DNA of 64,000 bases, from contig OZ242351.1 in assembly GCA_965208675.1 (NCBI GenBank), forward strand, positions 2,656,001-2,720,000. The letters are read 5' to 3'. A program made the translations under genes and the position numbers. This document shows, piece after piece, positions 1 through 64,000 of this stretch (within the stretch, counting starts at the first letter, position 1; the number at the start of each line of letters is the position of its first letter). The DNA is from Candidatus Poribacteria bacterium. GTDB taxonomy: Bacteria; Poribacteria; WGA-4E; PCPOR2b. The notes beneath the pieces were generated by a model. It was not told the DNA's origin. It made no database searches and saw only the letters and a program-made list of their open reading frames with translations.

Positions 1-322
1 CGTCAAGCGAATGGACGGCTTCGCCAGTTGTCATATCCCACAACCGAATCTTCCCATCTTGTCCTGCGCTTGCAAGCACCTTGCTGTCTGGACGCCATGC
101 GATTGACATTGTGCCGAATTCATGCCCATCGAAGGCTTGGATAACCGATTGACGACGACCTTCAAAAACTGTCACTGGACCGAGAACCGACGCGGCAGCG
201 ATGAATCTCCCATCAGGAGACCACGCCATATCAATGACGTGGTCGCTTACGGTTCCGCTCCAATTTTCGCGCAGTTGAATGGGCTGGACAAAGCGGTTGC
301 TCAGGTTGTTCAAGCGAGACAT
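1..322 (-). CDS. WD40-repeat protein (partial, runs off window start)
   Basis: Manual translation from ATG at 322: MSRLNNLSNRFVQPIQLRENWSGTVSDHVIDMAWSPDGRFIAAAS...GHEFGTMSIAWRPDSKVLASAGQDGKIRLWD. The start overlaps the cobW stop. Absent from the ORF track because it is open-ended. Confidence 0.85.
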   Translation of the reverse strand, partial: MSRLNNLSNRFVQPIQLRENWSGTVSDHVIDMAWSPDGRFIAAASVLGPVTVFEGRRQSVIQAFDGHEFGTMSIAWRPDSKVLASAGQDGKIRLWDMTTGEAVHSLD

Positions 323-1650
323 GCTTCAAACCCTTCAGTCAATTCTGCCCGGTCGAGGTTGCGTCCGATGAAGATGAGGCTATTGTAGCGCGGTTCACCA
401 GCCCACGGGCGATCAGGGCGACCGTCGAAGAGCATATGAACACCTTGAAAGACGAATCGGTTTGGCTGACCTTTTATGCTCAGAATACCTTTCATGCGGA
501 AGATGTCTAGGCCTTTTGTCTGAAGCAGATTGCCAATCCAATCGTTCAGCCGGTCGGAGTCGAGGTCGCCGGGGATTGTGATGCCGACCGATGTGACTTC
601 CTCGTCATGTTCGTGATCTGGCTTAAATTCGCGTTCAACAGCTGGCTTGACAAGTGCGCCGCTACCAAAGAGTTGTGCTTGAAATTCGTCCGGGTGATGC
701 TCGGTAAACAGTGCGTAAGCGCCGGGGCGGTCGACCTGCACTTCAAAGCGTAATTCGTCCGCCGTGAGATTCAACGCAATGAGTTGTCCACTCGGTTGAA
801 GGGCGCCGGCCGCCGAAAGTTCACGCTCATCATCGGAGAAAACCATAACGACTGGCTCGACAGCTCCCTCCAAAGCTGCATCGGTTGACTCACTTACGGG
901 TATCAACGCAACTTTCATCGTCGGGTCAGGGCCTTCTTGGAGCACCAGTTCATGGGTGCCAGCTGCAAGATTATAAACACCAGCCCACTCGAAGGGATAT
1001 TCCGGTTCCATAAACTGCGGGTCCACCTCCATCGCCCGGTCGAGATCGAATCCGCCGACATTGAGAATCTTGTCCATTTCAACCACGGCATTTTTCGTTC
1101 GATAAATCTTCGCCGCAGCGTTCATGCTGCGAATTCTGGCTTCCAGTTGCTCTAACTGTTCCTCGGTCACAAGGTCAATCTTGTTCAACAGAATAACATC
1201 TGCAAAGGCAATCTGTTCACGCGCTTCGTCGCTGTCATCGATGTGCTGCCAGATGTGCTTGGCATCAACTACCGTCGTGACGGAATCCAGTTGCAGTTTG
1301 TCCTGCATTTCGGCGTCCATGAAGAACGTCTGAGCAACCGGCCCGGGGTCAGCGAGCCCTGTGGTTTCGACCATGATGTAGTCGAACTTATCGCGGCGCT
1401 TCATCAGGTTCCCTAAAATACGGATGAGATCGCCGCGCACCGTACAGCAGATGCAGCCGTTGTTCATCTCGAAAATCTCTTCTTCGGCGCCGATGACCAA
1501 ATCATTATCGACGCCGACCTCGCCAAACTCATTTTCGATGACGGCGATACGTTTGCCATGGTTTTCGGTGAGAATGCGGTTGAGAAGCGTGGTTTTACCA
1601 GATCCCAAAAAGCCCGTCAACACGGTAACGGGGACTTGATTGTTTAGCAT
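310..1650 (-). CDS. CobW/COG0523 G3E GTPase metallochaperone with an inserted domain before CobW_C
   Basis: GFLGSGKTT Walker A, ENEFG, GCICC metal motif, ETTG, NKID, His cluster DHEHDEEV, C-terminal IFRMKG...QGVH...LIFIGR. Confidence 0.95.
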   Translation of the reverse strand: MLNNQVPVTVLTGFLGSGKTTLLNRILTENHGKRIAVIENEFGEVGVDNDLVIGAEEEIFEMNNGCICCTVRGDLIRILGNLMKRRDKFDYIMVETTGLADPGPVAQTFFMDAEMQDKLQLDSVTTVVDAKHIWQHIDDSDEAREQIAFADVILLNKIDLVTEEQLEQLEARIRSMNAAAKIYRTKNAVVEMDKILNVGGFDLDRAMEVDPQFMEPEYPFEWAGVYNLAAGTHELVLQEGPDPTMKVALIPVSESTDAALEGAVEPVVMVFSDDERELSAAGALQPSGQLIALNLTADELRFEVQVDRPGAYALFTEHHPDEFQAQLFGSGALVKPAVEREFKPDHEHDEEVTSVGITIPGDLDSDRLNDWIGNLLQTKGLDIFRMKGILSIKGQPNRFVFQGVHMLFDGRPDRPWAGEPRYNSLIFIGRNLDRAELTEGFEACLA

Positions 1651-1681
1651 GGCTGAATTTACCTTTCTCTACTTGTTGGAT

Positions 1682-1942
1682 TTAGCCAGCGGTCAAGCTA
1701 ACGATGTCTGTCTGCTTCACCTCCGCCAGCGGTTTGTGAATCTTGTATTGCCGGGGCTTGCCGGGCGTCTCCATGATTGCAATGACCGTTTCAATAGGCG
1801 GACAGCCTTCTTCGGTGCATTGCAACTGGGTAACCATCACGGAGACGTCCTCTGATAGGTCAAAAGCTTGGGAGACCCACGATTTGACTTGGACGAGTTG
1901 CCGCGGGTCACTCTCTTTTTGCGAATTGAAAAAATTCTGCAC
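1682..1942 (-). CDS. small conserved protein of CobW neighbourhoods (CxxxGCPPxETVI motif)
   Basis: QLQCTEEGCPPIETVIAI; RBS AAGGAGG upstream of a GTG start. Confidence 0.75.
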   Translation of the reverse strand: MQNFFNSQKESDPRQLVQVKSWVSQAFDLSEDVSVMVTQLQCTEEGCPPIETVIAIMETPGKPRQYKIHKPLAEVKQTDIVSLTAG

Positions 1943-2001
1943 TGTGGTATTGCCTCCTTTCCAAGCACATGATGCTGTTTTAATACCTGAAATTTCGCCC
2001 G

Positions 2002-2064
2002 GAACCGGTCATCGCACAGGATTCTGACCAGATTTTTCTCAAGTCCGCGGTCTCTATTCTGCGG
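2002..2064. repeat. 63-nt structured intergenic direct repeat, copy 1
   Basis: Ungapped 54/63 match to 2388-2450; two hairpins (GGTCA..TGACC and CCGCGG..CTGCGG). Confidence 0.85.
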
Positions 2065-2086
2065 AGGTTGCGTACCTGGCCCGGAA

Positions 2087-2323
2087 TTATCCCTGATCCG
2101 AGTTATCGATGCCGCACGGGCAGATGGCGTTGCCGGGCGCGCCATATGATGCCGGCATTTTTCCTATAGGCGCGGGCTGTATTGGATTCTCATAGTATGC
2201 CTTCTCGACAGCGCAGCGGCATTGCGGGTTGACCGGCTTTGCTGCGGCTATCTCCTTATGACTGTGACACGATGCACATATCAGAACTGCCGTTATCACG
2301 AGGGTGATGCTCAATGATTTCAT
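2087..2323 (-). CDS. small Cys-rich lipoprotein (78 aa)
   Basis: True start probably ATG at 2323 (AGGAG RBS): MKSLSITLVITAVLICAS-C lipobox-like, then HSH, CRC and CPC motifs. Confidence 0.7.
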   Translation of the reverse strand: MKSLSITLVITAVLICASCHSHKEIAAAKPVNPQCRCAVEKAYYENPIQPAPIGKMPASYGAPGNAICPCGIDNSDQG

Positions 2324-2387
2324 GGTATGCTCCTTTGAAATAAGCCGCAAACTAACAGTTTGCGGTACAGTCCCTAGAGTTGGCGTC

Positions 2388-2450
2388 GAATCGGTCACCG
2401 CACACGATTCTGACCGGATTTTTCTCAAATCTGCGGTCTCTAGGCTGTGG
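2388..2450. repeat. 63-nt structured intergenic direct repeat, copy 2
   Basis: Ungapped 54/63 match to 2002-2064. Confidence 0.85.
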
Positions 2451-2516
2451 GACGCGCGTACGGAACTGCGCCAACCAGTTGCACAGTCCTCTACACCGAC
2501 CGTAATCAAGCTCGTA

Positions 2517-3008
2517 TCAATGCAGCACCTCTGAACGACTGGAACCTACTCGGCGAACGCTTGCCGCGTTGAAGCCTTGCAATTCAAGGGCCGCTTGTTT
2601 TTTCTGAAACCCGAACGGGGGAGATCGAAACCGATCAAAACGGTGACTATCAAAGGCTGGCGGCAACGGAAGCAGCGCATCTGTTCGTGCCACGGCGTCC
2701 GCCCAATCTACAAGCCGCGTATAGTGCAGATGGCGTTCTATCTGTCCTAACCACACAACGCCGTGCGGCGATGTTATACAGACGACATTTGCGAGATCAC
2801 ACGGCCCAAGGCAGCCTTCGCTGATAGTCAATGTTATTGAAGGGGACAGCCGCCGGTTCCGCCACTCCTGTTTGAGCCACTCGACCGGTACCGGCGGATT
2901 TCGTTTCTCAGTCACGCCGCAACAACAACCTTTACAGACCAGCATATGCGCTAAGACACGCCGCCTTGACGCCAGCTTTGGCGGTGATTCGATTCCATCT
3001 GCTCTCAT
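2517..3008 (-). CDS. thioredoxin-like (2Fe-2S) ferredoxin / metal-binding protein
   Basis: VCKGCCCG...GCLGPCDLANVV cysteine pattern. Confidence 0.75.
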   Translation of the reverse strand: MRADGIESPPKLASRRRVLAHMLVCKGCCCGVTEKRNPPVPVEWLKQEWRNRRLSPSITLTISEGCLGPCDLANVVCITSPHGVVWLGQIERHLHYTRLVDWADAVARTDALLPLPPAFDSHRFDRFRSPPFGFQKKQAALELQGFNAASVRRVGSSRSEVLH

Positions 3009-3109
3009 ACCTTTTTCCTATGCGTTACGTTCCTGCGAATATACTGATTCATCACTACCCGATTCCGTTCAAGGGTAGTGATGATTTTTTTTCGGCGCAT
3101 AATTCAAGG

Positions 3110-5032
3110 TTATTTCAATATAACCATCCGCTTCATCTGTTGAAAAGACGGCGTGGACAATCGGTAGAAATAAACGCCGCTTGAAACAGTCTCACCCGCA
3201 TCATTTCGACCATCCCAATAAGCAGCACGTGCGCGGCCTTGATAGAAACCCGCTGGCTGGATGCCAATCGAAAGCGTTCGCACCGGTCGCCCGTTCGTAT
3301 CGTAAATTGATAGCGTCACAGGGGCAGATTCCGAAAGGCGATACGGTATCCATGTTTCGGGATTGAACGGGTTGGGATAGTTCTGCAACAGTAGGCTCTG
3401 CTTCGGTATGCCAATCCCCTCCAGCGTAATAGGGAGAACTGCGTTTGCAAGCGTGTCCGGCGTCACGACGAACCTCAGACTTTCCGAAGCAATCTCTCCC
3501 GTTGCATCCGCAACGGTGACTTCCAGCGTGTCGCCGACCCAGACGACGCTCTGGCGGGAGAGATCGGCGGTCGCCGCGGCAAAGTAGCCCTCTCGCACAC
3601 GATTCGCCATAATAGCGTTCGTTCGCAGATTTCGTACTGTAACCAGATAGCCTTCAAGGTTCTGCTCGCCTTCTAATTGCCCACTGACAACGAACGCCCA
3701 GGCGGTATTTGGCTTATCAATTGGTCTTGCAACCGGTGCCGCCGAAACTTGCGGCTGATTGGTCCACGGCGCCCCGACAAAGGCAACCTGTCGGACGTGC
3801 GGCACGTTTACGATGTATCCCTTTGCCCCTTCGATTGAAAACCCGTTGTCCGGTGCATCCGGCGTCCAGCCAATGAACTCTTGGTTGACATCATCAAGCT
3901 CAATTACCGTCGTTGCGCCAACCATCTCCGCCATCGACCGAGCATTCATCGGTTGGCGAGGCTTCAGCGGTAAGGAGATCATGTTCAAGCCTTCGGAGAG
4001 AGATGCGAAGTATACGTGACTGAAGTCATCTCCGTCGGTAGGCACTGGGGTGGCAATGAAACCGTGAATCTGATGTTCTCCGTCTTCCTGGTGAATTTCA
4101 AACCAGCCGACAATGACACCGTCATCGTTAATGCCTTGTGCTATCGTGGCTTCTGCGCCGGGAATCCCGAACCGGTGGAACTCGCCCTCCGGATTGCGTA
4201 GAAATCCGTGTATTTCGGAGAAATCAAGCGGCGCGGTATGACCGACAATCCTGCCATGATTGTCGATGTCATCGGGGAGCGTATGCCGCTCTGCGTCAAT
4301 GGACAGTGTCGTGAACGCGCCATCCTCGTAAATCAGCCCATCAATTATCTTTGTTGGTGTAAATCCTGATTCAGGCAGATTCCATCCCGCCATCACACCG
4401 GCGTTATTGATACCACGAAAAACATTGCCGCCAACACCGCCCGAAGAGGGAACTTGCGCGAAAGTCCCGTCCGGCTCGCGAAGAAAACTGGTGATGACAA
4501 TGTCGTTCGCTGTTGGGAAATCGAAATTATACGAAGTGAGTTGACTGGAGTCGTTGATACCCCATGCGTAGTTAAAAGCTGCACCCGGATTAACTAATAT
4601 ATACTGGCCGTCCGGTTCTCTCAGGAATCCGTGTTGCACGCCAGCCGCATCTTTATACCGACCCGTGATTTGACCGGATGTATTGATTCCGAATGCACGT
4701 GTGTCTGTTGCACCTTCTGGGGCGATCGTCTCGAAGACACCGTTTCTCAGCCAGAATCCTTTCCGAACAGCGTTTGCATCTGCATAGCTCCCGACGATGT
4801 CCCCAGCGTTGTTGATACCGAAGAGTTCGGTCTCTGACGCGCCTGCGAACGGTACATCCACGACCGCAATATGATACGGAATACCGATTGTCAGATGAAT
4901 ATCACCTGCCGGGATGTCGGCGACATGTTCATGGTCGTGGTCACCCTGTTGCGCGACGGCTTGCCATGAGATGGTCAAACAAAAAATCGAAAACATAAGC
5001 AGAACCAGTGTGGCTCTTATGTGAGTACGCAT
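3110..5032 (-). CDS. secreted HAF-repeat protein with His-rich N-terminus and FlgD-Ig/T9SS-like C-terminal sorting domain
   Basis: Signal peptide; GDHDHEH; repeats AFGINxxGQIxG...HGFL; C-terminal LLQNYPNPFNPETWIPY...WDGRNDAGETVSSGVYFYRL...MVILK. Confidence 0.85.
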   Translation of the reverse strand: MRTHIRATLVLLMFSIFCLTISWQAVAQQGDHDHEHVADIPAGDIHLTIGIPYHIAVVDVPFAGASETELFGINNAGDIVGSYADANAVRKGFWLRNGVFETIAPEGATDTRAFGINTSGQITGRYKDAAGVQHGFLREPDGQYILVNPGAAFNYAWGINDSSQLTSYNFDFPTANDIVITSFLREPDGTFAQVPSSGGVGGNVFRGINNAGVMAGWNLPESGFTPTKIIDGLIYEDGAFTTLSIDAERHTLPDDIDNHGRIVGHTAPLDFSEIHGFLRNPEGEFHRFGIPGAEATIAQGINDDGVIVGWFEIHQEDGEHQIHGFIATPVPTDGDDFSHVYFASLSEGLNMISLPLKPRQPMNARSMAEMVGATTVIELDDVNQEFIGWTPDAPDNGFSIEGAKGYIVNVPHVRQVAFVGAPWTNQPQVSAAPVARPIDKPNTAWAFVVSGQLEGEQNLEGYLVTVRNLRTNAIMANRVREGYFAAATADLSRQSVVWVGDTLEVTVADATGEIASESLRFVVTPDTLANAVLPITLEGIGIPKQSLLLQNYPNPFNPETWIPYRLSESAPVTLSIYDTNGRPVRTLSIGIQPAGFYQGRARAAYWDGRNDAGETVSSGVYFYRLSTPSFQQMKRMVILK

Positions 5033-5071
5033 AGCTGCAACCTCCTTTTCAATCGAAGTTGTATTATGAAG

Positions 5072-6199
5072 TTAAGAATCAGTTGCATTGTGTGAATTCG
5101 CTGGCGGTTCTTCCAAAAAAAGCTCCCGAAGCAATTCAAAATCGGCGGCGGCATCAGGCGCGATAACCTCGTGCGATTCATTTTCCGTTTCGCACGCATC
5201 AAATCGCGACTGCAACTCGCAATCTTCAATTCCGCCAGGCTCACCGATAAAGACTAACTGCGTGCCCGGTTTCTCATCATCCCATGGCGCACCAATGATG
5301 ACACGCGCCCGTTGGCCGACAACTTGGACGATTCCCTTTCGATCCGGAGTCTCTTCGAGATAAACAACCCCTTTGGCGCGGTAGATTGCCGCCGGCAACG
5401 TTTTCACCGCATGACGCACTGCCCGATGTGACAGCGGTTTCTCGGTCGTATAACTCCACGTATTAAAGACCAACGTATGGTCGTGTTCGTGATGGTGTTC
5501 ATCCTCGTGGCCGTGCTCCTCCCCGTCGGGGTGGACGTGAACATCCAAGCCCGTTTTCCCCGAAAAGCGGCGGAGGTCGTATCTCCCGACATCAAGCACC
5601 AAATCGAGCGGAACCTTACCGTGTGTGGTTTCGAGGATACGCGCCTTCGGAACAAGGTTTTTGACGAAGTCTGCCAATTCCGCCCGTTTTTCATCATTGA
5701 CCAAGTCAACCTTGTTCAGCACGACAATGTCCGCCATAGCGATTTGGTCTAAAGCGAGCTCCCGATGCTTTCTGTCTACATGATAGATTTGCTCGGAATC
5801 AACCACTGTTAGCATACTGTCTACTCGCGCCGCCGACCGCAATCCACGCGCCAGGAAGGTCAATGAAACCGCCAAAGGGTCAGATACGCCGCTGGTCTCA
5901 AGGACTATATACTCCGGCGGGTCAGGGCGTTGAATTAATTGTACCGTAGCCTCAAGCAGGTCGTCGCGAATTGAGCAGCAGATACACCCGTTGGAAAGGT
6001 TAATGGTGGATTCCCCAGAGACACCGGAGATTAACCCGGCGTCAATATTAACCTCTCCAAAATCGTTGACCAAAACCGCCACGCGCAATCCGTGGTCGGC
6101 ATTGAGAATGTGGTTGAGCAGGGAGGTTTTGCCCGCGCCTAAAAAGCCGCTGATGATGGTCACCGGAATCGGTTCTTTGAAGTCTTGGATTTCAGCCAT
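5072..6199 (-). CDS. CobW/COG0523 G3E GTPase metallochaperone (second paralog)
   Basis: GFLGAGKTS, VNDFG, GCICCS, ETSG, NKVD, His-rich HGHEDEHHHEHDH, YRAKG. Confidence 0.95.
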   Translation of the reverse strand: MAEIQDFKEPIPVTIISGFLGAGKTSLLNHILNADHGLRVAVLVNDFGEVNIDAGLISGVSGESTINLSNGCICCSIRDDLLEATVQLIQRPDPPEYIVLETSGVSDPLAVSLTFLARGLRSAARVDSMLTVVDSEQIYHVDRKHRELALDQIAMADIVVLNKVDLVNDEKRAELADFVKNLVPKARILETTHGKVPLDLVLDVGRYDLRRFSGKTGLDVHVHPDGEEHGHEDEHHHEHDHTLVFNTWSYTTEKPLSHRAVRHAVKTLPAAIYRAKGVVYLEETPDRKGIVQVVGQRARVIIGAPWDDEKPGTQLVFIGEPGGIEDCELQSRFDACETENESHEVIAPDAAADFELLRELFLEEPPANSHNATDS

Positions 6200-6341
6200 C
6201 CTCTCACACCTTGAATTATAGATTGTGTGTATTTGTCAATTCGTCAGGCAAACCGATTGTCTTGAGTCTCCGAATTGAGAACTGTTTGCACCGCTCACCC
6301 TTTAAAATCCGGCCGGGTGAACGCCTATTTGCCCCAATATT

Positions 6342-6629
6342 TCAGCAGCATGTGCAGCCGACCGGGTGGCTATAGCTGGGCGCATCCAAGGCCTCAATCG
6401 CTGCATGTTCTACGGACTCTTCGGCACCCGATTCGCCGGAATCTACTTCAGCGCCGGATGGATTGGAGCGCCCTCGGCTGACGAGTAAGGTGGGGGCGTT
6501 AATGACCTTTTTGACGCGAGGCGTATAGCAGATGGTGCATTCGACAACCGCTTCGTCCAAAGGCGCAAGGGAAAGCCGTTCCTCAAAGAGAACATCACAA
6601 TCGAACCATTCAATTTCATAAATCGGCAT
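6342..6629 (-). CDS. FmdB-family zinc-ribbon protein (atypical)
   Basis: MPIYEIEWFDC...FE...CTIC...KKVINAP; C-terminal HPVGCTCC. Confidence 0.7.
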   Translation of the reverse strand: MPIYEIEWFDCDVLFEERLSLAPLDEAVVECTICYTPRVKKVINAPTLLVSRGRSNPSGAEVDSGESGAEESVEHAAIEALDAPSYSHPVGCTCC

Positions 6630-6702
6630 TGCGTGTTTCCTGGTTGAACTGGGCATGTAAACATCCAGTCCAATTGCCGCTAACGTCTCACGCTTTACGT
6701 TT

Positions 6703-7683
6703 TTATTGCCTCCGATAAGCTAACTCAGCTCTCAAAGCGTTCACGGTGGTATCTATGTTGTGGCGCATCATCCCAATATACGTCCCTTTAGGAGTTCCGG
6801 GCGTTCCCATCGCATCGGCGAAAAGCCTGCCGCCGATTTGGACTTCGAACCCCTTTGCGCGAACAGCGGCTTGAACAGCCTCTATGCCCTGCGACGGGGT
6901 TGAGGTTTCGACGAACATAGCGGGGATTCGATGTTCAATAATATACTCCGCTAGTTCTCTGACATCGGCGACGCCCGCTTCCGTTTCCGTGTTCAACCCT
7001 TGAAGGCCGCGCACCTCGAAACCGTAAGCACGTCCGAAGTAACCGAACGCATCGTGGGTCGTGACGAGAACGCGGCGCTGGGCGGGAATCTGTGCCGCGA
7101 GGTATTGTAGGTCGTCATGCAATGTTCTCAACTCTGCCAAGTATCTATTCGCGTTAGAAAGATAATATTCGGCATTATCCGGGTCGGCTTGAACCAACGT
7201 GTCTCGAACCTTTTCAGCTGCTTTCATCCAGAGCGACACATCGTGCCAGACATGCGGGTCGTAACCGCCCTGAAATTCGGATGTTGTGCGAAGTTGTGAG
7301 CGTAGAGTCCCAGCCGTGACGGCGACTGCCTTCGTTTTATACGCCATCTTATTGAGGACGGCGCCTATGATTTTCGATTCAAGATACAAACCGTTGTAGA
7401 AGATAATCTCAGCGTCCTTCAGCCGTTCGACATCTCCCGCTGTCGGTTTATAGAGATGCGGGTCAACGCCTTCACCGACAATCGCGGTGACGTCAATCCT
7501 ATCTCGGCCAATGTTTTCCACAATGTCCGTAATCATGCTGATTGTTGCGGCGACGCGAAGTTTTTTCTCTGTCGTAGGGTTTGTATGTGCGGAGTCTTCC
7601 GATTTTTCCTTTTGACATCCGCCAGCAACTATCAACAGTAACACCAACAAACATAAACTCGCCTTGAGAAATTGGCGATCCAT
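6703..7683 (-). CDS. TroA/ZnuA/MntA-family metal ABC substrate-binding lipoprotein
   Basis: Lipobox AGGC; GVDPHLY, NGLYLE, DPHVW, TTHDAFGYF, VETS motifs; RBS AAGGAGG. Confidence 0.95.
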   Translation of the reverse strand: MDRQFLKASLCLLVLLLIVAGGCQKEKSEDSAHTNPTTEKKLRVAATISMITDIVENIGRDRIDVTAIVGEGVDPHLYKPTAGDVERLKDAEIIFYNGLYLESKIIGAVLNKMAYKTKAVAVTAGTLRSQLRTTSEFQGGYDPHVWHDVSLWMKAAEKVRDTLVQADPDNAEYYLSNANRYLAELRTLHDDLQYLAAQIPAQRRVLVTTHDAFGYFGRAYGFEVRGLQGLNTETEAGVADVRELAEYIIEHRIPAMFVETSTPSQGIEAVQAAVRAKGFEVQIGGRLFADAMGTPGTPKGTYIGMMRHNIDTTVNALRAELAYRRQ

Positions 7684-7907
7684 CCTGTCACCTCCTTTTG
7701 AATTTGTTAGGAGTTAGGCCCTTCAGTTCGTAGCAGCGAAATTCACTCCCCTTCCGGTCGGGCGATAAATCGCCATACTACAAATCTAAACCCTAAATGT
7801 AGTCGTCCAACTCATCGAGTTTCGTTGTGCAGTGATAAACAATCGAACTGCGAGGGGTTGAACGTTCATCTGCGTAAGTCCGGTTATATTGCAATAATTG
7901 CCGCAAT

Positions 7908-7924
7908 ATGTTATATTATAACAT
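7908..7924. promoter_or_regulatory. Zur box overlapping the -10 of the minus-strand troA promoter
   Basis: Palindrome ATGTTATA-T-TATAACAT matches the Zur consensus. Minus strand has TTGACT (7942-7937), 16 nt, then TATAAT (7920-7915). Confidence 0.85.
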
Positions 7925-8212
7925 AACAATTTCAGAAGTCAAGTCAAAATTATGGTATCTTCTAGGGTCATTAATTCTCCAGTAATTCAATCTACCGGTC
8001 GGGGCTGCGGTGGGGCAAGGGGATCTCTATCGCATTCACTATCCACTCGCTTGATTCCCTCCTGCCGGTTCGGGTTGTTCCAAAATCAGTCAAAAAACGA
8101 AAAAACTAAATACTCCTGTGGATTCTTCTAGGTAGGAGGATTTGACTGAATCTTTAACAAAGGAATCAAGACTCGTTCTTACTTCCACTAAATGCAAGAC
8201 GTTTTGAATTCA

Positions 8213-8245
8213 TTGACAATCATGGCGTTACGTCATAACATAACG
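8213..8245 (+). promoter_or_regulatory. zur promoter with degenerate Zur box (probable autoregulation)
   Basis: TTGACA-17 nt-TAACAT, overlapped by GCGTTACGTCATAACATAACG, which resembles the 7908 box. Confidence 0.6.
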
Positions 8246-8274
8246 TACACCTTCAGTTTTAAGGAGCTAGGGTT

Positions 8275-8772
8275 ATGTCTTCTACGGAATCGGAAAACAC
8301 AACGATTGAAACCTTTCCCAAGCCAATCCATGACCATTCTAAGTGCGTCAAAGACGCATTGGAAATGGGTTTGGCGATTTGTCAGGTGCGCGGCGTACGA
8401 TTTACCGAGCTACGGAAACAGGTTTTCGAACTCGTGTGCGCCAGCCACAAGCCAATCGGCGCTTACGATATACTTGACACCTTTCAAAAACGCGGCCGGA
8501 AAACCGCACCGCCAACCGTCTACCGCGCCCTCGAGTTTCTGATTGAGCAGGGCTTGATTCACAGGATTACCTCATTAAACGCTTATATCGGGTGTGACTT
8601 CCCACAGGAACCGCATCGCGGACAGTTCGTCGTCTGCAAATTGTGCGGCGAGGCAACTGAGCTTGTCAGTCACACGATCGAGCGGTGTATCACTGCCGCC
8701 GCCGAGAAACTTGACTTTCAGGTCCAATCTAGAGTCATCGAGATTCTCGGCATCTGCTCGGTCTGCCGATGA
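8275..8772 (+). CDS. zur: zinc uptake regulator, Fur family
   Basis: HDHSKC, RFTELRKQV, GAYDIL, APPTVYRALEFL, CKLC...CSVC; divergent from the zinc uptake operon. Confidence 0.9.
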   Translation: MSSTESENTTIETFPKPIHDHSKCVKDALEMGLAICQVRGVRFTELRKQVFELVCASHKPIGAYDILDTFQKRGRKTAPPTVYRALEFLIEQGLIHRITSLNAYIGCDFPQEPHRGQFVVCKLCGEATELVSHTIERCITAAAEKLDFQVQSRVIEILGICSVCR

Positions 8773-9024
8773 GTATTTAGCGCGCACAAAGCGTGATAGC
8801 CGTGCCTTTCCTTGTGTACCACTCCGCGCATTGGTGATTCGTTCAGGTTGCAGATAAGATGAATCTATTTCTCTCGTAATGCGTTTATTTAATGCGAGGT
8901 CATAGTCAAAAATAACATGTTCAAGTGAGTCGCCGATGCGTACAGCCAACAAATGGTGAACCTTGCCTCTATTTGAAGTCTTTGAGTAGACGGCGATTCT
9001 GTCACATAACTTCTCTATTTTTGT

Positions 9025-9056
9025 TTGACAACCACTTTAAACTGTGGAAAAATATG
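9025..9056 (+). promoter_or_regulatory. possible sigma70 promoter for the substrate-binding protein array
   Basis: TTGACA at 9025 followed by an AT-rich, imperfect -10. Confidence 0.4.
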
Positions 9057-9241
9057 ATTTGGTTAAGTTGTTCATAACGAAACGTCAAGAAGATATGCGC
9101 CGTTCCGCGTATTTCTTATGGTAGTTTTCAGCTTGAACTTAATCCTAATCAATCGATAACGATCGGACTGGGCGAGGTTTTCTAGATTTTGCCCCGCTTA
9201 AAATTTTTTTGAACACTATTATGAACAAAAGGAGATTCAAG

Positions 9242-10399
9242 ATGAAGGTTAGTAGATTCATTAAGTTCACGTTTACAATAGCGATTGTCGCGCTAGTTGC
9301 TGGACTTTCCGCTTGTGACCAGCTTCAACAACTCTTCCCGCCGGCCGATATGGAAGGGCTTAGCGGCGAGATTCCCGTCGGCGTCGTAGTCGCTCAGACT
9401 GGGCAATTCGCGGAACCGTACGGGTTACCAATGCTTGACGGCTTTAAGCTCGCCCTCGACGAAATAAACAACTCGGGAATGCTCGGAAACGCCACAATGA
9501 CCTTTATCGTGGAGGACGATCAGAGCGTGAGCGGCGTTGAAGCGGCAAATAAACTGATTCATGAAGACGGCGTGTCCGCTATCGTCGGTTTTGCTATTTC
9601 AACTCAGCTCGAACAGGTAATCCCAATTGCCCAAGAAAACGGGGTTGTCGTTGTAAGCTCAGTCTCGTCTGCCCCAGATTTGAGTGCGCTTGGCGATTAT
9701 ATCTTCCGCACAGGACTCAACTCAGGTGTGCTTAATCCCGCTGCCGTCAATGCGACTCATGAAAAATCCGGATACGAGAGTGCCGCCACGATATACCACC
9801 TCGGCGATACCTACTCCACGCGCAGCGACGAAGCGTTTAGGGCGGCGCTTGTCGAAAGAGGTGTTGACGTGGTGGCAGTAGAAACCTACGAAGGCAGCGA
9901 AACCGACTACACGGCGCAACTCACTCGGATAATGGAGTTAAATCCCGATGTACTCTTTATCTCGGCTTTAGGCGCGCACATACCCGGCATCATGGTTCAA
10001 GCGCGCGAACTCATGCCTTCTGTCGCCTTTATTGTTCCCGAATTGACTAGTATTGAGGTGAATGCCGCAGGCGATGCCGCCGAGGGCACGGTAACTTCTA
10101 TTGGTTGGCTCAGCACGACTGACACACCTATGAATCAAGCCTTCGTCCAAAGCTACACCGAAATTCACGGTGAGGCGCCGGTTGCTTGGGCTGCACAGTC
10201 GCATGCAGCGCTCCATATACTCGCCGCGGCAATTGCAGAGGCACAGTCCGCCGATGCAAGCGCGATTCGGGACGCAATGGCGAATACCATGGATTTTGAC
10301 ACCGTCGTGGGTAATTTCTCTTTTGACCCCAACGGCGAAGCGGTTTACGACCCAATCGTGCTTGCGGTCGAAAACGGAGAGTTTGTAATTTTTGAGTAA
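9242..10399 (+). CDS. LivJ/LivK-type (Peripla_BP_6) ABC substrate-binding lipoprotein, array copy 1
   Basis: RBS AGGAG; lipobox LSAC-DQ; GFKLALDEIN, EDD, YIFRT, C-terminal FSFDPNGEAVYDP. Confidence 0.9.
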   Translation: MKVSRFIKFTFTIAIVALVAGLSACDQLQQLFPPADMEGLSGEIPVGVVVAQTGQFAEPYGLPMLDGFKLALDEINNSGMLGNATMTFIVEDDQSVSGVEAANKLIHEDGVSAIVGFAISTQLEQVIPIAQENGVVVVSSVSSAPDLSALGDYIFRTGLNSGVLNPAAVNATHEKSGYESAATIYHLGDTYSTRSDEAFRAALVERGVDVVAVETYEGSETDYTAQLTRIMELNPDVLFISALGAHIPGIMVQARELMPSVAFIVPELTSIEVNAAGDAAEGTVTSIGWLSTTDTPMNQAFVQSYTEIHGEAPVAWAAQSHAALHILAAAIAEAQSADASAIRDAMANTMDFDTVVGNFSFDPNGEAVYDPIVLAVENGEFVIFE

Positions 10400-10424
10400 T
10401 CTTCATCGCTAGATGTCCATAAGC

Positions 10425-10462
10425 AAAACCCTGTCATCATTTTTTCGTCAATGACGGGGTTT
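10425..10462 (+). terminator. intergenic hairpin after copy 1
   Basis: AAAACCCTGTCAT...ATGACGGGGTTT. Confidence 0.55.
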
Positions 10463-10562
10463 CGGAAACATTAGTAACCTATTTCAAATATCAATCAACG
10501 GGGTTACCAATATTGTCTTGGTGCTGCCCCGCCTAATCCCTTCAAAACCAAGGAGGTTTTAA

Positions 10563-11723
10563 ATGAACGTCAGCAGATTCACGAAATTCGCATCTATAAT
10601 TGCGATTGCCGCGCTTATAGCGGGGCTTTCCGCTTGTGACCAGCTTGGCGAACTTCTCGTCCCGCCGCCTGATATGGATGGGCTTGGCGAGATTACTATC
10701 GGCGTCTCCCTGCCGCTGGACGACACAAACGGCCCTCTTTACGGATTACCGATGAAACGCGGCTTTGAGCTCGCTCAAAAAGAGATTAACCAGCTCGGCG
10801 GTTCGCAAATCACCTTCATCATTGAAGACGATCAGAGCACGGTTGAAGGCGCAATGACAGCCTTTAATAAACTGATTCATCAAGATGGCGTGTCCATAAT
10901 CACGGGTGTCACTTTCTCATCTCAGCTCAGGGAGTTATTTCCAATCATAGATGAAAACGAAATTGTATGTTATAGCTCGCTCTCTTCCGCTGCCGGTTTG
11001 AGCGCACGTAGCGATTTTGTCTTTCGGACAGGGCTGCCCACAAATGTTCTAAATCCGGAGGGAATCCGGGTAAGTCAGGAGAAACTCGGCTATCAAAGGG
11101 CGGCGCTGATATATGATTCGGACGATGTCTATGCCGCGAGCAGCAATGAGGAGGTGGTTAAAGCCCTTGAGGCGAGTGGTGTTGATATTGTGATCGCCGA
11201 GGCTTTCGAAGACAAACCTGCTGATTTAAGGCCGCAGTTAACACGGATAATGGAGGCAACTCCTGATGCAATCTTCATCTCCGCTTTATCCGCCCAAATG
11301 ACAGATATTATGATTCAAGGGCGTGAAGTCGGTATCCCTGCCTCTGTTCCGTACATAGTTCCTGATCTGACCGGAATCGAAGTGCAAATCGCAGGGGACG
11401 CCGCCGAGGGAGCGATTACTTTTACCAATTGGAGTGCTACGTCTAACACACCGGGAAATCAAACCTTCGTCTCGAATTACCTAGCGGAATACGGCATCGA
11501 AGCCGATCCCTGGGCGGCACAATCGTATGCCACCCTTTATATTCTAGCGGAGGCGATTGAAAATGCACAATCGACCGAGGCAACCGCTGTTCGGGATGCG
11601 CTGGCGAACATCATGGATTTCCCCACCGTTATGGGAAATTTCTCTTTTGATGAAGTCGGAGACGCAGTTTACGACCCGATTGTATTAACTGTTGAAAACG
11701 GTGAGCTTGTGGCATTTGAGTAA
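10563..11723 (+). CDS. LivJ/LivK-type substrate-binding lipoprotein, copy 2
   Basis: LSACDQ lipobox; same scaffold motifs. Confidence 0.9.
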   Translation: MNVSRFTKFASIIAIAALIAGLSACDQLGELLVPPPDMDGLGEITIGVSLPLDDTNGPLYGLPMKRGFELAQKEINQLGGSQITFIIEDDQSTVEGAMTAFNKLIHQDGVSIITGVTFSSQLRELFPIIDENEIVCYSSLSSAAGLSARSDFVFRTGLPTNVLNPEGIRVSQEKLGYQRAALIYDSDDVYAASSNEEVVKALEASGVDIVIAEAFEDKPADLRPQLTRIMEATPDAIFISALSAQMTDIMIQGREVGIPASVPYIVPDLTGIEVQIAGDAAEGAITFTNWSATSNTPGNQTFVSNYLAEYGIEADPWAAQSYATLYILAEAIENAQSTEATAVRDALANIMDFPTVMGNFSFDEVGDAVYDPIVLTVENGELVAFE

Positions 11724-11749
11724 CCTTCAGCGGTAGATTCACATAACGG

Positions 11750-11789
11750 AAAAGCCTGTCATCAGCAAGCAAATGGTGGCAGGCTTTTT
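11750..11789 (+). terminator. intergenic hairpin after copy 2
   Basis: AAAAGCCTGTCATCA...TGGTGGCAGGCTTTTT, homologous to the hairpin after copy 1. Confidence 0.55.
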
Positions 11790-11828
11790 AAGTTAATATT
11801 GCCTTCAATGAAGACGAGGAGGTTCAGC

Positions 11829-12998
11829 GTGAAGGTCGGCGGATTTACAATAATCATGTTTGTATTGGCGATTGCCTTTCTGATTGCGGGGCTTTCAGCC
11901 TGTGACCAGATTGGGCAACTGCTCGTCCCGCCGCCGCCTGATATGGAAGTGCTCAATGGGGAAATTCCGATTGGTGTAGTCCTTGCTCTTACCGGGCAAT
12001 TCGCCGACGAGCTTGGGAAGCCGATGAAAAACGGCTTTGAGCTCGCTCGCGCAGAGATTAACAGTTTAGGCCTGCTCGGTGATGCAAAAATCACGTTCAT
12101 TACGAAGGACGATCGCAGCGAGAGCGCCGTTGAAGCATTTAACAAGTTGATTCATGAAGACGGCGTATCCGTTATTACGGGGCTTGCTGTCTCAACCCAA
12201 GCCAAGGACGCGTTTCCTATCGCGCAAGAAAACCGCGTCGTGGCGTTTAGCCCTGTTTTCACCGCCCCCGGCCTCAGCGCGATTGGGGACTATATCTTCC
12301 GCGCCTCTCTCACCGTCGATGAGCTAAATTTCAATGGGGTCAAAATAACTCAGGAAAAACTCGGCTATAAAAGAGCGGCAACCATTTATGATGAGACCGA
12401 TCTTTTCTCTACCAATAGCAACGAAGCGTTCTTGGATGCGCTTGCGGAAAACGGTGTTGAGGTACTTACTACGCAAACCATCCAAACCGGCAATACCGAC
12501 TTTTCTGTACAATTGACTCGGATTAAGGCGACAAATCCCGACGCCATCTTTTGTACTGCCCTACCAAAGGAAATACCCCTGATTCTCACGCAAGGCCGCG
12601 ATCTCGGTATACCCGGCTCGGTTCCTTTTATTATACCTCAATTGTCCCTAGAACTGGTACAAGGCGCAGGACTTGCTGCGGAGGGTGCGATTTCCCTTAT
12701 AGCGTGGTCTAGTATCAAACCGACACCTGGCAATGGCGCCTTCGTCCAAAATTATCGAGCGGCATACGGTACGGATCCGAACGCGTGGGCAGCACAATCG
12801 TATGCAGCGCTTTACATCCTCGCCGCAGCGATTGCGGATGCCCAGTCCACCGATCCAACTGCGATTCGAGACGCATTGGCAAAAACTATAAATTTCGACA
12901 CTATTTTAGGGCAATTCTCTTTTGACGCCGTTGGCGATGCAGTTTACGACCCGCAAATACTAATTTTCAAAAACGGGAAATTTGAAGCATTCGAGTAG
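11829..12998 (+). CDS. LivJ/LivK-type substrate-binding lipoprotein, copy 3
   Basis: GTG start after AGGAGG; LSACDQ. Confidence 0.9.
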   Translation: MKVGGFTIIMFVLAIAFLIAGLSACDQIGQLLVPPPPDMEVLNGEIPIGVVLALTGQFADELGKPMKNGFELARAEINSLGLLGDAKITFITKDDRSESAVEAFNKLIHEDGVSVITGLAVSTQAKDAFPIAQENRVVAFSPVFTAPGLSAIGDYIFRASLTVDELNFNGVKITQEKLGYKRAATIYDETDLFSTNSNEAFLDALAENGVEVLTTQTIQTGNTDFSVQLTRIKATNPDAIFCTALPKEIPLILTQGRDLGIPGSVPFIIPQLSLELVQGAGLAAEGAISLIAWSSIKPTPGNGAFVQNYRAAYGTDPNAWAAQSYAALYILAAAIADAQSTDPTAIRDALAKTINFDTILGQFSFDAVGDAVYDPQILIFKNGKFEAFE

Positions 12999-13199
12999 AT
13001 TCCGATCCAGGTAGAAACCTGGTAGTTGGTGTGTGCAACCAGATTACAGTATTGATGCAAATTAGATTGGCCGATCGAAAACTTTGAGATTTTTTCAAAA
13101 CGACACGTGTTATCCAAAAAGAACATCGCTTTTTTTGTGGATGAATTTAATTTACAGCATTATCAACTCAATCAGAAACCATAAAAAAGGAGATTCAAC

Positions 13200-14381
13200 A
13201 TGAAAGCAACTCCGATTAGTAGTTTAACGTTTGTATTGGTCCTGGTTATGCTGATGATAGGACTATTCGCCTGCGACCAGCTAGGGCAAATCCTAGTTCC
13301 ACCCGAACCGGGAGCGGAAGGGCTTCCCATTGGCGTGGTCTTGCCGCTGTCAGGTTACTATGCTGCCACTTTCGGCGAACCTATGCTAAGCGGCTTCAAA
13401 TTGGCGGCAGAAGAGATAAATGGCTCACGAGCACCCGATGATCAACTCAAGATTATCCCGAAAGACGATGGTGCAACTGTAGAGGGTGCGGTCACTGCCT
13501 TTAACACACTTATTGAAGCGTATAACGTACCTGTTATTCTCGGTCCCGGTTTTTCATCTCAGTTCAAAGAGACTTCCCTCGTCGCCAATGAACACGGTGT
13601 TGTAGGTTTTAGCTCTACCTCCTCAGCCTCTGGCATTAATGAAGCTGGTGATTTTAACTTCCGCGCCGGGCTAATCACTTCTCGGCTAAACCCTCCCGGC
13701 GTCATGATTACGAAGGAAGTGTTAAAGTACGAGCGGGTGGCAACCATATTTGATGGTGCCGATACCTATTCCACAATCGGGCATGATGATTTGACGGAAG
13801 CACTCACGGCGAACAACGTTAATATTGTTGCAACAGAAGAAATCGACAGCAAAAGCGGGGAAATTGACTTTTCAGACTTATTAGGCCGGTTAATGGAATC
13901 TAATCCGCAAGCTATCTTTGCGTCAGTTCTAGCAGGAGAGATGACTCCAATTCTGATTCAAAGCCGCGAACTCGGTATCACTCCTTCTGTCCATCTCATA
14001 ATTCCTGAATTTTCTAATATCGAGGTGGACGCCTTGGTTGAGGCTGGTATGGGCGAGGCAGCCGAAGGAGTCATCAGCTTTACAGGTTGGTCCAGCCTAG
14101 CTGCGACCCCGGGAAACCAAGTCTTCATCGAGAATTACCGCACGGCTTACGGTGCTGACCCGAACCCATGGGCGGCGCAGTCGTATGCCACGCTCCATAT
14201 TCTCGCCGCAGCGATGGAGGAGGCGCAATCCACAGATGCGGCTGCCATCCGAGACGCGCTGGCGAATACCATGGATTTCGAGACCATCTTAGGCAAATTC
14301 TCATTTGACGAGGTCGGAGATGCGGTGTACGATCCGCAGATATTGATTGTCAAAGACGGCGAATTTGCAGTCTTTGAGTAA
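13200..14381 (+). CDS. LivJ/LivK-type substrate-binding lipoprotein, copy 4
   Basis: LFACDQ lipobox; same scaffold. Confidence 0.9.
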   Translation: MKATPISSLTFVLVLVMLMIGLFACDQLGQILVPPEPGAEGLPIGVVLPLSGYYAATFGEPMLSGFKLAAEEINGSRAPDDQLKIIPKDDGATVEGAVTAFNTLIEAYNVPVILGPGFSSQFKETSLVANEHGVVGFSSTSSASGINEAGDFNFRAGLITSRLNPPGVMITKEVLKYERVATIFDGADTYSTIGHDDLTEALTANNVNIVATEEIDSKSGEIDFSDLLGRLMESNPQAIFASVLAGEMTPILIQSRELGITPSVHLIIPEFSNIEVDALVEAGMGEAAEGVISFTGWSSLAATPGNQVFIENYRTAYGADPNPWAAQSYATLHILAAAMEEAQSTDAAAIRDALANTMDFETILGKFSFDEVGDAVYDPQILIVKDGEFAVFE

Positions 14382-14596
14382 TCCACACCGAATCAAGATC
14401 TGTATCTTGTAGAGAACAACAATTCACCGGTCTATGCCTGAAAACCAAAAGTTGTTCCCTACGCCTTCGGTTTTAAATCGAATTAAGTTCAATTCCCTAT
14501 CCAACGTACCGATTCTCAACAAATCAGGTTTGAAGGGTATGTCTTTCTTGGTTGCCCCTCGCCTGATTTTTTCATTTCAAAACAAGGAGGTGCCAC

Positions 14597-15769
14597 ATGA
14601 ATGTCCGGAGAATAAAATATCTAGCGTTTTTACTGTCAATTGCCGTCCTGATGGCAGGACTTTCCGCCTGTGACCAGATTCAGCAACTTCTCACCCCCGC
14701 ACCACCTCAGATGGAAGAACTCGATGGGGAGATTCCCGTCGGCGTCGTCTTATCTATTACAGGGCGATTCGCTTCGACGTTTGGCAATCCAAATGAAAAA
14801 GGGCTTGAATTAGCTCTCGAAGAGGTTAACAATTCAAAACTCGGAGATAGAAGTATCAAGCTGATTATAGAGGACGACGAGAGCACTGTTGAAGGCGCCC
14901 TTGAAGCATACAATAAACTGATTGAGCAGGATGGCGTGCCGGTTATCCTCGGACCCGCCACGTCAAGTCAGGCCAAAGCAGCGTTTACGATAGCGCAAGA
15001 AAATCAGGTCGTAGCTTTTAGCCCCAGCTCCGCTGCGCGGGGTCTAAGTGCGATTGGCGATTTTATTTTTCGTGCCGCGCTTACCACTGATGTGCTGATA
15101 CCGAGCGGCATTGAGGCGACTTCGGCAAAACTCGGCTACAAAAGAGCGGCAACGATGTACGATGAAAGCGATGTGTTCTCCACAGATAGCGATGAGGCGG
15201 TGAGGGAAGCACTTGCCGCGAACGGCGTCGAAGTGCTGGTCACAGAAACCTTCCTAGGCGGCGACACTGACTTTAGCGAACAGTTATCTCGGATAAGGGA
15301 CGCGAATCCCGACATTATATTTATTTCCTCGTTATCGCCGGAAAAACCGGGAATCCTGATGCAAGGCCGCCAACTCGGAATACCCAATTCAGTTCCGTTT
15401 GTTGTACGCACCTTGACCACAGCGGACGTGAATGCGGCGGGCGATGCTGCAGAAGGGGCGATCACCTTCGTAGGTTGGGCAAGCACGGCTGACACACCGG
15501 GAAATAGTGCCTTCGTCCAGAACTATAGCGCCAAATACGGGGAGGAGCCGAGCAACTACACCGCACGGTGGTATGCCGGTCTGCATATTTTGGCGGAAGC
15601 GATTGCCAACGCCCAATCCACTGACTCAACTGCAATTCGAGACGCATTGGCAAACATCTCAGACTTTGACACTGTTTTCGGTAAATTCTCTTTTGACGCG
15701 GTCGGAGATGCTATCTACGACCCGAAAATCTTGATTGTGGTAAACGGTCAGTTGGAAATCTTCGAATGA
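14597..15769 (+). CDS. LivJ/LivK-type substrate-binding lipoprotein, copy 5
   Basis: LSACDQ; same scaffold. Confidence 0.9.
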   Translation: MNVRRIKYLAFLLSIAVLMAGLSACDQIQQLLTPAPPQMEELDGEIPVGVVLSITGRFASTFGNPNEKGLELALEEVNNSKLGDRSIKLIIEDDESTVEGALEAYNKLIEQDGVPVILGPATSSQAKAAFTIAQENQVVAFSPSSAARGLSAIGDFIFRAALTTDVLIPSGIEATSAKLGYKRAATMYDESDVFSTDSDEAVREALAANGVEVLVTETFLGGDTDFSEQLSRIRDANPDIIFISSLSPEKPGILMQGRQLGIPNSVPFVVRTLTTADVNAAGDAAEGAITFVGWASTADTPGNSAFVQNYSAKYGEEPSNYTARWYAGLHILAEAIANAQSTDSTAIRDALANISDFDTVFGKFSFDAVGDAIYDPKILIVVNGQLEIFE

Positions 15770-15832
15770 CCACTCAATGAAATCAGGATAATAAAGAATG
15801 GCTTGAGTTATAAAAAAACAAGGAGGCTCAAA

Positions 15833-16996
15833 TTGAACACAAATAGAATTGCCCGATTAGCATTTGTACTGACGGTTATCGCGCTGATTACGGGACTCTT
15901 CGCCTGCGACCAGATTCAGCAACTTCTCATTCCAGATACACCTCCAATGGAAGGACTCAGCGGCGAGATTCCCATTGGTCTTGTCTACCCTGTCACCGGG
16001 CGGCTTGACACTTTTGCACTACCGATACAACGCGGCTTTGAATTGGCTCTTGGGGAGGTAAACAGCTCACAACTGGGCGATGTAAGGTTTAAGTTCATCG
16101 TCGAAGACGACCAAAGCACCGTTGAGGGTGCAGTCCAAGCCTATAATAGACTGATTGGTGCGGATGTGCCGGTTATTTTTGGCCCCACAACTTCAGGTCA
16201 AGCCGAAGCAGCGTTTCCAATTGCGCAACAGAATGGAGTTGTGGCATTTAGTTCATCCTCAAATGCAACAGGCCTTAGCGCGCTTGGGGATTTTCTGTTC
16301 CGCGCCGGACTCACTACAGATATCCTGCTCCCCAGCGGCGTCAGGGCAACGCATGCGAAACTTGGATATCAACGGGCAGCGATTATATATGATGATATTG
16401 ATTCCTACTCAATAGATAGCTATGAAAAGTTCAGAGACACGCTGACGGAGATTGGCGTTGAGATTTTGATTACAGAAACCTTCCAAGGAGGTATTGATAC
16501 CGACTTTTCTGCACAATTGACTCGAATAATGGAAGCAGATCCTGAAGCCGTCTTTATCGCATCACAACTCCCGGAACAGACTGAGATTCTGATAAACGGC
16601 CGCCAGATTGGGATTCCCACCGATGTTCGGTTTATCACTAGCCTGATAAATGACGTGGAAAACGCAGGGGACGCTGCCGAGGGGGCAATCTCCTTCGCAG
16701 GTTGGATTAGCACGGCTGATACACCGGGGAATGCTGCCTTCGTCCAGAACTACCGAGAGGCGTACGGGAGTGAGCCAAACGCTTGGACCGCGCAGTCACA
16801 TGCCGCTGTTCATATTGTTGCAGCGGCGATTGCGGAAGCCCAATCCACCGATCCAACCGCAATCCGGGATGCACTCGCGAATACAAAAAATTTCGACACG
16901 GTTCTAGGGGCATTCTCTTTTAATGATGTTGGGGACGCCGTTTACGACCCAATCGTACAAATTGTGGAAAACGGTGAATTCAAAATTTTTGAATAA
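15833..16996 (+). CDS. LivJ/LivK-type substrate-binding lipoprotein, copy 6
   Basis: TTG start after AGGAGG; LFACDQ. Confidence 0.9.
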   Translation: MNTNRIARLAFVLTVIALITGLFACDQIQQLLIPDTPPMEGLSGEIPIGLVYPVTGRLDTFALPIQRGFELALGEVNSSQLGDVRFKFIVEDDQSTVEGAVQAYNRLIGADVPVIFGPTTSGQAEAAFPIAQQNGVVAFSSSSNATGLSALGDFLFRAGLTTDILLPSGVRATHAKLGYQRAAIIYDDIDSYSIDSYEKFRDTLTEIGVEILITETFQGGIDTDFSAQLTRIMEADPEAVFIASQLPEQTEILINGRQIGIPTDVRFITSLINDVENAGDAAEGAISFAGWISTADTPGNAAFVQNYREAYGSEPNAWTAQSHAAVHIVAAAIAEAQSTDPTAIRDALANTKNFDTVLGAFSFNDVGDAVYDPIVQIVENGEFKIFE

Positions 16997-17126
16997 TCTC
17001 CTCGACAATCCAAATGACAAAAACCGTGTTTTTGCTGTGGGTCGACAGTCCTATCGTTCGTGAAAAACTCGGTTTTTCCAAGATGTGCAACCGGTAACGT
17101 AATAGAAAAATAAGGACGTACAGTAC

Positions 17127-18296
17127 ATGGGCATCAGAAACATTATCAGAATTGCTTCTGCCTTCGTGATTATCGTTCTGATTGCGAACTTTTCCGCTTG
17201 CGATCAGGTTCAGAAACTTTTGCTCCCCAGAACAAATCAGATGGACGGACTCGGTGAGGAAATCTCCATCGGTCTCGTCTACCCTATCACGGGACGGCTT
17301 GCTTCCGTTGGGATGGAAATGGGACGCGGCTTTGAACTGGCTCAAGAAGAGATTAATAATTCACAACTTGGCGATACAAAACTCAGGTTTATCACTGAGG
17401 ACAGCCGGGGCGATCCGGAGGGTGCTGCCGAAGCCTTCAATAAACTGATTCAGCAAGACGGGGTGCCCGCAATCGTTGGACCAGGTACCTCAAGTGCGGC
17501 TGAAGCGGCGTTTCCGATAGCGCAACAGAATCGGGTTGTAGCCATAAGCGCCACCGCCGCTGCGCGAGGCCTGAGCGAGATCGGTGATTTTGCCTTTCGT
17601 ACCATTCTCACCACAGACGTATTGATTACCAGCGGCATTGCGGCGACACAAGCAAAACTCGGCTACCGGAGGGCAGCAATCGTATATGATGAAACCGACC
17701 TTTTCTCCGCGGATGGCGCCGAGGTAATGAGGGACGCGCTCACTGCAAATGGTGTCGAGATTCTGGCCACAGAAACCTTTCAAAGCGGCGATACCGATTT
17801 TTCTGCACAATTGACGCGCATCAAGGATTTAAACCCCGACGCAATCTTTGTTTCCGCGTTGCCGCCAGATAAACCGGAGATTCTGGCTCAGGCTGACAAA
17901 TTCGGAATACCTGATTCAGTGCGGTTCATTATTAACACGCTGACTACGGCCGACGTGCGCGCTGCGGGTGATTCTGCAGACGGGGCGATAGCTTTTACGA
18001 GTTGGGTCAATACGACAGACACTCCGGGAAATGGTGCCTTCGTTCAGAATTACAGTGCGAAATACGGTATGGAACCTAGTATCTGGGCTGCGCAGTCGTA
18101 CGCCACCGTACACATCTTGGCGAAAGCATTCTCAGAGGTCCAATCCGCCAATTCAACCGCGATTCGCGGCGCACTCGCGAATATCACAAATCTAGACACC
18201 ATTTTGGGTAAATTTTCTTTTGACACGGTCGGTGATGCAGTTTACGATCCGGTGGCACTGATTGTCAATAACCGCAAATTGGAAATCTTTGAGTAG
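17127..18296 (+). CDS. LivJ/LivK-type substrate-binding lipoprotein, copy 7
   Basis: FSACDQ; same scaffold. Confidence 0.9.
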   Translation: MGIRNIIRIASAFVIIVLIANFSACDQVQKLLLPRTNQMDGLGEEISIGLVYPITGRLASVGMEMGRGFELAQEEINNSQLGDTKLRFITEDSRGDPEGAAEAFNKLIQQDGVPAIVGPGTSSAAEAAFPIAQQNRVVAISATAAARGLSEIGDFAFRTILTTDVLITSGIAATQAKLGYRRAAIVYDETDLFSADGAEVMRDALTANGVEILATETFQSGDTDFSAQLTRIKDLNPDAIFVSALPPDKPEILAQADKFGIPDSVRFIINTLTTADVRAAGDSADGAIAFTSWVNTTDTPGNGAFVQNYSAKYGMEPSIWAAQSYATVHILAKAFSEVQSANSTAIRGALANITNLDTILGKFSFDTVGDAVYDPVALIVNNRKLEIFE

Positions 18297-18571
18297 GTCT
18301 CCAAATGATAACAGGGATTCTTGGGGACACCCTTTACGGGTGCTCGTTTAGAGGAATAACACGCTCTTTTATAAAAACTAGGAGGTACAAGATGAAAACC
18401 CGAAAATTCGCCGCATCTGCGTTAATCTTGATGATTGCCGCGCTGATTTCAGGGCTATCCGCCTGTGACCAGATTCAACAACTTCTCCTCCCCTCGACAC
18501 CTCAGATGGAAGGGTTTAGCGAAGAAATTTCTATTGGTGCCGTTCATCCTATCACTGGGCGACTTGGCTTA

Positions 18572-19458
18572 GAGCCTGTTTGAAAAAGAAAAAAGATGTC
18601 TGAACGGTTGATGTTTACGTTTACTCACTGGAGCAGTTGATTCCGAACCAATGAAGGGAGTAAACATGAACCGAAAACGTTATCCTAGTGATTTGACCGA
18701 TGTACAATGGCAGAAACTGTCAGCGTTTCTGCCAACCCCTCAACCATTAGGTAGACCTCTAAAATGGGAGATGTACTTAATTGTCCATGCCATCTTTTAT
18801 GTCGTCAAGTCCGGTTGCCAGTGGCGAATGCTACCATACGATATGCCGCCGTGGCAAACCGTCTATTACCATTTTAGGAAGTGGGAAGCCGACAATACAT
18901 GGCTCTTGATTCATCAGGCACTTCACGAACAATCACGCTGTGATGGTGGCAAAGAACCATCACCGACAGCAGCTATCATTGACAGCCAATCCATTAAGAC
19001 AACTGAACTGGCGACGACTCGCGGTTTTGATGGTCACAAGAAGGTCAAAGGACGCAAACGACATCTAGTAACGGATACGACGGGTATTCCATTGATGGTC
19101 AAAGTCACTGACGCGAATGTCAGTGATAATCAGATTGCTATCGAGTTACTAACAGAAGTGTTTAGCTGGTACATAACCATTCAGTTGGTGTGTGCCGATG
19201 CCGCCTATCGTGGAGAATTGGAAGACTGGTTATATTTTGCTCATCAATGTCAACTGGAGATTGCATCTACGCTAGGACAGCAGAAGTTTGAAGTTATCCC
19301 GTTACGATGGATTGTTGAGCGCACATTTTCTTGGCTTGGTTGGTTTCGTCGATTGACTTTGGATTATGAACGCTATCCTAGGACTGCTGAGACTATGGTG
19401 TACATCGCTTCCATTTACTTAATGCAAAATCGAATCAAATGACTTTTCAAACAGGCTC
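18572..19458 (+). mobile_element. IS5-family insertion sequence (IS1031-like), 887 bp
   Basis: Perfect 15-bp TIRs GAGCCTGTTTGAAAA / TTTTCAAACAGGCTC; TTA target duplication at 18569-18571 and 19459-19461. Confidence 0.95.
18651..19442 (+). CDS. IS5-family DDE transposase
   Basis: YPSDLTDxQW, GCQWRMLP, IIDSQS, GRKRH, ADAAY, RWIVERTFSW. Confidence 0.95.
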   Translation: MKGVNMNRKRYPSDLTDVQWQKLSAFLPTPQPLGRPLKWEMYLIVHAIFYVVKSGCQWRMLPYDMPPWQTVYYHFRKWEADNTWLLIHQALHEQSRCDGGKEPSPTAAIIDSQSIKTTELATTRGFDGHKKVKGRKRHLVTDTTGIPLMVKVTDANVSDNQIAIELLTEVFSWYITIQLVCADAAYRGELEDWLYFAHQCQLEIASTLGQQKFEVIPLRWIVERTFSWLGWFRRLTLDYERYPRTAETMVYIASIYLMQNRIK

Positions 19459-20551
19459 TTAGAGAATCCGCCGTTGCGACAGGGCTTTGAACTGGCAGTC
19501 TCTGAGATCAATAACTCGCAACTCAACAACATAAAAATCAAACTTATCGTCGAGGATGGCCAGAGCACCGTTGAGGGCGCCGTTGAAGCATTCAATAAAT
19601 TGATTCATCAAGACGGCGTATCTGCCATCCTCGGACCCGCCACGTCAATGCAGGCACAAACAGTGTTTCCAATCGCGCAAGAGAATGAGGTTGTGGCGAT
19701 AAGCCCCACCTCTGCCGCCCGCGGCCTCAGCGCGATCGGCGACTCCATCTTTCGCATCGCGCTCACCACGGATGTATTGATCCCAAGTGGTGTCAGAATA
19801 ACTCAGGAAAAACTCGGCTACAAAAAAGTAGCGACCATATACGATGAAAGCGATCTCTTCTCCACGGATAGCGAGGCAGTTGTGAAAGACGCTCTCGCCG
19901 CGAACGGCGTCGAGGTACTAACGACAGAGACTTTCCAGACGGGCGAGACTGACTTTTCCGCCCAATTAACTCGCATCAAGGATTTAAGTCCCGACGCCAT
20001 CTTTATCTCGGCGACGGTGATAGAGACCCCAGCAATCCTGATTCAAGGACGCCAACTTGGGATTCCCGCCGATGTTCCGTTCCTTATTATGTTTACCCTT
20101 TCCTCAGGTCAAATTCAACCTGCGGGCGATGCCGCCGAGGGGGCGATTGCGTTTACCACTTGGATCGGCACCGGTGAGACACCGGGAAATCGAGATTTCG
20201 TTCAGAATTACCAATCAGCATACGGTATCGAACCGGACGTTTGGGCAGCGCAGGCATATGCCACTGTTTACATCCTCGCTAAGGCAATTGCCGATGCCCA
20301 ATCGGCTGATCCCAGCGCAATTCGGGATGCACTGGCAAACATCACAGATTTCGACACCATTCTGGGTAAGTTCTCATTTAACGCGGTTGGCGACGCCGTC
20401 TACGACCCGATTGTATTGATTGTCAAAGACGGCCAATTTCAGGTTTTTGAGTAAACCTCCGAATCTGAACAGGATTTGAAGGGGCACCCGTTGTGGTTGC
20501 CCTCTTAGGATGCTACCACCCTCGTGTATCTCGAAAAGGAGGAGATTCAAG

Positions 20552-21736
20552 ATGGCTAATAGATGGTTCGCCGCATTTTCGATTGTCTTTGTGATTATCG
20601 CTCTGATCGTAGGGTGTTCTGCTTGTGACCAAATCCAACAACTTCTCGGTCCCGCTCCACCTCAGATGGAGGGGCTTAGCGGGGGGATTACTATCGGTGT
20701 CGTCTTGCCACAGACCGGGCATCTAGGGCCTGGTGAATTCGGGCCCGGTGCCTTAGCGATGGAAAACAGTTTTAACATGGCGCTTGAAGAGATTAACAGG
20801 TCGCAACTGAGCGATTTAAGACTCAAGTTTATAATCAAGGACGACCAGAGCAGCGTTGAAGGTGCGGTTGAGGCATTCAATAATCTCATCCACCAAGATA
20901 AAGTTCCTGTCATCCTCGGTGTCTGGACATCACACGTTGCCAGATCAGTTTTTCCGATAGCGCAAGAAAACGGGGTTGTGGCTTTTAGTCCTGTCGTCGT
21001 CGCCTCTGGCTTGACGGAGATAGGCGATTTTATCTTCCGGGCAAGCCACACCACAGAGGTACTGATTCCCGATGGGGTAAAAGTGACTCAAGAAAAACTC
21101 GGCTATCTACAGGTGGCGACGATATCAGATAGTGTTGATCTCTTTTCCCGGGATAGTGACGCGCTATTCAAAAAGACATTCGCCGATAGCGGCATTGAGG
21201 TTGTAGCATCGGAAAATTTCGAGACCGGTGATACCAATTTATCCACGCAATTAACTCATATCAAGGAATCAAATCCGGACGCCATCTTTGTGTCGGCGCA
21301 ACAGATAGAGTTGATTGAGATTATGACCCAAGGACGTCAGCTTGGGATTCCACCCGAAATTCCCTTTATCAGTCTCGTCCTGTCTGTGGATGAAGTACAA
21401 AGTGCGGGTGACGCCGCTGAAGGAGCGATAACATTTACCAGTTGGGTTAGCACTGCTGACACACCGGGAAATGGTGCTTTCGTGCAGAATTACACCAGGA
21501 GATATGGTATGGAACCGAGCGTCTGGGCGGCGCAGCCGTATGCCGCTGTCTTTATCTTAGCAAAAGCAATCTCAGACGCCCAGTCCACCGATTCAACGGC
21601 TATTCGGGACTCGCTGGCGAACATCTCCGATTTCGACACGATTTTAGGCAAATTCTCATTCAATGCTATCGGAGACGCTGTGTATGATCCGGTTGTACTG
21701 ATTGTTAAAAACGGCCAACTCGAAGTCTTCGAGTAA
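20552..21736 (+). CDS. LivJ/LivK-type substrate-binding lipoprotein, copy 9
   Basis: CSACDQ lipobox; same scaffold with an insertion GHLGPGEFGPG. Confidence 0.9.
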   Translation: MANRWFAAFSIVFVIIALIVGCSACDQIQQLLGPAPPQMEGLSGGITIGVVLPQTGHLGPGEFGPGALAMENSFNMALEEINRSQLSDLRLKFIIKDDQSSVEGAVEAFNNLIHQDKVPVILGVWTSHVARSVFPIAQENGVVAFSPVVVASGLTEIGDFIFRASHTTEVLIPDGVKVTQEKLGYLQVATISDSVDLFSRDSDALFKKTFADSGIEVVASENFETGDTNLSTQLTHIKESNPDAIFVSAQQIELIEIMTQGRQLGIPPEIPFISLVLSVDEVQSAGDAAEGAITFTSWVSTADTPGNGAFVQNYTRRYGMEPSVWAAQPYAAVFILAKAISDAQSTDSTAIRDSLANISDFDTILGKFSFNAIGDAVYDPVVLIVKNGQLEVFE

Positions 21737-21767
21737 GCACCCATTCCTTCAATAGACCTCAAGCGTC

Positions 21768-22054
21768 TGTAAGTTGGGTTAAGCGTATATTACCAAAACC
21801 GTTCAAACGGCGATTGCCGTTCCGACTGCCGAACCATGTATTTCGCAAAACAATCGGGGCGTAACCAAACGTTTTTGGATAGTGCGGCGAGTTCGGTTCG
21901 TTGGTGGCGGTTCGGATAAGACTATCGCCTTCGCTATTCGCTCAGTTGATCGTTGGGTTACGCTGCATCATTACCCCTATGAAACAATTTGAACATACGA
22001 ATCACCCACAAATCATCGCGCGCTCTTAATAATCTCCGCTCAACCCAACCTACA
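21768..22054. repeat. REP doublet (REPIN-like) with two 73-nt loop inserts
   Basis: TGTAAGTTGGGTTAAGCG-[73]-GCGTAACCAAACG ... CGTTGGGTTACGC-[73]-CGCTCAACCCAACCTACA. Confidence 0.85.
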
Positions 22055-22129
22055 AAAACTCATCCAAAAAGCCTCTTGATACTGATAGAACCGTTACATT
22101 AAGAGGCGTATGCTATTTCAGGAGAGGGC

Positions 22130-24961
22130 TCAATCGCCTTGGAACCCGTCAGTATCCCAGAATCGAATGGTGCCATCCGAACCGCCCGTAACCAGCATTT
22201 TCCCGTCGTGGCTGAAAACGAGCGAAGAGGCAGATACGTCAAGGGGAATCAATTCTTCCTGCGTTTTCATATCCCATACACACACCTTTGCCTTCGCCTT
22301 GACTGAAGCAGCGAGAAAACGCCCATCAGGACTGATGTCGAGTGCGTAAATCCATTCCCCTGCGTCCAATGTCCAAATTATCTTGTGTTCCGCTATACTC
22401 CACAATTGAATTTCTCTGTGGGTCCCCGCCGTCGCAAACGTTTGCCCGTCAGGGCTAAACGCTACGGAATTGATGACGGCATATTCCATACCCTTTTTGT
22501 CTGGCTCGGCCGTGAAGATTTCACGTCGTTTTCTAACGTCCCATAATCGAACCGCGTTATCAATTCCACCGGAAATCAACAACTTCCCGTCGGGATTGAA
22601 GTCTATTGACGCTATGGTACTGTTGGCAACTGGCGATTCAACTGGAATTTCTCCGTATACCCACTTTGACCATAACCTCTCCAAGAAACCGGCTTTTCTG
22701 CGTGGAGGCTCCTGCCCCAACACAGATATTGCTCTTTTCCGGCGTGTGTCCCATAACCGAATGCAGGTATCATCAACACAAGCAAGAGTTTTACCGTCTT
22801 GACCAAACGTCATGGATTCCACAATTGCGGAGTGCTTAAAGACCGCAATCTGTTTTCGATCGCGTATGTTCCAAAGGTGTGCGTGCTCTGACGCACTTGA
22901 GGCAAGAAGTCTCCCATCGGGACTGAACACCACGCATTGCACCATTGCAGCGTGGCCCCGTAAAGAATCAATTCGTCTCTTGCTTCGTACATCCCATAAT
23001 TCAACGACACCATTATCACGTCCCACAGCCAAGAGTTCGCCGTCAGGACTGAGCGCTACTGATGAAACCGAAGGGCTGTGATCTTGAGCTACGGCGATTT
23101 GCTTTCCACTCTCAACCTCCCAAAGCCGAATAGACATGTCTCCACCCAGTTGAATTTCCGTCGGCGCACGCCCACCGTTCAGGGACGCTAGTGTCTTTCC
23201 ATCCGGACGAAACGCGATAGATGTTACGCCACCAGATTTAGTTTCTAACTTACCGATCTGTTTTAGTGTGCGAGTATCCCACATTCGGATGATGGAGTCA
23301 TCACTAGCGGAGGCCAAGATTGCGCCATCTGGGCTAAAGGCGATGTGGTTTATGCCATCTAGGTTATTAGTTTCTTGCAACAGTACGATTTGTGCCCGAC
23401 TCGCTACGTCCCATAGACGTAAAGTGCCGTCAATGAAGCTCCCTGAAGCCAAGCTTTTTCCATCCGGACTGAAAGTAACATCCGAAACTGCAGAATTCGG
23501 TAGCCCTGCATCGTGCATATGTCCATCGAATGACCATATTAGCGTCTGAGTTTGTAAATCCCACAAACTAATTTTTGAGTCTTCATATCCGCCTGACGCC
23601 AACAACTGCCCGTCCGGGCTGAAAGCTAAAGCCCACACGAATTTTGAAGCGGTTTCTAGCAACGCGGTTTGCCGTTGGGTACGCATATCCCACAAAGCAA
23701 TTTCCCCATAACCGAAACCTACGGCGAGGGTGTTCCCATCAAGCGAAAAGGATAAGGCCGTCACTCCCTTACTCGGCAATGTCAAACTCCCAATCTGCTG
23801 CTGTGTCGACACATCCCATAGATAAACCTTAGATTCTCTACGGCCGGATGCCAGTGTATTTCCGTCGGGACTGAATGCGATGGTGCTCGCCCCATGTGCT
23901 ATCATTCCAACTTCCGTAAGTGTTTCGGCGTCATAAAACCAGATGCCTATAGCCCCCTTGACAGCAATCAGCTTGCCATCCGGGGAATAGGCCAATTCGG
24001 TCACGATACCATTGCCAAGACGAGCTGTCGGCTCATTTCTGCTGTCCGTTTCCACTTCGGTATCAGCGATTGCCGCCCGCACCTCATTGGTCGGCCGAGA
24101 ACCCTTGATCGGATCTTTTTTGCCGTCGCCGCTTGAAACAACTAAAGTATCCGAAAGCATTACCACATCTACGGGAATTTCGCCGGTTTCCGTGACTTCG
24201 GTTTCACTTGACACCGGCGTCCCAATCAACGTACCGACTGCCGGAACTTGATCGAAGGGCACGATGAGAAACATCATTGACAATGTCAGCAGACTAACGG
24301 CCGCGATCCCTATGGGAACAGCGGGCGTCTGCGGACTCGATTGGATTCGTGTTCGCTGAATGGCTTCGACGATGTTAAGCGTAAAAGCTGGATGAAGCTT
24401 CTGTTGTTCAAAACTGGTATCCATCATCGTTAACATCTCCTTCTTCAATTTAGCGCGTGCGCGGTTGAGCCGCATGGCTATTGCATGGGGCGATGCTCCG
24501 AGAAACTGGGCAATCTCTCTGCAACTCATCCCTCCCAAATAGTGAAGGGTTAAGACTTGCCGATGAATCTCGGGCAACTCAGACAGGGCTTCTTGGAGCG
24601 TTAGATGGATTTCGTCCTCTTGGTATGAACACATTGAAATCTTGTCCAAGCACTCCTGTTCTTGGTCGGCAACGTACTCTCCATCAGGCCGGCTTGCCTT
24701 AGAACGCAAAAAGTCTTTGCACGAATTGGAAGTGATCGCGTACAGCCATGACAGAAACTTGTCGCACTGTTTCAACGTGCGAAGTTTCTGATATGCCTTG
24801 AGAAATACCTCCTGCGTTATGTCCTGAGCGTCGTGGAAGTTACCGAGTTTCGTATAAGCCAACGCGTACACGCTGCCTTTGTACTTGTCGACGAGCAAGC
24901 CAAACGCAGCGGCATCTCCATCAAGGCATTTCTGAATGATATAACCATCTTCCGTTCGCAT
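22130..24961 (-). CDS. ECF sigma-70 factor fused via a TM helix to a long WD40 beta-propeller region
   Basis: Region 2 (DAQDITQEVFLKAY...WLYAI), region 4 (LPEIHRQVLTLHY..GMSCREIA...RLNRAR), hydrophobic IGIAAVSLLTLSMMFLIV, more than 10 FSPDG..LASG..IxLWD repeats. Confidence 0.92.
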   Translation of the reverse strand: MRTEDGYIIQKCLDGDAAAFGLLVDKYKGSVYALAYTKLGNFHDAQDITQEVFLKAYQKLRTLKQCDKFLSWLYAITSNSCKDFLRSKASRPDGEYVADQEQECLDKISMCSYQEDEIHLTLQEALSELPEIHRQVLTLHYLGGMSCREIAQFLGASPHAIAMRLNRARAKLKKEMLTMMDTSFEQQKLHPAFTLNIVEAIQRTRIQSSPQTPAVPIGIAAVSLLTLSMMFLIVPFDQVPAVGTLIGTPVSSETEVTETGEIPVDVVMLSDTLVVSSGDGKKDPIKGSRPTNEVRAAIADTEVETDSRNEPTARLGNGIVTELAYSPDGKLIAVKGAIGIWFYDAETLTEVGMIAHGASTIAFSPDGNTLASGRRESKVYLWDVSTQQQIGSLTLPSKGVTALSFSLDGNTLAVGFGYGEIALWDMRTQRQTALLETASKFVWALAFSPDGQLLASGGYEDSKISLWDLQTQTLIWSFDGHMHDAGLPNSAVSDVTFSPDGKSLASGSFIDGTLRLWDVASRAQIVLLQETNNLDGINHIAFSPDGAILASASDDSIIRMWDTRTLKQIGKLETKSGGVTSIAFRPDGKTLASLNGGRAPTEIQLGGDMSIRLWEVESGKQIAVAQDHSPSVSSVALSPDGELLAVGRDNGVVELWDVRSKRRIDSLRGHAAMVQCVVFSPDGRLLASSASEHAHLWNIRDRKQIAVFKHSAIVESMTFGQDGKTLACVDDTCIRLWDTRRKRAISVLGQEPPRRKAGFLERLWSKWVYGEIPVESPVANSTIASIDFNPDGKLLISGGIDNAVRLWDVRKRREIFTAEPDKKGMEYAVINSVAFSPDGQTFATAGTHREIQLWSIAEHKIIWTLDAGEWIYALDISPDGRFLAASVKAKAKVCVWDMKTQEELIPLDVSASSLVFSHDGKMLVTGGSDGTIRFWDTDGFQGD

Positions 24962-25429
24962 GGCTTCCTCCCTTTACGATCGCTGTATGAATGTTAGACG
25001 TATGCCATCGCCGAAATCTCACCTGCGAATCAAAATATTTTTTTAGTTGGGAGAAAAATGTTAAATTGAATACGCACTCGGTCACAGTAATGTTACGACA
25101 TTATAATTTTTCTAGTATTATACCGTCAAACGTGAAAGCGTCTGTTCACATATCTGAATAACAGAGTTTTCCACAACCCCCGATGGCGTAACTGCCCAGG
25201 CGTTTTTATGGTGCGTCCGCGAGCGAATGAACACGGCTTTAAAAAGTCTATGGAAAGTCGTGACTTTTTTGTGTATACTAACTTGGCGATTTACGGAATT
25301 AAGATTTCCAGATTTTATTATGAATAGTTGGGATTCATCCACCTAATCACCGCAATTCACATCATTTTTCGTACCTTAAAATAGACAATTGTCCATCAAT
25401 AAAAGGAGGATTAACCAATTAAATATTTA

Positions 25430-26698
25430 ATGCGACTTAACCAAATAAGTAAACTTTTCACAGCGGCTTCGCTGATTTTAATTTGTTGTTTAAGTAACAG
25501 TATGCTAACCACAGCATTGGGAAACGGCTCACGCGCCGAATGGCCTCAATGGCGGGGGCCCAACCGTGACGGGGTTTCCCAAGAAACCGGGCTTCTCACT
25601 AGTTGGCAGCAGGACGAGCCCAAAGTCTTATGGAAAATCCCTTTTGGACACGGCTATTCGGGAATCTCCATTTCGGGCGGGCGCCTTTACACCATGTTCG
25701 CACAAGGGAATGATGAGTACGCGGTTTGCTTGAATGCGTCCAATGGGGAAGAAATTTGGCGATTTCGTACCGGTTCAAAATTCACCAACAACCACGGCGA
25801 TGGACCGCGTTCAACGCCAACGGTGAATGGAGATGTGGTTTTTGTGCTGGGAGCGAAAGGTAAACTCCACGCTTTAGACGCTAGAACTGGCGAAAAATTG
25901 TGGGGCTACGATTTAGTTGACGAGTTTGGCAGTAAGGTCCCGCGGTGGGGGTTCGCCACATCACCGCTTGTTGAAGCCAATCTCCTTGTGGTTGAAGTTG
26001 GCGGAAAGGACGGTAAATCTGTTGTTGCCTTCGACATTAAGAGCGGCGATGTGATTTGGACATCCGCTATTGATGCACCTGCGTACTCATCGCCCATTGC
26101 CATTACATTCAACGGGATACGGCAACTCATAATTCTTACATCAAACGGTCCGGTTTCTGTATCGCCAACAGATGGGCAGGTTTACTGGAAATATCACTGG
26201 TCAAAAGGTATAAACATAGCGACGCCGGTGTTCATTCCAGAGAGTCAAATTTTTGTCTCCGCCGCTTACGATAAGGGTGCCGCGCTAGTCAAGATGAAAG
26301 CCGACGGCGGTGCGGTGACGGTTGATGAGGTGTGGAAGAGCCGTGTGATGAAGAATCATTTCAATGCATCGGTGCTACACCGCGATTACCTATACGGTTT
26401 TGACAACACCATCCTGAAATGTATTGAAGCGAATACGGGCGAAGAGCAATGGGTAGCGCGCGGTTTCGGCAAAGGCAGTCTGATTTATGCTGACGGAAAT
26501 TTAATAGTCCTCGGCGATGCGGGCAGGCTCACGTTGGTTGAAGCAACACCGACGGAATATAGGGAAAAAGGGGATATCCAATTGCTGCACGGCAAATGTT
26601 GGACGGCGCCAACCCTCGCGGGCGGCAAACTTTACCTCCGAAACCACGAGGAACTGGTGTGTTTGGATGCGACAGGAGGAAATGCCGCAAACGAGTGA
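25430..26698 (+). CDS. secreted PQQ-like (BamB-type) beta-propeller protein
   Basis: WPQWRGPNRDG, GPRSTP, YSSP, WTAPTLAGGKLYLRN. Confidence 0.88.
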   Translation: MRLNQISKLFTAASLILICCLSNSMLTTALGNGSRAEWPQWRGPNRDGVSQETGLLTSWQQDEPKVLWKIPFGHGYSGISISGGRLYTMFAQGNDEYAVCLNASNGEEIWRFRTGSKFTNNHGDGPRSTPTVNGDVVFVLGAKGKLHALDARTGEKLWGYDLVDEFGSKVPRWGFATSPLVEANLLVVEVGGKDGKSVVAFDIKSGDVIWTSAIDAPAYSSPIAITFNGIRQLIILTSNGPVSVSPTDGQVYWKYHWSKGINIATPVFIPESQIFVSAAYDKGAALVKMKADGGAVTVDEVWKSRVMKNHFNASVLHRDYLYGFDNTILKCIEANTGEEQWVARGFGKGSLIYADGNLIVLGDAGRLTLVEATPTEYREKGDIQLLHGKCWTAPTLAGGKLYLRNHEELVCLDATGGNAANE

Positions 26699-26746
26699 AT
26701 GGCAGCCGCAGCATTGCGTATTGCACTAAAACTCAACAAATTGACC

Positions 26747-26862
26747 GGACTTACGCAAATGGAGCAGAGGTGGAAAATTGGACTTAAAAAGTTGTTAATT
26801 CATGTTTTTAACCCCCTAAGTCCCCCTTATCAGGGGGATTTTTGGACCTATTTCGTAAGTCC
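26747..26862. repeat. MITE-like element with GGACTTACGCA termini and an internal CCCCCTT..AGGGGG hairpin
   Basis: GGACTTACGCAAAT ... ATTTCGTAAGTCC; internal TCCCCCTTATCAGGGGGA. Confidence 0.6.
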
Positions 26863-26884
26863 CAACTAAGTAATACACACGGAT

Positions 26885-27727
26885 ATGACTGACAAAAGAA
26901 AAGTTCTAATTACTGGCGCATCGGGATATATCGCAGGGCGGATGTTACCTGCGTTTCGTGAACGGTACGATCTGGTGTTGCTCGATGTCAATACGACTAA
27001 TCGGGACAATGAGACGGTCGATGGTGTTCAGATTGTAGATTTAACTGTCCCCGACCGCGACGCATACCGCCGTTATTTCAATGGCATTGACGCCGCGGTA
27101 CACTGCGCGTTCAAACGCGGCGGTTTTGAGAACGAGCTTGCGAACGTGCAGATGGCATACAATGTTTATCAGACGTGTCTTGAGGAAGACGTTCGACGGG
27201 TGGTTGTGTGTAGTTCAAATCACGCGGCGGATTACTATGAAAGGTTAATCTGGGCGGATGAATGGGATGTTGTAACGCCGGAGATGCGCCCACTGTCTGA
27301 CAACTTCTACGGATGGGCGAAAGAGGCGTATGAACATCTCGGTTTTGTGTTCGCCGCGGGGCATGTCGATGGCAAAAAGCTGCAGAATGTACAACTTCGA
27401 ATCGGCGCCCCTCGAGAAACAATCCTTGATGAAGTTGAACCTAGCAAACTGAAGCGTATTCACCGGGGGCTTGGCGCTTACTTGAGCGCACGGGATCAGA
27501 CTCAGCTTTTCATCAAAAGCATCGAAACCGAAAACATCGAAGATGAAAATGGAGTACCGTTTCAAATCTTCTACGGAATAAGCGGCAACTCGCACGGATT
27601 CTGGAGCATCGTAAACGCCCGCAAAATTATCGGCTATGAACCTGAAGACAACAGTGCAATAAAGTTTACTGAACAAATTGCGGCGTTAATGGGAACAGCA
27701 AATCGTGATGATTCCGGTATTGGCTGA
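26885..27727 (+). CDS. NAD-dependent epimerase/dehydratase (uronate dehydrogenase-like SDR)
   Basis: VLITGASGYIA, SSNHA, YGWAK, LRIG, IGYEPED. Confidence 0.85.
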   Translation: MTDKRKVLITGASGYIAGRMLPAFRERYDLVLLDVNTTNRDNETVDGVQIVDLTVPDRDAYRRYFNGIDAAVHCAFKRGGFENELANVQMAYNVYQTCLEEDVRRVVVCSSNHAADYYERLIWADEWDVVTPEMRPLSDNFYGWAKEAYEHLGFVFAAGHVDGKKLQNVQLRIGAPRETILDEVEPSKLKRIHRGLGAYLSARDQTQLFIKSIETENIEDENGVPFQIFYGISGNSHGFWSIVNARKIIGYEPEDNSAIKFTEQIAALMGTANRDDSGIG

Positions 27728-27777
27728 TTGTCCGCGCAAACGTACCACCATTTCATTTGCTACGCCTAAGGAGTTGC

Positions 27778-28749
27778 ATGGCAAAAATCAGAATTGGTAT
27801 CGTTGGATCCGGCGGCATGGCGCGAAGCCACGCCGAACAATTCGCCGGGCTTGATGCCGCTCGAGTCGCCGCCATTGCATCAAGGAATGTTCACACAGGT
27901 ACACAACTCGCGCAGAGATTCGATGCAGTATTTGAACCGGATTGGCAAAATCTGGTTGAGCGTGAGGACTTGGGCAGCGTCGTCATCACTACCCATAACG
28001 ACAGCCACGGCGAAATCGCGATTGGTGCGTTGAGCGCTGATAAACACGTTTTTACCGAATATCCGTTGGCACGGTCCATTGGCGAAGGCGAGAAAGCCAT
28101 CGCTGTGGCGAAATCCAAGCAACGCGTGCTGCGAATCTCACATCCTGAAACTGTGTCAAAGCTGCACAAAGCCATTAAGCGGAAACGCCAGAACCTCGGA
28201 AATCTGCTGTTAACCTCTTTCTTGCGCCTCACACCTGGGCGTGGCGCCCGCCCTGAAATCTTGTTTAACCTACCTGTTTCAGGACCGCCGGCACACTTCT
28301 TCATTTATCATATCTATCCAGTAATCGATCTGTTTGGCGGTGTCTCGTGGGTTGAGGCAGGCGCCGCTTACGAAGGATTAACGAATCGTGGGACATACGA
28401 TCGGTTTGCCAATACCGTCAATGTTGGGTTCAAGGCAGGAGGCATCGGACAATGGACGTGGGCAGGCGGTATTGAGATTAAGGCGGCGGAGCAACGCCAG
28501 CACTACGTCATGGCAGACGGTACAATTTCCAGCGAAGGCGGTTGGCGCTGTTCGACCAGATCGGAAATTGAGGAAATTCAGCCGATTGATGCACCGAATA
28601 TTTCACTCCAAGAATTGTGGTTGCGAGAAATCCAAGACGGCGATACAGGCGCGGCGCATGCGGACGCCGAAACCGCACTTGAGGCAATTAAAGTTAGCCT
28701 TTCAGGCGAGCAATCAATACTCGAAAGCCGGCGAATTGTGTTACCTTAA
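27778..28749 (+). CDS. Gfo/Idh/MocA-family oxidoreductase
   Basis: IGIVGSGGMA, HVFTEYP. Confidence 0.85.
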   Translation: MAKIRIGIVGSGGMARSHAEQFAGLDAARVAAIASRNVHTGTQLAQRFDAVFEPDWQNLVEREDLGSVVITTHNDSHGEIAIGALSADKHVFTEYPLARSIGEGEKAIAVAKSKQRVLRISHPETVSKLHKAIKRKRQNLGNLLLTSFLRLTPGRGARPEILFNLPVSGPPAHFFIYHIYPVIDLFGGVSWVEAGAAYEGLTNRGTYDRFANTVNVGFKAGGIGQWTWAGGIEIKAAEQRQHYVMADGTISSEGGWRCSTRSEIEEIQPIDAPNISLQELWLREIQDGDTGAAHADAETALEAIKVSLSGEQSILESRRIVLP

Positions 28750-28823
28750 TTATTCGATCGATGCTAAGCGAAAACTCGCCATTCCCTCTATTATGAGGTT
28801 GGCTGAGCCTACTTGTTTAATCG

Positions 28824-28852
28824 TTGACAGCATTGTTAAGCTCAAATATAAT
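28824..28852 (+). promoter_or_regulatory. consensus sigma70 promoter
   Basis: TTGACA-17 nt-TATAAT upstream of the aldo/keto reductase. Confidence 0.7.
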
Positions 28853-28988
28853 AGCAGGCGATCAAATTTGTCGTTGAGATAAGTGACTAGGACTCACACA
28901 TTCGAGGTTCGGAACATATTGCATCCTGTCTCACATGGTGACATAGTAAAGTGCCCGTTCCAGCGATGCGCCAACGTTATCCGATAGC

Positions 28989-29927
28989 ATGGAGGTTTCA
29001 TCAGTGACGGCGACGCTCGAACTTCGCCCTTTCGGACGGACCAATGAGCAGGTCACCGTTATCGGCCTTGGCGGGGGCTACCTTGATAAGCACTCTTTGG
29101 CGGACGGCATTGCCACTGTACGCCGGGCGCTAGACCTGGGCGTCAATTACTTCGACACCGCGCCAGTCTATGGCCAGGGAGCATCTCAAGTGATTCTCGG
29201 CAATGCTCTCGAAGGGCGCAAGGAGCCACATTTATTGGCGACGAAGATAGGCTTCCTTGCTCAATCAGCAGCCTATCGGTCACCGGACGCGCTTCGCTCC
29301 CAACTTTGGGAGAGCCTGCGAGCGTTACGGCGGAGTCATGTGGACATTCTACAAATCCATCTCGCGGAATCGGCTTGTTGGTGGAAGTCCGGCGTTCCGG
29401 AAGAACAACTGTTGAACCCTGACGAAACTTATAGTTTCACAGACGCCCCCGTGATGGAGGTATTGTACGAGGCAAAGGCACAGGGAATCTGCCGTTTTCT
29501 CGGAATCACGTCGGACCACGCCGAGCAGATAACCTACGTTTTGCGCGGGATCGAAGTAGATGCATGTCTAGTGGCTTATGAATACACGCTTCTGCACCGC
29601 AATGCGCTTCGCACAGTGCTGCCGTTAATACGGGAAAAGGGTACCGCTTATATTCCGGTAGGCGTGTTTAAAACCATTGGAGCAGATCAGGGACAGAGTC
29701 CCGTTCCCCGATTGAACGAAATACAGAGAGGCTGCGGTTTGTCTTTGATCGAACTGACAGTCCGCTACCTTATCGCCGACCCGTGTATCACAACCATTCT
29801 AGTCGGTGCGTCCACCCCGGAAGAATTGGAAGAGAGCGTCCTCGCAGCCCAGGCCGGTCCACTCCCACCCGATCTTCATCGAACTCTAGACGAATTGGAG
29901 ACTCCTAATTCAAGCATTGAAGATTAG
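28989..29927 (+). CDS. aldo/keto reductase
   Basis: IGLGG, GVNYFDTAPVYG, LATKIG, DILQIH, ILVGAST. Confidence 0.9.
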   Translation: MEVSSVTATLELRPFGRTNEQVTVIGLGGGYLDKHSLADGIATVRRALDLGVNYFDTAPVYGQGASQVILGNALEGRKEPHLLATKIGFLAQSAAYRSPDALRSQLWESLRALRRSHVDILQIHLAESACWWKSGVPEEQLLNPDETYSFTDAPVMEVLYEAKAQGICRFLGITSDHAEQITYVLRGIEVDACLVAYEYTLLHRNALRTVLPLIREKGTAYIPVGVFKTIGADQGQSPVPRLNEIQRGCGLSLIELTVRYLIADPCITTILVGASTPEELEESVLAAQAGPLPPDLHRTLDELETPNSSIED

Positions 29928-30385
29928 CGCCACAAATACCACGTTCTCATATTCAATTGAGCCTAGGTTATCAGTGCGTAATGCGACGGTAGACTACGTC
30001 TCACGGACAGTCATACCTAATTTTCAACAATCATTTGCGGTATAATTTCCATCCGACATTGGGAGCGCAGGATTTGATGGCTCCAACCAGCTTACAGAAT
30101 CATCTAGACTTGGAATTTCTTCCAGGGTACAGTTTTACGTCCAAACTCAGAGATTAATTCCCGGCATCACGCGCAATGCACCAAACCAGTCTTGGGCATT
30201 TTAGTTGCTATAACCGGTGGAACCTCTATCGCGCGGGATTTTCTATCGCCTTCGCTATTAGCTCAGTTGATTCTATTCGATCGCTTGATTCCCGCCTACG
30301 GAGGGTAGTGTGGTACTATACACCTGCCGCCCCTCAAGGGCTGTATAAAATGAATTTTCAAACTAGTTCCAAGGAGGTTTGATAC

Positions 30386-30922
30386 ATGAAAAATAGAAAC
30401 ATTCTTGGCTATTTGCCTTTTTTGTGGGCAGCAACCTACGCCATGATAGTTGGAGTTGGCTGCAGCCATTCAGGCAATACGCCCCAAATGAACAACAGCG
30501 CACCGAATAAACAGCGAGTTGTGTCCGTAAAGAATTTTGAGCAACCCAACATCAGCGGCGACTGGACCGGCACTTGGGGCGTATATCATCCGCAACAGAC
30601 AAATAACGCCGCTCAGAATACTCAGCAGCAGTTAGACTGCCGCGTGGTGGCGTTAACTCGCGGCGAATGGCAAGCGACATTTGAGGGCGAGTGTGGACGT
30701 CCCTATAAATACACAATACAAATGCTCGGGCGCCGGACCGGAGAAGTCGTCCTATTTAAAGGCAGTGTGGACCTTGGAGAAAAAGATGGCGGTGTATACG
30801 ACTGGATTGGTCGAGCTACAGAGGAAAAATTTATCGGATTCTACACCAGCCAAAATTATACGGGGACCTTCCAAATGGCTCGAGCGACAAAATCGTTTGG
30901 CACGGAAGCCGGAAATCTATAG
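30386..30922 (+). CDS. hypothetical lipoprotein (beta-rich)
   Basis: RBS AAGGAGG; lipobox-like VGVG-C; GxWTGTW. Confidence 0.7.
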   Translation: MKNRNILGYLPFLWAATYAMIVGVGCSHSGNTPQMNNSAPNKQRVVSVKNFEQPNISGDWTGTWGVYHPQQTNNAAQNTQQQLDCRVVALTRGEWQATFEGECGRPYKYTIQMLGRRTGEVVLFKGSVDLGEKDGGVYDWIGRATEEKFIGFYTSQNYTGTFQMARATKSFGTEAGNL

Positions 30923-31064
30923 CTTCTCGGTACGTCAAAGTTTGAAAGTAAATGGAGGAAGGTTCGCCACTGAAGGCCGTTACCGATATTACCCACCATG
31001 CTTCATGCCTCTGTTCCCCTGAACATCTAATGTCATAATTCAGACACATTTTAGGAATCGTGCT

Positions 31065-32093
31065 ATGAAAAAAAACGATGTACGGCTTTTCGGATTCGTT
31101 TTGTTGTTAGGTTGGCTTTCTCCGATTAGCCTTGCAGAAGAATGGTCCAAGAAAACAGGTATGCCGACCCCAAGACTGTGGTGCTCCACATGTACATTGA
31201 ACGGAAAGATTTACGCCATTGGCGGCGCAGCGGAAGGACCACCGCTTTCGACGATTGAAGAATTCAATCCGGTATCAAATGAATGGACGCAGAAACCGAA
31301 TATGCCGATGGCAAAAGCAAGCATGTCCGCGTGCGTCGTGGATGAAAAAATTTACGTCATTGGGGGATGGGCAGCTCTGCCGAACGTTACTTTTCTTGCC
31401 ACAACAGAGACTTACAATCCTGTCTTGGAACAGTGGGAAAATAAACGCAAAATGCCAACTGCAAGAGCGTTTTTTTCCACGGGGGTAGTGAATGGGAAGA
31501 TTTATGCGATTGGGGGCGTTCCCGACCAACTTGGACCGGTACTCGCCATCGTAGAGGAATATGATCCAATGCTCAACATATGGAGGCGGAAAGCGGATAT
31601 GCTGACCGCGAGAGCGGGTGCGTCTGCAAGTGTTGTTGACGGTAAAATTTATGTGATTGGAGGGGTTACTCAGGTGCAGGGGCCTGTGCTTGACACCGTA
31701 GAAGCATATGACCCAGTCCTCGACAAATGGACCGTAGCGGCTGACATGCCGACCGCAAGAACCGCATTGTCCACCAGCGTGGCAAATGGGAAGATTTACG
31801 CCATCGGCGGCACAGCCGAAGTGACAGGGCCGGGGCTTCCAACTGTAGAAGAATATGATTCGGCAACAAATACTTGGACGCGTCAGCCCGACATGCCAAC
31901 GCCGCGGGTGTTTTTGTCTACTAGCGCCGTAGATGGGATAATTTATGCCATCGGTGGTACTGCAGCAGGAGTCGGCCCGGGACTTCCAACAGTAGAAAGC
32001 TATGGGATCGGTTTAGGAGTTGAAGCTAAAAGCAATTTTGTTACGTTCCTTGGATCGCTCAAAATGAGTGGAGCGTGGAAAAACAGTGACTAG
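31065..32093 (+). CDS. secreted Kelch-repeat protein
   Basis: Six MPTxR...VxGKIYAIGG...VExYDP repeats; signal peptide; C-terminal GVEAKSNFVTFLGSLK tail. Confidence 0.92.
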   Translation: MKKNDVRLFGFVLLLGWLSPISLAEEWSKKTGMPTPRLWCSTCTLNGKIYAIGGAAEGPPLSTIEEFNPVSNEWTQKPNMPMAKASMSACVVDEKIYVIGGWAALPNVTFLATTETYNPVLEQWENKRKMPTARAFFSTGVVNGKIYAIGGVPDQLGPVLAIVEEYDPMLNIWRRKADMLTARAGASASVVDGKIYVIGGVTQVQGPVLDTVEAYDPVLDKWTVAADMPTARTALSTSVANGKIYAIGGTAEVTGPGLPTVEEYDSATNTWTRQPDMPTPRVFLSTSAVDGIIYAIGGTAAGVGPGLPTVESYGIGLGVEAKSNFVTFLGSLKMSGAWKNSD

Positions 32094-32160
32094 TGGAGAG
32101 TAATTAGTGGAGAGCGAGAAGTTTTCAACTCGTCACTCTCCACTTTCCACTAATCACTGT
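32093..32160. repeat. short-period (about 7 nt) tandem/inverted repeat
   Basis: AGTGGAG-AGTAATT-AGTGGAG...CTCTCCACTTTCCACTAATCACT; relatives at 33490-33552, 35038-35180, 42965-43025 and 59621-59645. Confidence 0.6.
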
Positions 32161-32182
32161 GTTCTCACCACTGCTCTTCGAT

Positions 32183-33496
32183 ATGAAAACAAGTTATCTA
32201 GATCCTTTTATTGAGACGCTCAATCGGGAAGCTTTAGCGCAAATTCAATTAAAGAAACTGAAAACGATGCTCGCGCCGGTGTTGAAATCCAATACTTTCT
32301 GGCAGCGAAAGCTAAAAGACGCCGGCGTAGAAGAGCCAGAGGATATACGAACGCTAGAGGATTATCGACAATTACCATTTACGACCAAGCAGGAACTTTC
32401 CGCAGATCAGGAGGCGCATCCGCCATACGGAACAAACATCACCTTTCCACGAAGCCAGTATATCCGCATCCATCAAACATCGGGCACAACCGGTGAACCG
32501 CTGCGTTGGCTGGATACCGAGGAGAGTTGGCGTTGGTGGGCTCGCTGTTGGGGCGCAGTGTATAACGCAGCCGGCGTGAAATCGGGAGATTCCATCTTTT
32601 TTGCTTTTTCATTTGGTCCCTTTATTGGCTTTTGGAGCGCCCATGACGGCGCACGGTTAATGGGCGCGTTATCTATTCCCGGGGGAGGAATGACCTCTCT
32701 TCAAAGGGTGCGGGCAATACTCTATAATGACATATCAGTGTTGATTTGTACGCCTACTTATGCGCTGCACCTCGCCGAAATCGCCGAAACCGAAGGAGTT
32801 GATATCGCTAATTCCAGTGTCCGTATCACGATTCACGCTGGGGAACCGGGTGCGAGTCTTCCAGCGACCAAGGCACGGATCGAAAGCGCATGGGGTAGCC
32901 GGTGTTACGACCATACAGGCGCCACCGAGGTCGGCGCATGGGGCTTTGAGTGCCAAGCCCAATCTGGGGTTCATCTGAACGAAGGTGAATTCATCTTCGA
33001 CGTAATCAATCCTGACACGGGAGAATCCGCGGATGAAGGCGAACTGGTCGTTACCAACTTAGGCCGTGTTGGTACGCCGGTTATCCGCTATCGGACCGGC
33101 GATTGGGTGAAGTCGCAAACAGAACATTGCGAATGCGGACGCAGCTTTAGGCAATTGAAGGCGGGAATCATCGGACGGATAGACGATGTACTTATTGTAC
33201 GCGGCGTGAATGTGTACCCCAGCGCGATTGAGAACATCGTCCGCGGCTTTCCCGAAGTGGGGGAGTTTGTTGTGGACGTTTTCCGCGGCGGAGAACTGGA
33301 CGAAATGGAGATTCGGTTGGAAATTCAAGCAACCGATACCGAAGAAATTTTAACCGCTGTCGTCCAAAGAATTCGCAACGCCCTAGGGTTGCGCGTTAAA
33401 GCTAAATCCGCACCTCGCGGAACGTTGCCCCGCTTTGAACTGAAAGCGAAACGATTCACTGATCATCGCCGCCTCAATAACAATCACAGCCAGTGA
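32183..33496 (+). CDS. phenylacetate-CoA ligase (PaaK)-family adenylate-forming enzyme
   Basis: LPFTTKQEL, HQTSGTTGEP, AGEPG, GATEVG, IRYRTGD, GRIDD..IVRGVNVYP. Confidence 0.9.
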   Translation: MKTSYLDPFIETLNREALAQIQLKKLKTMLAPVLKSNTFWQRKLKDAGVEEPEDIRTLEDYRQLPFTTKQELSADQEAHPPYGTNITFPRSQYIRIHQTSGTTGEPLRWLDTEESWRWWARCWGAVYNAAGVKSGDSIFFAFSFGPFIGFWSAHDGARLMGALSIPGGGMTSLQRVRAILYNDISVLICTPTYALHLAEIAETEGVDIANSSVRITIHAGEPGASLPATKARIESAWGSRCYDHTGATEVGAWGFECQAQSGVHLNEGEFIFDVINPDTGESADEGELVVTNLGRVGTPVIRYRTGDWVKSQTEHCECGRSFRQLKAGIIGRIDDVLIVRGVNVYPSAIENIVRGFPEVGEFVVDVFRGGELDEMEIRLEIQATDTEEILTAVVQRIRNALGLRVKAKSAPRGTLPRFELKAKRFTDHRRLNNNHSQ

Positions 33497-33563
33497 CCAG
33501 CCGCCAGTGGGTTAGTGGCCAGAAAAAAACTAAACACTGACCACGGGCACTGCGTCTAGTTTT

Positions 33564-33730
33564 TGTAGGTTGGGTTGAGCGGGCAATTCCAATATCGTTC
33601 CTACGGCAGTATCCGTTACGGACGCCATACATCGAACTTGGCAAAATACACGTTGCGTATCCCAACGCTTTTCTGTCGTCCAGAGGTTTCAAAAACTTTG
33701 GGTTTCGCCGTCGGCTCAAACCAACCAACA
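33564..33730. repeat. REP doublet with one 73-nt loop insert
   Basis: TGTAGGTTGGGTTGAGCG-[73]-GCGTATCCCAACG; central spacer shared with 35051-35146. Confidence 0.85.
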
Positions 33731-33760
33731 AGAGTTCCCCGCTAATCACCGCTTCTAAAC

Positions 33761-35035
33761 ATGAAAACGTCAAACACGTCCAAGAATAATATGTACGAAG
33801 TAATCGTTATCGGCGGCGGGCCAGCGGGAAGCACGGTTGCAACCTTAGTCGCGGAAAAGGGGCACCGCGTGGTGCTTTTGGAACGCGAAGAATCCCCAAG
33901 TTTTAAGATTGGCGAGTCGTTGATGCCCGCGACCTACTGGACATTTAAGCGGCTGGGATTACTTGAAAAACTGAAAGCCAGCCATTTTCCGAAAAAGTAC
34001 AGCGTGCAGTTTTATTCAAAATCAGGAAAAGCCTCTGCCCCGTTTTATTTCTTTGACAACGATCCACACGAAGCATCTGTTACATGGCAGGTGTTGCGCA
34101 CCGAATTCGACGAGATGTTGCTCGACAACGCTCAAGAAAAAGGGGTTGAAGTTCGGCGCGGCACTCGTGTCAACGAGGTATCATTTGACGAAGCCCGAGC
34201 AGTGGGCGTCCAAGCGAGAGATGCGGAAGGAAATATCACGGATCTTGCGGCAAAGGTCATCGTAGACTCGACAGGCCAGAGCGCGCTTGTTTCTCGAAAG
34301 TTGAAAATCAATATCCCCGAACCTGAACTGAAGAAAGCTTCGCTGTTTACTCACTTTGAAGATGGGGTTCGTGACACGGGGATAGATGAAGGCGCGACAT
34401 TAATCCTGCACACCGGAAATAAGGATTCGTGGTTCTGGTACATCCCATTACCTTACAATCGTGTGAGTGTCGGTGTAGTCGGCGGACTCGACTATCTCAT
34501 CCAGGATCGACGGTTACACGGCGACGGGCTTGACCCGCAAAAAATTTTTGAAGAAGAACTTGATAAATGTGCACCTTTGAAGCCGCGAATTGAAAACGCA
34601 AAGCAACTGTTTCCCGTCCAAGTGACCAAAGACTTCTCCTATCGCGCCCGCCAAATCGCCGGTAACGGTTGGGTGCTTGTGGGAGATGCTTTCGGGTTCA
34701 TAGACCCTGTTTATTCCACGGGCCTGTTCTTGGCATTGAAATCCGGCGAGATGGCATCGGACACGATAAATGATGCTTTTGAGAAAGACGATTTTTCCGG
34801 TGAGCAGTTAGGTAAATTCGGACCTGAGTTTGTCAAGGGACTGGAAGCCTTTCGCAAGCTAGTGTATGCTTTCTATACGAAAGACTTCAGTTTCGCTCAT
34901 TTCTTGAAACGCTTCCCGGAATGTCAGCAGGGGATAATTGACATACTCAGCGGCAATGTGTTTATCAGAGATGTTAGCGGAATCTTTGAACCGATGGGAC
35001 AGATGTGTAAGCTTCCGGAAGAAACTACCTTGTAA
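33761..35035 (+). CDS. flavin-dependent halogenase-family protein
   Basis: GGGPAG FAD motif, IGESL, halogenase signature WFWYIP, GDAFGFIDPVYSTG. Confidence 0.85.
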   Translation: MKTSNTSKNNMYEVIVIGGGPAGSTVATLVAEKGHRVVLLEREESPSFKIGESLMPATYWTFKRLGLLEKLKASHFPKKYSVQFYSKSGKASAPFYFFDNDPHEASVTWQVLRTEFDEMLLDNAQEKGVEVRRGTRVNEVSFDEARAVGVQARDAEGNITDLAAKVIVDSTGQSALVSRKLKINIPEPELKKASLFTHFEDGVRDTGIDEGATLILHTGNKDSWFWYIPLPYNRVSVGVVGGLDYLIQDRRLHGDGLDPQKIFEEELDKCAPLKPRIENAKQLFPVQVTKDFSYRARQIAGNGWVLVGDAFGFIDPVYSTGLFLALKSGEMASDTINDAFEKDDFSGEQLGKFGPEFVKGLEAFRKLVYAFYTKDFSFAHFLKRFPECQQGIIDILSGNVFIRDVSGIFEPMGQMCKLPEETTL

Positions 35036-35050
35036 GCGGTGACCAGTTCT

Positions 35051-35146
35051 TGTAGGTTGGGTTGAACGTAGTGAAACCCAACGCTTTTCTGTCGTCCGGA
35101 GGTTTCAAAAGCGTTGGGTTTCGCCGTTGGCTCAACCCAACCTACA
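35051..35146. repeat. minimal REP doublet (no loop inserts)
   Basis: TGTAGGTTGGGTTGAACGTAGTGAAACCCAACG...CGTTGGGTTTCGCCGTTGGCTCAACCCAACCTACA. Confidence 0.88.
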
Positions 35147-35194
35147 ATGGCTAATCACTGACCACTGGCAACTGGTCACTTAATAGCGGAGGTC

Positions 35195-36235
35195 ATGATG
35201 CGAATTAACGCAAAATCAGATGTGTACGTGGGTCGAGTAATGGTTAAGAATGCAGTGCAAGTGGCTAGCGGTCAGTGGTCAGCAAAAAGCTGTGCGCTGG
35301 TCATCGCTATTTTCCTTTTCGCCGCGTCCGGATGGGCGGAGGAAATTCATGACGAAGCCGGCACTACAGGCGCGGCTTTTTTGAAGATTGAGGGCGGTAG
35401 CCGGCCTGTTGGTATGGGAGGCGCATTTGCGGGGCTTGCCAACGATGTCAACACGATATTCTGGAATCCTGCCGGTTTAACGTCTGTTCACACGCGAGAA
35501 CTGACCGCCATGCAGAATTTCTTGATTGCTGATATCAGCAGCCAATTCATTGGTTATGCCCAGCGTGTCGGAAATGGGATTTGGGGGGCAAGTTTGCTCG
35601 GCGCATTTACCGAAATCGAACGCCGCACTCGTCCAACCGACGAACCTGACAGTACCGTTGTAGTGGGCGGATTCGCAGCGGGCGCATCGTACGCGTATGC
35701 CGTATTACCGGAACTTTCGATCGGTGGAACCGCACGGGGTATTTCCCAACAGCTTGATATTGAAGACTCATATGGCGCAGCCATCGATTTGGGAAGTGTT
35801 TTGCGCATTCTCAACAATCGGTTGGGGATTGGGGTTTCCCTGCAGAATCTCGGATTTCTCAATACGGACGAAAGTCTGCCGACGAACGTTCGCGGCGGTA
35901 TCGCTTACCAAATTCGGAAGGAGGTTTCGCTTGCAAACCCGAAACCGGCACGGGATTTTTTTGCAATCGTCGCCGATGTAGACATTCCAATATCAAGCGG
36001 TTTCGCGACCTTCCATATCGGCGCCGAAAATTGGTTCTATGACGTTCTCGCCCTGCGGGTGGGTTACAGTATGAGTCGGGGGGAGAATCCGAAAAACGGT
36101 CTAACAGGAGGAATCGGCGTTCGCCGCAAGGGAAAAGCCTCCCTCGAAAACCTTCACTTCCAATTTGACTACGCTTTCGTCCCAAACGAAGATGTAGGCG
36201 ATGCACACCGAATCTCCGTGCTCCTGCGGTTCTGA
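35195..36235 (+). CDS. PorV/PorQ-family (UPF0164) outer-membrane beta-barrel
   Basis: GTTGAAFLKI..GSRPVGMGGAF...D...IFWNPAGL; C-terminal DYAF..GDAHRISVLLRF. Exact start uncertain. Confidence 0.85.
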   Translation: MMRINAKSDVYVGRVMVKNAVQVASGQWSAKSCALVIAIFLFAASGWAEEIHDEAGTTGAAFLKIEGGSRPVGMGGAFAGLANDVNTIFWNPAGLTSVHTRELTAMQNFLIADISSQFIGYAQRVGNGIWGASLLGAFTEIERRTRPTDEPDSTVVVGGFAAGASYAYAVLPELSIGGTARGISQQLDIEDSYGAAIDLGSVLRILNNRLGIGVSLQNLGFLNTDESLPTNVRGGIAYQIRKEVSLANPKPARDFFAIVADVDIPISSGFATFHIGAENWFYDVLALRVGYSMSRGENPKNGLTGGIGVRRKGKASLENLHFQFDYAFVPNEDVGDAHRISVLLRF

Positions 36236-36294
36236 ACGGCAAGGATTATAAACAAAGTGAATCTCTTGCCGATTACGTTTTACGGGGAAATCGT

Positions 36295-37356
36295 ATGAAC
36301 ATCCTTTGCACAGGCATCAGTTGCTCCGGGCGAAAAGAATTGATGGCAGACTTCGAATCGCTCTGCCGCAAGAAAGGTGTGCACATCGGTTTTTTCAACG
36401 TCGGAGATTATATGGAACACACCGCCGCGGAATCTGGCGTCAAGTTTACCGAAAAAGTGCTCGATTCCGATCACGCGGTGCTTTCATTAGCACGCCGATC
36501 CGCGTTCTATGAAATTGCCAATCTCGCGCACAATGCTGATCATGCGTTTGTCGGCCTGCACGCCTGTTTCCGTTGGCGCGGCGTGCTCGTGGAAGGAATA
36601 TCACTGCGAGAAATCGACAATTTTCCAGCGGATATCTTCATCAACGTGGTGGACAACCTTGCTGACATCGAAACGCGTATGCAAGACAACCCGCAATGGA
36701 CCGGGATGCAACGCGGGGAAATAAACGTCTGGCTTGATGAAGAGGAATTTTTGACCAAACAACTTGCAAGTTTCAAGGAAAAGCCCCACTACACGGTTTC
36801 CCGGCAACACAACTTGGAAAATTTCTATGACCTGGTCTTTTCAGCCAAGCAGAAATTCTATTTGAGTTATCCAATCACGCTAATCCGAGAATCTGCAGAT
36901 CAAATCGAGAAAATCCGTTCGTTTGGGGAGAAAATGAATGAGGATTACATCGTGTTTGATCCGCTCTCTATCAAAGACATGGAACTAGTCCACCAAGACG
37001 AGCCTTTACCTTCGGACGCACAAGACGCAGCAGGTGACATGGAAATCACGACCATCAGCCGCCTCGACCAAAATTCAAGCGAGCAAATCAAGACCCGTAC
37101 CATTTCGAGAGATTATCAATTCATCCGTCAAAGCGATTTTGTTGTTGTCATATACCCGACCGATAAGCTTTCGCCCGGCGTGTTGAGCGAGATGAATTTT
37201 GCATCGCGGTACAACAAACCTGTTTACGCTGTGCATGCTCATGAGCGCAGCCTTTTCTTTGAAAACCTCTGTGAGGAAATCTTCGACACGGTTGAGGAAC
37301 TCGAGGTGTTTTTGAGAAATCGGCGTGTTGGTGCATCTAGTTCATCAGAGCCGTAG
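36295..37356 (+). CDS. P-loop NMP-kinase-like domain fused to a nucleoside deoxyribosyltransferase/N-glycosidase-like domain
   Basis: N-terminal TGISCSGRK...HACF; C-terminal FYLSYPIT...VFDP...RDYQFIRQSDFVVV..SPGVLSEMNFA. Confidence 0.6.
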   Translation: MNILCTGISCSGRKELMADFESLCRKKGVHIGFFNVGDYMEHTAAESGVKFTEKVLDSDHAVLSLARRSAFYEIANLAHNADHAFVGLHACFRWRGVLVEGISLREIDNFPADIFINVVDNLADIETRMQDNPQWTGMQRGEINVWLDEEEFLTKQLASFKEKPHYTVSRQHNLENFYDLVFSAKQKFYLSYPITLIRESADQIEKIRSFGEKMNEDYIVFDPLSIKDMELVHQDEPLPSDAQDAAGDMEITTISRLDQNSSEQIKTRTISRDYQFIRQSDFVVVIYPTDKLSPGVLSEMNFASRYNKPVYAVHAHERSLFFENLCEEIFDTVEELEVFLRNRRVGASSSSEP

Positions 37357-37419
37357 TTGATAAATTCTAGCATAATGAACCAAATCCAAGAAAACGCGAT
37401 GTCCCGAAGGCAAATACAG

Positions 37420-37780
37420 ACGATGAAATCGACTGAGCTTCCGGACAACCGAATCGGCGGAGACTACCCGATTGTAGCGGACGAACTCTATGATTTAGGA
37501 CTGAAATGGGTAAGAACAGCGTTTGGGGGGATACGGCACTCAATTGGCACCGAGTGAGGAGGGCGCCGGGAACATATGTCGTTGCGCCCGAAGCGGAGCA
37601 ATATATTACCGAGTTAGCAAACGGGGGCATTAAGCTTATTCTGAATCTAGGGGTTGGACTAGGGACCGATCGCCCTAAAGACACATGGCTGAGAACCGCA
37701 GCGGAAATGGATGACTATCGCGAATACGCCCGATTTATGGTGCGGCATTTTAAGGACCGCGTCCAATAGTACGAAATACG
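37420..37780 (+). pseudogene. degraded glycoside-hydrolase-like (TIM-barrel) gene fragment
   Basis: LYDLGLKWVRTAF, frameshift near a G run at about 37524, LNWHRV..PGTY...GIKLILNL...YARFMVRHFKDRVQ*YEI. Confidence 0.6.
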
Positions 37781-37961
37781 GACATTAAACCATCCGTCAA
37801 TTCTGCTGAGGCGGCGCTTGCAATGACGCCTATAATCATCGTGCAGAAGACATGCCGGCATCGTATCATGCGAAACCTCCCTGGACCTAGACTTCAGCGC
37901 TGGGGAAAATTGAATGGAAGCCCGATTCAGCTATAATCGGGCTTCCGTTCAAGTTCATCAT

Positions 37962-38813
37962 CTAGTACGTTTTCAGATTCGCCCAGATAGCAGCCAATTT
38001 CGCTTTCGGATCGACCCCAGTCCCAATCGACGCCGACATGAGCTGTTTAATCTCTTCCGGCGACAAGGCACGAGAGTAAATGACCGCCTCGTCAACCATG
38101 CCGTCAATGAATGCCCTTCTTTCAAGCGGTCCAGGATCGTTAAAGGCGTTACCGCCAAGCCCCTGACTCATTCCGATTCGAATCGGCTGGTCTGGAAAGA
38201 CGTTGTACGGGCCGGCGAGCGGCAGCGGGGCGTTCCCGCCAGTGAAACTACTCTGTAACTCGATTCGCTGCTCACCGTCGAAATAGGCGTTGAGTTCTTT
38301 TCCGTCCGCAGTGGTCGCTACATGGTGCCACTGACCGTCGTCAACAGCACCTTCATTTGTATTGAACCAGCCTTCAACGGAATCGGTACAACTGCCGAAA
38401 TGGATGATAGCGGTGCCAGAGTGCCGAAAACTGAGTTGAAACAGAAACCCGGGAGACCAGCCAACTTGCAACCCTTTCCAGAAGAAGGATGGAAACTCCT
38501 GCGTGTTGCCGCGCACAAAGAACCAACAAGCAGCAGTTAACCCGTCAGCCATGGCATTCATCGAATCGCTATGCGGAATCTCGACGAATGCATCTGTCCC
38601 GTTCAAATTAACGGCTTTGCCATACCCGGCGTGATTGGCATCCACAATTTCTGCGCCGCCCATGAGCGTACCGTCATTGTTGCCAAAACTATCGTTTGCC
38701 GTGCCATCGTCAAATGTCCAGGCGGAGATAAGCCCATCAGAAAGCGCAGCCGACGCGGCGCTTGCGATAATACACAAGCAAATGGATACGATAACGTTCT
38801 GCAAGCGAAACAT
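37962..38813 (-). CDS. secreted LamG/concanavalin A-like protein
   Basis: GLISAWTFDDG, WHHVA, DGMVDEAVIYSRALSPEEI; tail GVDPKAKLAAIWANLK. Confidence 0.88.
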   Translation of the reverse strand: MFRLQNVIVSICLCIIASAASAALSDGLISAWTFDDGTANDSFGNNDGTLMGGAEIVDANHAGYGKAVNLNGTDAFVEIPHSDSMNAMADGLTAACWFFVRGNTQEFPSFFWKGLQVGWSPGFLFQLSFRHSGTAIIHFGSCTDSVEGWFNTNEGAVDDGQWHHVATTADGKELNAYFDGEQRIELQSSFTGGNAPLPLAGPYNVFPDQPIRIGMSQGLGGNAFNDPGPLERRAFIDGMVDEAVIYSRALSPEEIKQLMSASIGTGVDPKAKLAAIWANLKTY

Positions 38814-38974
38814 GCCTCAATCCTCCTTCACGGATGAATATTTATCCGTGCGTTGAACACAACTTCGGTTAGTTTGTTGAAACTACATCTTCCCGATCTG
38901 CCGTAGAACTGAAGCGGTTCAATCAATCCCTGAAACCACATCTGTTGCTAACCAGAGATCGGTTTACATAGTGT

Positions 38975-39003
38975 ATATTATCAGTCTCTTCTTATCTTGT
39001 CAA
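38975..39003 (-). promoter_or_regulatory. sigma70-like promoter for the LamG gene
   Basis: Minus strand TTGACA-17 nt-TAATAT. Confidence 0.55.
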
Positions 39004-39062
39004 CACACATATATATATCTTTGGCTTGCCTCTAGACTCTAAAAGATGCATCGATACGTGAA

Positions 39063-40649
39063 CTAATTGAGGGGCAATTCATAACATGCTGCTTCGCGGT
39101 CATTTCGCACAAGCAGATAGTTACCGGCGAGTGCGGGGCTATTCCACGTTTTGCCGTTTAATGCGGAAAAGCGCGTGAGTTCATGGTGTGTGTTTGGATT
39201 CGCTTCTACTAGGACAACATCGCCAGATTCGGTTTGTACGAGAAGCAGGCCGCCGACCAATATCACTTGACCATGCCCGTACCGCCCGCGTTTCCACTTG
39301 CGCTGGCCGTTGGCAACATCCAAACACACCAGCACACCGTCGTCAAGCCCATAAATGTATCCATCTCGGAAAACCACGTTCGTAAACTTGGCTTTGAGCC
39401 GCGGCGTCTCCCAAACGAGAGATGCCCGTAAGCTGCGTAAATCCTCACCTTCATCGGGATTACCCCTCTCATCCTGATGGATTTGAAAGAGTTTGCAACC
39501 GATACCGTAACCACTCGAAACAAACACGCGGTTACCGGGAAGCGGAACAGGTTGAGCAACACATTCGGTACTCTTCGGCCAGGGGTGCCGCCATAGGATT
39601 TTCCCGTCTACCGGTTGATGCGCCGAAACGCTGCCATAATTAAAAATGAGAATTTGGCGTACATTAGCAAGTGTTGTAAGAAGTGGTGAACTATATCCCG
39701 CGGCGTCATCGCCGGCACTCCAAACGTCTTCCCCGGTATGCCTGTTGAACGCAACCAATGACCTGCCGTTCACCCTGCCGGCGCTGACCACAACGAGGTT
39801 GTCAAAAACTAGCGGTGAACCGCTCATTCCCCAATTAGCTACTTCCTTATCGGTGACGATATCCTTAGACCAAATCTGCCTTCCCGATGCGAGATCTAGA
39901 CAATTTAGGATTCCGGTGCCTCCCAAGGAATAGACACGGTCTTTCACGATTGTGGGCGTTGCGCGGGGACCAACGCCTGCAGGCACAGTTTCGTACTTGG
40001 TTCTATCTTCATGGCGCCACTTAACCTTGCCGGTCTTCAGTTCATAACAGACAACCGTTTCCTGTTCACCGTGCTGTTCTTGCGTAACTGCAGATTCTCC
40101 AAATACAGCGAAACCCGACCAACCGGCGCCGATGGGTTGGCGCCATATCAACCGGGGCGGACGCTTCGACCAATCCCGAGCTAATCGAATATCGCCCAGA
40201 ATCGCATTGCGATTCGGTCCAAGAAACTGCGGATAGTCCTCAACCGATGACGATTCAACCGTACTCCCTATTTCATTTAAATCGACCGAGGGAGTTGGAG
40301 AAACGGTCTCGGACGGACTCTTTTTCCACCGCCACTCCCATGAGGGCACCAAGTCCCCGCTAAACCCCTTAAATCGGAATAGCTTTGTTGCGCCAAACAG
40401 CACCAGGACAATCACTGCAAAAGAGATTAGCCGAATCTTCCACCGGAGCCGCGAGAAAAATAGCAGCCAAATCAACATCAGGGTGAACGAAACAAACACC
40501 GCAAGTGCTGTTTGCATGACCCGTTCTTGCCGGTGCGATGCCTCTGAGGCCCAAATGAATATGATGGCGAGCGCGGTGAGCGCCGCGACGACAGCAAGAA
40601 GCCACCAACGCGCGCGCTTGCGCGACTCGCTACGTGAACGTGAAAACAT
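39063..40649 (-). CDS. membrane-anchored PQQ-like beta-propeller protein
   Basis: Three N-terminal TM helices; DYPQFLGPNR, GPRATP, YSSP, TWNSPALAG..LLVRND. Confidence 0.88.
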   Translation of the reverse strand: MFSRSRSESRKRARWWLLAVVAALTALAIIFIWASEASHRQERVMQTALAVFVSFTLMLIWLLFFSRLRWKIRLISFAVIVLVLFGATKLFRFKGFSGDLVPSWEWRWKKSPSETVSPTPSVDLNEIGSTVESSSVEDYPQFLGPNRNAILGDIRLARDWSKRPPRLIWRQPIGAGWSGFAVFGESAVTQEQHGEQETVVCYELKTGKVKWRHEDRTKYETVPAGVGPRATPTIVKDRVYSLGGTGILNCLDLASGRQIWSKDIVTDKEVANWGMSGSPLVFDNLVVVSAGRVNGRSLVAFNRHTGEDVWSAGDDAAGYSSPLLTTLANVRQILIFNYGSVSAHQPVDGKILWRHPWPKSTECVAQPVPLPGNRVFVSSGYGIGCKLFQIHQDERGNPDEGEDLRSLRASLVWETPRLKAKFTNVVFRDGYIYGLDDGVLVCLDVANGQRKWKRGRYGHGQVILVGGLLLVQTESGDVVLVEANPNTHHELTRFSALNGKTWNSPALAGNYLLVRNDREAACYELPLN

Positions 40650-41291
40650 AAGACACACCTCTACGTCTAATTCAGGCAGGCTAAATAAAGATTTACACCT
40701 ATACTTACACACATTCAGACACACCCTGATATGGGTTCAACAGAGCGATTAGCGAATGCGATAGAGTTCCCAAAGCGATAGTTTTAAAGTCTTCACTAAC
40801 CCCCGATTATTCATTTGCTTTTTGATGGCGCTTTGCTGATGATTCACTTGCCGGAAGCGTTATTATTGCGAACCCATCCCGGCGTGTTCCTAGTTTTGAT
40901 GGCTTGTTGGTTGGAACACATGGTCGGTGACTACTTCAATCTCGGCTACTACGGTTACTGCCGCCGGCTTCTGATTTCGCCGTTTCATTTCGCCTACCTT
41001 AAGATATTATTCGTGAGTATAACAAACATTCACACGCACGACAAACTTTTTGTTATTAACATTTCTCCCGGCGTGTTATAATTGGCAGCGTCGCAAATGG
41101 GCAAAAGAATCTCACGGCTGCTAACCCCGGCAGTCACTCGTTTCCTGTGGCAAATAGTTCTATAACAACTATGAAGAACGGGAGTAACACCGGTCAGAGC
41201 GGAAGATTGGACAATCGGAGACGCCGCTGTTCCAACTTTTCGAATCTTCCATCCAACAACTAACTCAAAAAAAGTGGGAGGTTCGACTATA

Positions 41292-42464
41292 GTGAACCCT
41301 ATCTCGAAAATCTGTTTATTGTTTATCAGCACCGCGCTCATCGTGGGGCTTTGCGGCTGTGAGGAACTAGCTACGCATTTGTCCAGCATAGAGACGCCGG
41401 GTACGGTTCGAGACGAACTCCTTATCGGCGTGGTAATGCCGCTGTCCGGTGACTTCGTTGACGGTCCCGACGATCCCGCCCTAGTCAGGTATCTAAACGG
41501 CTTCTATTTTGCGCGTGACGAGATTAACAGCGCACAGGTCGCGGCGCCGCGTGTCCGCTTCATCGTGGAGGATAATCATAGCACGCCGGAGGGTGCAATC
41601 GCCGCATACAACAAGCTAATCCATGAGGACGGAGTGGTTGCCCTGTTGGGGCCCGCCACATCGACCTTAACCGAGATAGCCTTCCCGTTGGCAGAGACGA
41701 ACCGGATTGTGGCTATCGCGCCGACATCGGCATCGCAAGGGTTGAGCGCGCTCGGCGACTTTGTGTTTCGCGTGAACCTGACTGTGGACAAAGTGATACC
41801 GCGAGGCGTGCAGCTTACACAGGAAAAACTTGGATACCAAAAGGTTGCCATAATAGCTGACAGCCTAGACCTGTATTCCCGCAGCGCACACGCCGTGTAT
41901 TCGGAGACCCTCGCAGCGCTCGGCGTCGAGGTCTTGAGCACAGAAACCTTCACGACACGCGACGCGGATCTCCGCCCCCAATTGACCCGGATTCGGGATT
42001 TGAAGCCGGAAACCGTTCTTGTCGCAGCAAATACGTTTGACCAGCCGACGGTACTCGCTCAGGGGCGCGAAGTTGGGATTCCGGACGATGTGCCCTTTAT
42101 CGTTCCGCTGATGAGTGTAAGCGAGGTGCAACAGGCGGGCGCAGCCGCGGAAGGGGCAATTACGTTTTCGGTGTGGACGAGTACGGCAGACACACCCGGG
42201 AATCAGGTGTTTGTTCAGGACTACATAGCGGCGTACGGTGAATCGCCGTCGGTTTTCAGTGCATTGGCGTATACTTCGGTGAAACTTCTGGTGAATGCCG
42301 TCTCTGAGGCGGACTCAATCAATTCGCATGCGATACAAGAGGCATTGGCTGCCACGAGCGATTATGAGACTATTCTAGGCAGTTTCTCTTTCGACTCAGT
42401 CGGCGACGCCGTATACGACCCCATCATATTGATAGCACACGACGGAGCATTCCAAACGTTCTGA
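41292..42464 (+). CDS. LivJ/LivK-type substrate-binding lipoprotein, dispersed copy 10
   Basis: LCGC lipobox; LGPATS, DFVFR, TPGNQVFV, FSFDSVGDAVYDP shared with the array. Confidence 0.9.
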   Translation: MNPISKICLLFISTALIVGLCGCEELATHLSSIETPGTVRDELLIGVVMPLSGDFVDGPDDPALVRYLNGFYFARDEINSAQVAAPRVRFIVEDNHSTPEGAIAAYNKLIHEDGVVALLGPATSTLTEIAFPLAETNRIVAIAPTSASQGLSALGDFVFRVNLTVDKVIPRGVQLTQEKLGYQKVAIIADSLDLYSRSAHAVYSETLAALGVEVLSTETFTTRDADLRPQLTRIRDLKPETVLVAANTFDQPTVLAQGREVGIPDDVPFIVPLMSVSEVQQAGAAAEGAITFSVWTSTADTPGNQVFVQDYIAAYGESPSVFSALAYTSVKLLVNAVSEADSINSHAIQEALAATSDYETILGSFSFDSVGDAVYDPIILIAHDGAFQTF

Positions 42465-42624
42465 CGCATAATTTCGGGTGAGATGGGTAAGCCCAATGAA
42501 AAACGCAGTGCGCGATTTCCTAACCCAGGAATTGGATGTCCCCTCAATGTCCCCTTTTTTTCTGCGGATCCGCTCTGGCAAGGGCTTCAGGTGATTCCGA
42601 CTTAAATTGAAATGTCCCCTTTTA

Positions 42625-42942
42625 CTACCGGTTTATTGAATTGCCGAATTTATCAAACGTGTTTACCACCCGCCCATCGTCATTGATATTGAGCGACGCA
42701 TTCGATTTTCCGTCCTTTTCATAGACATCAATACGCCCGCCGTGGTCAGTGACACCGAGCACAATCCCCACGTTCCCATCCGCATCAACGATGTCTAACC
42801 GAGAACACTGAATCGTGTCAAACTTTTTGGCCGCGACCGGCGACTGCATACCAATCGCAAACAGCATCACAATGATAGCTACCATCCCGCCGAAACCCAT
42901 ATACACCAACTTGACCTTCAAATCTTTGCTGCTAAACATCAT
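42625..42942 (-). CDS. small exported hypothetical protein (FxTIQCSxLxVxD family)
   Basis: N-terminal hydrophobic helix; paralogous to 59843-60142. Confidence 0.65.
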   Translation of the reverse strand: MMFSSKDLKVKLVYMGFGGMVAIIVMLFAIGMQSPVAAKKFDTIQCSRLDIVDADGNVGIVLGVTDHGGRIDVYEKDGKSNASLNINDDGRVVNTFDKFGNSINR

Positions 42943-43014
42943 TTTGCCCTCCCCTTTGGAAACCGTGACCAGTAAACAGTGGCTAGTGACATATTTTTTA
43001 CTGACCACTGGCAA

Positions 43015-44085
43015 CTAGCCACTGGACACTGATGTCAATCTGATCCGGTATTTCGATGCAACGGCTTGGATTGCCGTCCATGAGCTGTCATCGATAAAGA
43101 TGCCCTCTTGACGGTGTCTATTTTTCTCTCGAATCCCGCGCTCGCCGGGAATGAGAATCTCCTCAACACCGGGTGATTTCTTTGCAGATTTTACATATGC
43201 AATAAAGCGATTAACCTCCTCGTTGAAATCGGAGACATCCGCGAAGCTAGCGATATTGATTGCCAAAACGAATAAACCGTTGCCGACTCTCGCCTCACCA
43301 TCTCGGCTGCAACCTGCACCGGTCAATGCGCCCGATAGAATGTCTATGACAAAACTCAGTCCGAACCCTTTGTGCGCGGTAATTCCTCCGAAAGGGAGCA
43401 ATGCGCCGGGCAGCACCCCATAAAAATCATCAACGTCGTTTGTCGGATTGCCTTCAGCATTGATAAGCCAGCCATCCGGAACGGTTTCTTGCCGGTTCTT
43501 TTTCAGCCTTATCTTCCCGGAAGCGGCAACGCTAGTTGACATATCCAAAAGAACCGGTTCACGCCCTTCGACGGGAATTGCACAAGCAATCGGATTGGTC
43601 GAAAGCCTGCCCTCAATGCCTCCGAACGGGGCTACACATGGGCCGCCGCCGTGGTCGTTCACAGTCAAAACACAGATCATGTGCTGTTCTGCGGCTTTCA
43701 AAGCGTAACCTCCCAATCTGCCCACTTCATTGCAGCGGAGGGTAACGACAGAACTGATGTCCTGGTCTTTTGCTTTTTGCACAGCTAACTCCACCGCACG
43801 AGTTGCGATTACAGGGCCAAACCCCCAGTTGCCATTTAGAACGGCCGTCGATGGAGACTCTCGCCTGATCTCAATATCCGCCTTCGGCTGGATTAAGGAA
43901 GCCTCTATTTCTTGGATATATTTCGTCAGGTGAATGACACCGTGCGAATGGTGTCCAACCAGATTGGCATCAACCATTGAACGCGTTACCACTTCTGACT
44001 CAGCATCTGGGACACCGGCAGCACGAAAAACCTTCAGGCACATCTGCGTTAAGGTCTCTGGTGAGAAAATTGGCATGGTGCACAT
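43015..44085 (-). CDS. Ldh_2-family (malate/L-lactate/ureidoglycolate-type) dehydrogenase
   Basis: GHHSHG, TNPIA, LDMSTS, LLPFGG..HKGFGL, IPGE. Confidence 0.9.
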   Translation of the reverse strand: MCTMPIFSPETLTQMCLKVFRAAGVPDAESEVVTRSMVDANLVGHHSHGVIHLTKYIQEIEASLIQPKADIEIRRESPSTAVLNGNWGFGPVIATRAVELAVQKAKDQDISSVVTLRCNEVGRLGGYALKAAEQHMICVLTVNDHGGGPCVAPFGGIEGRLSTNPIACAIPVEGREPVLLDMSTSVAASGKIRLKKNRQETVPDGWLINAEGNPTNDVDDFYGVLPGALLPFGGITAHKGFGLSFVIDILSGALTGAGCSRDGEARVGNGLFVLAINIASFADVSDFNEEVNRFIAYVKSAKKSPGVEEILIPGERGIREKNRHRQEGIFIDDSSWTAIQAVASKYRIRLTSVSSG

Positions 44086-44123
44086 TCTCTGTAGCTTGAG
44101 CGATTTCGATTGCTTGCACTATT

Positions 44124-44966
44124 TCACGAATCAAGTTGATTCGGTGTTTCGATCGGCAAATCCAGCCGATCCCCCCACTCTTTCCACGACCCGATGTAGT
44201 TGCTGACCCTTGGATAGCCCAATAACCTCAGCGCCAGATAGCCGTGGGAAGAACGGTAACCGCCCTGTCAGTAGCACATCACCCGCTTTTCAGGCGTAAT
44301 ACCTGCGGCACGGTACATGGCTTGCAACTCATCCGCCGGTCTGAACGCCCCATCCTTGTCCAGATTGTTTAGCCATTCGATGTGAACCGACCCAGGAATT
44401 GCACCGCCGCGCGCAGCTCTAGCGTTTTGTCCATAGTGTTCATCGCCCGTACGGGTATCAAGCACGGCGAAATCACTCTGATTCAACTGGTCGAGAATGC
44501 CGGCTGTTCCTATATGCAAGTCTGCTTGAGGATTAATCGGAAATGGAGGAACTTCATCCGGTAATGTAGCCCCAAAGCTCACACCTCCCAACGCGGTTAT
44601 CCAGGCATTGTAACCCCCATCTAATACCCGGACGTTATCATGTCCAAAATACTCACAGAACCAGAAGCCCCGCGCAGCGCGGACACCTGAGATATTCTCA
44701 TACCAGACTATAGTTTTTCTGGAATCAACACCGCGTGCACTAAAGAGATGGGCAATCGTCCACATAAACGCATTAAACGGGGTTTCGCTCGTATCATTGA
44801 GACTAATCCCGTACAAATCTAGATGGATTGCATTCGGAATACGTCCTATAACATATTCATGTGTCGGACGCGTATCCACAATGCAGATGTCTGTATCATC
44901 AACTCTGCTTTTCAACTCCTCGGCGGATATCAACAACTGCGGATTAATATACCCTTTGCCGTTCAT
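44124..44966 (-). CDS. tandem-domain rhodanese/sulfurtransferase, probable selenoprotein (in-frame TGA at the catalytic position)
   Basis: GRIPNA, LDGG, GAIPGS. Reading through the TGA at 44270-44268 gives [41 protein letters not shown], which completes the rhodanese fold. Confidence 0.88.
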
Positions 44967-46252
44967 CCAATCCTCCCAACTCCACCCATGTAAGGTTTAA
45001 GAACTTCTGGAATGCGGATGCTTCCATCCGCTTGTTGATAATTCTCAAGTATCGCGATAACCACTCGCGGCAACGCAAGCCCGGAAGCGTTAAGCGTATG
45101 CACAAATTCCGGTTTTGCGCCGGGTTCACGGCGAAAACGGATATTTGCACGGCGCGCCTGAAAATCCTCAAAGTTGCTGCACGAAGAAATCTCTAGAAAT
45201 TTCTGCTCTGCGGCGGTCCAGACCTCTACATCATAGCATTTTGCGGCAGCGAACCCAAGATCTGCCGTACAGAGGGTGACAACGCGGTAAGGCAGACCGA
45301 GGGCTTGTACAACATCTTCAGCGTTGGTTAGTAAGCGTTCGTGTTCGTCGTAGGAGGTCTCAGGGAGCGTAAATTTTACCATTTCGACTTTATCAAACTG
45401 GTGGACGCGGACTAAGCCTCGCGTGTCGCGGCCGTAAGAACCGGCCTCGCGCCGAAAACAGGGCGTATATGCGGTGTAGTTGATTGGGAGATTTCTACCA
45501 TCCAAGTATTCACCAGCGAAAATGTTTGTGACGGGAACTTCAGCCGTTGGAATGAGAAAGAGATCGCCGCTCTCATTTTCTTCATCGCGGTCGCATCGAT
45601 ACATATCTTCTTCGAATTTAGGCAACTGCCCCGTGCCGGTCATTGTAGGACGGTTAGCGACAAAAGGCGGAGAGACTTCGGTATATCCGTGTTGGGACAC
45701 ATGCAGGTCGAGCATGAAGTTAATCAGCGCACGCTCTAGCTTCGCCCCTATCCCTTTAAACAGCACGAAGTTACTGCCCGCAACCTTTGCGCCGCGCTTA
45801 AAATCGATGATATCCAACGCTTCTGCAAGTTCCCAATGCGGCTTGGGTTCAAAATCGAAAGTCGGCAGGCCGCCCCATCGTTTGACCTCAATATTATCCG
45901 CTTCGCTGTTGCCGGCCGGCGTACTTGAATGGGGCATGTTTGGGAGGTTAATCAAAATTTCATCCACTTCACTCTTTTTTACTTGCGCATTCTCATTCAG
46001 CTCTCTGATTTTCTGAGAAACCTGCCTCATCTCAACAATCTGTTCAGACGCATCACCCTTAGTTTTCTTGAGTTCGGCAATTTTCTTGGATACCGAATTT
46101 TGATAGCTTCTGAGCGACTCAGCTTCGCCCATCAACTCGCGCCATCTGCGGTCGGAATTGATGAGTTGATCCAACGGTGCGTCCATTCTGCGCTGCTCTA
46201 GCATCGTTCGCACTGTGTCGGGATTATCTCGAATAAACTTGAGATCTAACAC
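44963..46252 (-). CDS. serS: seryl-tRNA synthetase
   Basis: [57 protein letters not shown]. Confidence 0.98.
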
Positions 46253-46290
46253 GAAAACTCTCCCCCTTCTCCCGATCTATAGATATGAAA

Positions 46291-46323
46291 AAACCACAGG
46301 TTGCTTGAAGACAGCCTGTGGTT
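46291..46323 (-). terminator. hairpin/terminator downstream of the tRNA pair
   Basis: AACCACAGGTTG...CAGCCTGTGGTT followed by a T run on the minus strand. Confidence 0.65.
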
Positions 46324-46346
46324 AGGATACGAAGTAATATTTAAGC

Positions 46347-46425
46347 TGGCGGGCTCGACGGGATTTGAACCCGCGATCTTCTGCGTGACAGGCAGATGTG
46401 TTCGACCAAGCTACACCACGAGCCC
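46347..46425 (-). tRNA. tRNA-Asp (GTC)
   Basis: GGGCTCG acceptor stem, anticodon arm TCTGC-CTGTCAC-GCAGA, TTCAAAT T-loop, encoded CCA. Confidence 0.95.
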
Positions 46426-46443
46426 GATAAGTCAACCACTGGT

Positions 46444-46520
46444 TGGTAGGCGGGACAGGGTTCGAACCTGTGACCTACGGCTTGTAAGGCCGTCACTCTA
46501 GCCAACTGAGCTACCCGCCC
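46444..46520 (-). tRNA. tRNA-Val (TAC)
   Basis: GGGCGGG acceptor, anticodon arm ACGGC-CTTACAA-GCCGT, TTCGAAC T-loop, encoded CCA. Confidence 0.95.
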
Positions 46521-46551
46521 AAACTTCATTTCCGCTTTTTGACGAGACTAA

Positions 46552-46580
46552 AGTATAAATCATAAATGCAACATTGTCAA
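46552..46580 (-). promoter_or_regulatory. sigma70 promoter of the tRNA operon
   Basis: Minus strand TTGACA-17 nt-TATACT. Confidence 0.75.
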
Positions 46581-46647
46581 GTGAAAGCTGCGATTTTCAT
46601 CTGCCGCATACGGTGCAGTATTTTTCCTTCATATGTTTGGATATGCG

Positions 46648-49600
46648 TTAACCGAAAAGCACTTTGTGCAAAAATCGCCCGGTGTGTGAAGGAGGCACCG
46701 CCGCCACGTCCTCCGGCGTCCCCATAGCGACAACCTCCCCGCCTTCATCGCCGCCATCGGGGCCAAGATCAATAACCCAATCCGCGCACTTAATCACGTC
46801 CAGATTGTGCTCAATCACGATTATTGTGTTGCCTTTGTCCACAAGCCGATTCAGCACAACCAACAATTTTTGCACGTCATCGAAGTGCAAACCGGTAGTG
46901 GGTTCGTCCATGATATAGATGGTTCTGCCGGTGCTCCGTTTGGCGAGTTCGCGCGCCAACTTGACACGCTGCGATTCGCCGCCCGACAGCGTCGTTGCAG
47001 ACTGTCCGAGTTCAATGTAATCTAACCCAACGTCATACAGCATCTGCAATCCCTTGCGGATGCTGGGCACGTTGTAGAAATGATCCAATGCCTCTTTCAC
47101 CGTCATCGCCAAAATTTCGGCAACGTTTTTGCCTTTGTAGCGGACTTGAAGCGTCTCGCTATTATACCCGGTTCCGCCGCACGTTTCGCATTTTACCCAG
47201 ACATCCGCGAGAAAGTGCATCTCGATTTTGTTATAACCGTGCCCGTGACACGTTTCGCACTGTCCGCTTTTCTGGTTAAAACTGAATCGGCGTGTACCGA
47301 AGCCGCGTATTTTGGCATCGGGCAGATCGGCAAACAGATATCGAATTTTAGTAAAAAGGTCGGTATAAGTGGCAGGATTGGAACGCGGGGTCTCTCCAAT
47401 TGGCTGCTGATCAATGTGGATTACCTTGTCTAGAAAATCCATGCCGCGAATCTGCTTAAACTTTCCAGCTTTTGCAATCTGTGTCCGATTCAAACTACCG
47501 GCGAGCGCTGGGTAGAGCGTCTCTTCGACAAGAGAACTCTTTCCTGAACCTGAAACCCCTGTCACACATGTGAGCGTCCCGAGCGGAATTTTGACATCAA
47601 TGCCGTTTAGGTTATTAATTCGGACATTGAAAAGCTCAAGCCGCTCTCCTTTGCCCGCACGCCTTTCCGTCGGGATTTCGATTTTTTGCGCGCCGACTAG
47701 ATAACGGCCTGTAATCGATTTTTCGTTGCCCTGAATTTCAGTTGGCGAACCGACAGCCACGATTTCGCCGCCCAATTTTCCAGCGTTCGGACCAAAGTCG
47801 AGAATATGATCCGATGTCAACATTGTCTCCGAGTCGTGTTCGATGACGAGTACGCTGTTGCCCAAGTCCCGAAGGCGTTTTAACGCGTTCAATAGCCGCT
47901 CGTTATCCTTCTGATGCAACCCGATCGTGGGTTCATCAAGAATATACATCACCCCCGTCAATCCGCTGCCGAGCTGGCTTGCCAAGCGAATACGCTGCAT
48001 CTCCCCTCCTGAAAGCGACGGCGCAGGACGGCTTAAGGTCAAATAGTGCAGTCCGATGTCCGCGAGGAATTGAAGCCGATTCTGGATTTCTCTGAGAAGA
48101 TCACGGGCGATTTTCTCCTGATGCGGCGGCAAATTCAAGCTTAAGAAAAATTCAATTGAATCTCGAATTAACATCGCGGTGACTTCCGCGATAGTTTTGC
48201 CATTCACGGTCACAAAACGCGCCAGCGGTTCAATGCGTGTTCCTTCACACTCTTTACAAACGGCGCCTGCGCGCCATATTATACTGCCAATGCCTTCACA
48301 TCGTTTACACTGTCCTAGAGGACTGTTAAATGAAAAGTGGCGCGGCGTGAGTTCAGGAAAACTCAACCCGCAGGGGACACAAGCAAAATGCTCGCTGAAA
48401 ATATGATGCCCAACACGCCGCCGCTTTGCGCGTTGGCTGCCCTTCTTGTCTCTCTCGTCCATTTCCCTGATTGCTACGACGCCGCCGCTCTCACGTGTGG
48501 CAGTCTCGACAGCTTCGGCAAGCCGACTGCGCGCATCGGGTTCAATGGCTAGGCGATCAACGACAATTTTGACATCGTGCTTAATGCTCTTGCCAATCTG
48601 AGGCGCCTGATCGATGTTGTAAATCTCGCCATCAATCTCAACGCGAACATATCCATCGCGCTGCGCGCGCCGAAAGGCATCCGGATAATCCTCGTTACTC
48701 CGCAAACTCAACGGAAACAAAACATACAATCGCGTTCCGGCGGGCAACGTCATAATTTTTTCCACAATTTGTTGCACCGATTGGGCGCCGACTTCCCGCC
48801 GACACTGGGGACAATGCGGTATCCCGATTCGGGCGTAGAGCACGCGCAGGTAGTCGTAAATCTCCGTGACCGTTCCGACCGTTGACCGCGGATTGTTGCT
48901 AGGCGCCTTCTGCTCAATTGCAATCGCGGGTGAAAGCCCTTCAATTTTCTCAAACTTCGGCTTATCCAACTGTCCCAAAAACTGCCGTGCATAGGTTGAA
49001 AGGGATTCAACGTATCGGCGTTGCCCCTCCGCGTAGATGGTATCTAGCGCCAAGGACGACTTTCCGGAACCGCTCACGCCGGTGAATGTAGTGAGCTTCC
49101 TGTGCGGGATTTCCGCATCTACATTTTTAAGGTTATGCTCCCGCGCGCCGCGCACGGAAATGTACCGAAGATTTTCGGGTTTTACAGCGCTTTCGGTCAA
49201 GTAGATTTCATCTGACTCATGGATTTCGCTGGAAGATTCCGCCGGCAAACGCGACGGATTGGAGTACGTGGCTTCTGAATGATTGCTATCGTACATCCTT
49301 CCATTGTTTCTCTCATCCAAGACGGGTTTCAACGCTCGACCTGTATACGACATCTCCACCTCCCCCACCTCTTCGGGCGTCCCGGCTGCCACGACATATC
49401 CGCCTTCCTCGCCGCCTTCAGGTCCGAGATCGATGAGATAATCCGCCGTTTTAACCACTTCAAGATTATGTTCAATCACGACAATGGTGTTGCCGGCATC
49501 TACCAACTGATGTAAGACTTCTAACAATTTCTTCACATCATCGAAGTGCAACCCTGTTGTCGGCTCATCGAGAATATAGAGCGTTTTGCCCGTACTCCGT

Positions 49601-52281
49601 TTAGCTAGTTCGCGCGCCAACTTAATCCGCTGCGCCTCTCCACCCGAAAGCGTCGGCGCGGGCTGCCCGAGCTTGATGTAATCTAAACCAACATCGTGTA
49701 GAGTCTGCAGTATTTTCGAAATTGTCGGAACATTGGAGAAGTGCTCCAAAGCCTCCTGGACATCCATCTGCAAGACCTCGGCGATGTTCTTCCCCCGGTA
49801 TTCGACCTGCAGCGTTTCATCATTATAGCGTTTCCCTTGGCAAACGTTGCACTTGACCCAAACATCGGCAAGAAAGTGCATCTCAATCCGCCGCGATCCA
49901 TTGCCTTGACAGGTTTCACACCGTCCGCCTTTAACATTAAAGCTAAATCGCCCCTGCTTATAACCGCGTATATTCGACTCGGTCATTTGGGCGTAAAGCG
50001 CTCGAATGTGATCGAAAACTTTCGTGTAGGTAGCCGGATTCGATCTCGGTGTCCGTCCGATTGGCGCCTGATCGATGTCGATGATTTTGTCAATTACGGA
50101 TTGTACGTTGCGTAATTCATGCCGGGTAGTGCAATTGGTCTCATTTCGACTTACACTCTCTTCTTTCCGCTCACTCCCTCGGTCTATTTCCTCATCGTTT
50201 TCCATCGCCCCGTTTTTTTGATGCGGCTCCTTAACGATGAGCGCTCGAATTTCTTCGTACTCCCCCGGCTGTTCATGCGCTTTCATCAAATCGCGGGCAA
50301 GTGCTTTGTATAGAATATCGGTGATGAGTGAACTCTTGCCGGAACCGCTGACGCCGGTCACACATGTAAAGGCACCTATTGGGATACGGACACTGATGTG
50401 TTTTAGGTTGTGGTGGTGCGCACCGTAAATCTCAAGCCAGTTGCCGTTAACATCGCGGCGACTTGCGGGAATCTCAATTTGCTGTTCCCCCCGCATATAT
50501 TTCGCGGTGATCGAGTTTGCATGTTCAGCGACTTCGCGGGGCGGTCCAATCCCTGCAATCTTCCCGCCTTGAATCCCCGGGCCCGGCCCGAAGTCTACTA
50601 TCATGTCCGCGGCCCACATTGTATCGGCGTCATGTTCGACAACAATCACGGTGTTACCCATATCACGTAAATGCTTCAGTGTCGAAAGTAGGTGGGCGTT
50701 ATCGCGTGGATGCAATCCGATGCTTGGTTCATCAAGTACATACAGCACGCCGCGCAGTCCGGCTCCAATTTGGCTCGCTAACCGGATCCGCTGCGATTCT
50801 CCCCCTGAGAGCGTCGGCGCCGTGCGATTCAAAGTAAGGTAATGCAGCCCGACGTTCATGAGAAACCAGAGACGCCCTTTTATTTCTTTCAGCAGGTCCG
50901 TTGCGATGAAGGCTTCGCGTTCTGACAGTTGTAGTTTGTCGAAGAATTCACGGCAGTCGCCGACCGTCATCTCAATCACATCAAATATCGATTTTTCAGC
51001 AATTGTCACAGATTTGACTTCTAGCTTGAGTCGTTTACCCTCGCAATCCGGACATACGCTAGTAACCATAAATTTTGAAAGATACCGTTTGTGCATCTCC
51101 GAATTTGTTTGAAAATACTTTCGCTCCTCAAGGGGGATGACTCCCTCGAACGGCATCTCGTACCGATGACGCCGCCGCCGGCGTGTGCGGTAAACGAAGG
51201 GGATTTTTTCTCCATCCGTGCCATAGAGGATAATTTGCTGCTGCGCGTCGGTCAACTCATTCCACGGGGTATCCAAGCTAAAACCGAAGTGCGACGCCAA
51301 ACCTAAGGCGATGTGTTGAGTGTTTAAAGCCTCAAGTTCGCCCCAAAAGACCACCGCCCCCTCTTCGATTGACTTAGTTACGTCCGGTACGACCAAATCG
51401 GGAGAGATTTCAGTTTTCGTGCCCAGCCCTTTGCACGTCGGACACATCCCTGCCGGACTGTTGAAGGAAAACTGGCGCGGCGCAGGCGGTTCATAACTGA
51501 TATTGCAGTGGACGCATGTATAGTCCTTACTATAGAGGAGGTCGCCGGCGTTAGGCTGCCCTTCAACGATGTTGACAATTAATCGTCCTTCACCCATTCG
51601 CAAGGCGGTTTCAACAGTTTCTGCAACACGGCTGCGGATATCGGGTTTGATTACGATGCGGTCAACTACAATCTCAATATCGTGGCGTTGGTTGCGATCC
51701 AACTGAATCTCGTCCATCAAGTCATAAACCTCGCCATCGATTCGGGCGCGGACAAATCCCGCCTTGAGTGCGTCGGCGAGGTCTTCACGGTATTCCCCTT
51801 TTCGTCCGCTGACGATTGGCGCAAGCACCAATATGCGCGTTTGCTCCGGCAAATTCACAATTCCATCTATTATTGCTTCTGTAGTCTGGGCCCCCACAGC
51901 GCTTCCGCATTTTAAACAGTGCTTTACACCCACACGCGCAAACAGCACGCGGAAGTAGTCGTAAATTTCAGTGATGGTGGCGACGGTTGAACGTGGGTTG
52001 TTGCCGGCAGACTTTTGGTCAATCGAGATGGACGGGGATAATCCGCCGATGAAATCGACATCGGGTTTTTCCAGTTGACCGAGAAATTGGCGGGCATAAG
52101 CGGAAAGCGATTCGATATAGCGGCGTTGCCCTTCAGCGTAGAGCGTGTCGAACGCCAACGATGACTTGCCAGAACCGCTTACGCCGGTGAAGGTGATGAG
52201 TTTGTCCTTCGGCAGCTTGAGGTTGATGTTCTTTAAGTTATGTTCGCGAGCACCGCGGATATCAATGAACTCGTCCGCCAT
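46648..52281 (-). CDS. uvrA: excinuclease ABC subunit A, double-length (two fused UvrA units)
   Basis: Four GVSGSGKSS Walker A motifs, four LSGGE signatures, two GAREHNLKN unit starts; 1877 aa. Confidence 0.97.
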
Positions 52282-52682
52282 GAGTCTCCTTATGTGGCGC
52301 CATGACAGGCTAACGTAATCCTAAGTAACGCAAGGACGGCGGGCGAGATTTGCTATTTCGCCTCACCTGTCGATTCTGCTTCGTTGTGTCTTTAGTCCTT
52401 AATTTGCTGATTTTCCGTGGAGTTCAGGAGGGAAACACTATCCTTCACCAAAGTTTCCTATTTTACAACCAACAAATAATCGGCAAATCCGACTCACAAA
52501 ATCTAGAATATCCAAGTCCGATTTTACCACAGATTGTGGGTGCAAGCAATGCCTATTTCGCGTAAAGCAAAGCCATCTTTGATTGCCTTACACCCGTCCT
52601 CAATCGGGTCCTATTACAGCAAATATAGCGCGCAAACGTTGTGCAGTCAATGGTAGGTGTTGGAAGACGTTGATGATTTCTG

Positions 52683-52711
52683 TTGACGGAGCGAAGAAAA
52701 CTCAGTAGAAT
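52683..52711 (+). promoter_or_regulatory. sigma70-like promoter
   Basis: TTGACG-17 nt-TAGAAT. Confidence 0.55.
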
Positions 52712-52788
52712 GGTTTTTGTATCAATCATGAGCGACAGAAGGTATCGACTGGCGTAGACGGTGCAGCGAGTCAGAAGGAGTTGTCGGG

Positions 52789-54216
52789 ATGAAAAAAATA
52801 TACGAACCGCTTGCTGATTTCAAGACCGCGGACTTGCCCGAGAAAACCATGCCGTTTTGGAAGATTGCTGGACCAGGGGCTATTTTGGTCGGGCTCTCCA
52901 TCGGAGCAGGCGAGATTGTGATTTGGCCGCGCATTGCAGCGGAGTACGGCGGCAGTATGGTCTGGGCGGCTGTCCTAGGCGTGTTTCTGCAACTATGGAT
53001 TAACTTCGAAGTGGGACGCTGGACAGTTGCTACGGGTGAAACGGTCTACACCGGTTACTGCCGCGTGTGGCGCGGGTTTGCGCCGCTGTTCATCCTCATC
53101 ACCGTGCTAAGCTGGATAGCGCCCGGCTGGGCGAGGGTTTCCGGATTAGCGCTCAAAGCCCTGCTGGTCGGACCTGGTGGTTGGGGAACCGACACATTCT
53201 GGACCGTCGTCACCTTTGGCACCGTCGCTCTACTCCTTTTTGGCCCCAAGATGATTTATCACTCGGTTGAGCGAACTATTGAGTTGCTCGTCATCATCGT
53301 CACGGTGGGGCTCATCGTAGTCGCCGTCGCTGTCGGTTCGGCAAATACGTGGAAAGAGCTGGGTGCAGGCATTCTGAATGTTGGCTACAAAGCACCAAAC
53401 ATGACGGTGAAAGCCATGTTCATCGCAATCGTTTTTGCGGGCGCCGGTGGTACGGCGAACCTCTTCTACACCTTCTATCTTCGAGATAAGAATATCGGCA
53501 TGGGTGCGCGCCTTCCGCAGTTGCAAAACCCGCTTCGGGGCAGGACCGAGACCGTTCCATCCACGGGATTTGTCTTCGAGGACACAACGCAGAATCGTGA
53601 TCGGTTCAAGGCGTGGTGGAGTTATATCAAGAAAGATCAGCTAATTTTCTTCTGGGCGTTGAACACCGTCACCATCTTACTCTTCATCTTCGGTGCACTC
53701 GCCGTTTTGCATCCTCAAGGGATCGTACCCGCGAAGGGAACCCTCATCTGGGACGAAGCACGGGTGCTGGGCGAAGTGTGGGGCAGCCCCGGGCGCGTAA
53801 TCTTTCTGATCGTCGGCGTGGCAACCCTCTTTGGAACGCAGCTCGCCCTGGTTGATGGGGTCTCGCGGTCGATTGCCGACATTGTATACACAAATTTCAA
53901 GGGTGCTCAGAAACGTGAGTTGAGTTGGTGGTACTTGCTTGTGGCGGGCACGTGGATCGTCGCCGGCTGTTTGATAACCTTCGTAATGGAGCAGAAGGGT
54001 GTCAGCGAACTCGGCTTTCTCTTCAACGCAGCTTACATGGGCGGGTTCGCCATGGCAATCTATGTGCCGCTCACGCTCTATATCAATCACCGGTTCTTGC
54101 CGAAGGCTGCCAAGCCGAAAAGTATCTCAACCGTGATTATGGTTCTCGCCTCGCTTGTCTACATTGGATTTGCAATTTCATGTGTCGTCTGGGAAATTGG
54201 ACGGTTGATTGGGTAA
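52789..54216 (+). CDS. Nramp-like/APC-superfamily membrane transporter
   Basis: GPGAILVGLSIGAGE..WP, EVGRWTVATGET, about 11 hydrophobic helices. Confidence 0.8.
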   Translation: MKKIYEPLADFKTADLPEKTMPFWKIAGPGAILVGLSIGAGEIVIWPRIAAEYGGSMVWAAVLGVFLQLWINFEVGRWTVATGETVYTGYCRVWRGFAPLFILITVLSWIAPGWARVSGLALKALLVGPGGWGTDTFWTVVTFGTVALLLFGPKMIYHSVERTIELLVIIVTVGLIVVAVAVGSANTWKELGAGILNVGYKAPNMTVKAMFIAIVFAGAGGTANLFYTFYLRDKNIGMGARLPQLQNPLRGRTETVPSTGFVFEDTTQNRDRFKAWWSYIKKDQLIFFWALNTVTILLFIFGALAVLHPQGIVPAKGTLIWDEARVLGEVWGSPGRVIFLIVGVATLFGTQLALVDGVSRSIADIVYTNFKGAQKRELSWWYLLVAGTWIVAGCLITFVMEQKGVSELGFLFNAAYMGGFAMAIYVPLTLYINHRFLPKAAKPKSISTVIMVLASLVYIGFAISCVVWEIGRLIG

Positions 54217-54363
54217 TGGTAGAGGCGTCGATGACAAGTAAAACCTTGAAATTAAGTTGATTGGGAAGGCGTACGATGAGTATGAGTAGAGAAGATTGCT
54301 TTATCAGTGCGCCACCCGGCAACTGAATTGCCAAAGCCGCAACGCCCACTATGCCGCCACAGT

Positions 54364-55953
54364 ATGAAGTTCCGACATTTACTATCGATTCTCCTAATCT
54401 CGTCCTTACGAACCGCCGCAAGTTTCGCTGACCGCGGCGATGAAATCCTTCCCTTAGTCCAGTCAGAAAACCTGAAAGCGCACATCATTGCGTTGCAGGA
54501 AAACGTACAGCAGACGCCAACTCCTGCATCGGAAAACCTCCCACCCTCGGATGCATCGGCAAACAACCCTGTAGCCTACCGCACGCGAAGTTCCTATCAT
54601 CGAGACGCTGCGGATAATGCAGCGCGGTACATTGTAAACCAGTTTCGCCGCTCGCCGCGATTGGAAGTCGAAATAGAAGAATTCAGCGGGTTGAAAAACG
54701 TCGTTGCTAGGCTGCCTGCTCAGAACGGTTCAAAAAGCGATCGAATCTTCGTTCTCTGCGCCCACTACGACAGCATAGGCGATCGAGATTACGCGGGTTG
54801 GAATCCATTGATTTCAGACGCGCCCGGCGCGAACGATAACGCGACTGGCGTCGCCGCGATGCTTGAGATTGCCCATCTGTTAAGCCGGTATAATTACGAT
54901 CACGAGTTGCGGTTCATCGCACTTGACGGTGGAGAAATCGGACGACAGGGGAGTCTGCATCACGCCAAAAAGGCAGCACAGGCAGGCGAAAACATTGTCC
55001 TTGCCATCAATATCGACATGATCGGCTTCAACTGGATAACGGATCTCGTCGAAGTGCTCGCGAATGATTCGGACGACTACTCCGCCTGGATTGGCGAGAT
55101 GGCGTTGATAGCAAATGAATGGTACGATATTGGATTGGAGATTCTACCAATTCGTGATGGGTCGCTCAGCGCCGGCGATCACAGCCCGTTTTGGAATGAA
55201 GGCTATCGGGCGGTCACTTTCACTGAAAGCACAACGCCGCGGCAAGATTCGCTTGGCTATGAAGCGAATTCCTTTTATCATACCTTTCGCGACACGGTTG
55301 AAAAGGTCAACTTGCAATTGGTTCGTAAAGTAACTCAACTTGCGCTCGTTATGCTGAATGGCCTGGCAAGCCAATCACTTCAAAGTGCCTCCATTGCTAG
55401 CGTTACAATCGATCCCATCCCCGCCGCGAACCTTAATCCGGTCAATATCACGGGTCGGTTCGAGTCCACGTATCCGGTCGAAATTGTCTTGAGTCCAGGC
55501 AATGTCCTCGCTAACCTAGACCGAATTAATCGCACTTATCAGGCGGAAGTAACGTTGCAACCGGGGGAAAATCTCGTGCGTGCAACGGTTGTGTATCCAC
55601 TTGGTGCAAGTTCCGTTGAACGCACTATCCTGTTTGAACCTGATTTTGAATGGATAAGCGCGGCGGTATTTCCCAATCCCGCTCGATTGACGGATGAATT
55701 GACTCAATTACGAGGCGAAAGCAATTTACCAATGGAGGCGTTGAATTTTTTTATCTATGCGTCTGACGGGTCGTTGGTGAAACAGAAGACGGGCGTGCCG
55801 GATGGATCTGACCCGCGCATTTGGCGAGCCTGGTGGAATCACCAGAATGCATCGGGGCGGGAGGTCGCTACAGGCATATACGTGTGTAAATTTGAGGCGT
55901 CAGTTAAAGGCGAGACGTATTCGCGAATCAAAAAGCTGGCAATCGTTCGGTAA
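54364..55953 (+). CDS. secreted M28-family metallopeptidase with FlgD-Ig-like C-terminal domain
   Basis: CAHYDS, PGANDNATG, GGEIG (usually GEE), NIDMIG, DHSPF, YHT..D; C-terminal FPNP...W...GREVATGIY...KLAIVR. Confidence 0.82.
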   Translation: MKFRHLLSILLISSLRTAASFADRGDEILPLVQSENLKAHIIALQENVQQTPTPASENLPPSDASANNPVAYRTRSSYHRDAADNAARYIVNQFRRSPRLEVEIEEFSGLKNVVARLPAQNGSKSDRIFVLCAHYDSIGDRDYAGWNPLISDAPGANDNATGVAAMLEIAHLLSRYNYDHELRFIALDGGEIGRQGSLHHAKKAAQAGENIVLAINIDMIGFNWITDLVEVLANDSDDYSAWIGEMALIANEWYDIGLEILPIRDGSLSAGDHSPFWNEGYRAVTFTESTTPRQDSLGYEANSFYHTFRDTVEKVNLQLVRKVTQLALVMLNGLASQSLQSASIASVTIDPIPAANLNPVNITGRFESTYPVEIVLSPGNVLANLDRINRTYQAEVTLQPGENLVRATVVYPLGASSVERTILFEPDFEWISAAVFPNPARLTDELTQLRGESNLPMEALNFFIYASDGSLVKQKTGVPDGSDPRIWRAWWNHQNASGREVATGIYVCKFEASVKGETYSRIKKLAIVR

Positions 55954-56144
55954 CGGACAGAAAATTCGCGAGAAAACAGTTGTGACAGCGGAACGATTCT
56001 GAAGCATCGCTAAAGAAACATGGACAAAACGATGTCGTCTGTGCTATTATTTTAGGAATGCTAACGGTAACGATTCCCCTAGCCGAATCCATAACGCGAC
56101 TCGACCATCTTATACATAATGACATTGAAAGGAGGTGACAAAAA

Positions 56145-56441
56145 TTGCCTCAAAGAGAAGGAAAGCAGACCGATTTCAGGAGGAAGTCTGCACTGAAACA
56201 CCTTCGCGCTGATCCGAAGAAGCGTGAGCGGAACTTTAGACAGAAATCCGCTATGCGGACGATGGTGAAGAAGACCGAAGCCGTGATTGAAGAAAAGGAT
56301 TTAGATCAAGCACAGGAACTATATCGACAAGCCGCCAGCCACCTTGACAGAGCAGCACAGAAGGGCGTTATCAAAAAAGGTATGGCGAATCGGAAAAAAT
56401 CTCGTCTTGCTCGCAGAATAAACAGCATGGCCGCGGCTTAG
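56145..56441 (+). CDS. rpsT: 30S ribosomal protein S20
   Basis: KSALKH.R...RN...KSAMRT..KK...LDRAAQKGVIKK..ANRKKSRL; RBS AGGAGG. Confidence 0.93.
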   Translation: MPQREGKQTDFRRKSALKHLRADPKKRERNFRQKSAMRTMVKKTEAVIEEKDLDQAQELYRQAASHLDRAAQKGVIKKGMANRKKSRLARRINSMAAA

Positions 56442-56629
56442 TGCATGAGTTTATAGTGCCGTTATCGAATTGACTCTCCTAACCGCGTTGTAGGTCGTTG
56501 GAACTCGAGTAAGAACTGTGGGAGGCTGTTCCTCACGGAAAATCTAGGACAGGTATAGCGACTACTCGTATGCTTTTCGCCTAAGTGTGGATGAAATTAC
56601 TATCGGTGTTGCAGCGCCTCGTACCAAGT

Positions 56630-57970
56630 TTAGCGCGAAAGCACCTCTCCTTGAATAAACTCACCGTCTAACGCCAACAACTTCACCGGCAAAATTTGGT
56701 TAATCGCAGAATCTGGACAATTCAATAAAACGCGCAAGTAATTCCCCGTAAACCCCGCTAACTGTCGATCTTCCCCTTCCCGGCTATCCTCGACTAACAC
56801 ATCCATGGCCTTGCCCAACATCCGACACCGGAATTGGTCTCGGAGTTTCTTTCCAAGTGCAATCATCGCCTTGCTTCGCTCCGCCGATATGTGCGGCGGT
56901 ATCTGATCGGGATACTCGGCTGCTGCTGTGCCTTGCCGAGGAGAATATCGAAACACGTGCAACTGGCTGAATCCCATCTCCTCGACGAATTGGAGCGAAT
57001 CGTCAAAATTCGCATCGGTCTCCCCAGGGAAACCGACCATGACATCGGTGGTCACGGCGACGCTCGGGAAAGCCAGCCGCAACTTTTCCACTAGGCGCCC
57101 ATATTCATCCGTTGAGTACTGCCGGCGCATGCGGCGCAGAATTGTGTCGCTGCCCGACTGCAGCGGCAGATGGAAATGCGGCATGCACTTTGGCAAGTCC
57201 GCCAGCCTATCTATGAGGTCCTCAGGGAAATTCATTGGCTCAATCGAACTAAAGCGGATGCGTTCAATCCCTTCAATAGGATGCACCCCCTCCAGAACAT
57301 CGGCGAACGTTGAATTTCTCCGGATATCCTTCCCGTAAGTTCCCATGTGCACGCCTGTGATAACGACCTCCTTGTATCCATTTGCGGCAATCTGCTCTGT
57401 TTCTTTCACGATATGCGCTATAGGGCGGCTGGTCATGCGTCCGCGGACATAAGGGATGATACAGTAGGTACAGAAGGCGCTGCACCCATCTTGAATCTTT
57501 ATGAGCGCACGCGTGCGTTCGGTCAAACCGCTCACGCCCATGTGATTAAATCGGGCATGTTCACGGATCGGGTCATGCTGCACCGGTTTTATTTGTAAGA
57601 GCGGTGAATCATCTTCAGCCGCGTCATCGCCGTGAATTTCATTAAGATACGCTTGAAGATTGGCTTTTTCGCGGTTTCCGAAAACGAACGATACACCGGG
57701 AATCTTTTCGATTTCCCTCTGGCCGCTTTCCGCGTAGCACCCCGTAACGAGCACCTTGGCGTTTGGGTTCTTTCGGATGGCGCGGCGAATAGCCTGACGC
57801 GCTTTTTGGTCAGCAACATGCGTCACGGTGCAGGTGTTGAAGAAGTAAATGTCCGCAGATTCATCCTCATCAACGACGGTGTAACCGTTTCGCCGCACGG
57901 TTTCCTGCATTGACTGCGTATCATATTGGTTGACCTTGCACCCGAAGGTGATGAGCGCTGCTGTAGGCAT
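56630..57970 (-). CDS. mtaB: tRNA t6A37 methylthiotransferase (radical SAM)
   Basis: TFGCKVNQYD, NTCTVT, KIQDGCSAFCTYCIIP, SSIEP, HLPLQSG, YSPRQGT, TGNY. Confidence 0.93.
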   Translation of the reverse strand: MPTAALITFGCKVNQYDTQSMQETVRRNGYTVVDEDESADIYFFNTCTVTHVADQKARQAIRRAIRKNPNAKVLVTGCYAESGQREIEKIPGVSFVFGNREKANLQAYLNEIHGDDAAEDDSPLLQIKPVQHDPIREHARFNHMGVSGLTERTRALIKIQDGCSAFCTYCIIPYVRGRMTSRPIAHIVKETEQIAANGYKEVVITGVHMGTYGKDIRRNSTFADVLEGVHPIEGIERIRFSSIEPMNFPEDLIDRLADLPKCMPHFHLPLQSGSDTILRRMRRQYSTDEYGRLVEKLRLAFPSVAVTTDVMVGFPGETDANFDDSLQFVEEMGFSQLHVFRYSPRQGTAAAEYPDQIPPHISAERSKAMIALGKKLRDQFRCRMLGKAMDVLVEDSREGEDRQLAGFTGNYLRVLLNCPDSAINQILPVKLLALDGEFIQGEVLSR

Positions 57971-57999
57971 TTTTTTTCCAACTCTCTCTGCCAGTTACA

Positions 58000-58031
58000 G
58001 AAACCGAGTTTTCAAGAAAAAACTCGGTTTC
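58000..58031. repeat. GAAACCGAGTTT-type inverted repeat/hairpin
   Basis: GAAACCGAGTTTTC-AA-GAAAAAACTCGGTTTT; related sequence at 17020-17080. Confidence 0.55.
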
Positions 58032-58079
58032 AAGTCACATTGTTCTTGACCATTGCAAGATTTTCGAATTCCTCATCAA

Positions 58080-58673
58080 TTACTCAAGCCGCTGAAAAAC
58101 ATAATCTGTGTCCTGGACACCCGAATGACAGCTTTCGCAGAGCTTGCCTTTTGCGAGCACCGTGAACGCTGCGTCCCCTTCTCGGCGCGAGTATTCGATG
58201 AACGTCCAGTCGTTTGCTCCAGGATTACTTCCCGCCTCTTTCGTCATGAGCGCAAATATTCCGATGAAGTCTTGGTCGGATCGGTAAACTGGTTTAACAA
58301 TGATACTTCCGTCCGGATAAGGAAACTTCTGCTCTCCGTCCGGTGCGAGGGCTTCACGTTCCTGATTGATAAGAATATCCTTCGTGCCGAAGTGTGCGGG
58401 CGAGCCGCCTACAATCGGTTCCGCGTTCATCTTGAGCCAAGTCTCAAATCCGGCGGTGTAGTCAGGCAGCCCGGGAAGCGCTTCCGGTTGTTCCACCATC
58501 ATGCCGTCTGGCTCTTTATCCCCGTCCTCAGGTTGCATCTCGCCGTCTGTCATGGGAGACACCGGTTCTCCCTCATCGCCGCACGAAAGTAAAACCGATG
58601 ATCCAATTAGAATCAGCGCAAGTAAGATATTCATCCGATAGTTATTTTGCCGTATTATGATATCCGCCTCCAT
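58080..58673 (-). CDS. cytochrome P460-family lipoprotein
   Basis: Lipobox LLSC; YPDGSIIVK, MTK...NDWTFIEY, C-terminal CESCH...DYVF. Confidence 0.8.
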   Translation of the reverse strand: MEADIIIRQNNYRMNILLALILIGSSVLLSCGDEGEPVSPMTDGEMQPEDGDKEPDGMMVEQPEALPGLPDYTAGFETWLKMNAEPIVGGSPAHFGTKDILINQEREALAPDGEQKFPYPDGSIIVKPVYRSDQDFIGIFALMTKEAGSNPGANDWTFIEYSRREGDAAFTVLAKGKLCESCHSGVQDTDYVFQRLE

Positions 58674-59030
58674 TTCGTTGTTTGGTTATTGAACCGCTCC
58701 ATGGCGCCGCATGCGAACACCGCAACCGCGCTGTACGGAACCACATGCAGCCACGGGATTAGAACATTGTTGTTTACCGCAGCGGCCCGTCAATCTGTCA
58801 ATTGTAATTTGAGCCGCCTTTTTTGTCAATTAAAATTCCACAGTTGCCGTCAACGGGTGAAGGGATTTTATCCTTGACACCGCCGTGCACGTTTGCCAAA
58901 ATTGACTACGGATGGTATGCAGAAAAAGCGGTTGAACGTGTCCGGCACGATGAAGGATTCACCGCCATTCTGCGGCAAGGGCGTAGACGTTCCCTACGTT
59001 GCGGCAGTATTTGAATGAGGCTAAACGCAT

Positions 59031-59636
59031 ATGGCAAAATCTGACGATTCAAAGGCACACACCAGACGATCCTTTTTTCGGGAGGCGTTGTCTAGGCTTG
59101 CGCAGCCGGTCGCAGAGTACGTGGATTCACAGATTGGCGCATATATTCCCGTCGAAACAACGTTGTTGCGTCCGCCAGGGGCGATTATTGAAGATGAGTT
59201 TTTGGATACGTGTGTGCGCAGCGGAGCCTGTGTAAACAGTTGTCCGGCTCGTGCAATCCAGCCTATCAATTCACGCGACCCCGATCGGGCGGGAACCCCG
59301 TTCATCGATCCGGACTATCAACCGTGCGTGGTCTGCGAGACGCTCGAATGCATGAACGTATGCCCGAGCGGGGCGCTGCAAAAGCTGACGGTCAATGAGA
59401 TTCAGATTGGGTTAGCGATCGTCAATTATGATACATGCCTTCGAACACAAGCAATCGGCTGCCGCGACTGCGTCGACAGTTGCCCAATCGGTGAGAGCGC
59501 GATAAGGATAGACGCACATAACCGGGTTGAGGTCATGTCGCCGGGCTGCGTCGGGTGCGGGGTCTGCCAGTATCACTGTCCAACCTCGCCAAAATCAATT
59601 CGCGTTGAACCGGTAAAGGCGGTGGAGAGTGGTTAG
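59031..59636 (+). CDS. MauM/NapG-family 4Fe-4S ferredoxin-type protein
   Basis: TRRSFF, LRPPGA, CVRSGACVNSCP, CxxCxxxxCxxxCP, CVGCGVCQYHCP. Confidence 0.88.
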   Translation: MAKSDDSKAHTRRSFFREALSRLAQPVAEYVDSQIGAYIPVETTLLRPPGAIIEDEFLDTCVRSGACVNSCPARAIQPINSRDPDRAGTPFIDPDYQPCVVCETLECMNVCPSGALQKLTVNEIQIGLAIVNYDTCLRTQAIGCRDCVDSCPIGESAIRIDAHNRVEVMSPGCVGCGVCQYHCPTSPKSIRVEPVKAVESG

Positions 59637-59656
59637 TGGAGAGTTAAAAAAGCCTT

Positions 59657-59797
59657 TGTAGGTTGGGTTGAGCGGAATTGACGAACCAACGCATATGTGC
59701 CGCATGCGCTGCGAGTCTTGATTGCACTCAAAATTCGAATTGATGAAGCGTAACCCAACGTTTTTTAACTTTCGAACGATAGAAAAGCGTTGGGTTT
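59657..59797. repeat. REP doublet (right arm truncated) with a 73-nt loop insert
   Basis: TGTAGGTTGGGTTGAGCG-[73]-GCGTAACCCAACG...CGTTGGGTTT. Confidence 0.85.
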
Positions 59798-59842
59798 AGG
59801 AAATGCTTTCGCGTTCTAAAACCGGATTTCACTATCATCGGA

Positions 59843-60142
59843 ATGCTGTTGTCGCCGGTAACGGCGCAAAAGGCGTTTGAAACGATACAGTGTTCTAAGT
59901 TAGAGGTCCTTGATGCGGAAGGAACAGCGCGAGTGACAATCTCCACGGACGATCAGGGCGGGGTTGTCACGGCGTACGGAAAGGAGGGACATTCGGAGGC
60001 ATCTTTCCGCGCCGAAGAAGATGGCGGGCGCGTTGCTTTCGTCGGTAAAGACGGCCAAACGAGGGCGTTTCTCTTCACCGACCCACATACCGGGCGTATC
60101 GGGACGATTGATAAGTTTGGCGGTTATACAATCCGACAATAA
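59843..60142 (+). CDS. hypothetical protein, paralog of 42625-42942, probably 5'-truncated
   Basis: SPVTAQKAFETIQCSKLEVLD vs SPVAAKKFDTIQCSRLDIVD; both end in a DKFG motif. Confidence 0.55.
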   Translation: MLLSPVTAQKAFETIQCSKLEVLDAEGTARVTISTDDQGGVVTAYGKEGHSEASFRAEEDGGRVAFVGKDGQTRAFLFTDPHTGRIGTIDKFGGYTIRQ

Positions 60143-60191
60143 TCTGATTGTAAAGCCAGAAACAGACTATTCGGACAGCCTATTGATAGGC

Positions 60192-60650
60192 TTACTCTCC
60201 GCCGGGTGGTAACGTCCAACCGTTTTTCGTGGCAAGCTCGGCGAGAGCAATCCTGAGTAAGCGAAATGCGTATTTCTGCTTGTTAGTTGTTCCAAAGAAT
60301 TCAGGAGTAACAGCAATTTTCGAATGGGCAGGATTATCGGAAGTAGGGTCATAGATAACATCTACGGCGTGGACAATCTCCTTGTCTTCGGTTTTTGTTT
60401 CCACCTCTCCTAATGCACGAACATCACCAGCTATCAGGCTAATAATGCCATCAGTATCATGTAACCGAGAAAGAGAGGGATTAACTCTAAAAATTGCCCT
60501 GTCTACAGATGGTGTTCGATTCCTATCACTAAAAGCCTTAGGGAGAATTCTTAGTTTTCCATCATTGAGAATGTACTCTTTGTCTTCTAATTTTCCGCGT
60601 ACGCTGCGATAGAGTTCTTCACTGTCTCGCACGTAGTCGTTTTTATCCAT
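60192..60650 (-). CDS. hypothetical protein with an ADP-ribosyltransferase/RES-like motif pattern
   Basis: Probable start MDKND at 60650, overlapping the upstream stop; LYR...AF...SVDR...DP...NPAHS.I. Confidence 0.6.
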   Translation of the reverse strand: MDKNDYVRDSEELYRSVRGKLEDKEYILNDGKLRILPKAFSDRNRTPSVDRAIFRVNPSLSRLHDTDGIISLIAGDVRALGEVETKTEDKEIVHAVDVIYDPTSDNPAHSKIAVTPEFFGTTNKQKYAFRLLRIALAELATKNGWTLPPGGE

Positions 60651-61326
60651 AAAGCAACCAATTCCAAACTCTGAGATAGTCCTTACCATGAAGCGTGTCG
60701 ACATGCATTTCGGTCTCAATATTCAGGCCCCACACCTGAATATACACCACCGTTTTTCCCTCGATTTGAAAATGCAGTTGCCGCTCTTCTCCGTACCATT
60801 CTACAGATATATTTCCGTCTTCATCGCTGGAAATTAACGGTGTGATCCACGAATGTCCTTCAGTAACGACGGTATGAAGAAATTCTTCCATGAGGTGCTT
60901 CGCGTGATTAAAACTTAATTCGTTTGGCTTCTTGGATTCATACCCATCCCAATTGTATTCTCGTTGGGAAATACCTTCAAATTGCTTTAATATCTTGCGT
61001 CTGTCGAAGTCTAAGGTGGTATACCTGTCAATGCTTGCTATGCCTAAATCTGTAGTTGGAGTTTCCGCTCTCCGAGCAGGTGGGGGCCAATAATTGCTAG
61101 TATTCCATTGGACTATAACATCAAATTGCTCCAATAGCTCGCGTCTTTGAATGCCATCTTCCCCACTGATGTCTTCTCGAGTGATTCCAAATCCACTCCC
61201 ATACTTTAGTCTGACCGATGTCCCTTTGTCCTTTTCAACATGTTTGGGATTCATGTCAACTTCCAAGCGCAATGGATAGTATGTGATGTTTTGGTCGTTG
61301 GTAGCTACGTTGCCTGCGGCGGGCAT
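60643..61326 (-). CDS. hypothetical protein with an NWDGY...P...G.I.VEW domain
   Basis: YNWDGYESKKP...WITPLISSDEDGNISVEWY; overlaps both neighbours. Confidence 0.7.
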   Translation of the reverse strand: MPAAGNVATNDQNITYYPLRLEVDMNPKHVEKDKGTSVRLKYGSGFGITREDISGEDGIQRRELLEQFDVIVQWNTSNYWPPPARRAETPTTDLGIASIDRYTTLDFDRRKILKQFEGISQREYNWDGYESKKPNELSFNHAKHLMEEFLHTVVTEGHSWITPLISSDEDGNISVEWYGEERQLHFQIEGKTVVYIQVWGLNIETEMHVDTLHGKDYLRVWNWLLYG

Positions 61327-62111
61327 GACTTTCTCCCCCAGAACTGTTCTTGTATTTTCTCACTTATTAGGTTGGAGAAAAGTTCGAGAATTTCCCCGTG
61401 AGTGGAATTAAACCAATCTCGCATCGGTCTATACGGTTGGCTGCTATGTGCAGTGAATTCAATACGAAGAAGCAGGCGGTTGTCGAAAACTCGCCGAGCG
61501 GTTCGAATTGAAAATTGCAGTTGTCCACGATCATTCGGGAGCCCCAACACCATCTGCCAGTCAATCTCTCTTACATCGCTCGAAAGTATATTCTTGCCAA
61601 TTGGCGGGGAAAAATTCGGAAATACTTCTTCCAAATTATTAAGCGTCTCCCAACCTTCATTTTCTAGAATGTGGTCGATATATGTTATCTCATAGCGTGC
61701 GGGTACGAGATCTCCCAATTTTTCCTCGGCGAGAAACTCCTGGAATCGAGACAGATAATTTTCGAAATTTTCTATGACTGTTGCATAGCCCGGATATTCA
61801 TCATTGGGTCTTCTTCTGCGCCAATTATGCAAAAAACGATTAAACTGCACTTGAATGATTTCGTTTTCGTCTTTGTGTACAAACCAAACCCTTGGCGGCG
61901 GCAGTTTAGTACGATCATTCAAGTCCTGTTCCGATATTGGAGCAAGCGGGTTTTGATCTTCAAGTCCAGAAAATTCGGGCCTGAATTTTTCCCAAAGTAT
62001 GCCGAAATGTCCCGTTTGAAACCCCTTTATTGAATCGAAAAGGATACCGCAGACAATCTCATTTATGGGCGGGTTCTGATATTTTATGGTTTGCTGTCCT
62101 GCCGTGACCAT
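61305..62111 (-). CDS. TIGR04255-family protein
   Basis: YQNPPINEIVCGILF, RVWF...IQVQFNRFLHNWR...YPGY, EITYID, HxxILELF..LIS..IQ..W. Confidence 0.75.
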   Translation of the reverse strand: MVTAGQQTIKYQNPPINEIVCGILFDSIKGFQTGHFGILWEKFRPEFSGLEDQNPLAPISEQDLNDRTKLPPPRVWFVHKDENEIIQVQFNRFLHNWRRRRPNDEYPGYATVIENFENYLSRFQEFLAEEKLGDLVPARYEITYIDHILENEGWETLNNLEEVFPNFSPPIGKNILSSDVREIDWQMVLGLPNDRGQLQFSIRTARRVFDNRLLLRIEFTAHSSQPYRPMRDWFNSTHGEILELFSNLISEKIQEQFWGRKSCPPQAT

Positions 62112-62374
62112 TGCGTGCTCACTTTGCCATTAATTTTACAAATCGGCTTTCAACCCTACGGCTTTCTAGACTGGCTGATATATTCTATCAGAGCAGTTGG
62201 CTAAGAACAACACCGCTTGCTCGTATCATTATACTTAAACGTTCGAATGCGCATCAAGGTTTGCTAACGCCATAATTTCGAACAGATGAAAGGAGGTTGG
62301 GCTGAGCGTTAATCAGCATCTTCATCGGCTACTTTTAGATTCGATTTGTACTGTTCAACTTAACCTATTTCACT

Positions 62375-63019
62375 CTAAAATCGAAGCGTCAATAGCGTAC
62401 CTAATCCGCTGCGTGACGCAACAGGATCCAAGCCAAGTGTGGCTCGGTCGCCGTCAAGTTGAAACAGGTGTCCGAAAGATTCAACTTGATTCTGCTGGTT
62501 TATTTTATTGGCAGACATCGGCGCGTCAATCAGCGACCATATTGCCCCGCCAAACAAGAGCAGATATCCAGGAACACTCATCCAGTCATCTTCATCGACG
62601 TCTAGGTTACCATCTGGTCGGTCCTCGTTATCCCCGCTAGCGCTCAGTGTAAATCCCAAACCGACTACAGCGGCGCCGAGTTGGATTGTGCCCTTTACGT
62701 ATTGGCCGTTGTAAAATTGTCCGGCTCCAATCATGGGAAACGAAAGACCGAGCGCTACCATGGGATTTTTCTTTTTCCCGATAGCGCGCATTCTCATCAC
62801 GGTCTCCTTGGAGATTTTATCTATCTCTTTCATCTTGTATCGGAATTCTTTGCCGTCAAATCTCACAATCTTCAGCGATTTTCCCGCGACCTGCTCGATG
62901 ACCGTTCCACGAACGATGCCTCCATTTTTCAAATAAACAACATCTTCCATCTCCTTTGCAAGCCCCTGAGTCGTTGCGAGAAATGCCACGGCGGCTGCAA
63001 TTAATATGAATCGGAACAT
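62375..63019 (-). CDS. exported/membrane hypothetical protein (TM2/DUF5683-like segment)
   Basis: Signal peptide; DVVYLKNGGIVRG; KKNP.VALGLS...GAGQFYNGQ..KG; WSLIDA. Confidence 0.7.
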   Translation of the reverse strand: MFRFILIAAAVAFLATTQGLAKEMEDVVYLKNGGIVRGTVIEQVAGKSLKIVRFDGKEFRYKMKEIDKISKETVMRMRAIGKKKNPMVALGLSFPMIGAGQFYNGQYVKGTIQLGAAVVGLGFTLSASGDNEDRPDGNLDVDEDDWMSVPGYLLLFGGAIWSLIDAPMSANKINQQNQVESFGHLFQLDGDRATLGLDPVASRSGLGTLLTLRF

Positions 63020-63235
63020 ATTCTCCTCCTGAAGTCTTTATATTCGGACACGCTCTTAGGTTAGGGCTGCAATCCTACCAATGGCTGCCAATTGCCATTG
63101 AACAGAGCAATTTTATCACGGTTAACTGGATGCGTCAATACGCGATTTTTGGACATTGCGTGGACCGTGGGTTCAACTCAACCTACAGGTACTCATGTCC
63201 TCTTACCATCGATAACCGTGTTTATTCCAAGCTCT

Positions 63236-63530
63236 TGTAGGTTGGGTATAGCGATCAACTGAGCGAATAGTGAAGGCGATAGTCTTCAGTAAAGATACCT
63301 CCGGCATTTCAATCAATTCCGTGTTCAGTGCTCCGCCCCGATTTGCCAATATACCCGTCGTTTTTTCTTGTTCTTATCGTCCCGGTGCTGGCGTCTGACA
63401 ATCGACAATTCAGAGGTTTCAATAGCGTTGGGTTCGCTACGGACAGGGTGCCAATGACGTTGTTCGGTATTCGGAACGAAAATTCTCCATAGGTAATGAA
63501 TTGGGCAAAGTCCGCTTAACCCAACCTACA
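63236..63530. repeat. REP doublet with a 75-nt right-arm loop insert and a longer, degenerate left arm
   Basis: TGTAGGTTGGGTATAGCG ... CGTTGGGTTCGC-[75]-CGCTTAACCCAACCTACA. Confidence 0.8.
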
Positions 63531-63663
63531 AAAATTACCTCTCTAGGCAATCGGTTTTTGGGCGAGTGATTTGAATTGAAGTCGGCAGGACGTTTTGATA
63601 GAATGACGCGGATTATCCTCTATTTTCGAACCGCCAAGTGTATAGTAAAGACCAGATACGCCG

Positions 63664-64000
63664 ATGTCTATGAACGCCAAAAACCTGCCCGACGCGGTAA
63701 ACAATCAATCACTGTTTTCGGATTACTACCTCGACGCCCTCATCGTTGACCAGCCGCAGTGGAGGAATACACCGGACATCGAATCGGATTACGCCGCGAT
63801 CAAAGATCGCTACGACGCAGTCGCTCCGAATGCAGAACACCTCAACGAATCACAAACTGAACATGCGCTCATCCAACCGCTGCTCGAACAGTTAGGACAC
63901 GTTTTTGAGGTGCAGCCCGCACTCCAAACATCGCAGGGATCCAAAATACCGGATTACGCATTCTTCGAGTCGACTGACACACTCAATGCGGCAAAACCTC
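63664..64000 (+). CDS. probable type IIG (Eco57I-like) restriction-modification enzyme, N-terminal part (partial)
   Basis: Manual translation MSMNAKNLPDAVNNQSLFSDYYL...NESQTEHALIQPLLEQLGHVFEVQ...KIPDYAFF fits an E..PD nuclease start; open at the window end. Confidence 0.6.
   Translation, partial: MSMNAKNLPDAVNNQSLFSDYYLDALIVDQPQWRNTPDIESDYAAIKDRYDAVAPNAEHLNESQTEHALIQPLLEQLGHVFEVQPALQTSQGSKIPDYAFFESTDTLNAAKP

Follow-up and report, generated by a model that had tools for sequence, protein, structure and literature searches.

A selenoprotein family of rhodanese-related sulfurtransferases (COG2897/cd01449) was predicted, according to the parts of the sources consulted here, from the Sargasso Sea with three sequences (PMC1088965), from GOS (PMC2398784) and from Olavius symbionts (PMC1976440), and is listed in review tables (PMC9312934, PMC13188914). 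For a member from the Sargasso Sea, a predicted SECIS is placed downstream of the UGA (PMC1088965). NCBIfam describes, in the portion of the entry consulted, rhodanese_LYCAU (NF041203), a single-domain model of 126 positions with a CxU motif. The bacterial SECIS (bSECIS) model, in the consulted part of its description, has a loop of 3-9 nt, an upper stem of 4-16 bp, a UGA-to-loop distance of 16-37 nt and a G in the first or second loop position, which is often followed by G or U, and some bSECIS elements do not fit this model (PMC13188914). A search of the literature, judged mostly by titles and abstracts, gave no natural precedent for a bacterial SECIS that acts over a long range or from a distal site, and no description of Poribacteria with selenocysteine (Sec). 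In the work of Su, Li and Gladyshev, Nucleic Acids Res 2005, an engineered E. coli 3'-UTR SECIS located far from the UGA reportedly works when RNA pairing brings the SECIS near.

In this study, we analysed a window of 64,000 nt, which is the whole stretch from position 2,656,001 to 2,720,000 of contig OZ242351.1 of a Candidatus Poribacteria bacterium (GCA_965208675.1). The organism that carries the rhodanese gene is a sponge symbiont. The features of the locus are listed in Table 1. With translation table 11, the open reading frame is called from 44966 to 44268 on the minus strand and stops at the TGA 44270..44268 in the context VMCY-TGA-QGGYRSS. As the original prediction had stated, the frame stays open for 47 further codons (234-280), which include YIGSWKEWG, until the TGA at 44126..44124. 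The read-through product consists of two tandem rhodanese domains (Pfam PF00581, two stretches, E 3.8e-36). Its best solved relatives, RhdA of A. vinelandii (PDB 1e0c; E 4e-36, residues 10-273 aligned) and the Thermus rhodanese (PDB 1uar; E 1.2e-35, residues 5-273 aligned), have the same two-domain fold, and U233 is aligned with the catalytic Cys in the six-residue loop of RhdA. RhdA differs in having Cys instead of Sec and the loop Q-T-H-H-R-S instead of Q-G-G-Y-R-S. The 3-mercaptopyruvate sulfurtransferase model NF008557 gives 104.7 bits, below its cut-off of 250. Like NF041203 the protein is a rhodanese-domain selenoprotein; it is not a member of that family, since its score of 36.6 bits is below the cut-off of 115. 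It shares with the COG2897/cd01449 family, as far as the consulted descriptions go, the two-domain architecture, a UGA at the catalytic Cys, the motif U-x-x-G (here U-Q-G-G) and many Cys homologues. Placed by these features and the published descriptions, the poribacterial rhodanese is a further member of the selenoprotein family predicted in 2005. In an Rfam scan of 43900-46600, two tRNAs were the sole matches.

Table 1. Features of the rhodanese locus, in coordinates of the window; (-) denotes the minus strand.
Feature	Position	Description
Rhodanese-type sulfurtransferase gene	44124..44966 (-)	Two domains, 280 aa, predicted Sec at residue 233
Sec codon UGA	44268..44270 (-)	Catalytic Cys position, active-site loop U-Q-G-G-Y-R-S
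True rhodanese stop TGA	44124..44126 (-)	Orthologues stop at the same point with TGA, TAA or TAG
serS (seryl-tRNA synthetase)	44963..46252 (-)	TIGR00414, 547 bits
Long-range helix, 5' arm	44245..44256 (-)	From the third base of Tyr237 up to the second base of codon 241; begins 11 nt downstream of the UGA
Long-range helix, 3' arm	44175..44186 (-)	Codons W261 K262 E263 W264
Distal hairpin	44151..44171 (-)	7-bp stem, 7-nt loop 44164..44158; candidate SelB-binding part of the SECIS
Proximal hairpin	44248..44269 (-)	GA of the UGA, then 7-bp stem and 3-nt loop; AGGGCGG-TTA-CCGTTCT = 44266..44250

In the order-level set, a TGA occupies the catalytic column in 36 of 40 loci, namely those of the genome itself and of 35 relatives. 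Four relatives, all of family f4, have TGC or TGT there, and one relative has no orthologue. The TGA was also found in 80 of 80 further Poribacteria loci. Across the phylum, 155 of 176 genomes have an orthologue, with one TGA in 150 of the 150 matches listed. All 83 full-length database homologues carry Cys at this column. TGA and Cys thus share one column, in agreement with the RhdA alignment and with the earlier claim that the TGA falls at the catalytic Cys of the rhodanese loop. The 44-47 codons downstream of the TGA are nearly invariant as protein in the order-level set, and on the basis of these alignments they are shown to be under purifying selection. Positions 44268-44270 are covered by contigs from four runs of four studies, for which no difference is listed there; diverged strains differ at 44253, 44283 and 44286. 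Since the contigs of all four studies keep the codon unchanged, the TGA is not an assembly error. The genome contains selA, selB, selC and selD. Its tRNA-Sec gene, with a score of 77.5 bits (cut-off 47), is adjoined by selB and selA; SelD is itself of the Sec type, with one in-frame TGA in its gene, and at least seven further candidate selenoprotein genes contain a TGA. Together, the conserved TGA, its pairing with Cys, the conserved downstream part and the complete machinery bear out the proposed Sec-type rhodanese, and judged from sequence the gene is a genuine selenoprotein gene, in which the catalytic Cys is predicted to be replaced by UGA-encoded Sec.

Downstream of the UGA, we observed a long-range helix and, 3 nt after it, a distal hairpin. 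In 90 distinct Poribacteria sequences the helix is paired to 98.6% and the distal hairpin to 99.4%. Helix pair 27-102 is C-G in 70 of these sequences, U-A in 15 and U-G in five, with no C-A, and distal pair 111-127 is C-G in 58 and U-A in 32, with none broken. No shuffle out of 500 matched the observed pair counts, and slid controls paired at 33-48%. In the Poribacteria set, codons 232-240 and 266-273 have a codon entropy of about 0.25, compared with a gene mean of 0.72. RNAalifold, run without a preset structure on the longer alignment, returned the long-range helix and the distal hairpin and did not return the hairpin that directly follows the UGA. A second weak hairpin (columns 37-40 with 61-64), which RNAalifold gave on a short alignment, was lost on the longer one, and hairpins picked by eye near columns 33-54 were not conserved.

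The same elements were examined in an independent set of 70 distinct metagenome sequences, 66 of which are not Poribacteria-like. The search pattern fixed columns 10-26 and 94-105, so that helix pairs 24-105, 25-104 and 26-103 are imposed in this set; the distal hairpin lies outside the pattern. It is paired to 98.8%, with compensatory changes at three pairs. Codon 268 is CTG, CAG or CCG here; it varies freely at the second base and is fixed at the other two. Helix pair 27-102 again covaries (C-G 62, U-A 8), as does pair 30-99 (C-G 47, U-A 17, U-G 4, other 2), and breaks at the upper three helix pairs occur in 5 to 23 of the 70 sequences. The distal loop reads N-G-G-A-N-Y-U, and its GGA is invariant in both sets. 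Each of the 160 distinct Sec-form sequences that were examined contains the helix and the distal hairpin. In the four Cys forms, a contrast that within Poribacteria amounts to one split, the distal hairpin is absent in every case (3-5 of 7 pairs) and the helix is interrupted. The Cys forms still pair at 8-9 of 11 helix positions, and part of the helix pairing is therefore a by-product of protein motifs. A tblastn search against plasmids gave no match to further Cys-form DNA. Tree-based sign tests of covariation on the Poribacteria tree were not significant because there are too few independent events; pair 111-127, for example, underwent two changes. The single-sequence fold is only modestly better than that of shuffles (z = -1.57; 13/200). 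A genome-wide search with the distal hairpin core gave one other match (C1:3898841), which is a coding coincidence in the dinucleotide-binding motif GGGTAGFAAG with no upstream TGA, and looser patterns of the distal loop yielded no in-frame TGA in the genome.

In its own dimensions the distal hairpin resembles a bSECIS, as far as the consulted description of the model goes: stem and loop lie within the modelled sizes, and G occupies loop positions 2 and 3. In contrast to the modelled 16-37 nt, its loop is 103 nt away from the UGA in the linear sequence, and 21 nt away only if the 82 nt closed off by the helix are skipped. The minimum-free-energy hairpins of four other selenoprotein genes of the genome have loops that start 17-24 nt after the UGA; among the seven comparison hairpins, three were chosen by eye and not by the minimum-free-energy fold. 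The start of the long-range helix corresponds to that of the minimal element (nt 15-31) in the E. coli fdhF-type SECIS, according to the consulted part of that study (PMC8659212). Compared with the engineered 3'-UTR SECIS, which is a laboratory construct, the structure described here is natural, sits inside the coding sequence and is conserved, with covarying pairs.

It is tempting to regard helix and distal hairpin as one discontinuous SECIS, and we consider it likely that the gene encodes an RhdA/thiosulfate-sulfurtransferase-like Sec rhodanese whose UGA is recoded by this split signal. The helix would join the Y-R-S-S codons to the W-K-E-W codons, closing off 82 nt of coding RNA. The GGA loop of the distal 7-bp hairpin would then come to lie at the spacing of ordinary SECIS hairpins in the same genome, and SelB with Sec-tRNA(Sec) would be recruited by the discontinuous SECIS and not by the proximal hairpin. 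In the protein, the selenolate would potentially accept sulfane sulfur as a Se-S intermediate and pass it on to an acceptor, as suggested by rhodanese chemistry.

The hairpin directly after the TGA, to which the original prediction had drawn attention, is present, and could itself be the functional SECIS, with the downstream structures being incidental or serving another role. It is fully paired in 72 of the 90 Poribacteria sequences (97.8% of cells pair), its stem and loop (7-9 bp, 3 nt) have bSECIS dimensions, RNAalifold chooses it when given only 84 nt, and a position right behind the UGA is normal for SECIS elements of bacteria, as stated in the consulted part of PMC13188914. However, the start of its loop lies 8 nt downstream of the UGA, outside the 16-37 nt given there, and in 88 of 90 sequences neither of the first two loop positions is a G (loops AUA, CUA, UUA). 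None of its pairs is compensatory, pair 18-26 is broken in 13 of the 90 sequences, and of the 70 metagenome sequences 49 have a broken pair 14-30 and 36 a broken pair 15-29. The stretch that forms its 3' arm also provides the 5' arm of the long-range helix, and column 30 covaries with column 99 of that helix. With the UGA in the A site, moreover, the proximal hairpin would fall inside the mRNA channel, according to general ribosome footprints. On its own the hairpin does not exceed chance: the fold of the 86 nt that follow the TGA is equalled by 176 of 200 shuffled sequences (z = +1.18). The longer CCGT/ACGG stem suggested as an alternative, fully formed in only two of 90 related sequences, was dropped as a conserved element. 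A proximal SECIS is thus quite improbable; the hairpin exists at the predicted place, is not the conserved element and is probably an alternative fold. Helix and distal hairpin might, on the other hand, be a conserved mRNA structure that serves something other than Sec insertion, for instance the stability of the mRNA, a pause of the ribosome or the binding of another factor, with Sec being inserted by a weak or unrecognised signal. The distance of the distal hairpin from the UGA speaks for this, as it is beyond every bacterial SECIS geometry described in the consulted part of PMC13188914. Against it stand the presence of the structure in every Sec form examined and its absence from the four Cys forms, its persistence whichever gene follows downstream, the agreement of stem, loop and G-G with the bSECIS model as consulted, and the canonical spacing once the helix is skipped. 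We consider such a role unlikely. The distal hairpin is also not a terminator, since no T-run follows it and a terminator scan gave no site.

Two further explanations concern the gene itself and its neighbour. In gene calls and public protein sets the protein finishes at residue 231-234, as in 37 of the 120 best database hits, which would fit a TGA that is a nonsense mutation or assembly error in a decaying pseudogene. This reading is already refuted by the same TGA in well over 100 species-level genomes and in the contigs of four studies, by the near-invariant downstream codons and by the complete Sec machinery, and carries practically no weight. A functional tie of the rhodanese to serS and Sec synthesis, through selenium delivery or feedback, was proposed as a possibility for this gene, whose start overlaps the serS stop. 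SerRS charges tRNA-Sec, and rhodanese can carry selenium in vitro. The overlap was recovered as ATGA at 44966..44963 and occurs in all four genomes of the genus; in family f3, serS lies about 80 nt upstream and is adjacent in five of five genomes examined. However, the overlap was not seen outside the genus in the loci examined, serS is 2.7-16 kb from the rhodanese in most genomes of family f1, and in the six genomes of family f2 examined it is not near the rhodanese (on other contigs in five, about 142 kb away in one). The upstream neighbour in 80 further loci is MatE in 53, serS in six and another gene in 21, one Cys form (G036) adjoins serS as well, and the rhodanese gene does not lie near selD, selA or selB. 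None of the results bore on selenium delivery or feedback. The proposed tie is thus very unlikely, and as a general feature a link to serS or Sec synthesis does not hold up. The overlap is a lineage-specific gene order, local to a single genus, where it may provide co-expression, and the system does not require it.

Since public protein sets cut the rhodanese at residue 231-234, catalogues of sponge symbionts under-count selenoproteomes. It is somewhat more likely than not that the Sec-rhodanese genes of many lineages, namely Poribacteria and at least 66 other metagenome sequences, use a natural discontinuous SECIS, with the SelB-binding hairpin about 100 nt downstream and a helix that restores the distance. 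If this is true, a hairpin immediately behind the UGA would not be a strict requirement for bacterial Sec insertion, and SECIS-based gene finders would pick the wrong element in the Sec-rhodanese family. The spacing rule of SelB becomes directly testable here by synonymous and compensatory mutations. If the split signal is real, it would be a naturally occurring exception to the rule by which the SECIS of bacteria lies right after the UGA, and would show how a recoding signal can be shifted away from an active-site loop with unchangeable codons.

The rhodanese ORF overlaps serS on the minus strand, ATGA being common to the serS stop (TGA) and the rhodanese start, and was called as ending at a TGA. 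The original prediction placed this codon at the catalytic Cys of a frame that stays open, and both points hold. The read-through product contains two rhodanese domains, and the TGA column is that of the catalytic Cys of A. vinelandii RhdA (PDB 1e0c, E 4e-36). The genome, one 4.89-Mb contig, has selA, selB, selC and selD: the tRNA-Sec scores 77.5 bits (cut-off 47), selB and selA directly adjoin its gene, and selD carries an in-frame TGA of its own. In the order-level set of 40 loci (own genome and 39 relatives), TGA is found at the shared column in 36 and TGC or TGT in four, every one of family f4; one further relative lacks an orthologue. All 80 loci kept from a species-genome scan (the best 80 of 332 confirmed relatives; nearly all titled Candidatus Poribacteria, a few only 'uncultured bacterium') have TGA. 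A phylum survey detected the orthologue in 155 of 176 genomes, all within one order, with one TGA in each of the 150 matches listed; the six remaining matches must belong to the six f4 genomes, and the four of these checked are Cys forms. Cys was present at the UGA column in 83/83 full-length database homologues, confirming the predicted Cys/TGA pairing, and among the 120 best database hits 37 proteins end early, at 231-234 aa. Neither a nonsense mutation nor an error can account for the TGA, which is conserved across relatives, is covered without difference by contigs assembled from four runs, each of a different study (strains with nearby changes included), and is followed by 44-47 codons whose protein sequence is almost invariant among order-level relatives. 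The conserved UGA and the complete Sec machinery thus argue for the proposed Sec-type rhodanese. Judged by sequence, this is a real selenoprotein gene, and its product is a member of a selenoprotein family predicted in 2005 and included in reviews. Membership in NF041203 and in the 3-MST equivalog was rejected.

Features in the window and, where a genome (G000, own; others, relatives) or locus (L) is named, elsewhere
Feature	Location	Strand	Remarks
serS	46252..44963	-	TIGR00414, 547 bits
Rhodanese ORF as called	ends at TGA 44270..44268	-	232 aa
Rhodanese gene read through	to TGA 44126..44124	-	+47 codons, 280-aa product
Distal hairpin	44171..44151	-	second block, 7-bp stem, 7-nt loop
Long-range helix	44256..44245 with 44186..44175	-	columns 24-35 with 94-105
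Stretch of raised contig depth	44147..44201		
Ldh_2 gene	43015..44085	-	malate/L-lactate dehydrogenase family 2
tRNA-Val, tRNA-Asp	46287..46580	-	upstream of serS
Promoter-like site	46580..46552	-	strong, 11/12
GC-rich hairpin and T-run	~46322..46287	-	after tRNA-Asp, by eye
UvrA-like ORF	46648..52281	-	1877 aa
At least seven further genes with a single in-frame TGA within a Pfam/NCBIfam match	G000:C1:1464681-1465049(-), 4351412-4351753(+), 4575962-4576351(+), 150211-150594(+), 2150501-2150695(-), 2490796-2491011(+), 4649539-4650462(-)		four AhpC-TSA/Prx-type, one CMD/AhpD-type, one Rdx/SelW-type, selD
Second rhodanese	G000:C1:2991323-2992153	+	two-domain
Loci with divergent serS-like match	L027 (G008:C328:4018-4884); G005:C1:6391838-6392707		39-41% identity
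Extra gene in genus g5	L068:9-1154		E 1.1e-5

When 89 distinct Sec-form genes are aligned by codon, synonymous conservation is extreme in two blocks, one surrounding the UGA (codons 232-240) and one towards the 3' end (codons 266-273), each with a normalised codon entropy of ~0.25 vs a gene mean of 0.72. The distal hairpin has its Arg, Leu and Pro codons as CGG, CTG and CCG in 89/89 genes, and covariation links the third base of its Asp codon to the first base of the Ile/Val codon. In alignment A2 (90 distinct 150-nt stretches from 116 Sec-form loci), hairpin pair 111-127 is C-G in 58, U-A in 32 and never broken. Pair 27-102 of the long-range helix, formed across 75 nt by two synonymous third positions, is C-G in 70, U-A in 15, U-G in 5 and C-A in none. 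Pairing holds in 98.9% of cells, against only 33-48% for slid partners, and the observed compensatory counts were reached by 0/500 shuffles. RNAalifold without imposed structure returned the same helix and hairpin and not the proximal hairpin directly after the UGA; both elements also form when the window's own 123 nt are folded by minimum free energy (z = -1.57). Contig depth rises several-fold over the helix arm and distal hairpin in all four runs, and contigs with different flanks share the stretch; this ultra-conserved segment is common to other organisms of the same samples.

An independent metagenome set was obtained with a pattern (U-QGGYR, 60-72 nt, WKEW) that leaves the distal hairpin outside. 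It matched 115 stretches, of which 80 were fetched, 78 were long enough and 70 were distinct over 150 nt. Outside the structure columns, 66 of the 70 share only 70-80% identity with Poribacteria, so these come from other lineages. Here the distal hairpin is 98.8% paired, with compensatory changes at 111-127 (U-A 60, C-G 10), 112-126 (C-G 65, A-U 4, broken 1) and 109-129. Codon 268 is CTG in 41, CAG in 28 and CCG in one; the amino-acid-deciding base is free and the two bases of the RNA structure are fixed. The loop reads N-G-G-A-N-Y-U with GGA invariant. Helix pairs 27-102 (C-G 62, U-A 8) and 30-99 (C-G 47, U-A 17, U-G 4, other 2) also covary, with columns 10-26 and 94-105 fixed by the search pattern itself, and the topmost three pairs of the helix are weak in this set.

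The proximal hairpin of the original prediction is present in the sequence, but folding of the 86 nt past the TGA is no better than that of shuffled sequences (z = +1.18). As a conserved element it fails: its pairs 14-30 and 15-29 are lost in 49/70 and 36/70 metagenome sequences, it shows no compensatory pair, and the covariation partner of column 30 is column 99, not column 14. The helix is partly imposed by protein motifs, since 8-9 of 11 helix positions remain paired in the Cys forms. In the four Cys forms the helix has interior mismatches and 3-5 of 7 hairpin positions pair. At residue 268, Cys-form proteins have A, L, T, H, E, D, P, V, M, R or S and Sec forms L/Q; residues 239-240 are mostly A/S in the former and S-S in the latter. 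Within Poribacteria, Sec and Cys forms are separated by one split only, and independent events are few (pair 111-127 changed twice on the tree; sign tests not significant). The two-part RNA structure is conserved and specific to Sec forms.

A functional link to serS had also been proposed and was not borne out. The ATGA overlap occurs in 4/4 genomes of the genus, and serS lies ~80 nt upstream in family f3 (5/5 genomes examined), 23 nt upstream of the Cys form in one f4 genome, and, in most of family f1, 2.7-16 kb upstream in the same orientation. In six f2 genomes examined, it is on another contig in five and ~142 kb off in one. In the 80 further loci, the gene lying upstream within 1.6 kb in the same orientation encodes a MatE transporter in 53 cases, is serS in 6 and is another gene in 21; downstream genes likewise vary. 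The adjacency to serS is an old local synteny, often broken and with no tie to Sec, and any coupling is probably incidental. The Ldh_2 gene follows the rhodanese only within the genus (4/4). From the promoter-like site and the hairpin with T-run past tRNA-Asp, serS would probably have its own transcription start. The UvrA-like ORF resembles two complete UvrA fused head to tail, the set of ABC ATPase and zinc-finger motifs occurring twice in its translation. Two relatives have a divergent sole serS-like match; in G008, a divergent serS-like gene lies directly upstream of the Sec-rhodanese. Genus g5 has extra genes between serS and the rhodanese, one of which matches the Shedu SduA C-terminal domain weakly, below the cut-off (E 1.1e-5, 26.1 bits vs 27).

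Clear minimum-free-energy hairpins are found in four other selenoprotein genes of this genome, their loops beginning 17-24 nt past the UGA; three more comparison hairpins were chosen by eye. No conventional hairpin was found at 17-24 nt in the rhodanese gene. Its spacing is 11 nt from UGA to helix, 3 nt from helix to hairpin and 7 nt of stem, summing to 21 nt when the 82 nt that the helix encloses are left out. The bSECIS consensus model of the 2026 review has 16-37 nt to the loop, a 3-9-nt loop, a 4-16-bp stem and a G early in the loop, and some elements fall outside it (PMC13188914). The minimal E. coli element starts 11 nt past the UGA (PMC8659212), and the long-range helix starts at the same distance. 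Recoding is probably directed by a discontinuous SECIS of an unusual kind. SelB would bind the distal hairpin, and the helix would hold it at the mRNA channel entrance with the UGA in the A site; the proximal hairpin, sharing its 3' arm with the helix, would be an alternative fold, melted at that moment. No natural bacterial split SECIS is described in the titles and abstracts found. The nearest precedent is a SECIS engineered into a 3' UTR in E. coli, which reportedly works far from the UGA when RNA pairing brings it close.

The second rhodanese has no stop codon, is 32% identical, is kept in nearly all relatives and is presumably an ordinary Cys-type paralogue. The ordinary rhodanese reaction proceeds through a Cys persulfide, which in the Sec enzyme would be replaced by a Se-S intermediate. 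The selenoproteome of this symbiont is sizeable.
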